From assembly GCA_963726195.1 (NCBI GenBank), contig CAVSBO010000017.1:47331-111330 (forward strand): DNA of 64,000 nucleotides. The letters run 5' to 3'. Position 1 is the stretch's first letter, and each line of letters begins with the position of its first letter. The notes under the pieces were generated by a model. The model was given only the letters and a program-made list of their open reading frames with translations. It was not told where the DNA came from and searched no databases. A program made the translations under genes and the position numbers. Shown here piece after piece: positions 1 through 64,000 of the stretch. This DNA comes from Candidatus Thorarchaeota archaeon (GTDB taxonomy: Archaea > Asgardarchaeota > Thorarchaeia > Thorarchaeales > Thorarchaeaceae).

Positions 1-263
1 TCCTTACATGGTGAAGTCAGGAGCACTCCGCCCTTGGGCATCTCGGGCGCGGGCTTCGAGAATCCCTGAGCACCGCGGCTGGCAAGCAACTCAAACTCAG
101 TCTTCTGGCTAGAGTATTCAGGGAGAGAAAGAAGTGGACATAGATCGCGGGCGCAGTCACCCACTACGGCAGCCCGTGCAAAGCATGCGCATCTGACATA
201 GCCACAGAGACCGCAATCTATCTTGGGGGTCTTGTCCCATGCACGTGTCCAAACACTGCTCAT
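1..263 (-). CDS. Putative Fe-S cluster domain protein (5' part; runs off the window edge)
   Basis: Manual translation from ATG 263 (not in ORF track): MSSVWTRAWDKTPKIDCGLCGYVRCACFARAAVVGDCARDLCP..., a CxxCx4C...CP 4Fe-4S motif of the RnfB/CdhE N-terminal type; open to position 1. Confidence 0.75.
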   Translation of the reverse strand, partial: MSSVWTRAWDKTPKIDCGLCGYVRCACFARAAVVGDCARDLCPLLSLPEYSSQKTEFELLASRGAQGFSKPAPEMPKGGVLLTSPCK

Positions 264-369
264 TGAATAGAGCCTCGGTACTGACAGGAATGGGGACAAG
301 CAGTTTAAAGCTGCTCCCCTCGCCGTCCTGCGTCACGCTTATTAGCTCGCTCTTATCGAGCGCATTGGA

Positions 370-954
370 GTGTCATGGCATGGAGCGAATCCGAAGAGCG
401 CTCTGAAGTGGAATCAACGTTCGGATCTTGTCAAGACCGGTTTCTTGATGATTCTCGTGGTTGGCGCCACGTTTGGGGGATATGGGTTGTTCATGCTTGC
501 CATGGGAACGACGAGCCCACTTGTCGTGGTCACCAGCGAGTCAATGGAACCCACTTTGTATAGAGGTGACCTTGCGGTCATACAAGCAAGAGCTCCAGAC
601 CAAATTCACCTAGGTGACATTGTCGTATATCAGGACACTACATACATGCCCGGCACAGCGATTATCCACCGAGTGGTATCCATAGACGTCATCAACGGCA
701 CCTATTACTATGCAACCAAGGGTGACCACAACCCATCCGCAGATCCGGGTACTCGTACCTACAGCGAAATCGTGGGTGTCGTGATATTCGTCGTACCACA
801 GCTCGGAAACGTGAGCTTGTTTCTGAGAACACCACTGGGTTTGCTTCTCATTGTCGCGGTATTCCTAGCTATTCTCTTCGTGCCCGAAGCTGCCTGCAAG
901 AAGAAAGAAGACACAGTAGCCGAATCACAACCAACGAAACCTGGACAAAGCTAA
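370..954 (+). CDS. sec11: Signal peptidase I, archaeal/ER Sec11 type
   Basis: N-terminal TM, SESMEPT (catalytic Ser), IIHRVV (catalytic His), TKGDHN, C-terminal TM. Confidence 0.9.
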   Translation: MSWHGANPKSALKWNQRSDLVKTGFLMILVVGATFGGYGLFMLAMGTTSPLVVVTSESMEPTLYRGDLAVIQARAPDQIHLGDIVVYQDTTYMPGTAIIHRVVSIDVINGTYYYATKGDHNPSADPGTRTYSEIVGVVIFVVPQLGNVSLFLRTPLGLLLIVAVFLAILFVPEAACKKKEDTVAESQPTKPGQS

Positions 955-1004
955 CGTCCTACAAAAGAACGGAATCCTATAGCAACCACATTTCGTTTGC
1001 CCTA

Positions 1005-2646
1005 TCATCCGAATATCTGAGAGAGGTATTTCTCAAAGAGGTCGTGTTGTTCTGTGTCGAGCTTGCGGGCATTGGTATTTTCCACTAGCTCGGTTGCTGA
1101 CTGAGCATCGAGTCTCAGAGTCAATAGTCTGCTTCCCATCTCTGCAATGGCGGGCTCGAACTTCGCTCCTTTGGTCTCCGTGTGGGATTGAAATAAGTGC
1201 AACATCGGCCTCTCCTGCATCGAGCACGTCCTTCAAGCGTTTGACGGAGTAGAAAGCTGCAACACCTCCACTCCTGTCCCAGTCTTTCACATTCGGAATA
1301 TCGATGCATAGGCGTTGCTCCCGGTCAGCCTTCCGCAGGGCGATGACAACAGTCGCCTGCTTCTCCGAGCCAGCCTTCATCACATGCAGCCTTACGCTCA
1401 CTCCGGAGCCCTTGCCAGCAATTGTCAGAGCTTCAACCACAGCTCCCACTACAACAGCGGAAGTAAGCTTCACAATGCGGTCCGCCTGCGGCTCAATTTC
1501 GGTCTCCTTGGAAGAAAGGGTTGTCTCAAGAATCGACATTAGATTCCTTATTGCCTCGCGAGGAATACCGCGTGAAGAAACAAAGGCCTCATCCACATCC
1601 GACTGAGAGAACGGAAAAAGCGGATCGGGTGGAGCATCCACGTTCTGGGCCCTCCAGTATTCGCTCATTGTCGCCGCTATGTAGAGAGTGAAGTCTTCCT
1701 TGCTGAAGTGCCTCAGTTGAACCGGGCATTCCATTCTTGACCTCATTGGAGGGTCTGCAAGATTGTACACCCGTTCCCAGATGTCGCTTAGGCACGAGGC
1801 AACGATGACCACGTTCTTGAACTCGTTATAGATGCGTTTCAGTACCTCCAAAAAATGCCGCTCGCCTTGCTCCCCGTGTGTGTTGTAGGGAGCCTCCATT
1901 TCGTCGACAAACAGTACTATGGGCCGCTCGGAGCCTTCGGCCAGAAGCTTGAGTGTGGCGAGCGTCACGTCGTCATCTTCGAGAACCGTCCTCACTCCAA
2001 GCCTCGCGATTTCTTCCTCGCTCAGTGCATCACCAAATAGCCAACGACGAGCCAGGCCACGGTTTTGAGCATCGAGACGATATCGAAGCAGAGCCGTCAC
2101 GACATCGGAGGATATGCCAGGGTATTCGCCTGAGAGCCGGTCCAATGCGTAGTTGATGTCGTACAATTCATGGGTAACGCCCTTTACTCCTCCAAACTTC
2201 GCAACCAGCATGTCCACTGCTTCATCAAATAGTGACTCCCCAGCCTCATCAACGATGCAAGCATGAAGGTGAAGCGGCACTCGGACAGGTGCAGGAGGTG
2301 AGGGAACATACACTGCGAGGTACTTGCTGTTCGCGAAGTAGGTCTCTTCGCGGTCCTTGATGACCCAGAACAGGTGAGTCTTTCCCATGCCCGCCCCGGC
2401 AAGAACGGGCTGGAACCGAGGCATCTTGTCACTGATGGTGAATCGTATCGCCCGCATGATTGCTCTGTCCGCGGCTTCGTGTGGCGCCGGGATGTCCACG
2501 GAATCTCGCGTATCGCCTCGACAGACGTATCGCTTCATGGGCGGGTCTTCTCTCAAGATGTCAAGATAATTGTCCGTCTCGAGTGGTCCTTCCAACTTGA
2601 CCGAGTTTTCCTCTAGCAATGGGTGTAATCCTCCAGCACTCTGCAA
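1005..2646 (-). CDS. P-loop AAA+-like ATPase with C-terminal domain of unknown function; +1 frameshift near 1184
   Basis: Walker A AGAGMGKT, Walker B LFVDEME. The C-terminus continues in ORF 1005..1220 (TETKGAKFEPAIAEMG...LSQIFG). Confidence 0.7.
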
Positions 2647-2848
2647 TAATACGGAGAACCATTCGGATTATGAAATTAGTATAACCCACGGGATACGCTG
2701 CAGGCCAACTAGTGAGAGGCCCAATCGCGAAATTGGCCCCAATTGTGGGGATCAGGTTCTGACTGCTCAAGCAAGAGCATCACCCATACCAGCATGATTA
2801 TGTAATGAGTTGCCACGTGAGTAGAACAGTCTCTTATGGTGGCCACAA

Positions 2849-3283
2849 ATGAAGCTCACTATTGACGTTCTCAAGCAAACCATCGATACGCTGCACATTG
2901 GCATTGTGCTCGTTGACAATGACGACAAGATTGTACTCTTCAATCGCGTTGCCGGTGAGATGTTGAAACAGGACCCAGCCAGCAGAATAGGGACATCAAT
3001 ATACAGATGCCATGCTGAAGTGTCGGAGCCCGCTGTCAAAAAGATGCTTACCGAGATTAGGTCCGGCGCTCTCAAGTACTATGAAGGGTGGGTAAACTAC
3101 CTCGGCCGGATGCTGTACGAGTATATCTATCCGGTTCGCAACGAGAAAGGAGAATGCGTTCTCGTTCTGGAGGAACTGCACGACGCCGCTGAGAAAGCGG
3201 AGTACCTCAAGACAACAGGTGAGTGGAAAGACGTTCACGTTTCGGGCGTGGGTGTCAAGGCTCCCCGAGGTCCCAGACCTTAG
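2849..3283 (+). CDS. Stand-alone PAS domain protein
   Basis: IDTLHIGIVLVDNDDKIVLFNRVAGEM...RIGTSIYRCH...YIYPVRNEKGECV is a PAS signature. Confidence 0.8.
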   Translation: MKLTIDVLKQTIDTLHIGIVLVDNDDKIVLFNRVAGEMLKQDPASRIGTSIYRCHAEVSEPAVKKMLTEIRSGALKYYEGWVNYLGRMLYEYIYPVRNEKGECVLVLEELHDAAEKAEYLKTTGEWKDVHVSGVGVKAPRGPRP

Positions 3284-3413
3284 AATCGTGCACATCTGAC
3301 GGCATGACCGCAATCGGGCATAGCGAAGGCTTGAAATACCGAACGAAACCAGCCGCCGACAGTCCAAACATGCTAGGCGTCACAAGAGACGCCGAAGGAC
3401 AGGGGTGACTTGA

Positions 3414-4604
3414 ATGGGTCGGGACCCGACTGGTTGGATGAAGCAAGAATACGACAAACTCGTGCAAGATCATTTGGATTGGAAAATCAGAGAGCTGCAA
3501 GGACCTTCTGCACCAAAGTCGAAAGTCGATGGTGTCGATGTCATCATGCTCTGCAGCAACAACTACCTCAACTTGAGCAATCACCCGAAGCTCAAGGAGG
3601 CGGCCATCAAAGCGATACAGACCCACGGTGTTGGATCAGGCTCCGTCAGAGCTATTGCCGGGACGATGGATCTTCACTTGGAGCTCGAAAGGCGCCTAGC
3701 GAAGTTCAAGGGTGCAGAGGCATCCCTGACCTACAGTGCAGGGTTCACTGCAAACGAGGGTCTCATTCCCACACTGGTTGATGAAGGAGACGTAATCGTC
3801 TCTGATGAGTTGAACCACGGAAGCATAATTGATGGAGTCAGACTAACGAAGGCCAAGCGCTTTGTCTACAAGCACCGCGACGTGGCTGACCTCGAACGAG
3901 TTCTGACTGACGTTGAGAAGGAGAATCCAAGGAGGATACTGATTATCACCGATGGTGTGTTCAGCATGGATGGCGACATCGCACCATTGGACAAGATTGT
4001 GAAAGCCGGGCAACCTCACGGTGCCATGATTTACGTTGATGATGCCCATGGCGAAGCCGTCCTCGGGAAGGGCGGGCGTGGAATAGTCTCCCACTTCAAC
4101 CTCACACACAAGGATGTCCAGTTTGAAATGGGCACATTCAGCAAGGCATTCGGTGTAATGGGCGGCCATGTATCTGGCAGTAGGGACATGGTGAATTATG
4201 CGTTGAACAAGAGCCGGTCTTGGCTTCTGAGCGCATCACACCCGCCGGCCACAGCCGCATCGTGCATTGCTGCAATTGACGTGCTTGAGACTGAAGAGAA
4301 ATGGGTGAAGACGCTCTGGGAGAATCGTGAGTATTTCGTCAAGCGTCTTACAAAGATGGGCTACAACATTGGCAACAGCCAGACGCCAATCGTTCCTGCC
4401 ATGGTGGGCGATAGCGCAAAGGCAGTTGACCTGAGTGCCGGTCTTTACAAAGAAGGCATCTTGGCACTTCCAATTGTGTTCCCAATGGTCCCTCGTGACA
4501 AAGCTAGAATCCGGAACATGATGAACTCCGGTCTTACCAAGCCCCAGCTTGACCAAGCACTCGCAGCCTACGAAAAAGTCGGCAAGCAGCTTCACATCAT
4601 TTAG
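3414..4604 (+). CDS. kbl: Glycine C-acetyltransferase / 8-amino-7-oxononanoate synthase family (PLP)
   Basis: CSNNYL, GSGSVR, SDELNHGSIIDG, DGVFSMDGD, DDAHG, GTFSKAFG. Confidence 0.88.
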   Translation: MGRDPTGWMKQEYDKLVQDHLDWKIRELQGPSAPKSKVDGVDVIMLCSNNYLNLSNHPKLKEAAIKAIQTHGVGSGSVRAIAGTMDLHLELERRLAKFKGAEASLTYSAGFTANEGLIPTLVDEGDVIVSDELNHGSIIDGVRLTKAKRFVYKHRDVADLERVLTDVEKENPRRILIITDGVFSMDGDIAPLDKIVKAGQPHGAMIYVDDAHGEAVLGKGGRGIVSHFNLTHKDVQFEMGTFSKAFGVMGGHVSGSRDMVNYALNKSRSWLLSASHPPATAASCIAAIDVLETEEKWVKTLWENREYFVKRLTKMGYNIGNSQTPIVPAMVGDSAKAVDLSAGLYKEGILALPIVFPMVPRDKARIRNMMNSGLTKPQLDQALAAYEKVGKQLHII

Positions 4605-4773
4605 GCGATTACGTTCCAGAGGTTGGATTAGACATCCACGCCTCTGGAGCCTCTCTCTTTTTTCCGCGATTGTTCTCCTCCACCTAGTCGCTCCGATGAA
4701 TGCGAGCTGGTCCGAGACGTGCTTCAGAACCGTTGAGGCCAATCCTTATTCTCGCTCGCGCCAATGTATTCAT

Positions 4774-5016
4774 ATGTCGAAAGCATCTGAGGCGCAGAAG
4801 GACCTCACATTTGAGATGGTATTACTCCAGGCCGCAAAGACAGGCGTGAACCTGAGACTCTATGGCAACCAGATGTGCATCATCGCAGAAGGGCAAGTTG
4901 CATTCGTGGGGAAGGGAATCGTGGCTCTTCGGCACCGAAAGGACAAGGATCCCGACGAGTTTGTCAAGATTGACAGCATACTCAAGGTGCAGGAGCTGCC
5001 AGAACAACGCTACTAA
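4774..5016 (+). CDS. Small hypothetical protein (80 aa)
   Basis: ATG 4774 within ORF 4549..5016; natural composition; fills the intergenic gap. Confidence 0.6.
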   Translation: MSKASEAQKDLTFEMVLLQAAKTGVNLRLYGNQMCIIAEGQVAFVGKGIVALRHRKDKDPDEFVKIDSILKVQELPEQRY

Positions 5017-5077
5017 GAGGCCTTCCATAGCTCGCTCACAGACGCACACAAGCCAACAGTCCCGCGTGACAATCGCA

Positions 5078-5653
5078 CTAGGTTTCTTCTGCCAAGACGG
5101 CTCTTATGATGGAAGTAGCTGTTCTTCCGAGTGCCGTGACAACAAGCAGAGCAAGAAATGCCAGAATGAATCCTCCAAGTGAAATCACAAAAGCGAAGAA
5201 ACTCAGAGAAGTCATCGCAAGCGCTGCGAAATAGTATTTGTATACGAGCCAGTAGCCATACATGCCTATGATTAGGAGAAGCCCGATAGCAAGCCCGTAG
5301 ATCACTATGACCGTCTTGACTCGACGCTTCCTGAGGTCTACTGAATCAATCCCGTCGCCCATTACTGCCCGGCCTAGGCGGCGGTTGACTCTTACGAAGA
5401 AACCAATTGCCGCCAAGAAAATGAATAATGTGACCATAGAGCCCAACAGCAAGAGGAACACGGCGATATCTACTTCGATCAGATTGATGAGCCCGGAATG
5501 ACTAATGTAGTACGCGACAAGGGAACCCAGCATTGCAATTGCAGACACTATTTCTACAACCAGGGCAATAGCCGCAGTTCCTCTGAAGAGTGACCCCACA
5601 TCAATAGGTTCGGGTTTGCGGGCAGACTGACCAGTCGCGTCGCTATCGTTCAT
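5078..5653 (-). CDS. Hypothetical 4-TM membrane protein
   Basis: Four hydrophobic segments; GGAG-like SD before ATG 5653. Confidence 0.75.
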   Translation of the reverse strand: MNDSDATGQSARKPEPIDVGSLFRGTAAIALVVEIVSAIAMLGSLVAYYISHSGLINLIEVDIAVFLLLLGSMVTLFIFLAAIGFFVRVNRRLGRAVMGDGIDSVDLRKRRVKTVIVIYGLAIGLLLIIGMYGYWLVYKYYFAALAMTSLSFFAFVISLGGFILAFLALLVVTALGRTATSIIRAVLAEET

Positions 5654-5860
5654 CTCTCCTCTCACCACACTTTGTCGGAAATTGCGGACTCTGTCCTGTA
5701 ACATAGGAACTGATTATTCTCAAAAAGCCTTGTCGGTGACAAATACCACGAGTCAGCCAACCTGCCACCGAAGCCAATATGTACTGCGACTGATGCCGGA
5801 GGGCGACACCGCAACTGTCTAAAACCACGAACATTCTCATGTTGGGAGAGTCTGGAGGCA

Positions 5861-6523
5861 ATGGCACAGAAGATTCCGTGTCGGGCCGTCATTTTCGACT
5901 TTGACGGTACACTAGCCGACAGCATGCCTTTCCTGGAACGGATTGGTGTTCAAGTCATGATGGAGCACTATCCCGTATCCCTTGAAGAAGCGACCAACCA
6001 GTATCGGTCCACAACTGGACTGCCCTATGAACAACAGATTAAGCTGAACTTCCCGAATGATGAGCGCAACGAGGCCGCAATATCTGAGTTCGAGAAGCTC
6101 AAAATCGATTGCATATTCGACCAAGAGCTATTCCCCGACACCGAGTCCACCCTCAAAAGAATCAAGGGCATGGGAATAGACGTGTTCGTATCCTCTTCAA
6201 CATTCCAGTCAACAATAGAGGAGTACTTCAGAACGAAGGGTCTTGCCGGCGTCTTCGTTGAGATACTTGGTTACAGGCCAGGCTTTGAAAAGGGCGCGCA
6301 CCACTTCAATCATGTAAAAACGAAGTACGGTATACCTCTCGATGAAGTTGTCTTTGTGGGAGACTCTTTGAAGGACTATGAGAGGTCCCGGGGCTACTGC
6401 AAGTTCATAGCCATGGAGAGGATGTTCACCCGACAAGACTTCAGAAAGGCGGGTCATGCCGGACCAGTGGTTAAGCAGCTATCTCAGGTCCCACCTTTGC
6501 TCAGGACCCTAAGCCCTGCCTGA
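5861..6523 (+). CDS. HAD-superfamily hydrolase
   Basis: FDFDGTL motif I, VSSS motif II, VGDSLKD motif IV; GGAGG SD. Confidence 0.9.
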   Translation: MAQKIPCRAVIFDFDGTLADSMPFLERIGVQVMMEHYPVSLEEATNQYRSTTGLPYEQQIKLNFPNDERNEAAISEFEKLKIDCIFDQELFPDTESTLKRIKGMGIDVFVSSSTFQSTIEEYFRTKGLAGVFVEILGYRPGFEKGAHHFNHVKTKYGIPLDEVVFVGDSLKDYERSRGYCKFIAMERMFTRQDFRKAGHAGPVVKQLSQVPPLLRTLSPA

Positions 6524-6630
6524 TTGAAGAAGCTCCTTCTTCTGCCAATCTCCGTATGGCCTATGCGTCAAGTCCATATGCGCCAAGTAGGCCGTCAGCT
6601 TCGCCTTCATCGGGCCGGAGCGTACCAAAC

Positions 6631-7383
6631 ATGCCATTGATTAGCATAACTTACGAAACTAAAGACGGACTCAAGAATGCAGTCAGCTTCGAAACCGATA
6701 GAACTGCCCTCCACGTCGATGGAATTGGCGTCGCTTCGATTGACTTGGCACCGTTGTCTTCTTGCTCCAGAATTCACACGGTTGATCTCTCTTCGAATGC
6801 ATTGCGTAACATTGACTTGACACCGTTGGCTTCATGCAGAAAGATAGAACGGCTCTTTCTTGGCGGCAATAGACTGCAGACCGTAGAACTTGGCCCTCTC
6901 TCCTCATGCCCGAAACTCGAGGTGTTGGAGTTGTCGGATAACATTCTGCAATCCCTTGAACTCGCCCCTCTCAGCCAGTGCGAATCCTTGGACACAATCG
7001 ATGTCTCTAGGAACACGTTACAGAAAGTGGACCTCTCACCACTAGCGAAATGCGCCAGTCTGAAGTCCGTTCAACTCTCTGACAATCAACTGAAGTCAAT
7101 CGACCTCGGGCCACTATCCGCTTGCACGTTGCTGGAGGACCTCGATTTGGGAGGGAATCAAATTCAGGAGCTCAACCTTTCACCCCTGTCATCCTGCAAG
7201 GCCCTGCGCACAGTAGACCTCGCTAAGAATAAGCTGCGCAATCTGGACCTCACGCCAATCCTGGCCTGCACAAAACTCGCAAGACTTGACCTGAGAGACA
7301 ACATTCTACAGGACTTGGACGTAAGCCCGTTATCCGGAATGACGGAACTCAAGATAATGGGTCTCAGGAGAAAACGGACCTAG
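6631..7383 (+). CDS. Leucine-rich repeat protein (about 10 x 22-aa repeats)
   Basis: Repeat LDLxPLSxCxxLxxLDLSxNxLxx; upstream ATG 6556 also possible. Confidence 0.9.
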   Translation: MPLISITYETKDGLKNAVSFETDRTALHVDGIGVASIDLAPLSSCSRIHTVDLSSNALRNIDLTPLASCRKIERLFLGGNRLQTVELGPLSSCPKLEVLELSDNILQSLELAPLSQCESLDTIDVSRNTLQKVDLSPLAKCASLKSVQLSDNQLKSIDLGPLSACTLLEDLDLGGNQIQELNLSPLSSCKALRTVDLAKNKLRNLDLTPILACTKLARLDLRDNILQDLDVSPLSGMTELKIMGLRRKRT

Positions 7384-7479
7384 TATTCCCGAGGCCATGC
7401 AATCGTATCAGACATACTCAGTAGGCAACAGAAATCAGATAGATTCTATTCTGAATTGGTCAACACCGATCACTGTGTT

Positions 7480-8445
7480 TCATGATTCGGGCTTCGGCTT
7501 CACAAGCACTGGACTCGTGGTGACACTGTTCATCTTTTCGAGGGCGTTCCTAATACGAGGGACCAGTTTCGCAGGCACTGTGATCTTGTTTTCTTCTGGC
7601 AGATACTCAAGCACGCGCACGATTTTCTCCAGACTGTTCTTCTTCATTTGCTGACATCTCGCTCCGTTGTACGCAGGGATGATTATCTTGTCCGGGTGCG
7701 CGGCTTGCAGTTGCTCGACCAGACCGATCTCAGTGGCGAGAATGAACTCCTTGGCTGGCGATTCAGCAACTGTCTTCACCATCATTCCTGTGGAGCCGAC
7801 CATGTCAGATGCCTCTTGAACTTCCAACGGACATTCAGGGTGGGCAATGATGACAGCATTCGGATGCTCCTCTCTCAACAGCTCAATCTGGGCCACGTCA
7901 AACTGTTGGTGAACGTAGCAATGCCCTTTGGGCTCAATGTCAATGACTTTTACATTCGTCTTCCTACGAACATGCTCAGCCAAGTTCTTGTCTGGTCCAA
8001 ATAGAACAGTATCAACACCGAGGTTCTGAATTACCTCCACCGCATTTCCAGATGTGCAGATTACATCACACTCAGCCTTGGTCTCAGCATCCGTGTTCAC
8101 ATAAACAACCACCGGAACACCGGGGTACTTCTTTCTTACCACACGTATCTTTTTAGGCGTCACGTAGCCAGCGAGCGGACAAAACGTGTCGGGTGCGGGA
8201 ATATAGACAGGAACGCCATTCGAGAGAACTGCTGCCATCTCGGCCATGAATCGCACACCCGCGAAGACAATCATATCATGCCCTTTGTCAGAGGCGCACT
8301 TTTTCGCCAGCTGAAGAGAGTCACCCACAAAGTCAGCTACCTGCTGAATCTCCAACGGTTGGTAGTTGTGTGCCACAAGGAGCGCGTTTCTCTTCTTCTT
8401 GAGCTCGATGACTTTGCTTTGGAGTTCCTTTATGTCGGCACCCAC
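7480..8445 (-). CDS. nadA: Quinolinate synthase A
   Basis: AHNYQ, GDSLQLA, GVRFMAE, YVNT, CTSGNA, CYVH, AHPEC. Confidence 0.95.
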   Translation of the reverse strand: MGADIKELQSKVIELKKKRNALLVAHNYQPLEIQQVADFVGDSLQLAKKCASDKGHDMIVFAGVRFMAEMAAVLSNGVPVYIPAPDTFCPLAGYVTPKKIRVVRKKYPGVPVVVYVNTDAETKAECDVICTSGNAVEVIQNLGVDTVLFGPDKNLAEHVRRKTNVKVIDIEPKGHCYVHQQFDVAQIELLREEHPNAVIIAHPECPLEVQEASDMVGSTGMMVKTVAESPAKEFILATEIGLVEQLQAAHPDKIIIPAYNGARCQQMKKNSLEKIVRVLEYLPEENKITVPAKLVPRIRNALEKMNSVTTSPVLVKPKPES

Positions 8446-8840
8446 AACAGCTCACCATTGTCTACTTGTCAAATCCGCTATTAACAGAAGCTCATTGGGC
8501 AAAGCTCGTTATCGGTGGCAGCCGATGGCAACGATTGCATGCTTCCAAATTCACATCGCATTGAACGCCGACACTGCTTGGAGGCCAATCGCGCGAATCG
8601 AGCACCATCCTTGTGTTGAAAGCTCTAAATATAAAGGGCAGCTCATGCAGAAGGACATAACAGGCGAGACCGTGTTGCTCTTGAGGACCATTAGGTATAC
8701 ACTCACTCTCCTTGTGTCTGAGGGCATAGTCTCGAAGCAGTTGTCCTTCAGGGATAGTCGGCAAGGTCTTTACAGAGTAAACAACGATACGCAAGACTCG
8801 AGCTGGCATTCAAAGCAAACTGTGAGTCCGTGATTCCAAG

Positions 8841-10982
8841 ATGAGCACGAAAGTCAAAACACCGCAAATTGACAACAAGCTGATTGCAGGAGCGTTCACG
8901 AAGGCCGCTTCCGATGTTGCCAATGTAGCACGTGGCAAAACCATCGGCGAAGGCAAAGGTCTCTTTGGTGAACCTCGGGAGCTCCTCGTCTTTGAGATGG
9001 CTCGTGCGTCAGGAGTGAAGCAAGACTTGCTGCCGCTCGGAGCCAAGGCACATGAGCGGCTGTTGGCAATCTTTAGGGATAATCTGCCTGACGCAGAGCG
9101 ACCTGGAATTCAAGAGAGTTCGACGCTATGCCTTTATGGACTCGTTCTGAACAACTACGATGAGGAGGACTTCAGGTATCTCTACCGGTACCTCCTCTAC
9201 AACTGGAAGGACCAAGAGCAGTGTGAGAAATGGGCACACAAAGCTCTCGTGTTTCTTGGATTGGTAAAGAACCTGTCAGATAGAGAGCTGTTCCAAGATA
9301 TCGTTGACTGGATGAGGTTTCTCGGCACGCCGTCATGGAACCCGACCGTCTTTGTGAGCGCATGTGCTGAATTCGGCGTTGACATTTCCTCCATCATGTC
9401 GGAGGACGACATGAGGTTCATCGACAGCATCAGGCGTCGCCCTCAGTACCTCGAAGAAGCAGTGACGGGCAAGACCTATCATGAGGCGCGTGTTGCATCC
9501 CGAGACTGGGTTCCAGATAGCATGTCCTCCAAGATGCTTGCTATTTATCAGAAGCGGGCATATGAAGACGCACAACGAAGAATCGCAAAAGACGAGAGCA
9601 TACAACAGTCCTTCGAATCTGTAAGAACGTCATTCGAACAATCCAAGTTTCTCAGCGACGATGGTACACCATTGCCAGTCCGGCTTCAGGAATTGCCTGC
9701 ACCCCCGATGGCGGAAGCAATAGACCCGACTGTGTTTGAGCTCATTCCACAGAAACTGAGAGTCGATCTGCTCTCATCTGTGGCGTATTCCACTCGGACC
9801 AAGAGCATTGAGATTATCTTCATAGGTGGGCCTCGAATAGGACGCAGTGGCATCATCATCAAGACGGACACTGGCGGAGTCCTCCTCGACTTCGGTTTGT
9901 CTGTCGCCAACCAAAAGGTGCCAGAATGGGTGCCCGAGCTGGAAATGATTGACAGTGTCATCATATCACATGCGCACCTCGACCATGTTGGGGGGCTTCC
10001 TATTCTCTACGAACACTATGATGGAAAATGGTGCTCTGCTGGTGTCACCGGTGCAATCAGCATGGCATTGCTCGAAGACGCAATGAGTCTGGGCTCAGGG
10101 GAATTCTCCAGAAAGGACGACAGACACGAGGACATGATGCAGTTCAGTTCGGCGACGAGTTTGACCAAGGTATCAAAGAACCACGTTCGCCTTGAGATTG
10201 GTAAGAGTGCTGAAGTGGGCCCCGGCATCGTCGTCACACCGATTGATGCCTGTCACATCCCGGGGAGCGCAGCCTACCTTCTCGATATCGAGGGGGTAAG
10301 GCTTCTCTACACTGGCGATTTCAATACCGACCAGTCGATCCTGTTTCCGGGCTCAAACCTACCGGTAGACAGTAGGGTGACAATGCTAGACGGAACCTAT
10401 TGGGGTCGCGAGGACTTCAATCGTCCTAAGGTAGCGGAGACCATCACAGATGTCGTGAACAAGCATGGTCCCGTAATTATTCCAAGTTTCGCGGTAGGCC
10501 GCTCCCAAGAAGTGCTTATGATGTTGGAAGCGCTTGGCGTGACTCAAAGAAGAAACGTAATCGTTTCAGGTCTCGCGGAACGTGTGACCAAGCTGGTCGG
10601 GCTTACGGGTCACTGGCAAGCAATGAGAAAGAACAAAACTGTGCTTGAGAAGGAGGACATCTTGGTTGCTGGTGGAGGGATGCTTGGCGGCGGACTCGCT
10701 AGGCAGCACTTCAGAGAACAATGCAACAATCCTGACGCGGCGGTAATATTGTGCGGATACCTCGCCCCGAGGACTCCGGGCTGGAATCTCCTCAAGGGGT
10801 ATGAACCTCACCAATGTAAAGTAGAGTACGCCCGGCTCAGCGCTCACTCCTCGGCAAGCAAACTGGAGAAATATGTCAATTCGTGTACTGGACAAAGGAT
10901 AATGGTGCATACGCCGGCTAAGACAGCTCCTGACGGGGTCACCATACCGGATTACAGAACGAGAGTTGTGATTGCCACCTAG
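8841..10982 (+). CDS. beta-CASP metallo-beta-lactamase ribonuclease with ~320-aa N-terminal domain of unknown function
   Basis: LLDFG, SHAHLDH, HIPGS, YTGDF, DGTY, IPSFAVGRSQE, GGGMLGGG, GYLAPRTPG, LSAH. Confidence 0.85.
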   Translation: MSTKVKTPQIDNKLIAGAFTKAASDVANVARGKTIGEGKGLFGEPRELLVFEMARASGVKQDLLPLGAKAHERLLAIFRDNLPDAERPGIQESSTLCLYGLVLNNYDEEDFRYLYRYLLYNWKDQEQCEKWAHKALVFLGLVKNLSDRELFQDIVDWMRFLGTPSWNPTVFVSACAEFGVDISSIMSEDDMRFIDSIRRRPQYLEEAVTGKTYHEARVASRDWVPDSMSSKMLAIYQKRAYEDAQRRIAKDESIQQSFESVRTSFEQSKFLSDDGTPLPVRLQELPAPPMAEAIDPTVFELIPQKLRVDLLSSVAYSTRTKSIEIIFIGGPRIGRSGIIIKTDTGGVLLDFGLSVANQKVPEWVPELEMIDSVIISHAHLDHVGGLPILYEHYDGKWCSAGVTGAISMALLEDAMSLGSGEFSRKDDRHEDMMQFSSATSLTKVSKNHVRLEIGKSAEVGPGIVVTPIDACHIPGSAAYLLDIEGVRLLYTGDFNTDQSILFPGSNLPVDSRVTMLDGTYWGREDFNRPKVAETITDVVNKHGPVIIPSFAVGRSQEVLMMLEALGVTQRRNVIVSGLAERVTKLVGLTGHWQAMRKNKTVLEKEDILVAGGGMLGGGLARQHFREQCNNPDAAVILCGYLAPRTPGWNLLKGYEPHQCKVEYARLSAHSSASKLEKYVNSCTGQRIMVHTPAKTAPDGVTIPDYRTRVVIAT

Positions 10983-11000
10983 ATGTTGTTTCTATATTCT

Positions 11001-12953
11001 TTAAGCAACGACATCCAGCACGCCATCGAGGACTAGCTTGGTTGCTACGTATTTCATTGCTTGTAAACTCACACCTACCCTGTGGACAACGTCCTCCAAG
11101 GTTGAAGTGCCATCGCAAAGGTCGACAAACCTGACCACCACAGCTCCATAGGCTTTCCTGTCATCCTCTCCCACGTCACGCAGCTTTCTCAGAACACTCG
11201 TTGGCCCTATCTCGATCTTGAAGTCCACCCATCCGTATTTCTCCATGATCTGGAGGCACCCAATAACCATGTCCCGGGGGATACCTAGAGCTCTGACGAG
11301 ACCTCCTACCGTTTTTGTACCATCGATAGCGCCCCTAACCTGCACAATCACCTTTCCCAGTTCCCTATTGTTGAAGGGCAGCGGCCGTCCGGATGGTTTT
11401 GAGCGCACAACGTAGTCGAGATTCACCGGCCTTAGCGGGAATGGCGCAAGAAGCTGGAAGACGGAAGTCTCGAATCTCGATATATCTCCGTCCCACTTTG
11501 ACCAAACATCCTCGTAGTCTTGTTCTATGTCATGGAGCGCAGAACTCATGGCAGATCTCTGGGCATCCTCGTCGTTGTTGTTTGTTACGATTATGGCTGC
11601 TACGAAATGAGGAGACTTCTCGACAATCACCAGATTCCCTTCGTGCTCGATGGTTTCGAGTGCGTCAGTCCTTTGAGCATCATCGCTTGGCTCCTTATCT
11701 ATTCCACCAAACGAGTCAAGCGCCGATATGAGAGATACCACAGATGTTGGGTCTATGTCAGGCGTGGTATAACTGATATAGTAGACGATTTGGAAACTCT
11801 CCGCCTGTTGCAGAATGAACAATAGGTGAAGAACTCTGGCAGGCTGCTTTCCCGGTTCGATAATTGCCTCCTCAATTGCGTGTGTAGAGGGGCCTATTTC
11901 GTCACTCTCGTCCCATTCCAGTGACTCAGGATCTCCCTCGGTCGCCACTGTAGGGACTTCTTTCTGCGCGACCTGACCATCCTCTTGGTAAGGCACGTTC
12001 TCGAATCCGGGTCGGGCACGTGGCGCTTTGCCCCCTTTCGGAACCTCTAGCTCTTCCGTCTTGCGCCTGACAGTAATCATCTCGCTGAGAGGCCTATCTG
12101 GCAACTGTATTCCAACGGTCTTTGCTGAAACCTCAAGCATGAAACGAATGAACTCTTCCCTCCGCGTCTTGTCGGTTGCAACCATGGGAAAAGTGGGAGC
12201 ACCGAGCAGACGCTTGATTTTGTCGGCCTTCATCGACTCAGGAAGATCCTGCTTGTTGGCAACGATGAAAATCGGAGTTGAAGAGGCCTCCTTCCTAATA
12301 CTTCGAAGGAGAGTCTTTGTGTTCATCACATTCCTGAAACTCGAATCAGTGACCAAGAATATGACGTCTGTACCTTGGAAGTAGAATCCCCAAAGGTCTT
12401 GGAAGACTGCCTGTCCCGCGAAGTCCCATATTGTTACAAGGAAGGTGCCGAACTGAATGGTCTCAGACGAATCAACGGCCACACTTATCGTGGGAACGTA
12501 GCCGCCGGGTGCGGGTTCCTTCCCGAAGAGCAATCGGAGTAGTGTGCTCTTTCCGACACCACCAGCTCCCACGAAACTCACCTTGAATCTAGTGAATATG
12601 AGCTCTCCAAGTATATCCTCAAGGTTGTCTCGAATATAGCTCATACTGTTCCCACGCAAAGCAGTCGTGATTCTTCCTGCACTCTCTCGGACCTTGTGAT
12701 TGATGACTCTGTCTTCGTCCCTTCCGTCAGTGACGAATATCAGAAGGAGGTTATCACCCACGGGGCTGTGGAACGCCTTGTTCTGCCCAACGTAGATTGG
12801 TGTGTCCGATGAGATCCCTTGAGTGGTCATCAGATCCTTGTAGCCCGCAAGGAACTCTTTGATGTCCGAATCTGTGAATTCTATCCTCCAGAACCGGGTC
12901 CTGACCACAACGCTTCCATCTGTCTTGTCAATGAGAATCACGTTGTGTATCAT
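11001..12953 (-). CDS. Multidomain small GTPase (Arf/Rag-like): longin - GTPase - acidic linker - longin - 2 winged helices
   Basis: G1 GAGGVGKST, G2 VPTI, G3 WDFAGQ, G4 NKQD, G5 MVA. Longin-like N-terminus MIHNVILIDKTDGSVVV. C-terminal IDGTKTV and CDGTSTL wHTH-like repeats. Confidence 0.85.
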   Translation of the reverse strand: MIHNVILIDKTDGSVVVRTRFWRIEFTDSDIKEFLAGYKDLMTTQGISSDTPIYVGQNKAFHSPVGDNLLLIFVTDGRDEDRVINHKVRESAGRITTALRGNSMSYIRDNLEDILGELIFTRFKVSFVGAGGVGKSTLLRLLFGKEPAPGGYVPTISVAVDSSETIQFGTFLVTIWDFAGQAVFQDLWGFYFQGTDVIFLVTDSSFRNVMNTKTLLRSIRKEASSTPIFIVANKQDLPESMKADKIKRLLGAPTFPMVATDKTRREEFIRFMLEVSAKTVGIQLPDRPLSEMITVRRKTEELEVPKGGKAPRARPGFENVPYQEDGQVAQKEVPTVATEGDPESLEWDESDEIGPSTHAIEEAIIEPGKQPARVLHLLFILQQAESFQIVYYISYTTPDIDPTSVVSLISALDSFGGIDKEPSDDAQRTDALETIEHEGNLVIVEKSPHFVAAIIVTNNNDEDAQRSAMSSALHDIEQDYEDVWSKWDGDISRFETSVFQLLAPFPLRPVNLDYVVRSKPSGRPLPFNNRELGKVIVQVRGAIDGTKTVGGLVRALGIPRDMVIGCLQIMEKYGWVDFKIEIGPTSVLRKLRDVGEDDRKAYGAVVVRFVDLCDGTSTLEDVVHRVGVSLQAMKYVATKLVLDGVLDVVA

Positions 12954-13047
12954 TTCGTGGGGCCACCTCTGGCTTTAGTCTCAATGTGGAGTGCTGCAGC
13001 TCATGCTCGTCCTAGGTACCCACAGTAATTCCAGATAAAGAAATCCT

Positions 13048-14766
13048 CTATGGAGGCTTGAGTGCACCTGCGAGGTCAGTATCGAAACCAACAATCCAAC
13101 GCTGATGGAGCTGGGAGAAGACTGTCACTAGCACGTTAGTGGCAATGCCTGTCGCCTTCGCAATATCCTCGATGGAGTGCTTGCCATCGACGAGCCGCAC
13201 TATCTCTTTCAGGTGAGAGAACAGACCGCAGAGATCCTGTTCTGGTTCAGCAAGAAGCAGTGGAACATCCTTTGAGTTTAGGATAGGCTTCGCCTTGATG
13301 GCGCCCATCGCCTTCAGAAGATGCACGGCCCCAAGAACCATTACAGGTCCTCCTTTTCCCACAAGCTGTGACATCGTTTTCTTACCGTCGAGACTGTCCC
13401 AGACCGCGTTCAGGAAGTCTCGAACTGAAGGATCTCGAAACCTATCCCAGTTTGGCTCTTCCACTTTGTATGGAGCCATACGCGACCCCAAGTGCTCCGG
13501 CGGAAGAGTGGCCAAGAGCTTAATCGTGAATGCAGGTGCCTCATATTGATCGTTTGGATTGACGCCTTGGTCAGGTGCCTCATCAAAGTAAAGGTCAGGA
13601 AGAAAGGAAAAGCGAGAACGAATGGACTCCACATCTTCCTTGTCTCCTGTTATTAGAGTGAAAATCAGATTCTCTCTCTCTATAATGGCATACTTGAGAT
13701 CACCGGTTTGAAAGACCGAGGTTCGATTTGGGCTAGCTGGGTCAAGATGAAACATCGAAATAGCAGCCACCACGTTTGGTGCACGTTCAAGCACTTTCGA
13801 GCTGGGCTCGTAGTAATAAGTGAACACTGGCGTACCAGTCTCTTTGTCAATCACAAAGAAAGCCTGATGACCCAATGCCTTCGCTTTTGGTAAGATGCGA
13901 CTGGGACTCCAGTCAATGCTTTCATCAACAAGCCAGGTACTAAATGCAACATCAGGCTCTACGGTTATCACTCCGCACACTTGCAGCAGTGAGAGCAGAA
14001 GACGAGAGGGCTTGTCCGGCGGGCAACTGCACATCCTTGCATCAAACTGAGTCTGAAACTGCCGCACCAACTCAAGCTGATCCTGTGAACCGGGCACCAG
14101 GGCAACAGGGACGGAGGAATTCCTCTTGATGCGTTCGAGGAGCCTTCCAAGCGATTCCTTTGATGGAAGCGGCGGGCCAACGATTATGGCCATCCCATCT
14201 ATCTCTTTGAGGTCTGTCGACCAGTTGGCAGCAGGAACTTCCCTTTCGTCAATACGCTTCACTTTCACGACAAATGGACCTATTGAAACAGGGCGCAGGA
14301 AACGGTCCGGCAAGGCTAACCGCTGAATCAGGTTGGCCACAGTCATGGCCAACTTGTTCCCGGGCTGGGGGTTTTCCGGGCCGACAAAGCATATTGAAAC
14401 GTTCTTCCTAAGGCAGGCATCCACGAGCTTGGGAAAGGAGCCTCGAGCCTCTCTCCCGGAGCTCTCGGTGACTCTTCTTCTAAACGCCGCCTCAAGCATT
14501 CTAACCTTGCCTAGGTCATCGGCCGTAACAGTCGGTAAGTCGCTCACTCCAATCAGAATAGCGTTCTCACCTGTCGGACAGAATGTTACGCCTCGATCGC
14601 CGAACGAGAACGAGCTGAATCCGATCACAGACTCTGACTGCACCAACTCATAGTACCTGTCGACCACGGCCTTAATCAGCTCCTGGTCTGTTTCTGCACG
14701 GAGAAACGAACCAGATGCAACAACCCTTGAAGCTTGAAGGTCGTAGAGATAGGCTGCTGCTATCAA
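13048..14766 (-). CDS. Paralog of the adjacent gene: longin - degenerate (pseudo)GTPase - longin - 2 winged helices
   Basis: Collinear similarity to 11001..12953 (VSICFVG, IGPFVVKV, SSVPVALV, FFVIDKETGTPVF, LDGKKTM, VDGKHSI) but no GxxxxGK, DxxG or NKxD. Confidence 0.7.
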   Translation of the reverse strand: MIAAAYLYDLQASRVVASGSFLRAETDQELIKAVVDRYYELVQSESVIGFSSFSFGDRGVTFCPTGENAILIGVSDLPTVTADDLGKVRMLEAAFRRRVTESSGREARGSFPKLVDACLRKNVSICFVGPENPQPGNKLAMTVANLIQRLALPDRFLRPVSIGPFVVKVKRIDEREVPAANWSTDLKEIDGMAIIVGPPLPSKESLGRLLERIKRNSSVPVALVPGSQDQLELVRQFQTQFDARMCSCPPDKPSRLLLSLLQVCGVITVEPDVAFSTWLVDESIDWSPSRILPKAKALGHQAFFVIDKETGTPVFTYYYEPSSKVLERAPNVVAAISMFHLDPASPNRTSVFQTGDLKYAIIERENLIFTLITGDKEDVESIRSRFSFLPDLYFDEAPDQGVNPNDQYEAPAFTIKLLATLPPEHLGSRMAPYKVEEPNWDRFRDPSVRDFLNAVWDSLDGKKTMSQLVGKGGPVMVLGAVHLLKAMGAIKAKPILNSKDVPLLLAEPEQDLCGLFSHLKEIVRLVDGKHSIEDIAKATGIATNVLVTVFSQLHQRWIVGFDTDLAGALKPP

Positions 14767-14906
14767 GTCCTTGTGGTCCTCCTAGAGTGACAGGAATGTC
14801 TGAGTTCGAAGCACTAGTCCTGAACGCCAAACCTACATGAAACTTGCTCATGACACTTTCTCCTCTGTTCAAATGCACAATTGGGTTCAGAAAGGCACAT
14901 GTGCCC

Positions 14907-17163
14907 CTACGTCTCTCGAAGATAGTTCAGCACATCTCGAATCTGCTCTGGTTCAGCATGCCGCTCAGCAAGCACAGCCCGAGCATCCCCGACCCCTAGT
15001 TGGTACAGAGCGAATACCATTGACTCAATACGGCTCGAGTAGTTCAGGCCTTCTTTGAGCACGAGTCTTACCTCACTAATCAAATCACGAGCTGTTTCCT
15101 CGTGAACGCTCGACGAGCCAACAGGATCCGGGATAGGGAGAGATGCAAGTTCCCTGTTCGACACGTGATTGTTTGCGTTGCTGAGATTGAATCTCCAGTT
15201 TATCAAGTCTGAGTTCAGCACCCCGAGAAGGTAGAACAGATAGTCCCGATTCACGCGTCCCTTCAGAGAAATGTAGTTGCAGGAATTGGCCAAGATGGTC
15301 TCAGCCGGAACGAAGGCGAACTTCAGGCGCCATCGTTGTGCCCGGTTCGAGACCTGTTGGCACACGATGCGGGGCTTGTGCATGTGAGGAAGACGTTCAG
15401 AGGAATTGGACGATTTCATGAATTGATTAAGGTCCACAGACTCTGCCTTGGCCTTCTTCCTTGACCTCATTCTGTATCTCGTGATTTGAGATCCTCTGAC
15501 AAGCTCGGACCCGGAGATGTCTAGTCGGATGCTGCCTTTGTTGAGTGTCAAGTCAAGTTCGCCGCGTCGACATACCAGCCAACCGATTTTACCCAGCGGC
15601 GGGTTAGCATGCATCTTGTGCAGAACTCTCCAGCCTCTTGCATTAGCCCGGGGTATTGCGAGCGAATCTCCCATGGTGTCTCGGATTGCATCCACTGGTA
15701 TCTTGAGCGAATCCGTGTTCTCGGTCTCTTCGATGCCTGTCAGTCCAAAACACGCTTCCAAACTTCGGCTTTTCACACCCTTATCAACGACTGCAATACA
15801 GACCGACTGCGTGACCCCCGGGAACAACTTCGCATCCTCAGGGAATTCGTAGATTGCCCGTACACTGTGCTCGGTCATCAGTGTGCGACGCAGAGGTGCG
15901 GCCGACATGTCAGCCAAAAGAGTGGAGGGCACAATGAATCCCACCTGACCTCGCTTCTGAGTCAGCCTCACGGCGCGTTCAATAAACAACCTGTAACTGT
16001 CGATACTGTTTTGGCCACTGAGGCCGAAATCGCCGCACTCTCTGAAGTAAGCAACATCCTCAGCCATACGAGCCCTATAGTCGGCGTATTCGGCGGGCGG
16101 AATCGTACCATCAGAATAGGCAACGTGCTCTCGAAGAAACTCGCTGACATTGGGTTTCAGCCGGTTGTAGGGTGGGTTCATGACTACGAAATCAAAACCG
16201 CCTGAGTCACGCACGATCTCGGGAAACTCATCCAACCATTCGAAGGGATGCCTGGACCGAGGGTCTGCAAAGAAATGAGAGTTGTCTGATTTGCCATCCA
16301 ATCCCTTCAGCGAAATGAGCGAATTGCCTTGCTTGAGATCAGAACCTAGAGACCTAGTCGACGAAATCAATGCATTCGAATGGAGCACCAAGGAAATCGA
16401 AGCATCGGCGACCTCGAGGGAAGCACGATCTAGGTCAACGCCGTACAGATTCTGCCTGAAACACTCTGACAAGGATTGCTGATTGGGACCAAGCACCGAG
16501 AGGCAACTAAGCCCTATATCAGCACAGGCGCGAGCTATTCGCGTCTCTCTCGCCTTGAAAGCGAGCATCGCTGCGACCAAGAAAGCACCGGACCCACACG
16601 CAGGGTCAAGCAATCTTAGTGACATTAGATGGCGGAGGGCTTCGTCCCGCTCCTCAGGGATTCTTCGAATGATCTGGTCTAGGACGTTGCCCAGAGTCTT
16701 CTCGACAATGAAGCTGGAAACTGCTGTCGGCGTATAGAATACTCCGAGAGGCCTTCGTGTTACAATTCCTTTTGGCGAAGCGACGAGTCCGTGAGAACCT
16801 ATCAGATGAATATCTGCCAACAGGTCGGGCAGGTCAGTAATCGCCAGATGACTGAAATCGTACGACCAATCCAAGTTCAAGGTCCGCTCAAGACAAGACT
16901 TGGCAATATCAAGTACTTCCGGTTTTGATATTCCCATGCTCTCTGCAGCATACGAAAGCTCGGAGAAAGGAATCTCGCTTTGGTTGATAACCTCTTGAAC
17001 ATGAATCCGCGAGCCGGCAGCTGAGAGCCCATGTCAATGAGGCGACTCTTGCGGCCTCTGCTGCTTTCTTGAGATGCTCATGGCCGTGCTGGACTTCGTC
17101 TGTGGCTAAAGTGAAAAACCGATTGACAATTGATGCAGCAATTTCCTCTGCAGAAAGCGGCAA
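14907..17163 (-). CDS. N6-adenine DNA methyltransferase (TaqI/Eco57I-like, with C-terminal target-recognition domain); probable +1 frameshift near 17010
   Basis: GVFYTP, LLDPACGSGAF, YGVDLD, GNSL, FDFVVMNPPY, LLGVLNS. ORF 16909..17163 probably supplies the N-terminus of ORF 14907..16937. Confidence 0.88.
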
Positions 17164-17272
17164 TTGAACTCAATCCTCTTCAGAATCAGACTCACCAAAA
17201 AAACCTGTTGAGAATAGAGTAGTCAACGCTCAAACTGCCTCGGCGCGGTAAACACCAAACCAGAAATGAATG

Positions 17273-17348
17273 TGGAGCCCGCCAGGGGAGTCGCACCCCT
17301 CTAACACAGATCTGCAGTCTGTTGCGTAAGCTGATCCGCCAGACGGGC
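17273..17348 (-). tRNA. tRNA-Cys(GCA), 76 nt, encoded CCA, no intron
   Basis: Acceptor GCCCGTC/GGCGGGC, U73 discriminator + CCA, D stem GCG/CGC, anticodon arm ACAGA-CTGCAGA-TCTGT, T arm AGGGG-TGCGACT-CCCCT. Confidence 0.92.
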
Positions 17349-17517
17349 ACCTGCACGCAACACGGTTCTAACTGATATTAAGCATTGCGGCAAGAGTTGC
17401 AATGAAGTCTCGACAACCTCAAGTGACCGACAGCACAATGCGCACAGCGACGAGAAACCGACAAAGCCGTGAGGCTGAAAAGCCAGAACTGCAATCGCAA
17501 AGAGTAGGGAGAGCAAA

Positions 17518-19929
17518 ATGCCTCATGACATTCCTGAGTGGACATGGGTGATGCCATTATCCGGCGGACCCACTCGGCTAGGGAAACCACGGGGTATCCC
17601 CATTAAGACAATCCTCGGGATGCTACCGAAGTTGCGCCGAATACTGGCATGGTCGAGGGAGGCTGGCATGGGTCAGAGGGCGATCCATCCTTTCAATGAT
17701 GGAGCCAATCAAGGAGTCCCCGTTGGGGGTTTGGGCTCTGGCAGCATAGGCAGGGGCTACTTGGGGGATTTCGGACGATGGCATCTCAACATAGGCGAAC
17801 ATGTCTATTGCCCATCAATTCCTGACCAGTTCCACATATGTATTGAGAGTGGCAGCGATAGATTTGTCCAGACGCTAAATCCAAGGAAGAGGCCCCAAGA
17901 CAGGCTAGGTCTATGGGCTTGGGCGATGGACCCCAAGAGGGCAACCTACCATGCTCTCTTCCCGAGGGCTTGGACATCCTACGACTTCTCGGACCACGGG
18001 ATCAAAGCCTCCTGCGAGCAGATGTCGCCCGTCATCGCGCACAACTACAAGGAGTCCTCCTACCCTGTGGGACTGTTTGACTGGAAGGTCGCCAATGTCG
18101 CAGACTCGAAGGTGAGAATGTCACTTATGTTCACGTGGGAGGATAGCATTACACCCATGAGACAGTCCGCTAAAGGGGACTTCTCTAGAAGCGAGAGAGA
18201 CGGCAGCAAGCGAATGTTCATTGAACTGGGCCACGAGAGAACGGACGAAGTCTATCCTGTTTCTTTTGGGCTTGGGGTGGAAGGCGACAAGGAAACAATG
18301 CTCTCCAACAAGGAGTCGTTCGACACCGTAGGACATGGCGGTGACGTATGGCACGACTTCGAGAGAGATGGAATACTCAAGGAGCAGACCTCAAAGGAAA
18401 CGGAGGGACGCGGAAGACTAGGAGCAGCACTCTGTGCAACACGCGAGTTGGGCCCTGGTGAAGAGGGGGATATTACTTTCTCTTTGTCATGGGACATACC
18501 CATTATGAGGTTTGGTCAGGGGAGAGGGTGGTATCGCCGCTATGCGAGATTCTTTGACACAAGTGGAGACAATGCGATACTGATTGCTCGTGAAGCGCTT
18601 ACGCGCCGTCTTGAATGGGAAAAGTCAATCGTCGAATGGCAGAAGCCCACTCTGGAATCGGACAGACCCGGGTGGTTCAAGTCTGCTCTGTTTAACGAGC
18701 TATACTACTTGGTCGATGGATGCACAGCCTGGGAAACAGGTGATGCTGGCATTGGTCTCGTCAAAGAGGGCACGGGTCACTTTGGATACCTCGAGTGTAT
18801 TGACTATCCCTTCTACAACACATATGATGTACACTTCTATGCGTCCTTTGCGCTGGCAATGAACTGGCCCGACATTGACAACAGCATTCATCGTGATTTT
18901 GCGGACGCCGTCCTGCAGGAAGACAGCACGCTCAGAAAGTTGCTGTTCGAAAAGGGGCGGAAACCACGGAAGCCACTCGGCGTTGTACCCCATGATCTTG
19001 GTATGCCAATGGAAGACCCGTGGGTAGCGATAAATGCCTACAATGCTCAGGATGTCGGACGCTGGAAAGACCTGAACACGAAGCTCATTCTCCAAGTGTA
19101 TCGCAATTACCTCTTCACTCGTGATGAAGTGTTCCTAAGCTACTGTTGGCCGGGCGTGGTCAAGGCAGTGGAACACATCGATCAGTTCGACAAGGACGGT
19201 GACGGTCTCCCTGAGAACGAAGGCTTCCCTGATCAGACTTACGACGTCTGGGTCATGAAAGGGCCAAGTGCGTATTGTGGAGGACTGTATCTTGCTGCAG
19301 CAGAGGCAATGGTGGCGATGGCCAGAGCGCTTGGACAGAAGGAGATTGAAGACAAGTACAGCGCAGTCGTTGAGAAGGGAAAGGCCGCATTCGACAAGAC
19401 CCTCTGGACAGGTGAGTACTTCAGATATGATGGCAGTGGGGGAAAACACAGCGACAGCATTATGGCTGATCAACTGGCAGGGCTATGGTACACACATGTC
19501 TGCCAGCTGCCAAGGATTGTCGACACAGAAAAGGCCCGCAAGGCCCTTCAGACAATATTCAAGTTCAACGTACTCGGCTATGCTGGCGGCAACGCAGGGG
19601 CCATGAATGGCATGCGGCCCAATGGCTCCATCGACAAGACGAGCTTACAGTCTGCCGAGGTCTGGACTGGGACAACTTATGGACTCGCCGCCTTGATGAT
19701 TCACGAGGGGCTGATTGAGGAAGCACTGAAGACAGCCTACGGAATCTATCAGATCACATACAGAGACCGGGGCTACTGGTTTAGGACGCCCGAGGCTTGG
19801 ACAGCAGACGGCAACTACCGGGCCTCTACATACATGCGGCCTCTGGCGATCTGGGCTATCGAACACGCGTTTAGGGATCTCGAGCGGATACATCCCACTG
19901 AGCGCAAGAGAAGCGGCAAGTCTGGCTAG
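17518..19929 (+). CDS. GH116 beta-glycosidase (GBA2 / non-lysosomal glucosylceramidase family)
   Basis: GVPVGGLGSGSIGRG, SPVIAHNYKESSYP, LFNELYYL, GYLECIDY, YNTYDVHFYAS, PHDLG, DQTYD, DQLAG, EVWTG, YMRPLAIW. Confidence 0.93.
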   Translation: MPHDIPEWTWVMPLSGGPTRLGKPRGIPIKTILGMLPKLRRILAWSREAGMGQRAIHPFNDGANQGVPVGGLGSGSIGRGYLGDFGRWHLNIGEHVYCPSIPDQFHICIESGSDRFVQTLNPRKRPQDRLGLWAWAMDPKRATYHALFPRAWTSYDFSDHGIKASCEQMSPVIAHNYKESSYPVGLFDWKVANVADSKVRMSLMFTWEDSITPMRQSAKGDFSRSERDGSKRMFIELGHERTDEVYPVSFGLGVEGDKETMLSNKESFDTVGHGGDVWHDFERDGILKEQTSKETEGRGRLGAALCATRELGPGEEGDITFSLSWDIPIMRFGQGRGWYRRYARFFDTSGDNAILIAREALTRRLEWEKSIVEWQKPTLESDRPGWFKSALFNELYYLVDGCTAWETGDAGIGLVKEGTGHFGYLECIDYPFYNTYDVHFYASFALAMNWPDIDNSIHRDFADAVLQEDSTLRKLLFEKGRKPRKPLGVVPHDLGMPMEDPWVAINAYNAQDVGRWKDLNTKLILQVYRNYLFTRDEVFLSYCWPGVVKAVEHIDQFDKDGDGLPENEGFPDQTYDVWVMKGPSAYCGGLYLAAAEAMVAMARALGQKEIEDKYSAVVEKGKAAFDKTLWTGEYFRYDGSGGKHSDSIMADQLAGLWYTHVCQLPRIVDTEKARKALQTIFKFNVLGYAGGNAGAMNGMRPNGSIDKTSLQSAEVWTGTTYGLAALMIHEGLIEEALKTAYGIYQITYRDRGYWFRTPEAWTADGNYRASTYMRPLAIWAIEHAFRDLERIHPTERKRSGKSG

Positions 19930-20016
19930 CATAGGTCTCCGGTCGCATTCTATCTCCGAATCCAGACATGGGCAGGCTTATCTCCACATAGCTCGAAGGC
20001 GAGAGCCCGATGGAAA

Positions 20017-20304
20017 ATGAGAATAAAGGCCGTCCTCAGAGATGCTGAGATCCTCCGTATGACAAATGGGTCAACTGAACGCGTAGTCGCGTCAGCCGAG
20101 AAGAACTACGACCGCGTGGTGAACTTGTCAAGTCTACTGAAGGTCATGGGGCTTCGTACTGAGGATAGGCTGAAGATGCTCGAAATCCTAGAACGCTCTA
20201 GCATGCATGTCTGGCTGGCCCGTGACGGCGATCAGCACCTCATATACCTCAGCAGGAACGGACCACCTAAGGATGAGGAATTCGTCGGGTATCAGTGGAA
20301 GTAG
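20017..20304 (+). CDS. Hypothetical protein (95 aa)
   Basis: Clean ORF with natural composition between two genes. Confidence 0.65.
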   Translation: MRIKAVLRDAEILRMTNGSTERVVASAEKNYDRVVNLSSLLKVMGLRTEDRLKMLEILERSSMHVWLARDGDQHLIYLSRNGPPKDEEFVGYQWK

Positions 20305-20337
20305 GTGCGTCCCGAGTCCAAGGAGTTCGACTCATAC

Positions 20338-21090
20338 CTAAGCCCTCTTCGCGCGCTTGTCCATCTCGGCGTGAACAGATTCAATCCCGTTCTGCAAAGC
20401 AGGCGGTATGGAGGCACGGTGTTTCTTGAAGGCATCTTCTATTCGGCCAAGCTCTGTGGCAACCCGAATAGCTTCTTCGTCAAGCTCCCAAGCACGCGCC
20501 AAGGAAATCAGCTTGTCACGGCCGACGTTCTTTTCCATATTGACGATGACTTCGAACTGCTCTATCAGGTTTGATACGAGCTTGGCTAGGCCCTTGCGAT
20601 CAAAGTCCGATTCGTCAGTTTCCTCACTGACGTTGTCTTCCTCCGTCTGCAGAACATGCTGCAGGGGACCATAGGCTTCGTACGTTGTTGAGAAACGCTC
20701 GGCATGCGTCTTTGCCAGCCTGTGTGCTTCATCGTACTGCTCAGCGTCAAGAAGGAGGCTGCACAGATCATCGAGAACTATGTGAGACACTGGTTTTCTG
20801 TCCAGAAGGCCCCGATACAGTCTCTCCGCTTCTTCTGTCCGCAGCGAGTTGTCAAGAAGCCTCCCCAAAGCAGAGGTTGCCTGTTCGTCAGAGGGGTCGC
20901 TCTTTAGTACTGACCGAAGTACAGCCTCAGATTCGTTGTCTCTCCCCAGTCTTGAGAGCACTATGCCCAGCATTGTTTTGAGCCCAAGATGATTCGGATA
21001 TCGCTCCAAGGCATCCTCTACTAGCTTTAGGGCTTTCTCGTTCTCTTCGCGACTGCACAAAGCGGATACAGCATCAAGGATTCCCTGCAC
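20338..21090 (-). CDS. Tetratricopeptide repeat protein
   Basis: ALERYPNH..LGIVLSRLGRDNESE..LKSDPSD..ALGRLL helical repeats. Confidence 0.8.
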   Translation of the reverse strand: MQGILDAVSALCSREENEKALKLVEDALERYPNHLGLKTMLGIVLSRLGRDNESEAVLRSVLKSDPSDEQATSALGRLLDNSLRTEEAERLYRGLLDRKPVSHIVLDDLCSLLLDAEQYDEAHRLAKTHAERFSTTYEAYGPLQHVLQTEEDNVSEETDESDFDRKGLAKLVSNLIEQFEVIVNMEKNVGRDKLISLARAWELDEEAIRVATELGRIEDAFKKHRASIPPALQNGIESVHAEMDKRAKRA

Positions 21091-21176
21091 TACATCTGGC
21101 GTGGTTCTCAGTACCTCCCTAGAAGCGTTGGCTGCTGACCATTCTAGACAGGAGCAAGATTTGCAGACGCGTTTTT

Positions 21177-22646
21177 ATGTACTCTTTGGAAGACACGCAT
21201 CAGGTTCATGACTTGATACGAGTGTTCAATACGCTTTCCCGCTCAAAGGAAGAGTTCGTACCTCTTGATGGAAGGAATGTCAGGGTCTACGCATGCGGGC
21301 CTACCGTGTACGACTATCCGCACATAGGCAATGCCAGGTCATTCGTCGTGTTTGACACAATTAGACGCTACCTCGAGTACAGCGGCTACCGTGTGGTCTT
21401 CATCACGAATTTCACTGATGTAGATGACAAGATGATTGCTCGGGCCCACGACGAGGGCATTACAGTTCCAGAGCTTGCAGGCAAGTTCATTGCAGAGTAT
21501 CAGAAAATCGCCAAGGAACTGAACCTCAAACCTGCAAATGCCAACCCTAGAGCCACAGAACACATCGATGACATGATTGACATGATCAAGCGTATCGTCG
21601 ACAACGGTGCGGGTTACGTCGTAGGGGGAAATGCCTACTTCGACGTGAGCGCATTCCAAGCGTATGGCAACCTTTCCAAGGTGCCAATCGATCAGATGAC
21701 TGCAGAAGCCCGGATAGAACCTGACGAGAACAAACAGGATCCGCGTGACTTTGTACTGTGGAAGACTGAGAAACCGGGCGAGCCCTCATGGGACAGTCCG
21801 TGGGGCAAAGGACGACCCGGTTGGCATGCAGAGTGCTCAGCTATGAGCCGACATTACCTCGGAGTTCCGTTCGACATACATGGCGGTGGACAAGACCTGA
21901 TATTCCCTCACCACGAGAACGAGATTGCACAAACGTCCTCAGCTTACGGAATAGAGACTCCAATCAAGTATTGGCTTCACAATGGATTCCTGACTATCAA
22001 CCAAGAGAAGATGTCGAAATCAGTTGGCAACTTCTTCACTGCTCGCGAAGTCCTTGACCACTATGACCATCAGGCAGTGAGGTTGTTCCTGATGTCCGCT
22101 CAATACCGCCAGCCACTCGACTATAACCCGGATGCGCTAAACCAAGCGACTCAGTCTGTCGAGAAACTTCGAAATGCGCTTGACCTGCTCGATGGCAGAC
22201 TATCGCTCGTAGAGAAAGGGAGTGCCAAACCCAGCCAAGCAGATTCGAAGCTTGCTGAAGCGATCAAGAAGGTCAGAGAAGGCTTTGAGAGGGAGATGGA
22301 TGATGACTTCAACACTCCCGGTTCCCTAGCGGAAGTGTTCACATTCGTGAAGTCCCTGAACACGTATGTCAGCAAATCTGGCAAGGCCTCGGTCTTGAGA
22401 GAGGCACATTCCGTCTTGGTCGAGCTCATGGGTGTACTTGGAATCGATTTTGAGAAGAAGACGACAGGAGAGGCATCGGTGAGCGATGAACTGCTTGGGC
22501 GGGTAGTTGACCTGTTGCTCCAAATCAGAGAAGAAGCGAGGAAGAGTAAGAACTATCCTCTGTCTGACTGGATAAGGAAAGGGCTGGCCGAGGTCGGCAT
22601 CACGGTCTCGGACACTCAGGACGGCCCGACTTGGAAAGCAGAATAG
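21177..22646 (+). CDS. cysS: Cysteine-tRNA ligase (true start probably a few codons downstream)
   Basis: CGPTVYDYPHIGN, GRPGWHAECS, DIHGGGQDLIFPHHENE, KMSKS. Confidence 0.97.
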   Translation: MYSLEDTHQVHDLIRVFNTLSRSKEEFVPLDGRNVRVYACGPTVYDYPHIGNARSFVVFDTIRRYLEYSGYRVVFITNFTDVDDKMIARAHDEGITVPELAGKFIAEYQKIAKELNLKPANANPRATEHIDDMIDMIKRIVDNGAGYVVGGNAYFDVSAFQAYGNLSKVPIDQMTAEARIEPDENKQDPRDFVLWKTEKPGEPSWDSPWGKGRPGWHAECSAMSRHYLGVPFDIHGGGQDLIFPHHENEIAQTSSAYGIETPIKYWLHNGFLTINQEKMSKSVGNFFTAREVLDHYDHQAVRLFLMSAQYRQPLDYNPDALNQATQSVEKLRNALDLLDGRLSLVEKGSAKPSQADSKLAEAIKKVREGFEREMDDDFNTPGSLAEVFTFVKSLNTYVSKSGKASVLREAHSVLVELMGVLGIDFEKKTTGEASVSDELLGRVVDLLLQIREEARKSKNYPLSDWIRKGLAEVGITVSDTQDGPTWKAE

Positions 22647-22683
22647 GCACTCGCTTCTTCGGTTAGCGGGTTCTCACGTTCGT

Positions 22684-23324
22684 TCACGCTCCACCCAGTT
22701 CCTGAGCTTTGCCACACGCCCTCTCAGCCTCGTCGTACCTCTTCAGTTCATGCAGGAGGACTCCGAGGTTACTCCATACAATTGTATGTTTAGGGTCCAG
22801 TTCAAGAGCCTTGCGATACGCCTTCTCAGCCTCATCGTACCTCTTCAGGGTCTTCAGCATGTTTCCAACGTTATTCCATGCCCGCACATTATTGGGGTCC
22901 AGTTCGAGAGCCCGGTGAAGAGCCTCCTCGGCCTCGTCGTATCTCTTCAGAATCGTCAGCACCTTTCCAAGCTTGTCCCATGCTTCTACATAATTCAGGT
23001 CATGCTCAAGGGCCTTGCGATAGGCCGTCTCAGCCTCGTGGTACATCCTACCAAGACTCATCACGAATCCAAGATTCGTCCATGCCTTTGTGTCCGTGAT
23101 CTCAAATGGCATCGGCATCTTCGGAATAAACGGGGCATATGGAAAGCGCGCCATCAGCCTAGTCGTACCTCCTAAGGTCGCCCAACGGGGCTCCAAGCTT
23201 ATTCCATGCGGTTACGTGCTTAGGGTCCAGTTCCAGAACCCTACGAAACACCTTCTCTGCGCCGCAAAACTCTCCTAGACTGGTAGAGCCGGGATGAAAC
23301 AGAGACCAGTTCTTCCCTGATCAT
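22684..23324 (-). pseudogene. TPR protein with a decayed 5' part; the 3' ORF 22684..23196 retains 4 TPRs
   Basis: 102-bp period repeats (LKRYDEAE..ALELDP). An upstream TPR copy has an in-frame TAG at 23159-23161 plus frame changes. GGAGG SD before ATG 23324. Confidence 0.65.
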
Positions 23325-23589
23325 ATGAATCCTCCTCTCAGCACGTCATGGCACGGTTGTCGCCATACCGAGGTGAGCGCACTAATTAGCATTGTGGCCG
23401 TATAGACGACGAAGTCATGTTCATCCAGTTGTTCAGTCTTCCCAGCTCTTGATACCGTAGGCAGTTGATACAACACAGACTGGCAGTATCTTGCGGACTA
23501 TGATTCAATACCCCGAGTTCAGGACAGCAGAAGTCCTCTAGAGGCCGCCGCAAGGAATCAGCTGTACGGCATGGGTGCCTGCTTCTTTT

Positions 23590-24978
23590 CTACTTCTTAC
23601 TAATCTGATGCTTGACGCTTACGTACAACCCGGCATTGTCCAAGATGAAGACACGTGGGTCAGGGTTCTCCTTCAAGAACCTGTGCATCAGCTCTCGAAG
23701 AACTCGCTGGGCGTCTGCCGGGTTACGAGGATTCAACCCCTCCATTCTGTAGATATCGCTCAGCATCTTTGGATCGAGCTGGGTCACCACTTTGATGTTC
23801 CTCTCGGCAACGTCCAGTAGAATCCTGAAGAGGTCGGGGACTTTCTGATTGCCAATCTGGAAGGTCTTCTCTGAACAGTCGTGCTCAATGCAGTACTTGA
23901 GAGCATCCTTAACCTTCATGCCAACCGTCGCTTTGATAGAATTCTCATAGCCCGAGCTCCCTATCCCTTCCTGACAAGGAGGTAGAAGGACAATCCATCC
24001 CTTGAGATCGTGGCGAACTCCGTTCCATGCGGCATGAATTCCTTTGCCCGCTTGATAGAGGTTGATGCCTAGGTCACCTACAGATACGAATACAATATCG
24101 GCTGGCTCATCAACATCGACAACGCTGAGTTTCTTCAACGGTGCTGATGCTGCCTTGTGGCACTCTATGATATCGCCCGCCTGCACGTAGACAATCTTGC
24201 CCTGGTCCACAATCGTATCGATACAGAAAATGGGAATGCGTGTTGCCATCTGTCGTGTGATGTCAATCATGTCTTGGATTACGGGATTGCCTTCAGTGTT
24301 GCCAAGTCTGCACTCAGGCTTGAATCCCTTCTCGAGGTCGAACATTCTCGGATGATTGACTCGCACTGTCTCGCGTCCTGCAACTCCTGGGCAGAATAGC
24401 TTGACCGTACCAGCCTGACCAGCGAAGTAATGATACTCCGAGTCGCTCAGGACGATTATCAGACATGAGTCGAGCACCTTCTGGTCGATGAGAATTGGTG
24501 TGCCCATTTTCGTCTTTCCCACATCACGGTTTCCTGAGTCACAATCATGAGTGAGAACGTTGGCTTTCCAGTCCTTGTAGATCTCTGAACCCAGGACCTT
24601 GTTCTCAATGGGATCCGGCTTCGGAGGTCCGTGAGTGCCACTTGAGATCATAATCGCTATGTCTTCCTTACGTACTCCGAGCCCTAATAGACGCGCAGTA
24701 AGGATCGGTAGCAACGCCCGAGTGTGAATGTTTGGTCTCGTGTTATCATCCACGAGAAACACAATCCTCTTGCCTTTCGAGTAGACTTTCTTCACCACCT
24801 CATCAAAGGGTTTGGTACCCAACGGTTTGGCCAAAACCTCATTGAGGCGGGGCTTGAAATCAGCGAAGTCAGGCTTGTATCCTGCAGCGCGCAGAATTGC
24901 CAGCTTCTTCACACTTGACGGAATGAACTCGTCTATTGTCAGAGTGCCGTATTTCAGTGGCGTCTTCTGGTACGACAT
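23590..24978 (-). CDS. LarA-family nickel-pincer racemase/epimerase
   Basis: DDNTRP, SGTHG, HDCD, HYFAGQAGTVK, PGVAG, NHP, INLYQAGKG, CQEGIG. Confidence 0.85.
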   Translation of the reverse strand: MSYQKTPLKYGTLTIDEFIPSSVKKLAILRAAGYKPDFADFKPRLNEVLAKPLGTKPFDEVVKKVYSKGKRIVFLVDDNTRPNIHTRALLPILTARLLGLGVRKEDIAIMISSGTHGPPKPDPIENKVLGSEIYKDWKANVLTHDCDSGNRDVGKTKMGTPILIDQKVLDSCLIIVLSDSEYHYFAGQAGTVKLFCPGVAGRETVRVNHPRMFDLEKGFKPECRLGNTEGNPVIQDMIDITRQMATRIPIFCIDTIVDQGKIVYVQAGDIIECHKAASAPLKKLSVVDVDEPADIVFVSVGDLGINLYQAGKGIHAAWNGVRHDLKGWIVLLPPCQEGIGSSGYENSIKATVGMKVKDALKYCIEHDCSEKTFQIGNQKVPDLFRILLDVAERNIKVVTQLDPKMLSDIYRMEGLNPRNPADAQRVLRELMHRFLKENPDPRVFILDNAGLYVSVKHQISKK

Positions 24979-25302
24979 GCGATTACCGATATTCCGATGC
25001 TTGGGTGAGGGATAACAATTGCGGTCGTTCTGTTCGTCGGAGCATGGACTAAGCCAGCGTGATTGTAGACGTGACTCGAAAGCTCTAGCCAATCCGACAT
25101 GTCTGGAATGACTCGCGTACTTGCGGCCCCCATATCATTGCCGTCGTGATGGCGTATTGAATGAAGGTCTGAAAAATCCTGGAGGAAGAACTGTGAAAAT
25201 TCAGGGCGGAAACGGCCTCACAAGGCTTAAATCCAAACTTGCCCAATGGTAATACTGGGGGAATAGGAGTTCTCGGCCGAATGTCGATTCGGGGGCACAA
25301 AC

Positions 25303-25333
25303 TTTATAAGTGTAGTTACGCGAGTATATAAAA
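25303..25333. promoter_or_regulatory. TATA-box candidates in the divergent larA/tfb intergenic region
   Basis: TTTATAAG at 25303 and TATATAAA at 25325 in an AT-rich patch. Confidence 0.45.
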
Positions 25334-25465
25334 CTGACGGAATTAAGCGGTACTTGCCTCGGAAATCATCCTAACAGCACGCCCAAGGTCGTGTTTTCGC
25401 TGTATGTATGGAGACACAGCAATTGCCGCCTGAATTCGCGAGAGAACGGAGAGAGGTGTAGGATT

Positions 25466-26431
25466 ATGGCCACCAAAGCAAGCCAACCAAACAAGCAGGG
25501 ACACCATGCCCATGCCAATTCCGGCTTCACATGTCCGGAGTGCGGCGGACATGAAGTAGTCCAAGACATTGAGAAAGGGGAGAGAATCTGTGCAAGCTGT
25601 GGACTAGTCGTAAGCGAACACCGCATCGACACAGGTCCTGAGTGGAGGGCATTCACATCCGAGGAAAAAGACTCTCGGTCAAGAGCGGGAGCTCCGACCA
25701 ACTATTCGATTCATGATAAGGGTCTCTCGACCATGATTGACTGGCGAGATCATGACTCCCAAGGCAAGAGGTTCACGGCAAAGAAGCGTTCAGAAATCTA
25801 TCGGCTTCGTAAGTGGCAGATTAGAACTAGGGTTCACAGTTCTGTCGACAGGAATCTCGCTCAAGCCATGTCGGAACTTGACAGGCTCTCATCTCAGCTA
25901 GGACTCACCAAGGGAATTAAGGAATTAGCAGCACTGCTCTACAGGAAGCTCATTGTGAAGAGACTCGCGCGCAGCCGGTCGATAGACGCCATGGTTGGCG
26001 CCTCAATCTACGCAGCGTGCAGACTCAGAATGGCTCCTCGCTCACTTGAGGAAATATCAAGGTACTCTCGGGTTAGCAAGAAGAAGATAGGCCAACATTA
26101 CAGACTGCTCGTTGAGAAGCTCAAGCTCAAGATGCCCATATCAGACCCCGCTAACTACGTGCCTAGATTCATGACCGACCTCAGTCTGCCAGGATATGTG
26201 CAGCAGAAGGTCTTGGAGATCCTCGAACAAGCGAAGAACAACAAGAGCCTTGTAACCGGTCGTGATCCAAGAGGACTCGCAGCTGCGGCAATCTACATTG
26301 CATCGATTCTGATGGATCATCGCGTGACACAGCGCGATATCGCTATTGCTGCTGGGGTCACTGAGGTTACAGTTCGCAATAGGTACAAAGAGCTAGTCGC
26401 CAAGCTCGGGATCACAATGGCCGCACAGTGA
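25466..26431 (+). CDS. tfb: Transcription initiation factor IIB
   Basis: Zn ribbon CPECG..CASCG, B-reader GPEWRAF, HDKGLST, RLRKWQ, two cyclin folds, VTEVTVRNRYKEL. Confidence 0.97.
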   Translation: MATKASQPNKQGHHAHANSGFTCPECGGHEVVQDIEKGERICASCGLVVSEHRIDTGPEWRAFTSEEKDSRSRAGAPTNYSIHDKGLSTMIDWRDHDSQGKRFTAKKRSEIYRLRKWQIRTRVHSSVDRNLAQAMSELDRLSSQLGLTKGIKELAALLYRKLIVKRLARSRSIDAMVGASIYAACRLRMAPRSLEEISRYSRVSKKKIGQHYRLLVEKLKLKMPISDPANYVPRFMTDLSLPGYVQQKVLEILEQAKNNKSLVTGRDPRGLAAAAIYIASILMDHRVTQRDIAIAAGVTEVTVRNRYKELVAKLGITMAAQ

Positions 26432-26544
26432 GCGCTACTGCACCTGAGCATAGCAGGCAGAACATGCTTCTATGCTCGGGGCAATCCTTTGTCCTTGACT
26501 GGACATCCAAGTCTGTTTGCCCTTTTGATATCTCCTGACGAGCA

Positions 26545-27204
26545 TTAGAGACCAAGCTTCTCCAGAGCCTCGAAGAAGGACTTGGTCAGGAACGCTCTGT
26601 ACTTGAATCCGCCCATTCCCGATTTCTTCATGAGTTTGGTCACCGGGCCGAGGAGTTGCTCCTTCGTCATGACAGTTATGCCTGAAATCTCGTGAGAGTC
26701 GATGGGCTTCATCTCCCCGCCCGCTTTGTCTGCGAGGAAGACCAGTGACCGCCAGGGAATCGTCTCTTTCCCGCAGTGGACCGTGAGAGACATATCCAAC
26801 ACGAACTTGATGAGACGTATCTCCAAACCCGTTTCCTCATGCATCTCGCGACTCGCTCCTTCCTCTATGGTCTCTCCCGGATGTGCCCCGCCTGAAGGAG
26901 CTCTGTAGATGCCAGTGCCTGAGTAGGCAGGCTTCTGAATTACTACATATCCGCCATCGCTCTTGATGAAACAAGTGATGTCGTGATTACGACCCTTTGA
27001 CGTACTTCCTCTGATCAGCTCGCATTCAGGCTCGAGAAAATCGACTTCGAACTTGAGCCTTCTCGGCCGCCCGTATTTGTCTGCAAGGGCATCCACCTCG
27101 GAGGCACTAATATCAGTAGGGGTAATCACAGGATTCTGAAGTAAAACAAGGTACAAAAAGACCTGCCGGACAACTGCAGGTCGCTGCTGTTCTATTAGCC
27201 TCAA
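26545..27204 (-). CDS. NUDIX hydrolase (true start probably downstream of 27204)
   Basis: Nudix box GGAHPGETIEEGASREMHEETGL. Confidence 0.88.
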   Translation of the reverse strand: MRLIEQQRPAVVRQVFLYLVLLQNPVITPTDISASEVDALADKYGRPRRLKFEVDFLEPECELIRGSTSKGRNHDITCFIKSDGGYVVIQKPAYSGTGIYRAPSGGAHPGETIEEGASREMHEETGLEIRLIKFVLDMSLTVHCGKETIPWRSLVFLADKAGGEMKPIDSHEISGITVMTKEQLLGPVTKLMKKSGMGGFKYRAFLTKSFFEALEKLGL

Positions 27205-27259
27205 TTCAACAGCCTTTTACGATTAGGCGTCAATTTGTCTAGCGATTGTAGCGAGGATT

Positions 27260-27793
27260 GTGGAATTGAAAATCAAGATTGAAGACACAGAAGTTGAGAC
27301 TGTTATTGGTGACATAACCAAGGTCTCAGTGGAAGCGATTGCCAATGCAGCCAATACCGACCTTTGGATGGGTTCAGGCGTTGCAGGTGCTATCAAACAT
27401 GCCGGAGGCGAGCAAATCGAGAAAGAGGCGGTGGCTCAGGGACCCATCAAGGCTGGGGGGGCAGTAATCACTTCAGGAGGCAAGCTGTCGGCACACTATG
27501 TCATTCACTGCGCCGGGATGCCCCCGGGAGGCGGCGCCTCTTACTCTAGGGTTAAGGCTTCGGTGCTTGCAGGTCTGAGACTTGCTTCTTCAAAGGGCGT
27601 TCGCTCAATTGCCTTTCCTGCAATAGGGGCAGGAGTTGGCGGCTTACCGGGTGAGGAGTCTGCCAGTGCTATCGTAGCGGCGGTCAAAGAGCATTCGAAA
27701 CATCCGGGTTCCGTTCGCCGAATTGTGCTTGTAGCATTCGATGCATCAATCGCCCAGAACTTCGATGACGCTCTGAAGGGTCTCCAGAGGTGA
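27260..27793 (+). CDS. Macrodomain ADP-ribose binding/hydrolase protein (MacroD/Af1521-like)
   Basis: GDIT, ANAAN, GSGVAGAI, VIHCAG, SIAFPAIGAGVGG. Confidence 0.93.
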   Translation: MELKIKIEDTEVETVIGDITKVSVEAIANAANTDLWMGSGVAGAIKHAGGEQIEKEAVAQGPIKAGGAVITSGGKLSAHYVIHCAGMPPGGGASYSRVKASVLAGLRLASSKGVRSIAFPAIGAGVGGLPGEESASAIVAAVKEHSKHPGSVRRIVLVAFDASIAQNFDDALKGLQR

Positions 27794-28287
27794 CCTCCTT
27801 GAACGAGTGGTCAATGAATGGCATGCTCGTCAAGCTTGAGAACGGACCTTACGATGACACGAACTTAGACTATGTTCTGAAGAGCAAAAGCATTGGATAT
27901 ATGCCGCTGCAAGCCGGAGGATTGTTTACTGGCAAGGTCGGTCCTGCTATTCAGGTGCAAGAGATGGCACTTGCGAAGAAGGTCGCATATTGGCCACAAG
28001 TTTCTCTCAAGGACTTCGGGAGACGGACAATCATATACGAAGCCGCTAAGAAGGCGCTCGAAGAAGCTAACAACTTCGAGGCTAGTGAAGTGGGTTTCTT
28101 TACGGTCGGGCTCGAAGTGGCGGGAGTTCCGAGCTGGGAGGTCGCTGAGGAAATTGTCAGGGCAGTCCATGAGCACTCAGCTAAGAAAGGAACAATCGGT
28201 AGGACCGTGCTTGTTGCTAGTTCTCCCATCCAAGTCAGTTCATTCCAGTACGCCTTGAACAATCTAGTACTCCTAACTCGGGAGTGA
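27790..28287 (+). CDS. Degenerate macrodomain-like protein
   Basis: GTGA overlap with the macro gene; C-terminal half collinear with it (EVGFFTVGLEVAGVP..EEIVRAVHEH..TIGRTVLVAS); catalytic motifs absent. Confidence 0.6.
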   Translation: MTSLNEWSMNGMLVKLENGPYDDTNLDYVLKSKSIGYMPLQAGGLFTGKVGPAIQVQEMALAKKVAYWPQVSLKDFGRRTIIYEAAKKALEEANNFEASEVGFFTVGLEVAGVPSWEVAEEIVRAVHEHSAKKGTIGRTVLVASSPIQVSSFQYALNNLVLLTRE

Positions 28288-28294
28288 TTGGCGG

Positions 28295-29683
28295 TCAAGT
28301 CTTTAGCCTACGCTTTGCCGCATCTGCTGATGTGACCAAGGGATCCCAAGTGTCGCAAACGGGAGGAGCGTAGCAGTTCTCAAAATCGAAAAGACCTTTC
28401 GCATCAATCGAGTTCTGAATACCTATCGTAATCACATTCAGTCTCATAGCGGCGTCTTCTGTCCCTACAACCTGCCCTCCGACGAGTTTGCCGGTCTGCT
28501 TGTCGAAGAACGTCTTGACCTTGATATCCTTACCTCCAACGAAGTATGGAGGCTTTGTGCTTCCCTTGATTGAACCCTTCACAACTTCTATCTCGAAGCG
28601 CTTGGCAAGCTCCTCAGACAGACCCGTGCTTGCAATCTCAAGTCCGAAGATCTTGGTCACCTTCGCACCGACAATCCCCGGGAACTTTTCGTCTCCTCCT
28701 GCGGCGTTGATTCCTGCAACGCGACCCTGCCTAACGGCAATCGTGCCTAGGCCCATTGACATGGGCTTTCGCGTAATGAAATCAACATTCTCTGCACAAT
28801 CTCCGCACGCATAGATGTCCTTGACGTTGGTCATCATTCTTTCGTCGGTCTTTATCCCTCTAGTCGACCCAATCTCTACTCCAATCTTCTGCGCCAATTC
28901 CGTGACAGGCCTAACACCAGTCGATACAACAACAGCATCTGCCTTTACTTCGAGAGTCTCCTGTGTGTCTCTCTTTACAACCTTTACTGCTTTTGGCGCT
29001 ATGTCACCAAGTATCTCCTGAGCCGCAGCATTGGTCAGTATCTCTAGCCCTTGTGCTCTGCAATGTTCCTCGACAATCTCAGCCATATCAGGATCTACCA
29101 TCGCGAGCAGAACGTTGGGCAGGAATTCAACAACAGTAACATGGACACCTCGCTCGTGAAGGGCCTCGGCGGTCTCCATGCCTGCAACTCCTCCGCCGAT
29201 AACTACGACACTTTTCGCCTTTGTTGCCTCAAGCGAGAGAGCCTTGGCATCGGGGATGGTTCTAATGCCATAGACTCGCTTCTTGTCAAGCCCCTTAATC
29301 GGGGGGTCAGCGTTTCGAGCGCCAGTTGCAAACACCAAGGCGTCGTAGTCCGCTTTGCCGCCCCCAGCCTTTCCTCTGTACTCGATCCGACGCGACTTAG
29401 CATCGATATCCATGACTGTGGTGGCTAAGCGAGCATCTATGCCCAACCCATCCCAGCTTTCCGGCGGGGTCAGTACTAGGTCCTCAAAATCGTGCACCTT
29501 TCCTGATATCGTATAGGGAAGACCGCACCTTGAGTACTGGGAATAGGATTCTGAGTTGAACATGGTGATTGAGACCTTGCGGTTGAACTTCCTTGCCTGC
29601 ATGGCCGCGGTGGCTCCAGCCGCACCGCATCCAACTATGACTATTCTATCGACCACTGTGATGTTCGCCTCTGGGTTAGGCAA
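28295..29683 (-). CDS. FAD-dependent NAD(P)H oxidase / CoA-disulfide reductase family
   Basis: GCGAAG, SQYSRCGLPY, ATGA, GGGVAGME, YACGD, CYAPP. Confidence 0.9.
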   Translation of the reverse strand: MPNPEANITVVDRIVIVGCGAAGATAAMQARKFNRKVSITMFNSESYSQYSRCGLPYTISGKVHDFEDLVLTPPESWDGLGIDARLATTVMDIDAKSRRIEYRGKAGGGKADYDALVFATGARNADPPIKGLDKKRVYGIRTIPDAKALSLEATKAKSVVVIGGGVAGMETAEALHERGVHVTVVEFLPNVLLAMVDPDMAEIVEEHCRAQGLEILTNAAAQEILGDIAPKAVKVVKRDTQETLEVKADAVVVSTGVRPVTELAQKIGVEIGSTRGIKTDERMMTNVKDIYACGDCAENVDFITRKPMSMGLGTIAVRQGRVAGINAAGGDEKFPGIVGAKVTKIFGLEIASTGLSEELAKRFEIEVVKGSIKGSTKPPYFVGGKDIKVKTFFDKQTGKLVGGQVVGTEDAAMRLNVITIGIQNSIDAKGLFDFENCYAPPVCDTWDPLVTSADAAKRRLKT

Positions 29684-29866
29684 CAGAGGAAATCAGTTGT
29701 AGAGACACCCATTCTTCAAGTTTTAGGAATCAACGAAGCTGACTGCATGAACAAATGACCAATGTCTATGGCGGCCTTTGCAGGATTCGTCAGGAGGAGT
29801 GCAATCTGTGCCCGACCATTCCTGCAACCTTGGCCTATGTCGTTGTGTATCACGCGAGGACTGCAA

Positions 29867-31307
29867 TTAGGAAGACTTGTCTTCCTTCTCGTCGGGTTCC
29901 TCAGGCTCAGGGGCACTCTTTTCTTCTTCGGGTTCTTCGGCCTGTTCGCCACCTTTCTCCTCTTCTGCTGCTGACACACGCTCCTCCTCTGTTGGCATCA
30001 GGGGCTTGCCAGCCTCAAGTGTTTGACGCAGTTTCCCTATCTGGCTCTTGCGAGCGAAATAGAGAGCAAAAATTACGCCAACCGAGAGAGCGGCGGTCAC
30101 AATAGACAGTGTTATCTGCCACTGGCTTGATCCGAAACCGAGTAGCTGGTCCCAAGTCACCAACAGGAAACCCAGCCCAGCCAAGTTCATTGCAAAGCTT
30201 CGAATTGGTGTCTCTATCTTCGTGACCTCGACGACACTGGTGTCAACCAATGCGGCTCCAATAACGCCGGAATTGTAGTTGTTCGACTTCGTACTCTTTG
30301 AGATCTTCCGAATAGACAGTGCCTTCTTCTTGCTCAAAAGCCTAAGAACGGAGTCAACCTTAGACGTCAGAAGCTCTGCATAAGTCCTCTTCGCGTCATC
30401 AGTCTCAGTGCCGCATTTCTTGCACTTATCCAGACCACGATCCCACTTCGTCTTGCACTTGGGACAGACATCTTGCTTCCATGCGTCAGGCGCAACCTCT
30501 CTCAACCTCTGCTTGATAATGTACCCGCTGACGCCATCTTTGGATTCGTCCTTGCCCTTCTTCTTGGTTTTCATCTGTTTTACTATCGAGAAGAGCAATG
30601 GGAGAGCGCCAAGCACTGTTAGATTGGGCAGGGAACGAATCTCTGAAGCCTTTTTCTGAATGGTTCGAAACTTAGAGGCCGCCTTGAGACCGTCAATAAG
30701 ACTGTAGAAGTTGTTGCCAATACCCCAGACTGCCCCTGCAGTTACCACCGTCGTAGCAATCCCGGCCACCGATGTGAACACAGACGAAGGGACAAACACG
30801 TAGAACGAACCGGGGAGGTGATACACCGTAGAGTTGCCCATCTCGTTGTAGAAGAAGTCCACAGAAGCCTGGAAGAGAACCAGTCACAAGTTGAATCCCG
30901 CCGGACATCAAAAGCTGACCAAAGTTGAAATCTGCCGCAGGAGCCGTTATGTTAACATGTGTAGGAACTAAGACGAATGTTTGGTTGGTGCTCGGATCGC
31001 GGACATGAATGGTCAGTATGGCGATGCCTTGGTAGTAGAATATTATGTTAGCGCTCACATTGAGAGCCAATGTATCGGTGTTGTTTAGGCGAAGCGCCAT
31101 GTGCATTGGACCTGTCATGTTAAGCTGAATCGGATTGTCAGAAGACGCCGTGGTAATCGGCCTCCCATTCAGCCCAATGTACACCGACAGACGGGCATCA
31201 CTAATCCACCCGGGCGTTGCCTGGGCGACACGAGGTGAAACAGCCAACACAATAACTAGAAGGACAACAGAACAAGACAGAAGGAGTCTAGGACGTGAGC
31301 GTGCCAT
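29867..31307 (-). CDS. Membrane protein with signal peptide, extracellular domain, TM segments and Zn ribbon; +1 frameshift near 30878
   Basis: ORFs 30693..31307 and 29867..30862 join as LVTG-LFQASVDFFY; CPKC..CKKC; acidic tail. Confidence 0.7.
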
Positions 31308-31394
31308 CGAATATCAACTCTCATCAGCGAGCCGCTTTATCCGGAATGAAATCTAGCCTGCACAAAAGGGTTTTGGCTTTTCTCGCCTTTGCGT

Positions 31395-31796
31395 CTACGA
31401 ATGTTCGCGGGCTCTTATGGTTCGTGCCATGTCTGCCACTTTTTCAGCTACTGCCTTGTACCCCTCGCTTTTTCTTATTATGCCGCTGACTCCAGTTGAA
31501 ACGGCTCTGGATATCATATCAGAGTCAACATAGGCAGACAGAATGTGGATGTTCTTCACTCCCTTCTTTGACAGGATCCTCGTACATTCGATACCATCCA
31601 TTCCAGAAAGCCTCACATCCATTAGCGTTATGTCAGGGAGCCCTCCCCGCTTGGTCATGTCCTCCACCTTCTTGATGGCATCCTCGCCGTTGGATGCGGA
31701 CATGACGGCGAAATCATCTAGCAATCTGTGGAGGTAGGTCTCGATAATCTTGGAGACCGACGGTTCGTCATCGACTATGAGGATCTTAGTCGTCAT
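31395..31796 (-). CDS. Single-domain response regulator (CheY-like receiver)
   Basis: KILIVDDE, DITLMDVRLSGMDG, ILSAY, IIRK. Confidence 0.92.
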   Translation of the reverse strand: MTTKILIVDDEPSVSKIIETYLHRLLDDFAVMSASNGEDAIKKVEDMTKRGGLPDITLMDVRLSGMDGIECTRILSKKGVKNIHILSAYVDSDMISRAVSTGVSGIIRKSEGYKAVAEKVADMARTIRAREHS

Positions 31797-32027
31797 TGTG
31801 TCCCACCGGCATGCGTCGAACCGAATACTTGCGCACAGCATAGATTCAGTCCCGCCTTATCAATATCTGCGTTTTGCGCGAATTGTCGCAGGGTCTCTAC
31901 TAGCAGGCCGAACTCTGTCCAGAGAGCGAGGTACTGCCTCAGATATGTATGCGTGCTGTTCTTTACTCTGAGTAAGACATGAACGGGCAGTATTCAGCCG
32001 GAGCCAGAGGCTGCAGCAGGTGTCGAC

Positions 32028-32492
32028 ATGGCCGAATCAGGGACCATTTCCATAGCACAGCTGAAACCCATGCTTCGCCCTTCAGTGGTTGCATTCAGGG
32101 TTCTTGATATTAGCGAGCCAAGGAATGTCCGAGTCAAGAGGACTGGACTCATACATAGGGTCGCGGAGGCGACTGTTGCCGACTCGACAGGCAGAATCAT
32201 ACTTACCCTTTGGGACTTCGACATTGACGAGGTTGCCGTCGGAAAGACGTACCTCTTACGGAACGGCCGCATCAACTTGCGTGATGAATGCATGAGCCTT
32301 GCTCGCGGATTCTCTGGAGAGTTCGTCTTAGCCCCGGAACCCATCGCCCAAGTCTCAGATTCGCCCGATATGAGCAGGCCGTTTGCTGGTGTAACAATCA
32401 AGCGTAGAAGAGATGAATCTGGAACCGGTCGCAACTTCCAAGGCACAATGGGAAGAGAGTCAAGAGGATTCTGCTCCAAGAAGTCCTTCTAG
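32028..32492 (+). CDS. Single OB-fold ssDNA-binding protein (SSB/RPA-like)
   Basis: VAEATVADSTGRIILTLWD..VGKTYLLRNG; basic tail. Confidence 0.85.
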   Translation: MAESGTISIAQLKPMLRPSVVAFRVLDISEPRNVRVKRTGLIHRVAEATVADSTGRIILTLWDFDIDEVAVGKTYLLRNGRINLRDECMSLARGFSGEFVLAPEPIAQVSDSPDMSRPFAGVTIKRRRDESGTGRNFQGTMGRESRGFCSKKSF

Positions 32493-32564
32493 GAGCGCAC
32501 ACTTGGCGATGATTTGGGGAGGAAGCGCTTTTGAGCTGGCTACATTCCATAAGCGCGACCGACA

Positions 32565-33464
32565 ATGAGAGTTAACGTACAGGGTGAAACCATTCCCTAT
32601 CCTGTCACAGTGCTCCGCGGCAAGCTCAGGCTTTGCGGCATTTCTCACTTGGACGCAGAGAGAGTAATCTCGCAAGTCCTCGGCGAATTCGGTAGGAGAC
32701 CACCGACTGAAGAGGAAGTCATCCAGAAAGTTAGAGACCGCCTAAGGTCTCACCATCCCGCAGCGGTGAAAGCCTTCGATGTTCTTACCAAGTATGATTC
32801 AGTGAGAGCCGCTCAGAGAACTCTGCCACCTCTCATCCTTGTACTGGAGGGAGCATCTGCCACGGGAAAATCCATGCTCTCGATTCCAATGATACTGAAT
32901 CTCGCCGCTACTCGCGTGATTGGCACAGATACAATCCGACAGGTTCTGAGAACGATATACAGCGAGCGGAATCACCAAGAGCTATACTGCCACACATACC
33001 AAGCCTACCGATACCGCCAAGCTGGTCCGCTAGATCTGAGTCCAGTCGTCAGAGGTTATCTTGCTCAATGCGAGCTTATGGAGCCTGTGGTCAGGAATCT
33101 TGTTGAGAGAACAGTCGAGGAGGGAGCAGACGCAGTAATTGAAGGTGTACATGTCAGGCCAGGTTCGCTGAGGCAGTTGAGCTCAGGAATCATCGAAGTC
33201 GTAGTTGAACCGGGAAAAGAATCTCACAAGGCCATGTTCATGACCAAGGACGCGGCCGCGAAACTCAAGACTGTGAGTAGTGATCAAACAGTAAGGGAGA
33301 AAGAGTTTGAGGCCACAAGGCTGATTCAGGAGTACCTCGTGAATGAAGCTAGTCGTCTCGGAGTGCATGTACTCAAGTTCTCAGACTATGACCAAGCTGA
33401 GAGAGCCACTTGCAGTATCGTGGTGGATTCCGTCAAGCGAATTCTTGAGACCGGAGGGAAGTGA
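32565..33464 (+). CDS. 2-phosphoglycerate kinase-like P-loop kinase
   Basis: ATP-cone-like N-terminus, LEGASATGKS, GTDTIRQVLR, VIEGVH. Confidence 0.8.
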   Translation: MRVNVQGETIPYPVTVLRGKLRLCGISHLDAERVISQVLGEFGRRPPTEEEVIQKVRDRLRSHHPAAVKAFDVLTKYDSVRAAQRTLPPLILVLEGASATGKSMLSIPMILNLAATRVIGTDTIRQVLRTIYSERNHQELYCHTYQAYRYRQAGPLDLSPVVRGYLAQCELMEPVVRNLVERTVEEGADAVIEGVHVRPGSLRQLSSGIIEVVVEPGKESHKAMFMTKDAAAKLKTVSSDQTVREKEFEATRLIQEYLVNEASRLGVHVLKFSDYDQAERATCSIVVDSVKRILETGGK

Positions 33465-34853
33465 ATGAACTGGAAGGACAAATCTCTGAGTCTGCTCTTC
33501 AATCCCGAAACAATAGCTGTCATTGGGGCTTCTGACAAGCCGCAGAAGCTCGGCGGTCTCGCACTAAAGGCCTTGGGGACCTCCAGTTGCACTCTCCTGC
33601 CAGTCAATCCTCGGCTGTCATCCATTGGAGACCTGAGATGTTATCCCAGTGTAGGAGCCATTGAACAAGAAGTGGACCTAGCGGTGATTGCGCTTCAGGC
33701 CCCGCTAATCCTTCCCGCCATACAGGACTGTGCCGCGGCGGGTGTTAGGTCGGCCATAGTGTTCTCTGCTGGCTTCAAGGAACTTGGTGATGCGGGCGAA
33801 GAGCTTCAGGCCCAAGTGAAAGCTGTCGCTGATGAAGCCCATATCGCGGTTATCGGACCCAACTGTTTAGGTGCGGGCAACAACAACATCAAATTGAACG
33901 CCACATTCTTTCCTCATCCGGTCGGGCTGAAGAAAGGCAGGGTCTCACTCGTGAGTCAGAGCGGAGGAGTGGCTGGCTTGATGATCTACGCTGCATCCGA
34001 CGCCGGCCTCGGCGTCGCGAAATTTGCAAGTATCGGTAACAGGGTGAACATAGACTTCGATGACATGCTCAGATTCCTCGGCCAAGACCCGGAGACCGAA
34101 GTGGTTTGTCTATTCGTGGAAGGCACAGAACATGGCAGATCCATGTATGAAGAGATGGCGAGACTCACACCCAAGAAGCCAGTAATTGTGTACAAGGTCG
34201 GCAAAACTCCGGCATCCATGAGAGCAGCGAAGAGTCACACTGGCAGTCTGGCTGGCCAACAGGAGTTGTACAGTGCAGCAGTGCGTCAGGCAAACGGCAT
34301 CGAGGTCGAGAGTGTCTCAGACATGATTGACACGGCCAGAGTTTTGGTTGCAAGTGGCGGCCGCCGCCGAGGTCCCAATGTCGCGATTCTCACTCACACT
34401 CTGGGACCTGCCCTCATCGCAGCACAGATACTGGAAGAGCACGGCATTCAACTCCCGATGCCCCTACCTGACACGGCGCTGAGAATCGAACAGATGCTGT
34501 CAATGCCGGTCCATATACCAATATCAAACCCGATCGACCTGCTGGCACAAGGATGGGCTGAACCGCGCGTCTTCGCTGGAGCCCTTCAACTGCTAATGGA
34601 AGACGACAGGTACGATGCTCTGATGACAGTGTTCTCTCCGAACTACCAAGAGGAGATTGGAGGTGGAATGCCTGTCGAGGACATCGCGAAGTGTGCACGG
34701 GAGTCTGACAAGATAATCGTCGCAGTCTTGAATGCACCTGAGTCGAGACCGCCTCCGGGCAAGAATGTCCTGGAAGACGGAGGAGTACCGGTGTTCTCAA
34801 GCCCTGAGCGAGCGGCCCGAGCATTAGCTAGTGCCCTTGGGACAAGGGACTGA
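33465..34853 (+). CDS. Acyl-CoA synthetase (NDP-forming), alpha-type subunit
   Basis: IAVIGAS, SAGFKE, IGPNCLG, SQSGG, SHTGSLAG, NPIDL. Confidence 0.92.
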   Translation: MNWKDKSLSLLFNPETIAVIGASDKPQKLGGLALKALGTSSCTLLPVNPRLSSIGDLRCYPSVGAIEQEVDLAVIALQAPLILPAIQDCAAAGVRSAIVFSAGFKELGDAGEELQAQVKAVADEAHIAVIGPNCLGAGNNNIKLNATFFPHPVGLKKGRVSLVSQSGGVAGLMIYAASDAGLGVAKFASIGNRVNIDFDDMLRFLGQDPETEVVCLFVEGTEHGRSMYEEMARLTPKKPVIVYKVGKTPASMRAAKSHTGSLAGQQELYSAAVRQANGIEVESVSDMIDTARVLVASGGRRRGPNVAILTHTLGPALIAAQILEEHGIQLPMPLPDTALRIEQMLSMPVHIPISNPIDLLAQGWAEPRVFAGALQLLMEDDRYDALMTVFSPNYQEEIGGGMPVEDIAKCARESDKIIVAVLNAPESRPPPGKNVLEDGGVPVFSSPERAARALASALGTRD

Positions 34854-34926
34854 AGGTGCCATCTCTTCGGTCGACCAGTTATCACCGTCACGAAAGGATT
34901 TCCCTCTCCGGGCAGACTTTACGGGT

Positions 34927-35283
34927 CTAATCCCAATTCCCGATGTTTTCAAATCTCAAGTTGAATCTCCCGCAATTGCCGCAAAGGTACGTCGTTTTTG
35001 GTAATCGAAATTCTCCAATGTTCGTGTTCCAAGAGAATGCAATTTCCGTGGTTTTCGCGGGGGTCTGAAGAGAGGGGTCATTATAATACTTGAACTTCTG
35101 CCCACAGTACGGGCACTTCTCTTTGGGATCCAGGTAATTGCCTAGCACGAACTTGTGACACTTTTCACAGTACCCGGGAGCACCACAAAAGGTCTGGAAA
35201 TTCTGGAACCCTCCTCCGGCTATGAATTCCTTCTTGAACCCACACTTGCAGGATGCGCGCAGCGTGTTGCCCATGATTATCAA
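34927..35283 (-). CDS. Cys-rich hypothetical protein
   Basis: CKCG, CEKC, CPYC, CGNC; AT-richer than its neighbours. Confidence 0.7.
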   Translation of the reverse strand: MIIMGNTLRASCKCGFKKEFIAGGGFQNFQTFCGAPGYCEKCHKFVLGNYLDPKEKCPYCGQKFKYYNDPSLQTPAKTTEIAFSWNTNIGEFRLPKTTYLCGNCGRFNLRFENIGNWD

Positions 35284-35595
35284 AGTTAAATAAGGGAAGC
35301 GTGTTAATTAATGATTGGATGCTACGAGAGAGCATTCATTGTCGGTGTAGCGCCTGGGCCTTTTGACGTAATGATGAGACAGAAGGATGCAAGCGGTCCG
35401 CGGTCATAATGTGGGACTGAGATTGCGCAGGGAATTGACATGAGCATATCGACGCCTTCCAAACAGTTCCATTCTATATGGGTTTACATAGGCATACGTT
35501 GCACAAATCCGGGTGTGCCTGAAAGACTCTGCACAGCTAATGAAAACCCAATTCCCTGAGCCGAGCGCCCTGAGATCTCAGGAGCCACAAGGAGG

Positions 35596-36880
35596 TTGCT
35601 CCAAGCGCTAAAGACCTATTCACTCAGCCATGACCAGGGCAAGGTACTCAACGGTCTAATGGCTGCCTACAACACCGTCCTCAACACCATGCTGCAGTGT
35701 ATCTGGCAGACGACGGAATGGAGGAAGCATCAGATCAAAGGCAAGAAGCAGCACAGGTTCTACCCAAAGTACAGGAAGGATAGTGTCTTCAAGCGGGCAG
35801 ATGAGAGACAAATGCCTCGAAGAGTGGTGCTATGCAGCTCACTGGGTCGACTCCGCCATGAAGACGGCCTTCAGCATCATGGCTTCGTGGAAAACGAACT
35901 ATGACAGGGGTGAGAGAAAAAGCGACTGCCCACATTCCCGGAGGCTCTTTTTGCGGGTCAAGCAGACCCTCCTCAAACTCGAGGGAGACACGCTCAGGAT
36001 CACCCTCAAGCCACGTGAGTTCGTCTATATCGACCTCTCGCGACGTTACTTCAAGCTGCCCGGCAGCGTGTCCTCAGTGGGCTTGGGTGAACCGGTCATC
36101 ACACCTGACAGAATACACCTGCCCATCCACGTGACTGAAGAAGAGAAGGAGAGAACTGCTGAGGCGATGGCGTGGGACTCGAACATGCTATCCATGGATG
36201 GCTACAGCCCTGAGACAGGCTGGGTGAAGATAGACACGAGGAAACTCGTGTCGGCGCACATATCGAGCTTCGAGAAGAGACGCAGCGTACAGGCAAGGGC
36301 ATCGAAGTGTAAGAGGATGAAGAGACTCCTCACAAAATACAGGAGAAGGGAAAGAAATCGTGCGAGGAAGCATCAAATTGAAATCGCTAGGGCAATCAGC
36401 GTGTTCTCGAACAGGAGCGGCTTCGAGGCACTGAGAAAGGAGAGGATGTATAGGCGCTCGAGACTGTGGAACCGCAGGTTAGCGAGAACGGACTGGCGGG
36501 GGATTATGAGAAGGGTTGCGGAAGGTGGTGCTGTTGAAGAGCTGTCTCCGCAGTTCACCTCGAAGAGGTGCTCCAGATGCGGGTGGATAGATAGAGACCT
36601 AAGAGGAGCGGTCTTCGAGTGTCGGAACTGCGGGCTAAGGATAGACAGGCAGCTCAATGCAGCGATCAACCTGTACCTGAAGATGGAGGGTGTTCCCCAT
36701 AAGAAGGAGCGGTGGGATGCAAACATTCTACCGACACTTCGCGTGGGTAGGTACGTCCTGACGGGGGCGGAGCGGAAGGGAACCGATGAACTCGTGAGGC
36801 TCCTAGATGATGCGGTGAAGCCCCAGATCTACGTGGAATACGATAGGTATGCTGACGCATACCTACCTACGCCTACATAG
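35596..36880 (+). mobile_element. tnpB: IS200/IS605-family TnpB, solitary (IS1341-like), ~427 aa after correcting a +1 frameshift at GGG 35795-35797; RuvC-III D to Q
   Basis: AMAWDSN (RuvC-I), GFEAL (RuvC-II), PQFTSKRCSRCG..FECRNCG Zn finger, IDRQLNAAINL; GGAGG SD; no tnpA nearby. Confidence 0.88.
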
Positions 36881-36890
36881 ATTGAAACCC
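36741..36890 (+). ncRNA. Putative omega-RNA scaffold overlapping the tnpB 3' end (boundaries uncertain)
   Basis: 36741-36753 pairs with 36860-36872 (13 bp with one G:U). Alternative perfect 9-bp hairpin 36844-36865. Position is typical for TnpB omega-RNAs. Confidence 0.55.
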
Positions 36891-36891
36891 C

Positions 36892-37271
36892 ATGAGGCAA
36901 CAGTATACGCAGCTGAAGAGACAGTTTCCCGACTGTCTGTTGATGTTTAGGATTGGAGGCTTCTTCGATCTGTTCAACGAAGATGCCAAGACCGCAAGCC
37001 AAGTACTTGACATCGTACTCACGGCTCGCGGCGAAGGTGTAGACAAGTGGCCTATGTGTGGAGTTCCCTATCATGCAGTAGAGGGGTACGTGGCGAAGCT
37101 GCTGTAAGCTGGCTACACTGTTGCGATCCCGGACTAGATGGAGGACCTTGCGAAGGCGAAGGGCTTAGTGAAGTGTGGCACTGTGCCGGTAGTCACTCCC
37201 GGCACCGCACTTGAACCCGACATGCTCCAAGAGACGTCAAACAACTACTTGGTGGCGCTTGACGAACACGA
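36892..37271 (+). pseudogene. Partial duplicate of the mutS 5' end with two in-frame stops
   Basis: Collinear with mutS 38210-38589; TAA 37105-37107 and TAG 37135-37137; 144-nt core with only 4 mismatches. Confidence 0.9.
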
Positions 37272-37298
37272 TGGCGGACTAAACCTGAGGTGCTCTTC

Positions 37299-37799
37299 TC
37301 ACTCTGCACCTTGCCAAGGTGACTCTATCTTCTTTCCAGCCCTTGAAACGAATAATGCGACAATTGGTATGATAGGAATCGGCACAGCAATGGTGAAGCT
37401 GGCAGGGACCAAGACTGGAACGAGGTAGACTGCATATGGCAGAATCAACGCAGTAGCAGTCCAGACATAGACAGTTCTTGCATCCACCAGGCCGCTCACT
37501 TTGTCGTGCACGAGCTTGATGAGATAGAGAGTGGGCAGGTACACCAATCCCATGAAAGAGAGGATACCCACAGGAAGAGGGAGAAGCTCCCATGGGTGAG
37601 CATTGTCTGCCCCAGTCACTTGGACTGCTTCCCACGCAAAGCCGTACAAGCGATAGACTCTAGCTGGCAGGTCAACTAACTCCACGTACATGGTCGGGCA
37701 CAGGAATACGATGGCTACCATCGCATAAGTAATCCTGCGAACCTGTTTGACTGAACGTTCTTGAGGCCTAAGATTCGCTTCTGTCGGGGGAGGATTCAT
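37299..37799 (-). CDS. Hypothetical membrane protein
   Basis: About 4 hydrophobic segments. Confidence 0.65.
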   Translation of the reverse strand: MNPPPTEANLRPQERSVKQVRRITYAMVAIVFLCPTMYVELVDLPARVYRLYGFAWEAVQVTGADNAHPWELLPLPVGILSFMGLVYLPTLYLIKLVHDKVSGLVDARTVYVWTATALILPYAVYLVPVLVPASFTIAVPIPIIPIVALFVSRAGKKIESPWQGAE

Positions 37800-38191
37800 T
37801 TCGGGAACACCACAGCTGCTCCTTTGTCGTGATAGGACTGATGTTGCGCACACTACAGATACGGTCTGGCTTACAGTCTAGTCAGTTCGCCTCCTTCGTC
37901 CAGATGAGAGGCTATGCACGGACAAATCAACTGACCTAGTTGAGATACGCGGAACTTGTACCCTTGCCGCTGTCGTGATAGACCATCTTCGCTTGCAATC
38001 ATTTCGGTCTCAGATAGATGGCCGCTGCCCACAGTCTTGAGCGTTCGTTGCAGCCGAGCATGGAAACTGCGGTGCAGGTGCACAAGATCAATAATGCATG
38101 GACTACAGCAAAGGTATTTGTGCCAAGAAGGGCAGCCGAATCTCCCTAGCATACCCTTTGGGAATGTACCGAGGCTACATGGGGAATCGTC

Positions 38192-40797
38192 ATGAGTGTT
38201 TCTACTCCAATGAAGCAGCAGTACACACATCTCAAGAGGCAGTATCCTGACTGCTTGCTTCTATTTCGACTGGGAGACTTCTTCGAGCTGTTCAACGAAG
38301 ATGCCAAGACCGCAAGCCAAGTACTTGACATTGTACTCACGGCTCGCGGCGAAGGTGTAGACAAGTGGCCCATGTGTGGGGTTCCCTATCATGCAGTAGA
38401 GGGGTACGTGGCGAAGCTGCTGCAAGCGGGATATACAGTCGCAATGGCAGACCAAGTCGAGGATCCTGCGAAGGCCAAAGGACTCGTCAAGCGTGACATT
38501 GTACGAGTCTTGACACCCGGCACATTACTTGAGCCAGGGATGCTTCAGGAGACCTCAAACAATTACCTTGTGGCATTGGTCGAACATGAGAACATGGTCG
38601 GCATTGCCGCAGTTGACGTTTCAACCGGAGAGTTTCTAGCAGCTGAAATCGAGGGCTCGATGACCAGTGAGAAGGTAGTCAATGAGCTTGGACGGCTGGG
38701 ACCAGCTGAGCTCTTGATTCCCGACTCCGTTTCGAAAAGACCAGATGTGAAAGCGGTATTGGAAGATACAGGTGCCAAACTGACATTCAGGAATGATCTT
38801 GACTTCTTGTCGTCGTCGGCTGAAGAGCGGCTAAGAGAAAGATTCGGGGTTGCTACGCTTGAGGGATATGGTCTCTCCGGCAAGAGGGTAGCAATTGGGG
38901 CCGCTGGAGCTATCCTCGCATATCTGAACGAAGTTCACAAGAACAACGCGGTCACGCTTTCGGGAATCAGAACCTACACGTTAGACGAATACATGATCAT
39001 CGACAACATAACTGTGAGGAATCTAGAACTCATTAAGAATGCAAGAGACGGTACGACAAGGGGAACGCTCCTGAGTGTGCTTTCCAACACGGAGACATCA
39101 ATGGGCAAGAGAAAACTGAGGCACTGGATACTGCAGCCCCTTAGGAGCCAAGAACCCATAGAGATGAGACTCGACGCGGTAGAAGAACTTGCTCGCGGAG
39201 CTCTCACTCGCCAGACTCTGTCAGAGAGCCTTGGTCATCTGGGTGATCTTGAGAGAATAACTAGTAGAACGGTATTCGGGACTGCCAATGCGAGAGACCT
39301 TCTCGCGCTTAGAAATGCGCTAAGCAGAATTCCATCTGTGAAGAAAGCCCTGAGTGGCTGCAACTCAAGAATGCTGAAACAAGCGGCGGAATCTGTCGAC
39401 TCCTTGCCTGAACTTGCGGATACTCTGCAGAATGCACTGGTTGATGACCCACCCGTAAGCGTGCGAGAAGGAGGCATGATTCGAGAAGGCTACAGCCATG
39501 ACTTGGATCAGCTGAAGAAATCAATCTCGTCTGACAAGAAATGGATTGCTTCGCTTCAGGAAAGAGAGCGCAGACGTATTGGAATCAAGACTCTCAAAGT
39601 GGGCTACAACAAGATCTTTGGCTACTATATTGAGGTGAGCAGCAGCAATGCCAGTTCGGTGCCAAAGGACTACGAGAGGAAACAGACACTCGTTGGCGGC
39701 GAGAGATACATCACACCCGAACTAAAGGAGAAGGAATCATCCGTCCTCAGCTGGAGAGGACAAGATCAACGAGTTGGAATATGAACTCTATGAGGGACTG
39801 AGAAACAAAGTCAAAGATGTCATGGAAGTCTTACAGCGTGATGCTGACGCAATGGCGACGGTTGATGCTCTCTCCAGTCTTGCAGAGACAGCTGTCAAGA
39901 GAAGATATGTCAGGCCTAGAGTAAACAATGGAACGAGAATCGATATCGTTGATGGCCGCCACCCCGCCCTCGAGATGATTCTGGGTCCCAACGAGTTCGT
40001 TCCCAACAGTCTAGACATAGGCAATGGCGGCACCACTCTCCTCATTGTGACTGGTCCAAATATGGCCGGAAAGAGCACATACATGAGAACAAGCTGCCCT
40101 CATCGTGTTGATGGCGCAAATGGGATCATTCGTGCCAGCAAAGGAAGCCGAGATAGGACTCGTCGACAGGATATTCACGAGAGTGGGTGCATTTGATGAC
40201 CTTACTGCTAGACAAAGCACGTTCATGGTAGAGATGATCGAAACTGCAAACATACTGAACAATGCCACCGAGAGGAGTCTGGTTGTGCTTGACGAGATTG
40301 GCAGAGGAACCTCGACTTTCGATGGGATGGCACTTGCATGGGCAGTGGCAGAACGCATTGTGCAATTGAAGACTCGAACCCTCTTCGCCACGCACTTTCA
40401 TCAATTGACAGACATGTCAAGCCTATACCACGGCGTGAAGAACGTGCACACGTTGGCCAGAGAGTCGGGCGACACAATCATCTTTCTTCACAAGGTTGTA
40501 GATGGGGGTACAGACAAGAGTTACGGAGTTCACGTGGCGGCTTTGGCAGGTGTTCCGGAACCAGTTGTCAAGAGAGCGAGAGAGATTCTGGCTCGACTAG
40601 AACAGGAAAACGTTACGGGCTTGGGTGAGGCTTCTGCCACAAGTAGCGTGTCGCTTCAGACTTCTCTCGAACCGTTGATGGCCGACGATCCGCTGATAGA
40701 ACGTATCACCAACATGGACCTAGAAAGGACCACACCCATTGACGCCCTCCTCCAGCTCAAGGAGATGCAGGACGAGGCTAAGAAACGAAAGAGATAG
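38192..40797 (+). CDS. mutS: DNA mismatch repair protein MutS1; +1 frameshifts near 39750 and 40091
   Basis: TPMKQQY, FRLGDFFELF, MCGVPYH, TGPNMAGKSTYMR, STFMVEM, DEIGRGTST, ATHFH, SYGVHVA. Confidence 0.96.
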
Positions 40798-40939
40798 CCT
40801 GCCAGATACCTGAACTGAAAGCTGCGAGCGATGTGACATGTCTTGGGCAAATGCAGCTCAAATTACCACTGGTTGCCAGAAGGCTTAATTGCATGCTCAC
40901 ATAGGCGGCTTCTGTAGACATCGAACGGAGCCAATCACC

Positions 40940-41602
40940 GTGAAGCCACTGATATCGCCTTCCGTGCTGTCCGCTAACTTTGCAACACTACAAGAGGACG
41001 TCAAGGCTGCGGAGAGAGGTGGGGGAGAGCGATTCCATCTTGACGTAATGGATGGACACTTCGTTCCCAACATTAGCTTTGGTCCCATGATTGTGAGAAT
41101 CATGAAGAAAATCACCAACGTGCCGCTCGATGCTCACCTCATGATTTCAGATCCAGACAAGTACATACCGGAGTTCGTGGAATCAGGAGCTGAGTTTGTC
41201 ATCCCGCACATAGAGGCTTCCTATGATGTCTACAGGTCGGTCCAGCAGATTGTTGAGCTGGGTGCGAAGGCTGGCATAGCACTGAATCCGGGGACCCCGG
41301 TTGAATGGGTTGAGCCATTATTGGACAAGATTGACATGGTGCTCATCATGAGTGTTTGTCCAGGATTCGGAGGTCAGAAGTTTCAGCCTCACTCGCTAAA
41401 GAGAATCAAAGCGCTCAGGTCCTTGCTCGACAAGGTGAAGCCAAGTGTTCACATCGCGGTTGATGGCGGCGTGAAAAAGGAGAACATTACTGAAATCTAC
41501 TCTGCCGGGGCAGACATCCTTGTAGCAGGCTCTGCCATTTTTGAAGCGCAGGATATCGAAAAAGCGGTCAGAGAACTGAAGCGACTTGTCGAGAAGCCGT
41601 AG
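40940..41602 (+). CDS. rpe: Ribulose-phosphate 3-epimerase
   Basis: SPSVLSA, HLDVMDGHFVPN, DAHLM, MSVCPGFGGQ, VDGG, VAGSA. Confidence 0.96.
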   Translation: MKPLISPSVLSANFATLQEDVKAAERGGGERFHLDVMDGHFVPNISFGPMIVRIMKKITNVPLDAHLMISDPDKYIPEFVESGAEFVIPHIEASYDVYRSVQQIVELGAKAGIALNPGTPVEWVEPLLDKIDMVLIMSVCPGFGGQKFQPHSLKRIKALRSLLDKVKPSVHIAVDGGVKKENITEIYSAGADILVAGSAIFEAQDIEKAVRELKRLVEKP

Positions 41603-41680
41603 AAGGAAAACTGACATAAAGGCGACTGGTAGCAGCTAATACCACAGCCAGTCCACATTAAGATTGGAGACGATAACAGG

Positions 41681-42352
41681 ATGAAGTTCTTCATCGACAC
41701 AGCGAATGTACAGGCGATAAGAGAAGCATATGATCGCGGAATGGTAGACGGAGTGACCACAAACCCCAGCCTTGTCGCTAAGGAAGGCCGCGGCTTCAAG
41801 GAGATAGTGTTGGAGATTGCCTCATTCGTAAAGGGTCCGATTAGCATAGAGGTCATAGCCACAGACTATGAAGGCATGATGAAGGAAGCTCGAGACCTCA
41901 ACGGATGGATTGACAACGCGGCAATCAAGATACCCATGACATGGGACGGACTCAAGGCAGTCAGGAAATGCTCTGACGAGGGAATCAAGACGAATGTCAC
42001 ACTCTGCTTCAGCCCAAACCAAGCTCTCTTGGCCGCAAAGGCTGGAGCCACGTTCGTGTCGCCCTTCATAGGTCGCCTTGATGATGTCGGCCAAGTTGGA
42101 ATGGACATTATCCCCGACATGGTTCAGATCTACTCTAACTACGGATACAAGACTGAAATCATAGTGGCGAGCATTCGACACCCCATCCACGTGTACGAGG
42201 CAGCCCTGGCAGGTGCGGACATAGCAACGATTCCTCCAGATGTTTTAGACAAGATGGTGAAGCATCCGTTGACCGACATCGGAATCGAGAAGTTCCTTGC
42301 TGATTACAGGAAGATACCCCAGGCCGCCGAGACAAAGAAGCACGGCAAATGA
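41681..42352 (+). CDS. tal: Transaldolase (short TalC/FSA type)
   Basis: [39 protein letters not shown]. Confidence 0.95.
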
Positions 42353-42421
42353 GATGCCTGTCCCCCTAGAATTGGACAGCAAGGATGATATGTCCATTAA
42401 ATCGAGACTACCACAAGCTGG

Positions 42422-43990
42422 GTGTCGCGCATGAAGTTGGAGGCAGACCTCGTAGCATTCAATGGTAACATCGTAACGATGGATTCTGAGAATCCTACGG
42501 CCACAGCACTTGCAGTCAAGAATCACAAATTGGTCTTCGTTGGAAGCGATACACAGGTCCCGGACCTTGTGGCTGATGCGCGAAGGACCATGGACCTTGG
42601 AGGCAAGACCGTAGTTCCGGGTTTCGTCGATGCTCACACACACATCACTGGAGCTGGCATGAAAGCCTCACAGGTGAATCTGGAATCGACTCATTCTGCC
42701 GGAGATGTAAAGCATGCATTGAAAGATGCTCTCCCAAGGTACGGTCGAGGGCAGTGGATTCGCGGCTATGGATGGGACGAGAGCTTCTGGCCTGAGAAAC
42801 GATACCTTACGGCTGAAGACCTAGATGATGTTAGCGAAGTAAACCCAATCGCCATCGACAGAGTGGACGGACACCTGACTTCTGCGAACAGTCTAGCCTT
42901 GAAGAAGCTCGGAATCTCTCTCGAACATGAAGGTGTTCTCAAAGACAAGAAGGGAAAGCCTACCGGTGTGCTCAGGGACATTGACAATCTCTGGAGTGAG
43001 TTTCCTCCTTCGCCCGAAGAAATCAAGCAGGGCGTTGTGGCCGGCAACAGGATCGCAAGTAGACATGGTATCACAGCACTGGTGGATAACCAGCCGCCTG
43101 GGATGCTCCGCTCCGTGCTCGCATGCGAAAAGGAAGAACTCCTCACTGCACGGATGGTAGTCAATGAATACTCCGAAGTCACCAAGAACATGATTGAATT
43201 GGGAATCACATCAGGGATGGGCGATTCCATGGTGAGAATCGGCGGCGTCAAATCGTTCATGGACGGGTCCATTGGAGCGAGGACAGCTGCCTTGTCTCAG
43301 CCCTACATTGATGACAAGGGCAACAAGGGCAGGATGCTCATCTCTCAAAAAGACATGGAAGCACTGTTGAAGCAAGCGGTCAATAGCGATATTCAGACGG
43401 CAACTCACGCGATTGGTGACGATGCAATTGAGACCCTCATCTCAGCGTTCGAGAGCCTGAGTGAAAGCGAGAAGAGTAAGGTCAAAGACCAGCGACACCG
43501 CATCGAGCACGTCGAAATGATCAACCAAGACCAGATTCGGAGGGCAGTTGGTCTGGGTCTCATTCTATCAATGCAGCCCAATTTCGTGGGCGTATGGCAG
43601 CAGAAGGGAGGTCTCTACGAACAGAGACTCGGACCTGAACGAGTGTCATCGATGAACATGTTTAGAGTAGCACTCGATAGTGGAGCACACGTATGCTTCG
43701 GTTCAGACGGGATGCCCTACAGTCCCCTCTATGGCATTTGGTCGGCCGTGACGTTTCCAAATCCGAAAGTGAAAATCAGTGTCGAGGAAGCGTTGCGTTG
43801 TTATACAGTTGAGAGTGCCTACTCAGTATTCATGGAGAATACAATAGGCAGTCTCGCAGTTGGAAAGAAAGCCGACTTCGTGGTTCTTTCCAACAACATC
43901 ATGACCGTACCACCAGCCAGAGTTAATGACATCAAGGTCGAAACGACGATTCTAGGCGGCATCGTCGAGTATAGTTCGTCGAACGCGTGA
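42422..43990 (+). CDS. Amidohydrolase-3 (YtcJ-like) family protein
   Basis: PGFVDAHTH, KSFMDGSIGARTA, THAIGD, RHRIEH, FGSD, GKKADFVVL. Confidence 0.9.
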   Translation: MSRMKLEADLVAFNGNIVTMDSENPTATALAVKNHKLVFVGSDTQVPDLVADARRTMDLGGKTVVPGFVDAHTHITGAGMKASQVNLESTHSAGDVKHALKDALPRYGRGQWIRGYGWDESFWPEKRYLTAEDLDDVSEVNPIAIDRVDGHLTSANSLALKKLGISLEHEGVLKDKKGKPTGVLRDIDNLWSEFPPSPEEIKQGVVAGNRIASRHGITALVDNQPPGMLRSVLACEKEELLTARMVVNEYSEVTKNMIELGITSGMGDSMVRIGGVKSFMDGSIGARTAALSQPYIDDKGNKGRMLISQKDMEALLKQAVNSDIQTATHAIGDDAIETLISAFESLSESEKSKVKDQRHRIEHVEMINQDQIRRAVGLGLILSMQPNFVGVWQQKGGLYEQRLGPERVSSMNMFRVALDSGAHVCFGSDGMPYSPLYGIWSAVTFPNPKVKISVEEALRCYTVESAYSVFMENTIGSLAVGKKADFVVLSNNIMTVPPARVNDIKVETTILGGIVEYSSSNA

Positions 43991-44000
43991 AGGTGGCGCG

Positions 44001-45767
44001 ATGGGGAACATCAAGACCCTTAGCCCCGACTTGGTGTCGCTGATATCTGCAGGCGAAGTCATTGACGGGCCATGGTCGGTGGTCAAAGAGCTCATCGAGA
44101 ACTCTCTGGACGCTGGCGCGAAGCATATTGACATTGAAATCAAGAATGGCGGGATAGACTCGATAAAGGTCTCAGACAACGGTTCGGGCATCACCAAGAC
44201 CGACATCAGGCTGTGTGGTCTGCGGCATTCTACAAGCAAGATAGCTTCCAAGACCGACCTTGAATCAATAACAACCTACGGCTTCCGTGGAGAGGCGCTG
44301 GCAAGCATGGCTGCTGTCGCCGACGTTGAGATAACAAGTCGCTCTTCCAATGAAGACATCGGGACCAGACTTGTGTCGAGAACAGCCGAACACCGGACCT
44401 ACTCAGATGCATCGAGACCACCGGGAACGACTGTAGAAGTTACGAACCTTTTCGATCGTGTGCCCGCTCGAAAGAAGCACCTGGCCTCCCCGAAGACTGA
44501 GGGGCAGCGAGTTGTCGATGTTGTCATGCGACACGCAGTCGCCAGACCCGACGTGGGATTCAGACTAATCAAGGATGGGCAATCAGCGATAGACTGCCCA
44601 CCGCAAAGCGCCAGGGACAGGGTTGCTACCATATGGGGTCCAGATGTGGCAAGAAACCTCGTGGACGTTGATTCTGTCAGGGACGAGACGAGAGTCAGAG
44701 GCTTTCTTGCCAGACCGCCTGTCTCCAGAGGCAATCGTTCTCATGAGTACTTCTACATTAGAGGCAGACCTATTGAGGATGGGCAACTCAGCGCAGCCCT
44801 TGAGAGCGTTTACTCCTCCCTCTTAATGCGCGGTCGGTACCCAGTGTCGGCCCTAGATATCTCCTTGGACACTACCCGTGTTGATGTCAATGTGCACCCG
44901 ACCAAGCGCGAAGTGAGGATTGCAGACATCGAGGAAGTCAAGGCTGCATTGAAGGGTGCGGCTCGAGAAGCTTTGGCATTGGAGACACCACCAAAAGAAC
45001 CGGCGTTCGTTCTGAATACCGGCGTCGTGTCTGAATCCATCACACCCGCGAGTCGAAAGGCTTCCAAGCACGCTGACCGTTCTCATGCAAAGCCTCTTCT
45101 CACAGATACCCTTGTTGAGGCAGACACGCTCAAAGTTCCTGCCGTTGTGAGGACCGATGACACGATGCAAATCCTGGCGCTTGGTGGTGTGTTCAGAATC
45201 ATTGGTCAGCTTCAGAACCTCTACGTGCTTCTCGAGTTTGAAGATGGTTTGGTTTTGGTTGACCAGCACGCAGCGCACGAGAGGATTATGTATGAACGGC
45301 TCCGGCGCGAACTCGACAGCGGCCCGATGCCAGTCCAAGAACTGCTTGAGCCCATAGTCCTTCGGCTCGAACATGGTGACTCAGACCGCGTGTTGGAGCT
45401 CGCTCAACCGCTCAATACGCTCGGATATACTCTAGCAAGTTTCGGCGGGAATGAGGTATTGATCTCAACGCTTCCCGATGTGCTCGGGCACCAGGTTTCC
45501 GACAACGAGGTCATGGCTATTATCGATGAAATCCTTGATCTTGGAGAAGAACACGCTTCTAAGCACTTCATGGACGACGTTGTAAAGCTAACAGCCTGCC
45601 ATGCTGCTATCAGAGCCGGACAGCCACTGAGCATTGATGAGATTCGAGATCTTCTGACTAGCATGGCAAGCACTCCCAACCGATACAATTGCCCACACGG
45701 AAGGCCTACAATCGTTCGAATAACCTCGGATGAGCTGGAGAAGAGGTTTGGCAGAGTTCAGCCATAG
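44001..45767 (+). CDS. mutL: DNA mismatch repair endonuclease MutL
   Basis: AGEVI, KELIENSLDA, DNGSG, GFRGEAL, DVNVHPTK, DQHAAHER, ACH, CPHGRP. Confidence 0.97.
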   Translation: MGNIKTLSPDLVSLISAGEVIDGPWSVVKELIENSLDAGAKHIDIEIKNGGIDSIKVSDNGSGITKTDIRLCGLRHSTSKIASKTDLESITTYGFRGEALASMAAVADVEITSRSSNEDIGTRLVSRTAEHRTYSDASRPPGTTVEVTNLFDRVPARKKHLASPKTEGQRVVDVVMRHAVARPDVGFRLIKDGQSAIDCPPQSARDRVATIWGPDVARNLVDVDSVRDETRVRGFLARPPVSRGNRSHEYFYIRGRPIEDGQLSAALESVYSSLLMRGRYPVSALDISLDTTRVDVNVHPTKREVRIADIEEVKAALKGAAREALALETPPKEPAFVLNTGVVSESITPASRKASKHADRSHAKPLLTDTLVEADTLKVPAVVRTDDTMQILALGGVFRIIGQLQNLYVLLEFEDGLVLVDQHAAHERIMYERLRRELDSGPMPVQELLEPIVLRLEHGDSDRVLELAQPLNTLGYTLASFGGNEVLISTLPDVLGHQVSDNEVMAIIDEILDLGEEHASKHFMDDVVKLTACHAAIRAGQPLSIDEIRDLLTSMASTPNRYNCPHGRPTIVRITSDELEKRFGRVQP

Positions 45768-45956
45768 GTCTCATGGATCCTGCCGAATCACAGCTTGACG
45801 AGTTGCACTGGTTCGGCATTTGACCAACCATCCTGACAGCATTGCATTACATGTACGGAAAAGCGAATAGTTTTACTAGGTTCGAGCGGATAATGTATGG
45901 AGCCTCCACGAGGAACATAAGTTCGATATGCCCGGCTTTGGAGATGACAACGGTTC

Positions 45957-46358
45957 TTGAGTACGACATGGTTCATAGCCAAGGAGTACCTCAAACGACT
46001 TCAAATCAACTTTGAGGAAAACGCCCGCAAGACATTCAGCGTTCGGCCACAGAACCCTTCAGAGGCCGTTGAGATAGAGGTGTTCCCAGGAACGAGTTGG
46101 ATAACTCTCACGACAAGGTTGATGGACCTTGGCACGATACCGGAAGGAAGAAGGAAGGGCGCATACGAGAAGCTGTTGAAGTCCAACGCGAAGCTTGCCG
46201 AGGTCAGTTTCGGAATTGACAAGAAAGACTGTCTCATCATCCGTAATGCGATCCCAGTTGAGGGCATATCATACGATGCGTTCAGCTCGACGTACGAAGC
46301 GCATATTGCAGGCATCAAGTTCTTCCAGCAGATGCTGCTTCCAGTCCTAGAGCACTGA
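45957..46358 (+). CDS. YbjN/CesT-like chaperone-fold protein
   Basis: YEKLLKSNAKLAEVSFGID pattern; 133 aa. Confidence 0.6.
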   Translation: MSTTWFIAKEYLKRLQINFEENARKTFSVRPQNPSEAVEIEVFPGTSWITLTTRLMDLGTIPEGRRKGAYEKLLKSNAKLAEVSFGIDKKDCLIIRNAIPVEGISYDAFSSTYEAHIAGIKFFQQMLLPVLEH

Positions 46359-46387
46359 TTGTATGATTATGTCTTGAAGACTCTGCT

Positions 46388-46424
46388 GAAAAAAAGTAGA
46401 GAAGAGGGGGTTCAATTCCCCCTC
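46388..46424 (-). terminator. Hairpin plus T-tract after the giant surface protein gene
   Basis: 7-bp stem GAGGGGG/CCCCCTC (46404-46424) followed on the minus strand by a T-run, 9 nt past the stop. Confidence 0.6.
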
Positions 46425-46432
46425 GTGTTCAC

Positions 46433-49400
46433 CTAGTGTTTCTTGCGCATCATGAGTACGGCAACGATGGCCACGACAGCAGCTACAGCTCCGCCAATTA
46501 GCACTACAATGACATTGATTCCACCGGCTGGACCTTCTGTGTTTGTGGTTGTCGTTACAGCACCTTTGCCCACTATGTATGAAAAGACAACGGACTCGGT
46601 ATCGCCACTGCTGGTATGAACCACTACCTTGTAGTATACTTGCACGTTATCTGCGTAGGGCGGAATTGTGCCAACGTAGTGATTCAATCCAGTCTGAGAC
46701 ATGCTAGTGGCCTTCCAGCTGAAGTCGGTCCGATAATCCAGGTCTACACTCATGATGGGTTCGCTTGCATAGATGTCAACCCCGATCGACACAGAGTCGG
46801 ATGATGAAGGAACAGATGGCATCATGCTGAAAGCACCAAAACTGACACCACCTGGGCCCGAGGTTGCTCCTCGGTTGGATACATAGCTGACGAACACCGG
46901 GTCTTGGTAAACACTGTAACCGTCCCACTCAGGAAAGCCAATTGTCACATAGTACATGGTCGTACTGAATGACCAAGCAGTTGCAGAGTAACCGCTTGAG
47001 GACTGGTACGCAGTTCTGAAGGTGCCGAGAGGAGTAGTGCAACTCAGCACATCGTAGGGCATTGTTGTGTTCTTGCTCCAATCATAGGTTGTATTGCCCA
47101 TGATCATCTGGGCGAACTTTGCTCCTGCCGTCTCGAACTCAAAGGTCTCGGCACTTACGGTGGACTCCGTTCCAGTAAGCGTACCGTTCGCTTTGAAGGC
47201 AAAAGACTGCATGTTGACTTCGGCGAAGTAATTGAGTGCCAGCGATTTGTTCGCCAAGTTCTCTCTTCCACCGATCATGTCAACATCCCAGTTGCCGACG
47301 TAGTTGTCAACCTTCACCGTCGCGTAGTTGTTCAGGGATGTTGCGTTGAGATGCCCCTTGAAGTGAACCAAGAAGGAGAGCACATCGATGGTTACTCCGG
47401 CCGGTCGCTCGTCAAAGGTCCTCAAGTCAGAACCCGTCATGACACTGTCATACCAACCCCAGTACCCACCCAGAGTGTATGGGAAGACCGTGCCATTCAC
47501 TCCGTAGAACTTCACGCCCCATATGACCTCAGAGGTAACTCCTACCGCAATCGAGCCGCTTGGCGCAGCGTTGTTGTAGGTCATACCTGGCGTGACGAAC
47601 TCGACGCTGCGGACAGAGTCAGGCATCAGGTAGTGGCTTAGCTCACTCCCGCTGGAGCTCATGGTGTTGACATCCATGATTCCATTGCCATTGGTATCGT
47701 TCCATATCATGAGCCCGCTGAACTCGTAGTGAATCCCGACGTGAAGCCAGTTATCGACCGAGCCCGAAGTGTAGGTGGTCCCATAGTCCTGTGATATTCC
47801 GAAGCTAAGCCAAGTCCGTGACTGTTCATTTGACTTGATCCAGTCCCAGTCATTGGCCTCAGCCTGAGCAACTATATCTGCCCATGTGGCGTTCTTTGCC
47901 ATCCAAGCGATGTCCCAGTATCCAGGCCTTGACTCTCCGCCTGGAGTCAGAACTGTGTCCTTGACAGCCTGCATTTCCGTTGAGTTAAGCTGAGAAAAGC
48001 CAGATGCATGGTACCAGTAGTAAGTCTGCGACCACTGCGAACTCCAGTTGAATGTGTCGATGCCCAGCCATGAATTGATGTTCATCTCGTCACCCATCAT
48101 GGTAGCGTTTGGATTCCACGTTAGGTGTACGTTCATCCGATTCCATTCATGAGTCTGGGTGTTCGTTGAATTGTATAGCTCCTGCACATAGTACTGGTCA
48201 TTGACAGTTCCGAGATCGCCGTCAAGGTCTAAGGCACCATTGTCCGGGTTCATCACCCAGTTCTTCATGCCCCACATTCCCCAGTTCGGGATACCAACTA
48301 TGAAATTGTCGAAGTTCTTACAGGTCGTGGAGCTGATAGGAGTAGGGCCATAGACGACTGGATAGCCCCAGGTGGTTTGCATTCTCTGGACGTCCCCAAA
48401 TGTGGCTGTGGCATTCACGAGGACACCGTGGTACAGGAATTGGAGGATTCTGTGCGGCTGAGATTGCATGTTCACGAACAAATCGCCGCTATATGCGGTG
48501 TCGTTGAGCACCTTGTAGCCAAAAACTATGCCACTGAAAGACCTCAGCTGATATGTCTGGCTCATGAAATCATAGACATCATAACCCGTTTCATTGCGAT
48601 AGGAATAGCACGGGTTCACCCCGACTCTTGGGAGGCCTTCCCATGTTGGCACGATGATATTGGTTCCGTTGATCGCAGTGTAATAGTAGTAGGTGAAGTT
48701 TCCTTCTGTCCAAGACCAAGGATAGGTCATTTGGGAATAGAACGAACTCCCATTGAGAATGTACTGGAACACCTGAAAGGCATAGCTTCTGGTTGCGTTC
48801 CACACCGTCCCATTCAATAGGTCAAACATGAAGTAGTTGCCAGATGGACGCGGGTCGCCCATTGGATTCCACGGAGCGTACTCGACCGATGCAACCTTCG
48901 TGAATGCGAAATCGCTAGCGAAGAAGCCAGCGTCTTCTGCGACTCCGAGGTCCGTGGGGTTCCAGATTGCGGTGTTGTTCGCTTCCAAGTACTTCATTGT
49001 ATACATGTCGAGGTGATATGGAACTCCCATGATGTCACAGAAGTAGCCAGGCCCACCGACTTCGTACACAGGGTGGACGACACCTTCAAACACAACAGAC
49101 TTCGTAGTTCTCACTTTGCCACCATTGCTCTCAGTGCTGGCGAGGTTATACAAGAACAGGGCGTTTGCCTTTGGAAATGGCATCTCGTGACGCACTCCGC
49201 CTAGCTCTGTGTACCAGTAGTAGTATTGTGTTGCGCGTGCGAGAATGACTTCGGAACCATTGTACATTGCAGTGTAGTATCTCTCTGGCCATGAAATGTC
49301 GTAGGTATGACCACCAATAACCGTCTGGTATACGCTTCGAAGCCCATCATAGACCAGCTGATACAGGGTGCCGTCAATATCAGTCATGTAGTAGCAGTTG

Positions 49401-52264
49401 TCCACACTCTCCCACCAAATCTGGTTGATCTTGAGATAGCTGAGATTATCATACCTAGCATACCAGAGTGTCTGGCTGAAGTTAGTCTCTACATTGTCGA
49501 ACAAGGTAAAGCTGAGTAGGTTACTCCGCTGATATTCCAATCCACCTTGGTGAATGTTGCCGTTGATGGCAATCCAGTAGTAGTTCCAAGTACTCCCGTT
49601 GAACCAAGACAAGTCATACTCCATTGATGTCAGGAAAGTGTCTCCAGTGCTGGTTGTTACATTATGGATGTGAGCAACATCACTGTGAGTCACGAGTATC
49701 TTGTGGCTCGTATCATTTGCAAGTTCGTAGTAGTAGTATTCCTTACCCGTAGCAGGGTCAGAGTGGTCATAGTTGAAGAAGTTGGTGTAGACCTTATCGG
49801 TCATTGGGTCATAATTCTCACGAACGTAGATGGGCAGAACTTCCCCGTCAATCTCAATGCAGGGGGTTTCCAATCCATAGAGATAGTCTGGACTGAGAGT
49901 TGCATTGTAGAAAGCGAGCTGGTTGTCTCTCAAATTGTCGATGTAGATACTCTTTCCCGAGTACTCGAAGCTATAGACCCATTCCTGCTTCCAGCTGAGT
50001 ACGGGGTGTTCACCCCAGCTTCCTGCATAATCTGTGTACCATGTGTTGTTCAGAAAAGCGAGGTTCCACCAGTAATTGGTGTCGGGAACAGTATGGCTCA
50101 TGTTCACCAGGAAAGAGCAGTAGAGGTCTCCACCGATTCTCTGGCTCGTGAAACCCGAAGTGACACAGAAATCAGGGACAATCGCGGTCTCAGCACTCCG
50201 CGGGTTGACGAACTCCTCCTGCCACTTCCCCGAGAGTCTATTGAAGTACCACTGTTGCCAGTGCCAACCTTCAACCTCCATCCACCGCCATTCAGAGTAT
50301 GTTCCATTGCCCCAAATCCAAGTGCTAGTCATTGAATCCCACACGTAGTGCCATCCAGTCACATTGACGAGAACCCATGTCATATAGGAACCTAAAGTGT
50401 AGTTGTTCTTCTGAGTCCAGTTGAATGCTCTCAGTGAAGGAATGCCCATCATGTCGTACTCGATCTCGTAAGTGAGTTCTGATGAACCGTACTCGTCCGG
50501 TCGCCAGTAGCTGTCGTATGCATCCATGACGAATTGAACGCCGTCAATGTCAGCTGCAATCGAACTGCCACCCTGTAGTCTACCACGAACCATGAAGTCT
50601 TTCCCTTTGTCCACCTGAAACACGCAACCAGTTGGCTCGTTTCCATCTGCCTTGAGCAGCTTGGCGATCGTAACCGGTTTCTCGACAGCTATTTGCTTCG
50701 CCATCTGGTAGTCTGAATATGATTGACGAGGAGACTCGCTGTAGGCGGCTGGTCCATATCGCTGGTTGTGAGGTCCCATAACGATATCAGTGAAACTGAA
50801 ACCCATCATCTCTGTGTCAGTGGGCATGATGGGGGTGAAGTGCCCTGCGAAATCAACAACGAACTCAGCACCAATCCTGCGAGCTACACACAAACTGCTG
50901 TTCAGCTTGAAGAGAACGGGAACCTCTGGAGGCATCGGTTCGAAGACCATTACTTCCTCATTTCCAGTTCCTTGTACGTATGTGGCGTGGCGATAACCGA
51001 CGTAGATGTAGCCATAGTATGCTTCGAAGTGTCGGGTCGTTCCATTGTACACGAAAAACATTTGACCGTATACCCAAGTGCTATGGATTTTGAGCACTGG
51101 ATCGTTCACATGAGTAGCGTTGTTGAACTCCCATTCTAGGACGGTAATATTCACTAGCTTAGATGTCCCTGTGGCTATCATTTGGTGTTCGAGAAAAGAC
51201 CCGAATGTCTGTTTCATTCGGCTGACTGCTATGCTCGCATTCCAGACATAAGTTCCAAGATGAGGACTGTATTCCCAGCCGCCGAAAGTGGTCTGCAACT
51301 CGTCGTGCCATCCGGTGACATTGAACACCCCTTCAATCGAGGAAGGCAACATGAAACCCAGAAGGACATACTCCGGCGTATCTCCACTGACGTTGTATCG
51401 CATTACAAAGTCCTTGTTTCTGCTCACTGAGTAGAGAGCATCACCTTCTAGATCCAGCTTCTGAAGAGTGTACGATCCGCCGTACGATTGACCCCATGCC
51501 AGTGTCGGTGCCATTCCTACGGCGATCCCTTGGAATTCCCAGCCGGAACCGTAGTTGTACGATCCTATCCAGGCATTGTTCGAGTCCCGAACGCTTAGCT
51601 CGAGCTGATACAGGCCAAGCGGAGTGCCTGACAGGAATTGGATCGCAAGAGTCACATGATAGTAAGATGAGTCTGTTGAATTCGTGCAGTTGGCTGGGAC
51701 GATCTGAACGAAGCTCGGCTCGATTGGCGGCAATCCCTTGTCACTTGAGTTGTATTTGTGTGACTGAGCATACCACCTGTCCACGTACGCGAAGGCATTG
51801 AAACCAAACCCGAAGTCTGCGGAGAAGTTCATGCTATTCGACGTGTAATGGCCCCGCAGCTCAGCGCCGCTGAGTATGGTGCCTAGAGTGAAGACTCCTC
51901 TTGGAATAGTCACCACGAAGCGAAGCTGCTCTCCGATTTCAGCATAGCTGTCTCTCGTCAGCAAGCTTCCGTTCTGGTGGTATATATCGAAAGTCGGTTG
52001 AGGCCCAAAGAGCCAGTTCCTGTTCTGCCAGCTCCATTCGTTAGTTGTGCTGTTGTGGTCTTCGTTCCATGATACTTGAGTGCCGGCCCCGCCCCCAGGC
52101 CCTTTTGCCGGATTGAGCGGCACTGCGCCATGGGTGATTATACGGTTACCTACGTCGTTTCGGAGGACAGGCATAGTCATGCCGCCCGTCGACGCCATAG
52201 AAAGAAGAAAGACTGCAACAGCAAGAAGAGACACGAATGATCTTCGGTTACCATTCAGTTTCAT
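46433..52264 (-). CDS. Giant (~1940 aa) secreted, C-terminally membrane-anchored surface glycoprotein
   Basis: Signal peptide MKLNGNRRSFVSLLAVAVFLL; many NxS/T sequons; W/Y-rich; DLDGD and DTNGNG loops; Thr linker, TM and RKKH tail. Confidence 0.85.
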   Translation of the reverse strand: MKLNGNRRSFVSLLAVAVFLLSMASTGGMTMPVLRNDVGNRIITHGAVPLNPAKGPGGGAGTQVSWNEDHNSTTNEWSWQNRNWLFGPQPTFDIYHQNGSLLTRDSYAEIGEQLRFVVTIPRGVFTLGTILSGAELRGHYTSNSMNFSADFGFGFNAFAYVDRWYAQSHKYNSSDKGLPPIEPSFVQIVPANCTNSTDSSYYHVTLAIQFLSGTPLGLYQLELSVRDSNNAWIGSYNYGSGWEFQGIAVGMAPTLAWGQSYGGSYTLQKLDLEGDALYSVSRNKDFVMRYNVSGDTPEYVLLGFMLPSSIEGVFNVTGWHDELQTTFGGWEYSPHLGTYVWNASIAVSRMKQTFGSFLEHQMIATGTSKLVNITVLEWEFNNATHVNDPVLKIHSTWVYGQMFFVYNGTTRHFEAYYGYIYVGYRHATYVQGTGNEEVMVFEPMPPEVPVLFKLNSSLCVARRIGAEFVVDFAGHFTPIMPTDTEMMGFSFTDIVMGPHNQRYGPAAYSESPRQSYSDYQMAKQIAVEKPVTIAKLLKADGNEPTGCVFQVDKGKDFMVRGRLQGGSSIAADIDGVQFVMDAYDSYWRPDEYGSSELTYEIEYDMMGIPSLRAFNWTQKNNYTLGSYMTWVLVNVTGWHYVWDSMTSTWIWGNGTYSEWRWMEVEGWHWQQWYFNRLSGKWQEEFVNPRSAETAIVPDFCVTSGFTSQRIGGDLYCSFLVNMSHTVPDTNYWWNLAFLNNTWYTDYAGSWGEHPVLSWKQEWVYSFEYSGKSIYIDNLRDNQLAFYNATLSPDYLYGLETPCIEIDGEVLPIYVRENYDPMTDKVYTNFFNYDHSDPATGKEYYYYELANDTSHKILVTHSDVAHIHNVTTSTGDTFLTSMEYDLSWFNGSTWNYYWIAINGNIHQGGLEYQRSNLLSFTLFDNVETNFSQTLWYARYDNLSYLKINQIWWESVDNCYYMTDIDGTLYQLVYDGLRSVYQTVIGGHTYDISWPERYYTAMYNGSEVILARATQYYYWYTELGGVRHEMPFPKANALFLYNLASTESNGGKVRTTKSVVFEGVVHPVYEVGGPGYFCDIMGVPYHLDMYTMKYLEANNTAIWNPTDLGVAEDAGFFASDFAFTKVASVEYAPWNPMGDPRPSGNYFMFDLLNGTVWNATRSYAFQVFQYILNGSSFYSQMTYPWSWTEGNFTYYYYTAINGTNIIVPTWEGLPRVGVNPCYSYRNETGYDVYDFMSQTYQLRSFSGIVFGYKVLNDTAYSGDLFVNMQSQPHRILQFLYHGVLVNATATFGDVQRMQTTWGYPVVYGPTPISSTTCKNFDNFIVGIPNWGMWGMKNWVMNPDNGALDLDGDLGTVNDQYYVQELYNSTNTQTHEWNRMNVHLTWNPNATMMGDEMNINSWLGIDTFNWSSQWSQTYYWYHASGFSQLNSTEMQAVKDTVLTPGGESRPGYWDIAWMAKNATWADIVAQAEANDWDWIKSNEQSRTWLSFGISQDYGTTYTSGSVDNWLHVGIHYEFSGLMIWNDTNGNGIMDVNTMSSSGSELSHYLMPDSVRSVEFVTPGMTYNNAAPSGSIAVGVTSEVIWGVKFYGVNGTVFPYTLGGYWGWYDSVMTGSDLRTFDERPAGVTIDVLSFLVHFKGHLNATSLNNYATVKVDNYVGNWDVDMIGGRENLANKSLALNYFAEVNMQSFAFKANGTLTGTESTVSAETFEFETAGAKFAQMIMGNTTYDWSKNTTMPYDVLSCTTPLGTFRTAYQSSSGYSATAWSFSTTMYYVTIGFPEWDGYSVYQDPVFVSYVSNRGATSGPGGVSFGAFSMMPSVPSSSDSVSIGVDIYASEPIMSVDLDYRTDFSWKATSMSQTGLNHYVGTIPPYADNVQVYYKVVVHTSSGDTESVVFSYIVGKGAVTTTTNTEGPAGGINVIVVLIGGAVAAVVAIVAVLMMRKKH

Positions 52265-52426
52265 GTTAATCGTATCCCCTTGCGCGCCGCTGTCCCAGAA
52301 TCCGAAGCCTGCTTGTGGAGCCTCGAGAGACAGGGGAGGAGCGCACAACCTGTGCGCGCTCTAGACGTGATGTACGGCGTTTTCACATAATAATGTTATA
52401 AAATAATAGCAGATGTATTGCTAGCA

Positions 52427-53217
52427 CTACGTGAATTCGTGGGCGTCCATGCCTAGGTCTCCCCAGTACCAGCTGTGGTGAATGATCTTGCCCTTCGCAT
52501 CTGGTCCTGCGGCTCCGAATGCAGTGAGAAGAGGCATGTAGTGGTCCGGGCGTGGGTGAGCACGCTCAGGGTACGGCGCTACTGTCCTGTAGTTTGTCAG
52601 AGAGTCCCGATCTCCGCGCTCAACTGCCCGCGGAAAGCCAAGCATCGAAGTCCATGGCCCATTTATCTGTGGGGGCATCTTGGCTCAGCAGCTGAATGTA
52701 CCCCAGCGGGTGCACCGCACCGCCGCTACCGATGACGAGAACACCTTCCTTTCGCAGTGCCGCAATCGCCATACCGAGCGAGTAGTGTTTCGATGGGTCC
52801 AAGTGGTGTTGGATGGAAAGCTGAACAACTGGAATGTTCGCTTCGGGAAACATGACCATCAGAGGCACCCAAGCACCATGGTCGAGACCGCGTTGTCGGT
52901 CAACGTCACAATCAATCTTTGCCTTCTTGAGCAAGCCGACTACACGACTTGCAAGCTCTGAGGAGCCATGGGCAGGGTATCTCATCTCGTACAGTTCCTG
53001 CGGGAATCCATAGAAATCGTGAATTGTGTCCAGTTCATCAGCAGCATTGACAGCGGGTCTTGTTGTCTCCCAATGAGCTGACACAAGAAGTACCGCCTCC
53101 ACTCCCCGATATGTCCTGCCTCAGCTCCATCCAGAAATCCTTCGCAGGGATGTTTTCCAATGGTGTAGTCGGCGACCCATGCGAAAGGAAAACCGTCGGC
53201 AGCTGATTCTTGCTCAC
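52427..53217 (-). CDS. DODA/YgiD-type extradiol dioxygenase (LigB family); +1 frameshifts near 53121 and 52630
   Basis: PTVFLSHGSP, VSAHW, TIHDFYGFP, GLDHGAWVPL, GSGGAVH, AHPRPDHYMPL spread over three frames. Confidence 0.9.
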
Positions 53218-53376
53218 AGTGTCACCATAGATCGATTGTCTGTCAGAAATGCGGGCTTCAATCGGTGTTCTCGATTATAGCTGCACAATGTATCATCATC
53301 AATATACCTTTTGAAAGTGCACCCTACCTCCTATCAACTCTGTGGATGACAGACTCTGAAGCGACGAAATCAATAG

Positions 53377-53398
53377 AGCCCTGCGCTAACGCAGGGCT
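53377..53398. terminator. GC-rich hairpin downstream of the membrane protein gene
   Basis: AGCCCTGCG-CTAA-CGCAGGGCT perfect 9-bp stem, 22 nt past the stop at 53420. Confidence 0.45.
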
Positions 53399-53419
53399 AG
53401 AGTCGTCTTAGATGTTCGG

Positions 53420-56147
53420 TCAGAACATCATCACGAGGATTGGTGTGATGTTTGCTTCGATTAGTGCTGCAATCAAGAGGAAGAAGAGGACGAGAACGTA
53501 GGTCCGCCAGAGTCTCAAGTCAGTCAATAGAGTCCGAGTCTTGTATCGAACGGATCCCCAGTCTCGAGCTTGAATGGTTGGTGCGAGATCGCGTGCGATT
53601 CTCAGGGAAACCGCGGCAGCAAACAAGAAAGCAGGTATCTCGATGATGCCATGTGGCAGAAGGACAGCTAGGTAATGTGTGATACTCCCTCCTAGCAGCG
53701 CATCAACCGTGCCCATGCCAGCAACCCAGAGTGCAGTGGATAGTACCTCTGCGATTGCCACAGACATCAAGCTGATGCGTACGTACGTTATCAGGAAACT
53801 TTCATTCATGACCTCAGGCTTTGCGTGGTACGCAACCCGATAGAAAGCCTGTCAGAATCACGGGTAACATGACCAGCGCTATCAATGTGAACTGGTCGTC
53901 ATAAATGAAATACTCCATAGCAAAGAGCATCAACATGGGGGGGAACCACCAGCCTCGACTGTTCCCACGAGCAATCCGATTGAAGAGATGGACAGCAAAC
54001 GTTGCTACGAACAGAATGCCAAGAATGACGACTGCTCTCAGTCCGAGCTCTGCAACAAAGGGCCAAGCAGGATTGAGCTTGCCGCCCATTGCATCAATCG
54101 TCGTCCACACCAGGGCAACGAGGGCACCCATTACTGCCCCGAGCAAGCTTATCCCGCTGAGTCTGCTTGCTCCTTTGGACTTGCCTTTTGCAGCGAACAG
54201 CCAGAGGATTAACGTCCAGAAGACAGGACCAGCCACAAGCATGAGAAGTGTCCTTATCACGTTATGCTCTGCAATGAGAACGAATGGAGAAACAATCGTA
54301 GAGAACACATATTCCAGTCCGTTGGGACTTCCAATCTCGAAAACCACTGACGAAACTAGCCAGTTAAGGCTGGGCAGATCGATGAGGCTGCTAAGGAGAA
54401 GCACTCCTAGGACTGAACCAACGACACCCACGGCAAACATGGCTACTGACTCCCAGACATCACGTGCATGCACTGTCAGAAGAGGACCGACCTCCTCGCC
54501 CGTTTCCTTCTTCCATTCCTGCCGGAACTGGTAGTAGTATAGTATGAATAGAGCCGCCGAGATGTAAATCGGAACATTCACGATAAACTCGTAGGCCAGA
54601 CGATACCAGTAATCGGATGCTGTCGGAATGCTGACTACGGGATACAGTCTGTAGAAGAGAATACTCTTGATCGTAGCGGGTGTCGGGGTAATCCCTATCG
54701 TGTAGTCCATCCCCGGCAAGATGAACCAAACAGCGACAGAAACGAAAAGTCCTGAAAAGAATGCATACGCCTCCATTCCACCCTTGGTTCTTTGCCGTAT
54801 GTAGTGTCCCAGAATACCAAGAACAAGCATCATGCTCAGTGGTATGGACAGCATGAGTAGCGTCCAAATCGCCGGCGGAATGAGCCCCACGTTGTTGATG
54901 GCATTCTGTGTCAAGTACAGAACGTTTCCGACTACTTTCTCGGGGTAAACAAAGAAGCTAGCCATGTAGTTGAATGCGAAGTTCAGGGTAACCCCCATAA
55001 CAGCCCCGACAAAGGCACCTGTCGCAAGAACGCCTGCTCCAATGGCAGAAAGAAGGTTGATTGCCGCCCCATTCCAGCTCAGCGATGATAGCTTAGACCG
55101 GAAGCCTCTGATGGTCTCGAAGGTTCTCCTGTAGAGAACTTCTGAGAAGCCTTCCGTCATGGGCAGGAGTATGAGTGCGAACAGTATCGGGGGTATTGCA
55201 ACAATCAGTCCGTCTGCATAGAATTGTCCAAGCCCAGCAAGCGTGCCTCTTTGCATATTGTCCCACACTTGATATCCAATAGTTGCGAGTGAAAGCAGAA
55301 TGTTCAATCTGAAGAACCAACCAAGGACTCCTCTCATCATTTCGGAACCTATGTCCCTGTCTCCAAGCTTCATGCCCAACCCCTTTGCAATTCGGTTAGA
55401 GGCAGGATAGCCGAACCTGTAGATCCATGTCAGAAATATGAGGACACCCATGGCGTAGTAAGAGACTTTGGTAGGATCCTGCATGTATGCGCTAACGCTT
55501 GGAATGACTGTCGCGAGACCTATGATGAGATAGTCTCTCCATGAATCTGACCAAGCCTTTGACACAACTTTCGGATTGAGTGGTTGAGATTGAACATCAG
55601 AGAATGTTATGTGGCTCATTCGGTCGTGTAATCCCGAGTAGCCATCACTTACAGGTGTCTTGCCAGTGAACACCTTGATTAGACCTGCAAATCTGAGCTT
55701 CCATGAATTCTCCAAAGCAAGCTTCAGAACCAAAACAAGTTGGCCGAAAAGAACAGCCATGAAAGAGACCATTATCCAAGTCAGGAATTCCTGCAGTGCA
55801 TATGCAAAGTGGAAAATGAAGTTGGTAATCAGAACCCAATACAATGTGTTGTAGTCAACCGCGGGGTCGAAACCGGGTATAACCTGCATATTCTCCGCTG
55901 GAATCCGCGCGATATTGTAGATGAAGAACGAAATCGCTTTCACAAACATCAGTACTATGAATGCCTCAATGAAGTGGTTTCTTCGGTCGCGGAATAGCGC
56001 GAGATAGACCAACAAAACTACAATCGTTGGAAGAAGTTCAAAAAGAATAGTCAGGGGAGTGAGGTCTGGCACAGTATAGGGTCTCCTCAAGTGCTTAAAC
56101 AACCCGACCCTCGCGCTTAGTAAAAAACATACGTTGGATATCCCCAC
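53420..56147 (-). CDS. Large polytopic membrane protein with C-terminal SpoIIM/DUF95-like domain; +1 frameshift near 53845; start uncertain
   Basis: Many TM segments; LLPHGIIEIPA and LLIAALIEANITP in ORF 53420..53809; junction reads GFYRVAYHAKPEVMNE. Confidence 0.72.
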
Positions 56148-56257
56148 CTCACCGAGGACATCGCATTACATGCGGGACAGTTCAACTCCCTCTGCCGCAG
56201 CATGCAAGGCAGATACTACTTATCGGGCTGTTGAATACTGTGGCGTCTGGAAACAGT

Positions 56258-58249
56258 ATGTTGCCGAAGGATATTGTCGAGTGTGTGGCGGACCTCGTGT
56301 CAGGCATTCGTGCCGTCGACTTTGCGACAGAGCTATCACGTTTTCACAGAATCCAAGCAAGTCCAGGCTTCCACGAGGCTGCTGAGTATGTCAGGGACCA
56401 GATTGCGAGAGTGTCCAAAGCGGAGGTTAAACTGTTCGAGTTCCCGGAAGTGACGCAAGAGAGGTTTGAAACATGGGAAAGCATCTATGGATGGGTCCCA
56501 AAACATGGCACGCTCCAGCTGCTTGAGCCTGAGCAGAAGACTCTTGCTGACTTCGATACTCAGCCTATTTCACTGATTGCACAATCATGCTCAGCGAACG
56601 TGGAGACCGATGTGGTGTATGTTGGCAAGGGCCTAAGACCCGAGGACTATGAAGGCAAGGATATTGCAGGACGAATCGTGTTGGCGGAAGGAAGAGCTTC
56701 GAACGTTCATAGGATTGCATGTATGGAGCGGGGTGCGGCAGGTTTTCTCTTGTTCCAAGCACCTTCAGGAATACAAGGTGTTCCGGATTTGCGTCCCTAT
56801 GCTGCTATTTGGCCGAGGCCCGGAGAAGCTGAAAAGACTCGATTTGGCTTCGCACTCGCCAACTCAGATGGAATGAGAATCAAGAAGTGGCTTGAAGAAA
56901 AGAAGAAGGTCACCGTCAGAGCAAATGTGGAGGCGAAGCTTGGGGCGGGAAAGACTGAGGTTGTCTCAGCCCTCATCAAGGGCACTGAGACCTCCGATGA
57001 GGTTTGGTTAGTTGCTCACATCTGTCATCCACACCCAAGTGCGAACGACAATGCGTCAGGCAGTGGAGCACTACTCGAAGCTCTAAGGGTCATCTCAAGG
57101 ATGATAGCAGATGGCAAGATTCCGCAGCCGAGTACGTCGATTAGATTCCTCTGGGTTCCAGAGTGGACCGGAATCACTGACATGTTACATTATGCGAAGG
57201 ATGTCTTAGGCAAATGCAGGTTCATGGTAAATGCAGACATGGTTGGAGCTGACCCCAGCAGAACTGGCTCGGTGTTACATCTGTTCAGAACGCCCCATTC
57301 ACTTCCTACTACTCTGAACAACGTAGTACGAATCTGGCTCGCCAGCGAAGTCAAGAGAGAAACGAAGCACGAGTCTTCCGCGGGGAGAGTGCCTCTGCCA
57401 TGGGAGTACAATGCATACTCTGCAGGTAGTGATCATATGCTACTTGCATGCAAGAACCCCGGAGTCCCCGCGGTCATGCTAAATCAATGGCCAGAGCCGT
57501 TCTGGCACACGTCTGCCGACACCCCGGATAATCTGAACTCCCGGCAGATGGAGTTTGTTGTCAGAGTGCTGGTTCTTACGGCCGTGTCGCTCGGTATCCC
57601 CAATAGGACAATGAAGGAAGTTGTGTTGACTGATTGCAGGAATGAAGCAGTCGAACTCATTCACGAAGTCGGGATGAGAGCTGTTCGAGAACTGTCTTCA
57701 TGTGCAGGCAACCCGGAGGAGCTTTACAGTAGATACATGAAATGGCTCGGTCTGTCCCTCGAACTTGGCGAAGCGTCGCTTGATTCTGCTTCACATGAGT
57801 GGTCGTTGATAGAAGAACAAAGGGCACTTGAACAGGCACTCAAAGCGAGCCTTGAGATGACGTACACGACTGAAATGGTCGTCGCAAGAAGGGCATATGA
57901 GGGGGCGTGTGCAGAGGCAGGGCTTGAAGCGAAGGAAGAGAGCCATTTCGAGGCCGAGCCAAGCTCCTTCGGCAAAGAAATCAGAAGACTCGTCAAGTGC
58001 GCACTGGACCCAGGCTATTTGATGAGAACGAGCTATGACCTGCTGATTAAGTATACAGATCTTGCCGATGCGGTCAAGCCACTCTCAGAGCGCATCGATG
58101 AAATCCTGAACTTGTCTGCGAGTTGGAGGTCGATTGGCGATATCTATGAGCGCATTTGCCTTGAGTTCGGTCCGATGGATTCCAAGGTGTTCACGAGCAT
58201 CGTGGAAGACCTGGAGAAAATTGAAGTGATAGAATCTCGGGAGGTGTGA
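56258..58249 (+). CDS. M28-family peptidase with PA domain (DUF4910-like)
   Basis: FHRIQASPG, AHICHP, ANDNASG, WVPE, DMVG, GSDH, WHTSAD. Confidence 0.85.
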   Translation: MLPKDIVECVADLVSGIRAVDFATELSRFHRIQASPGFHEAAEYVRDQIARVSKAEVKLFEFPEVTQERFETWESIYGWVPKHGTLQLLEPEQKTLADFDTQPISLIAQSCSANVETDVVYVGKGLRPEDYEGKDIAGRIVLAEGRASNVHRIACMERGAAGFLLFQAPSGIQGVPDLRPYAAIWPRPGEAEKTRFGFALANSDGMRIKKWLEEKKKVTVRANVEAKLGAGKTEVVSALIKGTETSDEVWLVAHICHPHPSANDNASGSGALLEALRVISRMIADGKIPQPSTSIRFLWVPEWTGITDMLHYAKDVLGKCRFMVNADMVGADPSRTGSVLHLFRTPHSLPTTLNNVVRIWLASEVKRETKHESSAGRVPLPWEYNAYSAGSDHMLLACKNPGVPAVMLNQWPEPFWHTSADTPDNLNSRQMEFVVRVLVLTAVSLGIPNRTMKEVVLTDCRNEAVELIHEVGMRAVRELSSCAGNPEELYSRYMKWLGLSLELGEASLDSASHEWSLIEEQRALEQALKASLEMTYTTEMVVARRAYEGACAEAGLEAKEESHFEAEPSSFGKEIRRLVKCALDPGYLMRTSYDLLIKYTDLADAVKPLSERIDEILNLSASWRSIGDIYERICLEFGPMDSKVFTSIVEDLEKIEVIESREV

Positions 58250-58282
58250 GGAGCGAAGCAAACTGTTTGGCCCTACAAGAAA

Positions 58283-58741
58283 GTGGTTTTCGCCGGGACA
58301 TTCGATCACCTGCACGAAGGCCACAAGTACTTGCTGCGCACAGCCCTCAAGCTGGGTGCGTGGGTTGGGGTTGGAATAACGACCGACAGAATGCTAGGAG
58401 GAAAGACTGACCCCGACAAAATCCAAACATTCGACGAACGCAGGAAATCGGTATTGGAATTCCTGAAAACGGAAGGTCAAGGAGACAGGTGCACCATATT
58501 CGCGATAGACACTAAGGAGGGTGGTGCCGAATCCATGAAAGGCCTCGAGGCCCTCATCGTTTCGGACGAGATAAACGTCGTGGCCAATGCGTTCGAGGTG
58601 AACGAGAAACGTGCGCAGAATGATCTTCCACGGTTTCACATAGTGGTCGTACCTCGAGTCAGGACTGAAGACGGAGCACCATTGTCATCCTCGCGGATAA
58701 GGCGCGGGGAATCATTTGAACGCAAGAAGCTCACTTACTAA
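58283..58741 (+). CDS. coaD: Phosphopantetheine adenylyltransferase (archaeal type); true start possibly GTG 58246 with a frameshift
   Basis: AGTFDHLHEGH, GITTD, LIVSDE, LSSSRIR. Confidence 0.88.
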   Translation: MVFAGTFDHLHEGHKYLLRTALKLGAWVGVGITTDRMLGGKTDPDKIQTFDERRKSVLEFLKTEGQGDRCTIFAIDTKEGGAESMKGLEALIVSDEINVVANAFEVNEKRAQNDLPRFHIVVVPRVRTEDGAPLSSSRIRRGESFERKKLTY

Positions 58742-60057
58742 TCACCTGTAGGAAACAATTGGGCCTGAGCATATCTAATCTCAAATGCGGCATTATCAAC
58801 CAGCTCCAAATACCGAATAGATCTTGCCGCTTTCTCTGCTTCTTGTCGAGCGACTGAATCACTTACCATAATGTCCGCACCAATTGAAGCACCCCCACGA
58901 ATCTGATTCACTCGGGCCTTTGTGAACTTGGGGAAAAGCCCAATCCTGTATGCGTCATCAAGATTGAGTTGAGATCCGAAAGAGCCAGTCAGATAGACCA
59001 GACGTATCTCGTCCGGAGAGATATCACAGGCTTCGACAACCGTGCCAATCGCGGCGTTTATGGCGGCTTTCGATTGCTGAATTAGCCTCACATCTGGCTG
59101 TGAGACATAGATCGGCTGCGCTGATCCAGTTTCAGTTGCTTGGCAGAGCACATACCTGGTCGTGCCAGCGTTTTTTGGAAGCCAGACGGATTCGGTGTTT
59201 CTCTCAATCGAGCCAATGGAATTCATGATGCCTGCATTTAGCATCTCGGCCAAGGCTGATAGAATGCCAGTCCCGCATATTCCGGTCGGCCTCTCTTTGC
59301 CTATCACTTCTACGTGCGGACTCAGGTCTTGACGGACTATCTTGACCCTGAATATCGCTCCATTCCTGGCCGGCATGCCAGACTCTATTGTCATGCCTTC
59401 GAATGCCGGTCCCGAGGCAGCCGATGCCGCGTAGAGCCTTCCATGTGCCCGAAGCAGAATCTCGGTGTTTGTTCCAATATCAATAGCCACCGAAGGGTCG
59501 GCTCTATTGAGTATGTCGGAGGCGAGTAGCACGGCAAGAGCATCCGGACCCACAAAGGATTCAACGATGGGAGGAGAATAGCAGACCGCATGCTCACCGA
59601 GATGGAGCCCAATTCTCTCTGCCCTCGTGATGACCGGGCTCTTGCCTTCTGCAGTGTAGGGTGGCCGCACAAGGGAATCTACAGGCAGACCATAGAACAT
59701 GTGATGCATGACAGTGTTGCCAACAATGACGACAGCCTCCACTGATTCGGGGGGTATCCCTGCGGCACTCAGAATCTCCTGTATACCCTCATCTACCGAC
59801 TCTCTTATGACGGCGGTGAACCAGTCAGCACTGCGCTGGTCTTTCAGACTTTGTTTAATGCGAGTAACAACGTCAAGACCTGAGACCGACTGAGGATTCT
59901 CCAAGACCCTCTCTAAGATCACGTGTTTCATGGGAATGTCAACGATATGGACCGTAATCCAGGTGGTGCCAATGTCTACCGACAGGCCATAAGGATTCGT
60001 CTCGTCCACGACTTCACGCTCTCTGGAATTAGTATTTGAAACGCAACCGGCTAACAA
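58738..60057 (-). CDS. ASKHA-fold reductive activator of corrinoid proteins (RACo-like), without a ferredoxin domain
   Basis: DIGTT, GNTVM, FVGPD, DIGTNTE, ASGPAFEG, GICGTG, LTGSFG. Confidence 0.85.
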   Translation of the reverse strand: MLAGCVSNTNSREREVVDETNPYGLSVDIGTTWITVHIVDIPMKHVILERVLENPQSVSGLDVVTRIKQSLKDQRSADWFTAVIRESVDEGIQEILSAAGIPPESVEAVVIVGNTVMHHMFYGLPVDSLVRPPYTAEGKSPVITRAERIGLHLGEHAVCYSPPIVESFVGPDALAVLLASDILNRADPSVAIDIGTNTEILLRAHGRLYAASAASGPAFEGMTIESGMPARNGAIFRVKIVRQDLSPHVEVIGKERPTGICGTGILSALAEMLNAGIMNSIGSIERNTESVWLPKNAGTTRYVLCQATETGSAQPIYVSQPDVRLIQQSKAAINAAIGTVVEACDISPDEIRLVYLTGSFGSQLNLDDAYRIGLFPKFTKARVNQIRGGASIGADIMVSDSVARQEAEKAARSIRYLELVDNAAFEIRYAQAQLFPTGD

Positions 60058-60072
60058 GCAGTCGCTTAGATT

Positions 60073-60540
60073 CTAGCGCACAATCATAACTGGACATGAA
60101 GCGCTCTTGGCGACCTTGTCACTTATCGTTCCCACGAACACACGCCTAATCCCGCTAACACCTCTCGACCCGACAAGAATCAGATCGATTCTTCGCTCTT
60201 CTGCTAATTCTATGATTCTGTTAGCTGGGTCTCCATGTGACAGGAGATCGATGACTTCGCAGCCGCTATCTCGAGCCAACTCTTTGGCTCTGGCCAGTAT
60301 GTCCTCTCCCACCTTCTGCAATGCCAAGAAGGGTTGGTCAGAGACTGTGTCGTGGTACGGATTTGCAGAAACAAGCATCGGTACGACATGCAAGAGAATT
60401 ATCTCGGCGCCGAGTGAGGATCCCAGAAGGCATGCATATCGTACAGCCTTGTAAGAATACTCAGAACCGTCAACTGCCACTAGTATGTTCTTCAGCTTAA
60501 CAGGCTCGCCTTCCATGCCCAGCTCGTTATCATTGCTCAT
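60073..60540 (-). CDS. Universal stress protein
   Basis: ILVAVDGS, GDPA, DLILVGSRG, CPVMIVR. Confidence 0.93.
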   Translation of the reverse strand: MSNDNELGMEGEPVKLKNILVAVDGSEYSYKAVRYACLLGSSLGAEIILLHVVPMLVSANPYHDTVSDQPFLALQKVGEDILARAKELARDSGCEVIDLLSHGDPANRIIELAEERRIDLILVGSRGVSGIRRVFVGTISDKVAKSASCPVMIVR

Positions 60541-60665
60541 TAGGGACCCGCGAGAGTGACTAGGACGAGCAGCTTATCTCTCTTTCTGAGTAATTTGAAC
60601 AGACACAATTCAGTTATATCGCAAGAGCGTAATGACAAGGACGATTACCTAGTCGGTGGTGCGCG

Positions 60666-60899
60666 ATGAAAATCAAAGGTACTCAATACACGGTGGAGAA
60701 GAAGGAATCAACCCTTGAGTTGAAGAACCAAGGAAAGGTCGTCGAAACCATTCAGATCCAAGGCAAGACCGTCACGGAAGTAGCTGATGCACTCTGGGAT
60801 GCACTCAAGCGGAAGGGTGTGTTGGTACAGAAGACTGGCTTGAGAGAGGAACTTGCTGAGCTCTTTCCAGGTTCTCGTCCTTCGGGACCCATTAAGTGA
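60666..60899 (+). CDS. Small hypothetical protein (77 aa)
   Basis: GGTGG SD-like motif; natural composition. Confidence 0.65.
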   Translation: MKIKGTQYTVEKKESTLELKNQGKVVETIQIQGKTVTEVADALWDALKRKGVLVQKTGLREELAELFPGSRPSGPIK

Positions 60900-60966
60900 G
60901 TTTTACTCACCGTAGCAGCTGTTGTGCGAGGGAACGCGAAACGCCCTTCAAGAGGGCTGAGGCGCA

Positions 60967-62482
60967 TTAGCTTCTTTGAAGTCCGCCGAAGGTTTGGTTC
61001 CCCCGCACCAAGTCCTGCAGTGTTCTGAGCAAGTCGGTTCGTGTGACGCGAACCTGCTCCATCGAATCTCTGTCTCTGATTGTGACTGTGTTGTCACTGA
61101 GTGATTGATAGTCAACGGTCACACAGAAAGGAGTGCCTATCTCATCTTGGCGCCTGTACCTTCGACCAATGGAACCGGAGGAATCATGGTAGGCAACAAG
61201 TCCACTATCGAGAAGCTCCCTGTAAATCTCCCCAGACGGCCCCTCAAGCTCCGGTTTCCCCATTAGGGGAAATACTCCAACCTGAATAGGTGCAATATGA
61301 GGCGGGAACTTGAGCCATACTCTCTCACTATCCTCAACATAGGCACGGTCTATGTGGCAGAAGAGAGGCCTTTCAACACCGAATGCAATCTCCAAGACAT
61401 TGGGCACCACGGTCTCGTCACCTGACTTCACTCCCAAGTTTTCTTTTGAGAACTCTTGGTGCCTGCTCAAATCGTAGCTACCTCTGTCGTGTACGCCGCA
61501 GCACTCAACCCAGCCGAAGCTATTCGTGTGCACTTCTATGTCCCAAGCATCGGCTGCATAGTGTGCCCTTTCTGTTGGTAGATGCTGACGCAATCTCAAC
61601 GAATCCTGTGAGAATCCCATCGTTCTGAATATCCTGTAGGCGAGGTCCACACACCACGCGTAGGCTTTCGTCTTGAAGTGACCTAGCTCTAGAGCATCGG
61701 AGACTCTGAATACTTCAACCTGATCCGAGCCGTCTATCTGAACTTGATAGGGCAACAACGGCAGCTCATCTTCCTTGATGCCTTCGAACTCGGACCAAGA
61801 CTGCTCGTCTTCAGTCAGTATGAAGAGCTGCCCCTCGACCTGAGTAAACTCACGTAGCCTCAGCATTCCTTGCCTAGGAGAGATTTCGTTTCGGTATGCT
61901 TTGCCGATTTGAAATACGCCTGCGGGCAGCTTGTCGCGGAAGAAGGTGAGAAGCCGCTTGAAAATCAGATATGTTGTTGTCGCGGTCTCCGGACGCATGT
62001 ATGCATCCTGATCGAGTCCGAGCCGAGTCTTCAGCATGAGATTGAATCGTTCAACGGGGCCGAGCTCACCTTTGCATGCTGGGCATCGAACTCCCAGTTC
62101 CTTGATCTTCTTGGTGAGCTGGTCCAGAGAGAGCCCCTTGATTTTGGCATCCGGTACCTGCTCTTCGATGAGATTGTCTGCACGGAATGCTTGGCCGCAC
62201 TTTGTGCATCGAGTCACTGGGTCCACAAAACCTTCAAGGTGACCTGAGGCCTTCCAAACGATTTCGGGGGCCACAGTTGGGCACTCCACTTCCCAGTAGT
62301 TCACCCGAACAAATGAGTCACGGATGGCCGCCTCTAAACGGTTCTTCATCAACTTGCCTAAAGGACCGAGATCGTAGAGACCGGGAGCTGCCACCGTATA
62401 TCTCAGGTGAAGGTCCCCAGAAGAAACCTCTCTTCTTACAAAGCCCCACGACAATCTCACTGATGTCTCTCTCTGAAGTCAT
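60967..62482 (-). CDS. glyS: Glycine-tRNA ligase (archaeal/eukaryal alpha2 type); +1 frameshift near 62384
   Basis: KKRGFFW..EIYGG joins GLYDLGPLG; WKASGH, RPETA, RNEISPR, REFTQ, SIGRRYRRQDEIGTPF. Confidence 0.96.
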
Positions 62483-62595
62483 ATTGAGTCTGGACCGGAC
62501 GCACGGGCGCCCTGACTTAAACCTATTCTCAAAGGGTCCTACTGCAGGAAGGCCTCCAGCATTCTTATTAGGGTTCCAAGAGGTCAGTCAGGAAG

Positions 62596-63909
62596 GTGTC
62601 GCTTTTGGATTCAAGAATCTCCGGCTTCTACAAGCTTACACGAGAGGAGCGAGTCAACAAGCTGTCTGAAATAGTCGGCATTGATGATGCTGATTTTGCG
62701 GCTCTTGCAGACCCAGGGAAGGTCGACATGGAAATACTTGACCACATGATTGAGAACGTGGTCGGGGCTATGACTCTCCCAGTTGGGATAGCGACCAACT
62801 TCCTGATAGATGGAAAGGACTACTTGATACCGATGGCAATTGAGGAACCATCTGTGGTTGCAGCAGCAAGCAATGCCGCACGCTTTGCTAGAGACCACGG
62901 CGGGTTCACGGCCACAGACACTGGTCCTCTTATGATAGGACAAATCCAAGCAGTCGACATTGCCAAGCCAACCTCAGCAAAGCAAGAGATTCTGAAGGCA
63001 AAGGACAAGATCATAGAGCTAGCCAATGCTCAAGACCCTGTCTTGGTGCGTTTCGGAGGCGGAGCCAAGGACCTTAGAGTCAGAGTCATAAAAACCAAAG
63101 TCGGTCCGATGGTGATCACTGAGCTTATCGTTGACACACGGGATGCGATGGGTGCAAATGCTGTCAATACCATGGCAGAAGCTGTTGCCCCCATGATTGA
63201 GAAGCTCTCTGGTGGGAAGGTCTTACTGAGAATTCTCTCCAACTTGGCAGACCAGAGGCTAGTGCGGGCAAAGGCAACTTTCGACAAAGAGCTCCTCGGT
63301 GGAGAGGAGATAGTAGATGGCATAATAGCTGCGTGGGCGTTCGCTGACGCAGACCCATACAGGTGTGCGACCCACAATAAGGGAATCATGAATGGCATCG
63401 ACGCCGTTGTAATAGCAACTGGGAATGATTTCCGGGCGATTGAGGCCGGAGCACACGGCTATGCGGCTACTCACGGATACACCTCTCTCACGAAGTACGA
63501 AAAGGACGCAGACGGCAACTTGGTCGGTTCAATAGAGATTCCCATGGCGGTAGGACTCATTGGAGGGGCCACCAAGATTCACCCGGCCGCAAGAGCATGC
63601 GTCAAGATTCTCGGAGTTAAGACTGCACTGGAACTCGGTCATGTCGCCGCAAGTGTTGGTCTCGCACAGAATCTGGCAGCACTCAGGGCGCTCGTGTCCG
63701 AAGGCATCCAGAAAGGGCATATGGCGTTGCATGCTCGTAACGTAGCTGCTACTGCGGGTGCCAAGGGTGACATGATAGATGTCATAGCTGATCAGCTCGT
63801 GAAAGAGAAGAATGTGAGAGCCGAGAGGGCAAAGGAAATCCTCGATGTGATGACCAAAGCCAGTGGTGCTTCTCACGGCCCAGAAAGCCGCAAGAAGTCC
63901 GAAAGATAA
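62596..63909 (+). CDS. mvaA: HMG-CoA reductase, class II
   Basis: ENVVG, EEPSVVAA, DAMGAN, RILSNL, THNKG, GNDFRA, GIQKGHMALH. Confidence 0.95.
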   Translation: MSLLDSRISGFYKLTREERVNKLSEIVGIDDADFAALADPGKVDMEILDHMIENVVGAMTLPVGIATNFLIDGKDYLIPMAIEEPSVVAAASNAARFARDHGGFTATDTGPLMIGQIQAVDIAKPTSAKQEILKAKDKIIELANAQDPVLVRFGGGAKDLRVRVIKTKVGPMVITELIVDTRDAMGANAVNTMAEAVAPMIEKLSGGKVLLRILSNLADQRLVRAKATFDKELLGGEEIVDGIIAAWAFADADPYRCATHNKGIMNGIDAVVIATGNDFRAIEAGAHGYAATHGYTSLTKYEKDADGNLVGSIEIPMAVGLIGGATKIHPAARACVKILGVKTALELGHVAASVGLAQNLAALRALVSEGIQKGHMALHARNVAATAGAKGDMIDVIADQLVKEKNVRAERAKEILDVMTKASGASHGPESRKKSER

Positions 63910-64000
63910 CATCTGGTCGCGAGCAGAAGAGCCGGTTTCTTGACCTCTGATACGAGCATGAAGGACACCATTTTTCGGCACTCAATACGTCAGAGTAACA

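Follow-up and report, generated by a model that had tools for sequence, protein, structure and literature searches.

The window, a 64,000-nt stretch of Thorarchaeota (Asgard archaeon) DNA, carries two adjacent genes on the minus strand. The upstream gene (13048-14766, minus strand, start TTG) encodes a 572-aa protein, denoted B, and the downstream gene (11001-12953, minus strand, start ATG) encodes a 650-aa protein, denoted A. The initial annotation had described two ORFs of the same orientation 94 bp apart, and this is what the sequence contains. The locus consists of the following features.

14407..14766, minus strand: first longin domain of B (aa 1-120), from the AlphaFold2 model and VIA
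13882..14406, minus strand: pseudo-G domain of B (aa 121-295), a predicted G-like fold without nucleotide motifs
13492..13881, minus strand: second longin domain of B (aa 296-425), from VIA; the best conserved part of B
13051..13491, minus strand: two winged-helix units of B (aa 426-572), with helices then strands, twice, by DSSP; each opens with xDGxxT/S
12954..13047, minus strand: A-B spacer, 94 nt, with GAGGTGG directly 5' of the ATG of A
12600..12953, minus strand: predicted first longin domain of A (aa 1-118), by homology to B (hhalign collinear from residue 1; BLASTP E 4e-5)
12069..12599, minus strand: intact Arf/Rag-like G domain of A (aa 119-295), with Pfam Arf and G1/G3/G4
11844..12068, minus strand: linker of A (aa 296-370), acidic and poorly conserved, with no counterpart in B
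11430..11843, minus strand: predicted second longin domain of A (aa 371-508), hhalign columns pairing with B 296-425; identity 0.64
11004..11429, minus strand: two winged-helix units of A (aa 509-650); BLASTP A 542-640 versus B 458-553, E 2e-4

Across 27 loci, the A-B spacer is 76-178 nt long; a T run of at least 5 is present in 2 of the 27 and absent from the other 25, and we infer that A and B are co-transcribed.

Distribution and genomic neighborhood

B was found in 33 of the 36 other genomes of the Thorarchaeota family to which the window belongs, as a single-copy, full-length ORF in nearly all of them, and in none of the 24 genomes outside that family. In 29 of the 34 genomes with B, spread over 16 genera, A is the next gene downstream of B in the same orientation, and in 2 further genomes of the 34 one gene is inserted between B and A. 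Adjacency is conserved among the relatives, but the pair is not Asgard-wide, B having been found in one family of Thorarchaeota only. In G016, A and B are encoded on two separate contigs, each flanked by other genes, and two genomes of one genus, G001 and G002, lack both genes. A orthologues without B are encoded in G035 (88% complete), where the ORF upstream of A is unrelated, and in G037, a member of another family, where the upstream gene encodes a caspase/PPC/CUB protein, so A can work without B and has no strict need for it. Compared with the proteins of the window, B is 32-51% identical, versus 57-72% for A in the same genomes; to judge by these values, B evolves much faster than A.

A convergent gene encoding a beta-CASP nuclease adjoins A in all three loci that hold DNA directly beyond A, and in a fourth locus this gene is found ~2.5 kb further on. 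In the window, a type II/IIG-like methyltransferase gene is located just upstream of B; a methyltransferase is encoded beside B in no more than 3 of the 30 loci for which the upstream flank is available (that of the window, G027 and G016).

Protein A, an intact small GTPase

The nucleotide-binding motifs quoted earlier for the 650-aa protein are all in the sequence of A: GAGGVGKST at aa 129-137, P154-T155, WDFAGQ at aa 176-181 and NKQD at aa 233-236. The G domain matches Pfam Arf over aa 121-252 (67.1 bits, cut-off 22.3), Roc (64.1 bits) and Ras (52.1 bits), as well as TIGR00231 (66.9 bits, cut-off 42.5), whereas Gtr1_RagA falls just under its cut-off of 22 (21.0 bits); PF04670 is precomputed on many, not all, listed A orthologues. 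In a profile search of PDB with A, Arf1 was retrieved at E 7e-15. G1, G3 and G4 are kept in all 32 A orthologues (GxxxxGK[ST] 32/32, [NT]KxD 32/32), and the mean pairwise identity of the G domain is 0.93. With G1, G3 and G4 in place and a family profile above its cut-off, A is classified as a member of the Ras superfamily of small GTPases, apparently an active-type, Arf/Rag-like one under very strong constraint. The genome itself encodes 24 matches to A at E <= 1e-3.

The longin domains of A are predicted from the A-B profile alignment. R20, in the second strand of the first of these, is invariant in 32 sequences and is a candidate arginine only. The linker that follows the G domain (identity 0.30, net charge -9) appears as a gap in the hhalign alignment. 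The first winged helix (wH1) is basic, with pI 10.0, and the second (wH2) has pI 4.75. The tail of A yields weak Pfam matches to HTH_47 and TrmB; P0275 and P0272, two related stand-alone proteins, exceed the cut-offs of HTH_47 (32.3 bits) and TrmB (26.9 bits).

Protein B, a predicted pseudoGTPase

The AlphaFold2 model of B (pLDDT 84) comprises five folded domains. The initial annotation had proposed that longin domains flank the middle of this protein, and both are recovered in the model. In VIA, aa 1-120 match COPI (9qpq_L, Z 12.8, rmsd 2.7, 112 aa), 5mu7_B (Z 12.2), the VAMP7 longin domain (4afi_A, Z 11.8) and sedlin (2j3w_C, Z 11.5), the COPI matches being to delta/zeta, with the roadblock domains of LAMTOR and MglB at about Z 10, ~1-2 Z below longin. 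The second domain, aa 299-425, matches the Sec22b N-terminal domain (1ifq_A, Z 10.9, 117 aa, rmsd 3.4) and SEDL (1h3q, Z 10.3); the Pfam profile Fuz_longin_1 is detected here below its cut-off (E 2.7e-4), in 10 of 29 members. Mean pairwise identity in B is 0.60 in the second longin domain and 0.32-0.37 in the N-terminal half. AAGAB enters the structure matches of B solely via its partner chain.

For the middle of B, the model has a G-domain-like fold, also as proposed, with Z 9.0-9.4 to small GTPases in the wide VIA comparison: Rab28 (3e5h, Z 9.4, 145 aa, rmsd 3.5), Rab23 (Z 9.4), Ran (Z 9.3, 155 aa) and RHEB (Z 9.2), with RhoA and DiRas1 in the same range, in a tie with CheY-type receivers (Z 9.4, 117 aa aligned). 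The DSSP order of the model, strand-helix-strand-strand-helix-strand-helix-strand-helix-helix, can be read as that of small GTPases. In hhalign, the pseudo-G domain alone matches the G domain of the A family with a probability of 84.7% (E 6.7e-6, 73 columns); against 11 other small GTPases of the same genome, the result is E 0.039 and a probability of 1.3%. Among PDB sequences, the full-length B profile retrieves SAR1 only at E 0.54, and the domain-only profile matches no GTPase. Sequence kinship of the pseudo-G domain with G domains is traced only through the A family.

The loss of nucleotide-binding motifs noted for the 572-aa protein extends to its whole family: the P-loop GxxxxGK[ST] is present in 0 of 45 members and [NT]KxD in 1 of 45. 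By its sequence, B cannot have a canonical nucleotide site, and the combination of a modeled G-like fold with motif loss makes it a putative pseudoGTPase. B appears to be a dead twin kept under selection, given that it is full length and single copy in the family, that its second longin domain has an identity of 0.60, and that the model reaches pLDDT 84.

A C-terminal helix-turn-helix pair had been suggested as well. The DSSP assignment of the tail of B consists of two helix-helix-helix-strand units, and relatives have winged-HTH Pfam matches: among 29 C-terminal modules, HTH_47 is detected in 16 and Rrf2 in 9, and the best MarR_2 match has E 1.5e-6. As in A, wH1 is basic (pI 9.7) and wH2 acidic (pI 5.4).

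A and B are full-length paralogues

A and B are paralogues over their full length, each consisting of a longin domain, a G domain (a pseudo-G domain in B), a second longin domain and two winged helices. With profiles built from 45 B-family and 32 A-family sequences, hhalign yields a collinear alignment of 556 columns (probability 98.4%, E 6.7e-15). BLASTP aligns A aa 1-236 with B 1-229 (20% identity, E 4e-5) and, at the C-terminus, A 542-640 with B 458-553 (25% identity, E 2e-4). By these scores, the likeness is far above chance. The shared collinear layout and strand-by-strand matches reported in the initial annotation are borne out, the quoted pairs being visible in the BLASTP alignments, and so are all four xDGxxT/S repeats, namely AIDGTKT and LCDGTST in A, and SLDGKKT and LVDGKHS in B. 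Conservation of the second longin domain is similar in the two proteins (mean pairwise identity 0.64 in A, 0.60 in B), and the N-terminal half of B drifts. In a quick tree of C-terminal modules, the stand-alone longin and winged-helix family groups with A, not with B (SH-aLRT 95), and B is on a long branch, a placement compatible with more than one order of fusion and duplication.

Relationship to Rag/Gtr, NPRL2/NPRL3 and longin platforms

The top Foldseek entries for B, which are identified by title and not by subunit name and have TM-scores of 0.15-0.31, are SEA/GATOR1, RagA/C, Gtr1/2 and LokiRagO (E 1.2e-6 to 1e-4). The SEA/GATOR1 entries (8adl_S at E 1.2e-6, 9h4q_T, 9o5a_H and 7t3a_C) span E 1.2e-6 to 5e-5, but with TM per target of 0.21-0.27 and rmsd of 10-16 Å. 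Matches to Rag/Gtr (6s6a_A, E 3e-6; 4arz_B, 3.2e-6; LokiRagO 8yl2_B, 1.3e-5) cover 313-329 columns of whole chains, with TM of only 0.28-0.31 per target.

The Rag/Gtr GTPases (RagA/B-RagC/D, Gtr1-Gtr2), which heterodimerize through their C-terminal domains, and the Asgard Rag-like GTPases have a G domain followed by a roadblock/longin-type domain; in A and B, the domain after the G or pseudo-G domain is a predicted longin-type one, and here, too, two paralogues are encoded side by side. However, both Rag/Gtr partners bind nucleotide, whereas B lacks a canonical nucleotide site; A and B add a longin domain at the N-terminus and a C-terminal pair of winged helices, and the G domain of A scores higher with Arf (67 bits) than with Gtr1_RagA (21.0 bits). 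In Tran et al. 2024 (PMC10933270), longin-GTPase and longin-GTPase-roadblock architectures are described for MK-D1, an operonic Rag-like pair of this organism is predicted to heterodimerize via roadblock domains, and other Rag-like architectures are modeled as homodimers.

NPRL2 and NPRL3 (yeast Npr2-Npr3, the GATOR1/SEACIT core) are paralogous partners and, similarly to the paralogues A and B, contain longin domains and winged helices; each consists of a longin domain and then at least two winged helices, according to Levine 2013 (PMC3747258). The feature of a longin domain followed by two winged helices is matched by B aa 296-572 (longin Z 10.9; HTH Pfam matches in 16 of 29). NPRL2/3 have no G or pseudo-G domain, whereas A and B carry one each. 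Neither A nor B, nor the stand-alone paralogues or any of the 29 C-terminal modules, has a Pfam match to NPR2/NPR3 at E <= 1. GAP-type longins are marked by a GP motif before strand 2, beside the arginine finger (PMC12290439); no conserved GP motif was found at this position in the sequences and consensus lines of the four longins of the window, where B has the loop sequences LQASR and KETGTP, and A has KTDGS and QQAESFQ. With neither an NPR2/NPR3 sequence match nor a GP motif, A and B are Rag/NPRL2-like in build, not demonstrated members of these families; overall, the interpretation in the initial annotation is supported in part. Most Thor MAGs are reported to encode an NPRL2-like family (Liu et al. 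preprint), and the stand-alone 275-aa family of this genome, with a longin domain and two winged helices, is probably the same family.

In MglB-MglA, SRX-SRbeta, Mon1-Ccz1 and Fuzzy-Inturned, as in A and B, a longin or roadblock domain adjoins a small GTPase, but these systems consist of separate chains or have no G domain in the chain. The B model matches Fuzzy (7q3d_C, Z 11.9 over aa 1-397), MglB (Z 10.1-10.2), Mon1 (9lol_A, Z 9.6) and SR-alpha (6frk_y, Z 9.5 over aa 2-246), with rmsd of about 19-21 Å versus the longin platforms, so the mutual arrangement of the domains differs in B.

PseudoGTPases such as CENP-M and the pG domains of p190RhoGAP are eukaryotic. They resemble B in having a G-like fold without G1 or G4, and in selection as a structural partner, as may be the case for B.

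A proposed one-site GTPase pair and alternative explanations

Starting from the observed paralogy of A and B, the domain folds of B, its motif loss and the conserved gene pair, we favor, at somewhat better than even chances, the explanation that the active and the dead paralogue are made together and paired as a one-site complex with a GTP-switched output. A and B would be produced from one transcription unit and would assemble as an asymmetric complex that has one nucleotide site. The initial annotation had proposed an obligate heterodimer in which B would act as scaffold, GEF or GAP for A. Contacts would be like-with-like, between the second longin domains, as in the Rag/Gtr and NPRL2/3 dimers, and/or between the G and pseudo-G domains, and, depending on whether A is bound to GTP or GDP, the longin platforms and winged-helix tails would be exposed differently to a target. 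The physical pairing, the pairing surface and the output of the complex are what we infer here. Linkage of A and B is indicated by the gene order in 29 of 34 genomes, the 25 of 27 spacers without a T5 run, the joint absence from G001 and G002, and the matched conservation of the second longin domains; precedent comes from the Foldseek ranking of SEA/GATOR1 and Rag/Gtr and from the operonic pair of Tran et al. 2024 (PMC10933270). Against this explanation stand A without B in G035 and G037, the split genes in G016, the faster evolution of B, the pseudo-G domain that is matched by sequence only via the A family and ties structurally with receivers, and the C-terminal tree.

That A and B are neighbors and not partners, A acting alone or as a homodimer, as it must where B is missing, and B as a scaffold or regulator in its own right, such as a longin platform for another of the cell's many small GTPases, is unlikely: the gene order kept across 16 genera, the loss of both genes in G001 and G002, and the similarly conserved second longins argue for a link, whereas A without B in G035 and G037, the homodimer models of other Rag-like architectures (Tran et al. 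2024), the much faster evolution of B, and the 24 own-genome matches to A, hence many client GTPases, speak for independence. The basic wH1 of both proteins (pI 10.0 and 9.7), the DNA-binding winged-HTH matches (MarR_2 at E 1.5e-6, Rrf2 in 9 of 29, and TrmB) and the beta-CASP nuclease gene kept beside A (3 of 3 loci, with the fourth ~2.5 kb off) would fit a regulator with winged helices that bind DNA or RNA and are gated by the state of the GTPase A, alone or together with B. We consider this quite unlikely, as wH2 is acidic, the best structural neighbors of B are protein-protein assemblies, and the tandem winged helices of NPRL2/3 could, by one account (PMC3747258), bind DNA, RNA or protein, with no partner settled.

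A true proto-GATOR1/Rag module, in which a longin domain of A (in cis) or of B (in trans) serves as a built-in arginine-finger GAP for the G domain of A, as in NPRL2 or FLCN, is highly improbable. The rank of the SEA complex and GATOR1 in Foldseek, the NPRL2/3 build (Levine 2013, PMC3747258), the NPRL2-like family that Liu et al. report from the majority of Thor MAGs and the invariant R20 of A point in its direction, and are set against the low TM-scores (0.15-0.31), the lack of a Pfam NPR2/NPR3 match at E <= 1 and the GP motif (PMC12290439) missing from all four longins of the window. It is barely credible that B is a decaying pseudogene, or that the pair belongs to a defense island beside the methyltransferase: B has lost its nucleotide motifs and the methyltransferase gene is just upstream, but B is full length in nearly all of the 33 other genomes and its fold is confident, the methyltransferase is beside B in only 3 of 30 loci, and neither A nor B has a PADLOC match at E <= 0.01.

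Novelty and implications

The initial annotation knew of no description of this arrangement. This stands for the dead twin of A, for which we found no published description, and our literature search on Asgard and other archaea yielded no publication on an archaeal pseudoGTPase. It does not stand for the building blocks or an operonic Asgard Rag-like pair, which have been published (PMC10933270; bioRxiv 10.1101/2020.10.19.343400); existing publications cover longin-GTPase fusions, NPRL2-like Thor proteins and the Rag-like pair encoded in an operon.

Asgard archaea encode dozens of small GTPases as well as longin and roadblock proteins. According to Tran et al. 2024 (PMC10933270), the respective genes are rarely in operons, so regulators are hard to match to GTPases. 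The A/B locus is a defined, conserved two-gene pair that is amenable to expression, its reach limited to the single Thorarchaeota family in which twin B was found. B would be an archaeal pseudoGTPase kept as the twin of an active GTPase, and a single chain joins parts that eukaryotes spread over the Rag GTPases and NPRL2/NPRL3. We consider it very unlikely, as a further conjecture, that the pair is a living pre-Rag/GATOR1 stage, with a Rag/Arf-like GTPase and an NPRL2-like regulator in one chain that, by duplication, yielded one active and one dead copy working as an obligate one-site heterodimer; if true, eukaryotes would have split such a module only later, into the Rag and the NPRL2/3 dimers.

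Gene organization and paralogy of A and B

The window's genome (2.92 Mb, 19 contigs, 88.9% complete; the window is contig C17, 47331-111330) carries the 650-aa GTPase A and its 572-aa twin B on the same strand, between a beta-CASP gene and a DNA methyltransferase gene. The source names of the closest homologues are mostly Candidatus Thorarchaeota.

Genes of the locus (window coordinates, strand, description)
8841-10982, (+): beta-CASP metallo-beta-lactamase, 713 aa; convergent to A, beyond the 3' end of A
11001-12953, (-): A, 650-aa ORF; ATG start, GAGGTGG ahead of the start
13048-14766, (-): B, 572-aa ORF; TTG start, GGAGG ahead of the start; 94 nt from A
14907-16937, (-): Eco57I/type II-IIG-like N6 DNA methyltransferase with a TaqI-like specificity domain; just upstream of B, same strand

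BLASTP aligned residues 1-236 of A with 1-229 of B (20% identity, E 4e-5) and residues 542-640 of A with 458-553 of B (25% identity, E 2e-4). Comparison of the two families with hhalign (45 B-family and 32 A-family sequences) produced a collinear alignment of 556 columns (probability 98.4%, E 6.7e-15), in which the sole large gap corresponds to aa 296-370 of A, an acidic, poorly conserved linker of 75 residues. By these alignments, A and B are full-length paralogues, and the collinear layout of two closely spaced, co-oriented genes described in the initial annotation is confirmed. The G domain of A is almost frozen (conservation 0.93) and the second longin domain is the best-kept part of B (0.60), the two alignments sampling different sets of sequences. 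The evolutionary rate of B is much higher than that of A.

Nucleotide-binding motifs

Among Pfam families, A best fits Arf (67.1 bits); it also matches Roc, Ras and TIGR00231, and its score against Gtr1_RagA (21.0 bits) is slightly below the cut-off of 22. The nearest solved relatives of A by sequence are Arf1 proteins (E ~1e-14). G1, G3 (WDFAGQ, with a catalytic-type Gln) and G4 are present in all 32 A orthologues. In the B family, GxxxxGK[ST] is found in none of the 45 sequences and [NT]KxD in one, and the B consensus has its own conserved words at the G-motif positions (ICF.T, P..ED.SG.AV, GPF.V.V and VVPGSD..LE.AR). Judged by these motifs, the GTPase of A is intact, unlike that of B, as had been claimed from the single pair.

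Domain structure of B

The AlphaFold2 model of full-length B, built from a 45-sequence alignment (mean pLDDT 84, pTM 0.51), consists of five parts, all ordered.

Parts of B (aa, fold or neighbours, structural matches)
1-120: longin fold; COPI 9qpq_L (Z 12.8, rmsd 2.7, 112 aa), 5mu7_B (12.2), VAMP7 (11.8), sedlin (11.5)
117-289: small-GTPase neighbours; Rab28 (Z 9.4, 145 aa, rmsd 3.5), Rab23 (9.4), Ran (9.3, 155 aa), RhoA (9.3), RHEB (9.2), DiRas1 (9.0)
299-425: longin fold; Sec22b (Z 10.9, 117 aa, rmsd 3.4), SEDL (10.3)
426-572: two helix-helix-helix-strand units

These matches bear out the assignment of both flanking domains of B to the longin fold; for aa 1-120, the LAMTOR and MglB roadblocks score Z near 10. 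The search with aa 117-289 was run independently of Foldseek, and CheY-type receivers tie with the small GTPases there (Z 9.4, over ~117 aa). With hhalign, the middle domain alone matches the A-family G domain over 73 columns, starting at the interswitch strands and ending at the NKxD strand (probability 84.7%, E 6.7e-6). Its alignment with 11 other small GTPases encoded in the genome is in register and falls short of significance (E 0.039). When PDB sequences were searched, the sole GTPase among the matches listed for the full-length B profile was SAR1 (E 0.54), and the middle-domain profile matched no GTPase, finding instead a designed protein (Rossmann 2x2, E 0.004). The fold alone is insufficient to name the domain; taken with the profile match to A, the middle of B reads as a degenerate G domain, in agreement with the predicted G-domain fold.

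Pfam searches with 29 family members identified HTH_47 in the tail of 16 and Rrf2 in nine, with MarR_2 matches down to E 1.5e-6, and in stand-alone relatives HTH_47 and TrmB exceed the cut-off. These profile matches support predicted winged-HTH units in the tail. DUF742, a conservon winged-helix protein, recurs at weak E-values only (0.003-0.24). The non-G domains of A are putatively assigned through B.

The whole B model was also compared with known structures using Foldseek, where the ranks carry PDB entry titles rather than subunit names. The leading group comprises the SEA complex 8adl_S (E 1.2e-6), SEAC wing-EGOC 9h4q_T, RagA/RagC 6s6a, Gtr1-Gtr2 4arz_B, the GATOR1 entries 6ces, 8fw5, 9o5a and 7t3a, CPLANE Fuzzy, the Lokiarchaeota RagA-like GTPase 8yl2_B and Mon1-Ccz1. 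Given the low whole-chain TM scores (0.14-0.21 by query, 0.18-0.32 by target) and the high rmsd, the likeness lies in domain content and order, not in rigid arrangement. In the ESM Atlas, B falls in its own cluster (0.97), followed by an archaeal Gtr1/RagA-type cluster (0.81), which we treat as a lead only.

Distribution and linkage of A and B

Matches to B were detected in 33 of the 36 other genomes of the window's own family, one copy each. Of 1.84 billion representatives, only 48 clusters matched the B profile at E <= 1e-3, most of them, judged by their rows, full-length or partial B look-alikes; the distant matches comprise a stand-alone protein of 273 aa, an A-type protein of 626 aa and an orthologue of A. 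Full-length A orthologues occur in the same family (57-72% identity) and in one sister-family genome, G037 (47%).

A lies directly downstream of B on the same strand in 29 of the 34 genomes with B (the window's own included), with 94-187 nt between match ends. Two genomes of one genus (G020 and G029) have a 1.85-kb insert between the genes, in one (G016) A and B are located on separate contigs, each among other genes, and in two (G018 and G025) the locus is cut by contig ends. The adjacency expected in relatives is kept in most genomes with B, and holds within the family: no match to B at E <= 1e-5 turned up in the 24 genomes searched from 17 other families of the phylum. G035 and G037 have A but no B, with unrelated genes upstream of A, and both genes are missing from two genomes of the window's own genus, G001 and G002 (85% and 93% complete). 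The B-A spacers of 27 loci measure 76-178 nt, with a T5 run in two, and would fit co-transcription of the two genes.

Several features of the flanks vary. The insert, as read in G020, contains an ORF of 528 aa in the opposite orientation (locus L041:2826-4412) with no Pfam match, and relatives of this ORF are found on contig C3 of the window's genome. In G037, a CUB-PPC-caspase (Peptidase_C14) gene (L039:2838-4340) takes the place of B upstream of A. The beta-CASP gene, the N-terminal ~330 aa of whose 713-aa product in the window fit no known family, likewise follows A directly in G037, G020 and G016, and lies ~2.5 kb beyond A, after other ORFs, in G035. Of the 30 loci whose upstream flank is available, only three have the methyltransferase gene adjoining B: the window's own, G027 and G016.

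Related proteins in the same genome

The genome also encodes a stand-alone longin with two winged helices (276 aa, L004:1495-2325). At this locus (contig C4, 270098-273757), the gene is clustered on one strand with a second, split copy, in which a 169-aa ORF encodes the longin and a 112-aa ORF the two winged helices, with a 4-nt overlap; nearby, the other strand carries a Roadblock/LC7 gene (Pfam Robl_LC7, E 5.4e-12). A 212-aa form of the module has one winged helix. For the 276-aa family, 289 homologues were found at E <= 1e-3; the 120 listed are all named 'hypothetical protein' and nearly all labelled Thorarchaeota. In a quick tree of the C-terminal module, A and B each form one group, B on a long branch that makes its place relative to the stand-alone family unsafe.

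Longin-GTPase proteins of ~295 aa are present in this genome and in other Asgard families. Paralogues of A of ~600 aa (36-41% identity over aa 1-300) were considered as extra copies of the architecture and rejected, since the five ORFs read end in acidic low-complexity tails with no apparent longin or winged-helix part. One paralogue of A (contig C7, L002:1486-2889; 40% identity over aa 1-340) carries a longin, an Arf-like G domain and then a long, highly charged low-complexity tail; proteins of the same type read in other genomes have 398-611 aa.

Relation to described GTPases and possible function

In the Asgard archaeon MK-D1, GTPase domains are fused to longin, to roadblock, or placed between both, and for one Rag-like pair encoded in an operon, heterodimerization via the roadblock domains is predicted (Tran et al. 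2024, PMC10933270). Rag-family GTPases with fused longin domains, and an NPRL2-like family, which joins a longin to the C-terminal domain of NPRL2 and occurs in most Thor MAGs, are described by Liu et al. (preprint, 10.1101/2020.10.19.343400), and longin N-termini on some Asgard Arf-like proteins by Zhu et al. (2025, PMC11914678). NPRL2/3 themselves have a longin followed by two or more winged helices (Levine 2013, PMC3747258). We found no description of the dead twin or the five-domain pair in the literature; figure 5c and the supplements of Liu et al. may show the fusion.

Several functions can be envisaged for the pair. That A and B act independently of each other appears unlikely. Somewhat less probable again is a GTP-gated nucleic-acid binder acting through the basic first winged helix, which would be compatible with joint action of A and B in a switch. 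A true GATOR1-type built-in GAP seems quite improbable: the GP motif defined for GAP-type longins, and present in some Asgard longins according to PMC12290439, is not seen in the window's pair. We give next to no credence to a pseudogene or a defence island, A and B both lacking a PADLOC match.

On balance, we lean toward A and B forming a one-site switch. The two proteins would be synthesized jointly and associate through like-with-like contacts. Candidate surfaces are the second longins, the mode of pairing in Rag/Gtr and NPRL2/3 dimers, or the G with the pseudo-G domain. B would be the structural, nucleotide-free half, and the nucleotide state of A may be read out via the longin platforms and winged-helix tails. 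Of the Rag/GATOR1-like, obligately heterodimeric switch originally proposed, the observation stands and the interpretation is supported in part. The A/B pair belongs among the Asgard multidomain Rag/Arf-like GTPases.

Follow-up and report, generated by a model that had tools for sequence, protein, structure and literature searches.

Can a TnpB protein that carries glutamine in place of the last aspartate of its RuvC domain still cut DNA, or does it only bind it? The question is raised by a tnpB gene in a 64,000-nucleotide stretch of a Candidatus Thorarchaeota archaeon contig (hereafter the window), in which the RuvC-III motif reads DRQLNAA. To our knowledge, aspartate is required at the RuvC-III position in every characterised TnpB and Cas12. 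A preliminary description of the locus proposed that it might encode either a domesticated archaeal equivalent of TldR, the TnpB-derived repressors of bacteria, or a member of a clade with a variant active site. We therefore consider the element itself, the RNA encoded at its 3' end and the occurrence of the glutamine among homologues (feature coordinates are collected in Table 1).

An IS607-like element within a mutS relic

The gene had been described as a single open reading frame at 35596-36912, but it is split by an extra C, a frameshift that was missed earlier, into open reading frames at 35596-35904 and 35783-36880. The piece upstream of the extra base aligns with residues 1-67 of intact paralogues. 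That base is the sole single-base gap among five aligned copies, the window reading AAGCGGGCAG where the other four read AAGCGGGAG, and an assembly error is an unlikely cause because the window's other long open reading frames, the longest of 1975 aa, run without interruption. The 3' boundary also differs from the one first given: the reading frame closes with a stop at 36878-36880 and the last base of the element is 36890, so positions 36891-36912 are flanking DNA.

The motif that raised the question is real: DRQLNAA is encoded at 36644-36664, in frame with the second open reading frame, and its glutamine codon is CAG (36650-36652). The atypical RuvC-I motif AWDSN (Asp at 36176-36178) and the intact CxxC...CxxC zinc finger between RuvC-II and RuvC-III (36569-36631) were likewise found as described, and the RuvC-II Glu is at 36425-36427. 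The Asp-Glu-Asp triad therefore keeps its first two members and has Gln as its third. The family profile matches solved TnpB, Fanzor and Cas12f chains (E 1e-9) and aligns the Gln to the catalytic Asp of DRDENAA in a solved Fanzor2/TnpB-like chain. Pfam Cas12f1-like_TNB is matched with E 3e-14, and NCBIfam guided_TnpB is matched over residues 10-359 at 56.9 bits, below its cut-off of 100. The AF2 model (pLDDT 76) has the WED, REC and RuvC parts of a TnpB/Cas12f-type fold and resembles Cas12f and TnpB structures with E values of 1e-10 to 1e-12; ISFba1 TnpB (PDB 8iaz) is matched with E 6e-10. The protein shares its fold, its succession of domains (WED, REC, RuvC with zinc finger), a length of about 410-430 aa and an omega-RNA overlapping the 3' end of the gene with ISDra2 TnpB (PDB 8exa, 8h1j) and Sulfolobus SisTnpB1, although these two belong to IS200/IS605 (Y1 TnpA) elements and have the full DED triad.

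Table 1. Features of the tnpB element and its flanks (window coordinates)
Feature	Position	Strand	Basis
Decayed mutS 5' relic, left part (start codon at 35441)	35430-35456	+	Match to real mutS
Element left end, with remnants of both ends (5' and 3') of a deleted IS607 tnpA	35457-35595	+	Conserved block; full tnpA of relatives
tnpB N-terminal piece, up to the frameshift	35596-35797	+	102-aa open reading frame
Extra C shifting the tnpB frame	35798	+	Five-copy alignment
Rest of tnpB	35799-36880	+	RuvC motifs, zinc finger, predicted fold, profile alignment
Omega-RNA-like scaffold within the 3' end of the open reading frame	36687-36890	+	Covariation across 34 loci
Guide position, first 20 nt of flank past the right end	36891-36910	+	Abrupt end of conservation
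Decayed mutS 5' relic, right part (MutS domain I, in-frame stops)	36891-37270	+	Pfam MutS_I

The element spans 35457-36890 and both of its ends are sharp. Its left-end block (AACAGTTCC...) is conserved in paralogues and distant loci. The right-end sequence GAAACCC has been kept in over 30 loci from several phyla, and the bases beyond it are unrelated. A core dinucleotide, CC, is present at both junctions (35455-35456 and 36889-36890), and the insertion, at this CC, falls within codons 5-6 of a relic of the mutS 5' end. The left flank agrees with the beginning of the real mutS gene at 19 of 24 bases, whereas the right flank (Pfam MutS_I, E 2.7e-22) is 82-86% identical to real mutS from 38207 onward, with a nearly identical core of about 145 nt. 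When joined through one CC, the flanks read MSISTPMRQQ, in the same length and frame as the MSVSTPMKQQ of real mutS, so that the empty site is scarless.

The same genome carries four close copies (86-89% identity) with sharp ends and unrelated flanks. Also present are one degraded copy and a 44-47% identical group with four members. Copies within one genome are old, at 80-93% identity. A search of 30 relatives, three of which are genomes from the same genus, gave no match spanning the junction, and the distribution of the element among these relatives is patchy.

No tnpA was found within the window, as had been noted. The genome (88.9% complete) has no Y1 transposase, for which reason an IS607 origin was considered; its only IS607 TnpA is distant (43% identity) and on another contig. 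In two relatives' loci (L027, from Methanosuratincola, and L028), however, an intact IS607 transposase lies directly upstream of a Q-type (glutamine-bearing) tnpB, and the same tnpA is present in three more (L041, L042, L053), where tnpB is frameshifted or cut by the contig end. The relatives' TnpA scores 212.8 bits against NF033518 (cut-off 110) and matches Pfam Resolvase and MerR. Because this full MerR-HTH and resolvase TnpA occupies the position of the window element's left end, where the window copy has relics only, the window element is a deletion derivative. We regard it as an insertion sequence of the IS607 family that is non-autonomous, its serine-recombinase tnpA being lost while tnpB and an omega-RNA are kept.

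Its arrangement resembles that of the IS607 IStron CboTnpB of Clostridium botulinum (PMC10690162), in which TnpA (MerR-HTH plus resolvase) stands upstream of tnpB in full elements. As in IS607 TnpB systems, the scaffold of the omega-RNA reaches exactly to the element's right end, and the flank supplies the guide. Both junctions carry one and the same core dinucleotide, which is CC here and GG in Cbo, and the right end closes with bases similar to the TAM except at position -3 (AACCC versus ACGCC here, TCGG versus TGGG in Cbo). Unlike known IS607 TnpBs, the protein has Gln for Asp at RuvC-III and D-x-N for D-x-G at RuvC-I, its scaffold lies wholly within the open reading frame, 10 nt from the stop, it has no Rfam match and falls below the NCBIfam TnpB cut-offs, and its hosts are archaeal.

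The omega-RNA-like scaffold and the guide position

The conserved scaffold is about 200 nt long, closes with GAAACCC exactly at the right end, which gives a sharp scaffold-to-guide boundary, and comprises six helices (36687-97/36749-59, 36713-18/36725-30, 36765-68/36820-23, 36772-73/36812-13, 36779-84/36798-803 and 36844-52/36857-65). Across 34 loci, 94% of alignment cells pair and 17 pairs have changed on both sides, a level of covariation reached by none of 500 shuffles; slid controls pair at 32-48%. The rate dS is two- to three-fold lower in the scaffold stretch. The DELVR protein motif is invariant largely through the RNA structure that lies on the same bases. An Rfam search gave no family match; its sole hit, a sub-threshold sR2 C/D-box match (17 bits versus a gathering score of 42, E 0.61), is taken to be due to chance.

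Of the pairings proposed at the outset, the hairpin at 36844-36865 covaries across these 34 loci, but the long-range pairing 36741-53/36860-72 was rejected as the main fold, since 85% of its cells are pairable without convincing compensatory change and it clashes with two covarying helices; it may still form in an alternative conformer. The claim that the fold is intact in the window copy also had to be weakened: the pairs 36697/36749 and 36782/36800 are broken, and the fold z is −3.2 versus −5.1 in an intact paralogue. With one tnpB frameshift and two broken RNA stems, the window copy is decaying, and its dN is slightly above that of its paralogues. Taken alone, the window locus is an ordinary insertion sequence in decay.

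The left flank ends in a TAM-like ACGCC (35452-35456), the final CC of which is the presumed core dinucleotide. GCC is conserved at the left junction of 28 loci and is preceded by variable sequence with a weak preference for AC; the junction sequences thus point to a TAM ending in GCC. A guide length of 20 nt appears likely by analogy with known systems, and the guide position then corresponds to codons 6-12 of the mutS relic, 1.3 kb upstream of the start of real mutS.

Glutamine at RuvC-III among homologues

We examined the third RuvC position in homologues of increasing divergence. Gln occupies it in 110 of the 112 homologues with an identity of 55% or more, and His in the other two. D193, E276 and Q352 are conserved at 98%, 100% and 98%, respectively, and the zinc-finger residues C324, C327, C342 and C345 are invariant in these 112 sequences. 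In the best 120 matches and the query, the motif is DRQ in 85, NRQ in 30, DRH in two and DRD in none. Because NRQ occurs in 30 of these matches, the neighbouring Asp cannot substitute for the missing one, and the first Asp of DRQ was ruled out as a stand-in carboxylate.

Over representatives of 50%-identity clusters, the RuvC-I Asp is found in 51 of 51, the RuvC-II Glu in 50 of 51 and Asn195, a clade-specific residue two positions past the RuvC-I Asp, in 51 of 51, whereas the third position is Q in 28, D in 12, H in eight and N in two. In more distant archaeal relatives this position switches between Q, D, H and N while the other catalytic residues are fixed. On the tree (a quick IQ-TREE run with SH-aLRT support) it has changed at least ten times, one well-supported Q clade comprises 26 representatives, and a single reversion from Q to D is nested within that clade. 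The earlier remark that CAG is two substitutions away from an Asp codon is correct, although a single-step path exists via His (CAY), and His-type relatives were found. Asp200 is present in all 28 Q-type representatives; in the secondary-structure register of the AF2 model, read without coordinates, it sits across from Trp192 and not from Asp193.

The intact paralogues, a second subfamily in this genome (45% identical) and hundreds of homologues in other phyla all have the same Gln, and dN/dS between paralogues, a check suggested with the original description, is 0.09-0.2. Judging from these alignments, a large archaeal TnpB clade normally has Gln as its third RuvC residue, and in wider relatives this Gln alternates with His, Asn and Asp. 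The hosts of the Q-type clade are Asgard archaea, Marsarchaeota, Nitrososphaeria and Methanosuratincola. The suggestion of a clade with a variant active site is thereby borne out as far as conservation goes: Gln is fixed and the RuvC-I Asp, RuvC-II Glu and zinc finger are invariant.

A conserved residue other than Asp at RuvC-III over a large branch is also a feature of the RuvC-III-rearranged TnpB branches (RIIIr-4, RIIIr-6 and others) of Altae-Tran et al. 2023 (PMC10691335), which keep the rest of the site and, like the present clade, are largely or only archaeal. RIIIr-4 carries His, is without a zinc finger and is associated with MazE/RHH, whereas the clade studied here has Gln, an intact zinc finger and an IS607 TnpA partner. 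The authors predict branches with a conserved RuvC-III change to be active, arguing that residue conservation implies retained activity.

Cleavage, binding or domestication

If intact members work as their organisation suggests, the protein would bind its own omega-RNA, the guide would be the roughly 20 nt of DNA just past the right end, and the complex would recognise the emptied donor site by a TAM ending in GCC together with the flank sequence. On balance, we favour the reading that the intact Q-type complex still cuts this site, through a putative variant active site of Asp, Glu, Gln and Asn; cleavage would then restore the element through recombination following TnpA-mediated excision. 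The window copy itself inserted into the mutS relic and is now decaying. A partial parallel is offered by E. coli RNase HI, in which D134, the last carboxylate on the C-terminal helix of the RNase H fold, can be replaced by Asn or His with activity kept at a reduced level (PMC4032109), much as D, H, N and Q alternate here. From fold topology D134 is probably equivalent to the RuvC-III residue, although RNase HI is a different enzyme with a different substrate and Gln is not among its reported active variants. A literature search found no biochemical data for any Q-type TnpB. Current mobility and a homing role are themselves inferred, because the copies are old and the genome lacks a cognate TnpA.

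Glutamine is a poorer metal ligand than aspartate, and the strongest competing explanation, which we consider less likely, is that the entire Q-type clade is nuclease-dead but transposon-borne, TnpB and omega-RNA merely binding a TAM-flanked target. The bound complex might then flag or shield the donor or empty site, influence the recombinase or keep nearby transcription repressed, and purifying selection would act on binding rather than cutting. The canonical third carboxylate is indeed missing in nearly all close homologues, often together with the neighbouring Asp, and mutation of the RuvC-III Asp cripples canonical TnpBs (PMC10640517, PMC10705468), the D335 mutation of archaeal SisTnpB1 strongly compromising cleavage (PMC10640517). 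Old, diverged and intact copies in genomes without a cognate TnpA are, moreover, hard to explain by homing alone. Nevertheless, neither the RuvC-I Asp nor the RuvC-II Glu varies even between very deeply diverged members, whereas the dead TldR and Cas12k proteins lose several catalytic residues and often the C-terminal domain. The third position is also limited, non-randomly, to Q, H, N or D, all polar and able to ligate metal or form hydrogen bonds, and the Q-to-D reversion is nested in the Q clade.

Somewhat more doubtful again is the broader proposal that the Q-type clade is naturally non-cutting and yet under purifying selection on both protein and omega-RNA, or, in a milder form, that it has a new catalytic arrangement. 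The TnpB of a non-cutting, mobile, IS607-linked clade of Asgard and TACK archaea may serve some purpose apart from cleavage-based homing, for instance directing or holding back the serine recombinase through RNA-guided binding. In the milder form, the catalytic set may be Asp, Glu and Gln with Asn195 and/or Asp200.

It is the clade, rather than the window locus, that merits the cleavage question: it holds hundreds of archaeal TnpBs in which two catalytic residues and the zinc finger are invariant and the third residue is Gln (or His or Asn). If Q-type TnpBs cut, the rules of RuvC catalysis in this family are looser than assumed and new compact archaeal nucleases become available. Should they bind without cutting, there is an entire IS607 lineage to which the homing model of TnpB function does not apply, and active transposons harbour naturally 'dead' TnpBs.

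It is very improbable that the window copy is instead a domesticated TldR-like repressor, with a guide to the mutS start that would tune mismatch repair. Bacterial TldRs provide the precedent (Wiegand et al., PMC10705468): they too are TnpB-derived, with an incomplete DED triad and a 3' guide RNA, and the guide position here covers the start of the mutS relic and resembles that of real mutS. This likeness, however, arises because the element inserted into the relic, and real mutS was rejected as a target, as the guide has mismatches at 5 of 20 positions (three in the first ten) and the adjacent TAM is ACTCC instead of ACGCC. TldRs retain at most one member of the DED triad and often have a C-terminal truncation, have lost transposon ends and TnpA linkage, have fixed partners (fliC, oppF) and carry guides that target host promoters (PMC10705468). 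The window protein keeps two of the three residues together with the zinc finger and RuvC C-terminus that TldRs often lose, it has no such fixed partner, and its guide is insertion flank. Its transposon ends are intact, IS607 transposase linkage is found in other genomes, and the element is patchy among relatives, 30 of which lack the junction. Domestication predicts fixed flanks, yet the flank differs in every other copy of what is a bounded, multi-copy mobile element, and in the window copy tnpB is frameshifted and the RNA has two broken stems.

Finally, the chance that the Gln is a private inactivating mutation gained as the window pseudogene decayed is negligible: the decay itself is borne out by the frameshift, the broken stems and the slightly raised dN, but the residue is not private, being shared with the intact paralogues, the second subfamily and the homologues in other phyla.

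The RuvC-III glutamine and its relatives

The DRQ motif of the preliminary description, with glutamine in place of the RuvC-III Asp, is upheld: in a profile of 60 homologues the window Gln aligns to the catalytic Asp of DRDENAAKNI in a solved Fanzor2/TnpB-like chain, and it therefore occupies the RuvC-III catalytic Asp position. The Cas12f1-like TNB domain of Pfam matches the window protein, and structures of Cas12f, Fanzor and TnpB match an AlphaFold2 model (pLDDT 76) made for an intact paralogue. As described, the zinc finger (CxxC...CxxC) is intact. That the gene is split had gone unnoticed: alignment with four other copies locates an extra C that puts tnpB into two frames. Because the window has other ORFs of up to 1975 codons that show no break, we take the frameshift as genuine. 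The earlier observation at this locus is real, yet incomplete.

Features of the window copy, its surroundings and related copies (G000, the window's own genome; C, its contigs; L, fetched loci; conservation across 112 aligned members of full length; residue numbers of the paralogue)
Feature	Position	Strand	Remark
CC dinucleotide at both junctions	35455-56 and 36889-90		presumed crossover dinucleotide
tnpB frames	35596-35904 and 35783-36880		different frames
Extra C	35798	+	causes tnpB frameshift
RuvC-I Asp, motif AWDSN (D193)	36176-78	+	present in window copy; 98% conserved
Asn195, D-x-N	36182-36184		two residues past RuvC-I Asp
Asp200, motif SMDG	36197-36199
RuvC-II Glu, motif GFEAL (E276)	36425-27	+	present in window copy; 100% conserved
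Four zinc-finger Cys			100% conserved
RuvC-III stretch RIDRQLNAAINLY (Q352)	Gln codon CAG 36650-36652	+	in frame with ORF 35783-36880; 98% conserved
Best-covarying stem	36779-84/36798-803
GATGAACTCGTGAGG, encoding DELVR	36785-36799	+	loop and 3' arm of best-covarying stem
Broken RNA pairs in window copy	36697/36749 and 36782/36800
Terminal hairpin	36844-65
Core of mutS relic	36961-37104		matches real mutS 38279-38422
Real mutS	38150-40794		overlapping frames 38150-39781, 39726-40193, 40087-40794
Second-subfamily copies	G000 C7:107727-108746, C16:139586-140608, C18:12727-13761, C16:105746-106773		L006, L007, L008, L010/L011

The query and its 120 best database hits (55-100% identity) carry DRQ in 85 cases, NRQ in 30 cases and DRH in two; DRD does not occur. 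We also searched 50%-identity cluster representatives exhaustively, reaching relatives down to ~30% identity and 51 full-length sequences. In these the RuvC-I Asp and the zinc finger are essentially invariant, the RuvC-II Glu is present in 50, and the third catalytic position is Q in 28, D in 12, H in 8 and N in 2. A quick maximum-likelihood tree requires at least ten changes at this position; it contains one clade (98% SH-aLRT) of 26 representatives, 24 with Q, one with H and one with D nested inside, and a second, independent Q clade. The path from D (GAY) through H (CAY) to Q (CAR) takes single codon steps, and the intermediates were found. Judged from these alignments, glutamine is the normal state of the clade. 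Paralogues in the window's genome give dS of 0.27-0.48 and dN/dS of 0.09-0.2 over the first 360 codons, so the protein has evolved under purifying selection, with dN slightly raised in the window copy.

A mobile element of IS607 type

A 200-aa ORF with a MerR-type HTH and a resolvase domain lies immediately upstream of tnpB in five loci (L027, the full Methanosuratincola element, and L028, L041, L042 and L053) and is an IS607-family transposase by NF033518 (212.8 bits; cut-off 110); in L027 and L028 the Q-type tnpB downstream of tnpA is also intact. In the window copy and its paralogues the left end holds only relics of the first and last tnpA codons, and these copies are therefore tnpA-deletion derivatives. 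No Y1 transposase was found in the window's genome, and its sole IS607 TnpA (43% identity) lies elsewhere.

The same genome contains 31 TnpB-like matches to the window protein. Three are close (86-89% protein identity) and intact, one is shredded, and four, with 44-47% identity, form a second subfamily. The four close copies can be aligned over ~1.43 kb, beyond which they are unrelated. In the second subfamily, L008 and L010/L011 were seen to carry DRQ (DRQFNASVNIY); two of its copies are broken, and next to one lies an IS607 tnpA relic. Loci sampled from public genomes (Thorarchaeota, Atabeyarchaeia, Marsarchaeota, Nitrososphaeria, Methanosuratincola and others) all close on the right with ...TAG-N4-GAAACCC, after which, in more than 30 cases, the sequence is unrelated, and the left junction GCC-N5-7-A(A/G)CAGTT(T/C)C is seen across them. 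The window insertion junction is absent from all 30 relatives searched. Of 18 genomes from its own family, just one besides the window's has the right end, while an Atabeyarchaeia genome from a different family has 14 occurrences, at up to 90% nucleotide identity. The element is patchy in distribution and horizontally spread. It is of a known kind, and the copy at this locus is decaying.

Intragenomic copies elsewhere are old (80-93% nucleotide identity) and mostly intact: L022-L037 on Atabeyarchaeia chromosome CP147779, L030-L053 in Marsarchaeota and L032-L054 in Nitrososphaeria. A homing model alone does not explain such long-lived solo tnpB genes, under purifying selection and without recent bursts.

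Insertion site and RNA structure

The element sits within a decayed copy of the mutS 5' end. The 24 nt preceding the left junction match the real mutS start at 19 positions, and past the right end lie 380 nt of a MutS domain I relic, interrupted by in-frame stops. Joined through one CC, the flanks read ATG AGC ATA TCG ACG CCC ATG AGG..., i.e. MSISTPMRQQ, equal in length and frame to the real start MSVSTPMKQQ; the element therefore spans 35457-36890, with the guide position, in the DNA beyond the right end, from 36891. The Cbo IStron has TGGG as its target-adjacent motif (TAM) and a scaffold closing with TCGG (PMC10690162); by analogy, the TAM at this locus would end in ...(A)CGCC, and AACCC would close the scaffold. 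The 5' end of a gene lies across the guide position, as it also does in one paralogue (L004:2594-3607), where an ArsA/Get3-like ATPase frame opens ~10 nt past the right end on the same strand. The relic is a mosaic, and its ~145-nt core, ~97% identical to real mutS amid flanks only about 70-75% identical, suggests gene conversion between relic and gene. Real mutS is itself broken into three frames, unlike the window's other long ORFs, which run through without a break, and the genome may have lost active mismatch repair.

A conserved RNA structure takes in the last ~200 nt of the ORF and reaches to the right end, with five helices by RNAalifold (34 loci). With the terminal hairpin included, 94% of cells are paired and 17 of 37 pairs changed on both sides; none of 500 shuffles reached any of five measures, and slid controls paired at 32-48%. 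This analysis supports the hairpin proposed in the preliminary description but not its long-range pairing. The clearest stem has four or five pair types per position and an invariant 13-nt loop, and loop and stem encode the invariant DELVR. Since third codon positions are conserved across DELVR and dS is two- to three-fold lower there, protein conservation at this covarying stem probably follows, in part at least, from constraint on the RNA. The fold had been called intact in the window copy; with two broken pairs, it is weaker (−76.6 kcal/mol, z −3.2) than that of the intact paralogue (−92.5, z −5.1). No Rfam family matched the region.

Readings of the altered active site

A clade using a variant active site, one of the two readings first proposed, fits the conservation pattern and agrees with a published TnpB diversity survey, which describes six large branches with altered RuvC-III, some archaea-only and one (RIIIr-4) of His type, and reasons that where an alteration is conserved, activity has been retained (PMC10691335). 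E. coli RNase HI shares the fold of the TnpB RuvC domain, and Asn or His at its last carboxylate, D134, leaves reduced but retained activity (PMC4032109); by our analogy D134 would correspond to the RuvC-III residue. We judge it more likely than not that intact members still cleave or nick. That the Q-type clade only binds its target is a less probable reading. Against cleavage stands the finding that canonical TnpBs, an archaeal one included, are crippled once their third Asp is mutated (PMC10640517). The literature searched held no activity assay of any Q-type TnpB. All other explanations together are very improbable. Domestication as a TldR-like nuclease-dead repressor failed every test that could be run: the element has transposon ends, its flanks differ among copies, it is linked to TnpA in relatives, the window copy itself is broken, and its TnpB retains two of the three catalytic residues, too many for the published TldR screen, which asked for fewer than two (PMC10705468). 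Targeting of real mutS by the guide was likewise rejected, since the guide mismatches it at 5 of 20 positions and the TAM differs too. The object of interest is the Q-type clade rather than the window copy.

Two further residues lie close to the RuvC-I Asp. Asn195 is invariant in all 51 representatives; Asp200 occurs in all 28 Q-type representatives, those of both independent Q clades included, but among the others in only four of the 12 D-type and five of the eight H-type sequences. Either could be part of a remodelled active site.
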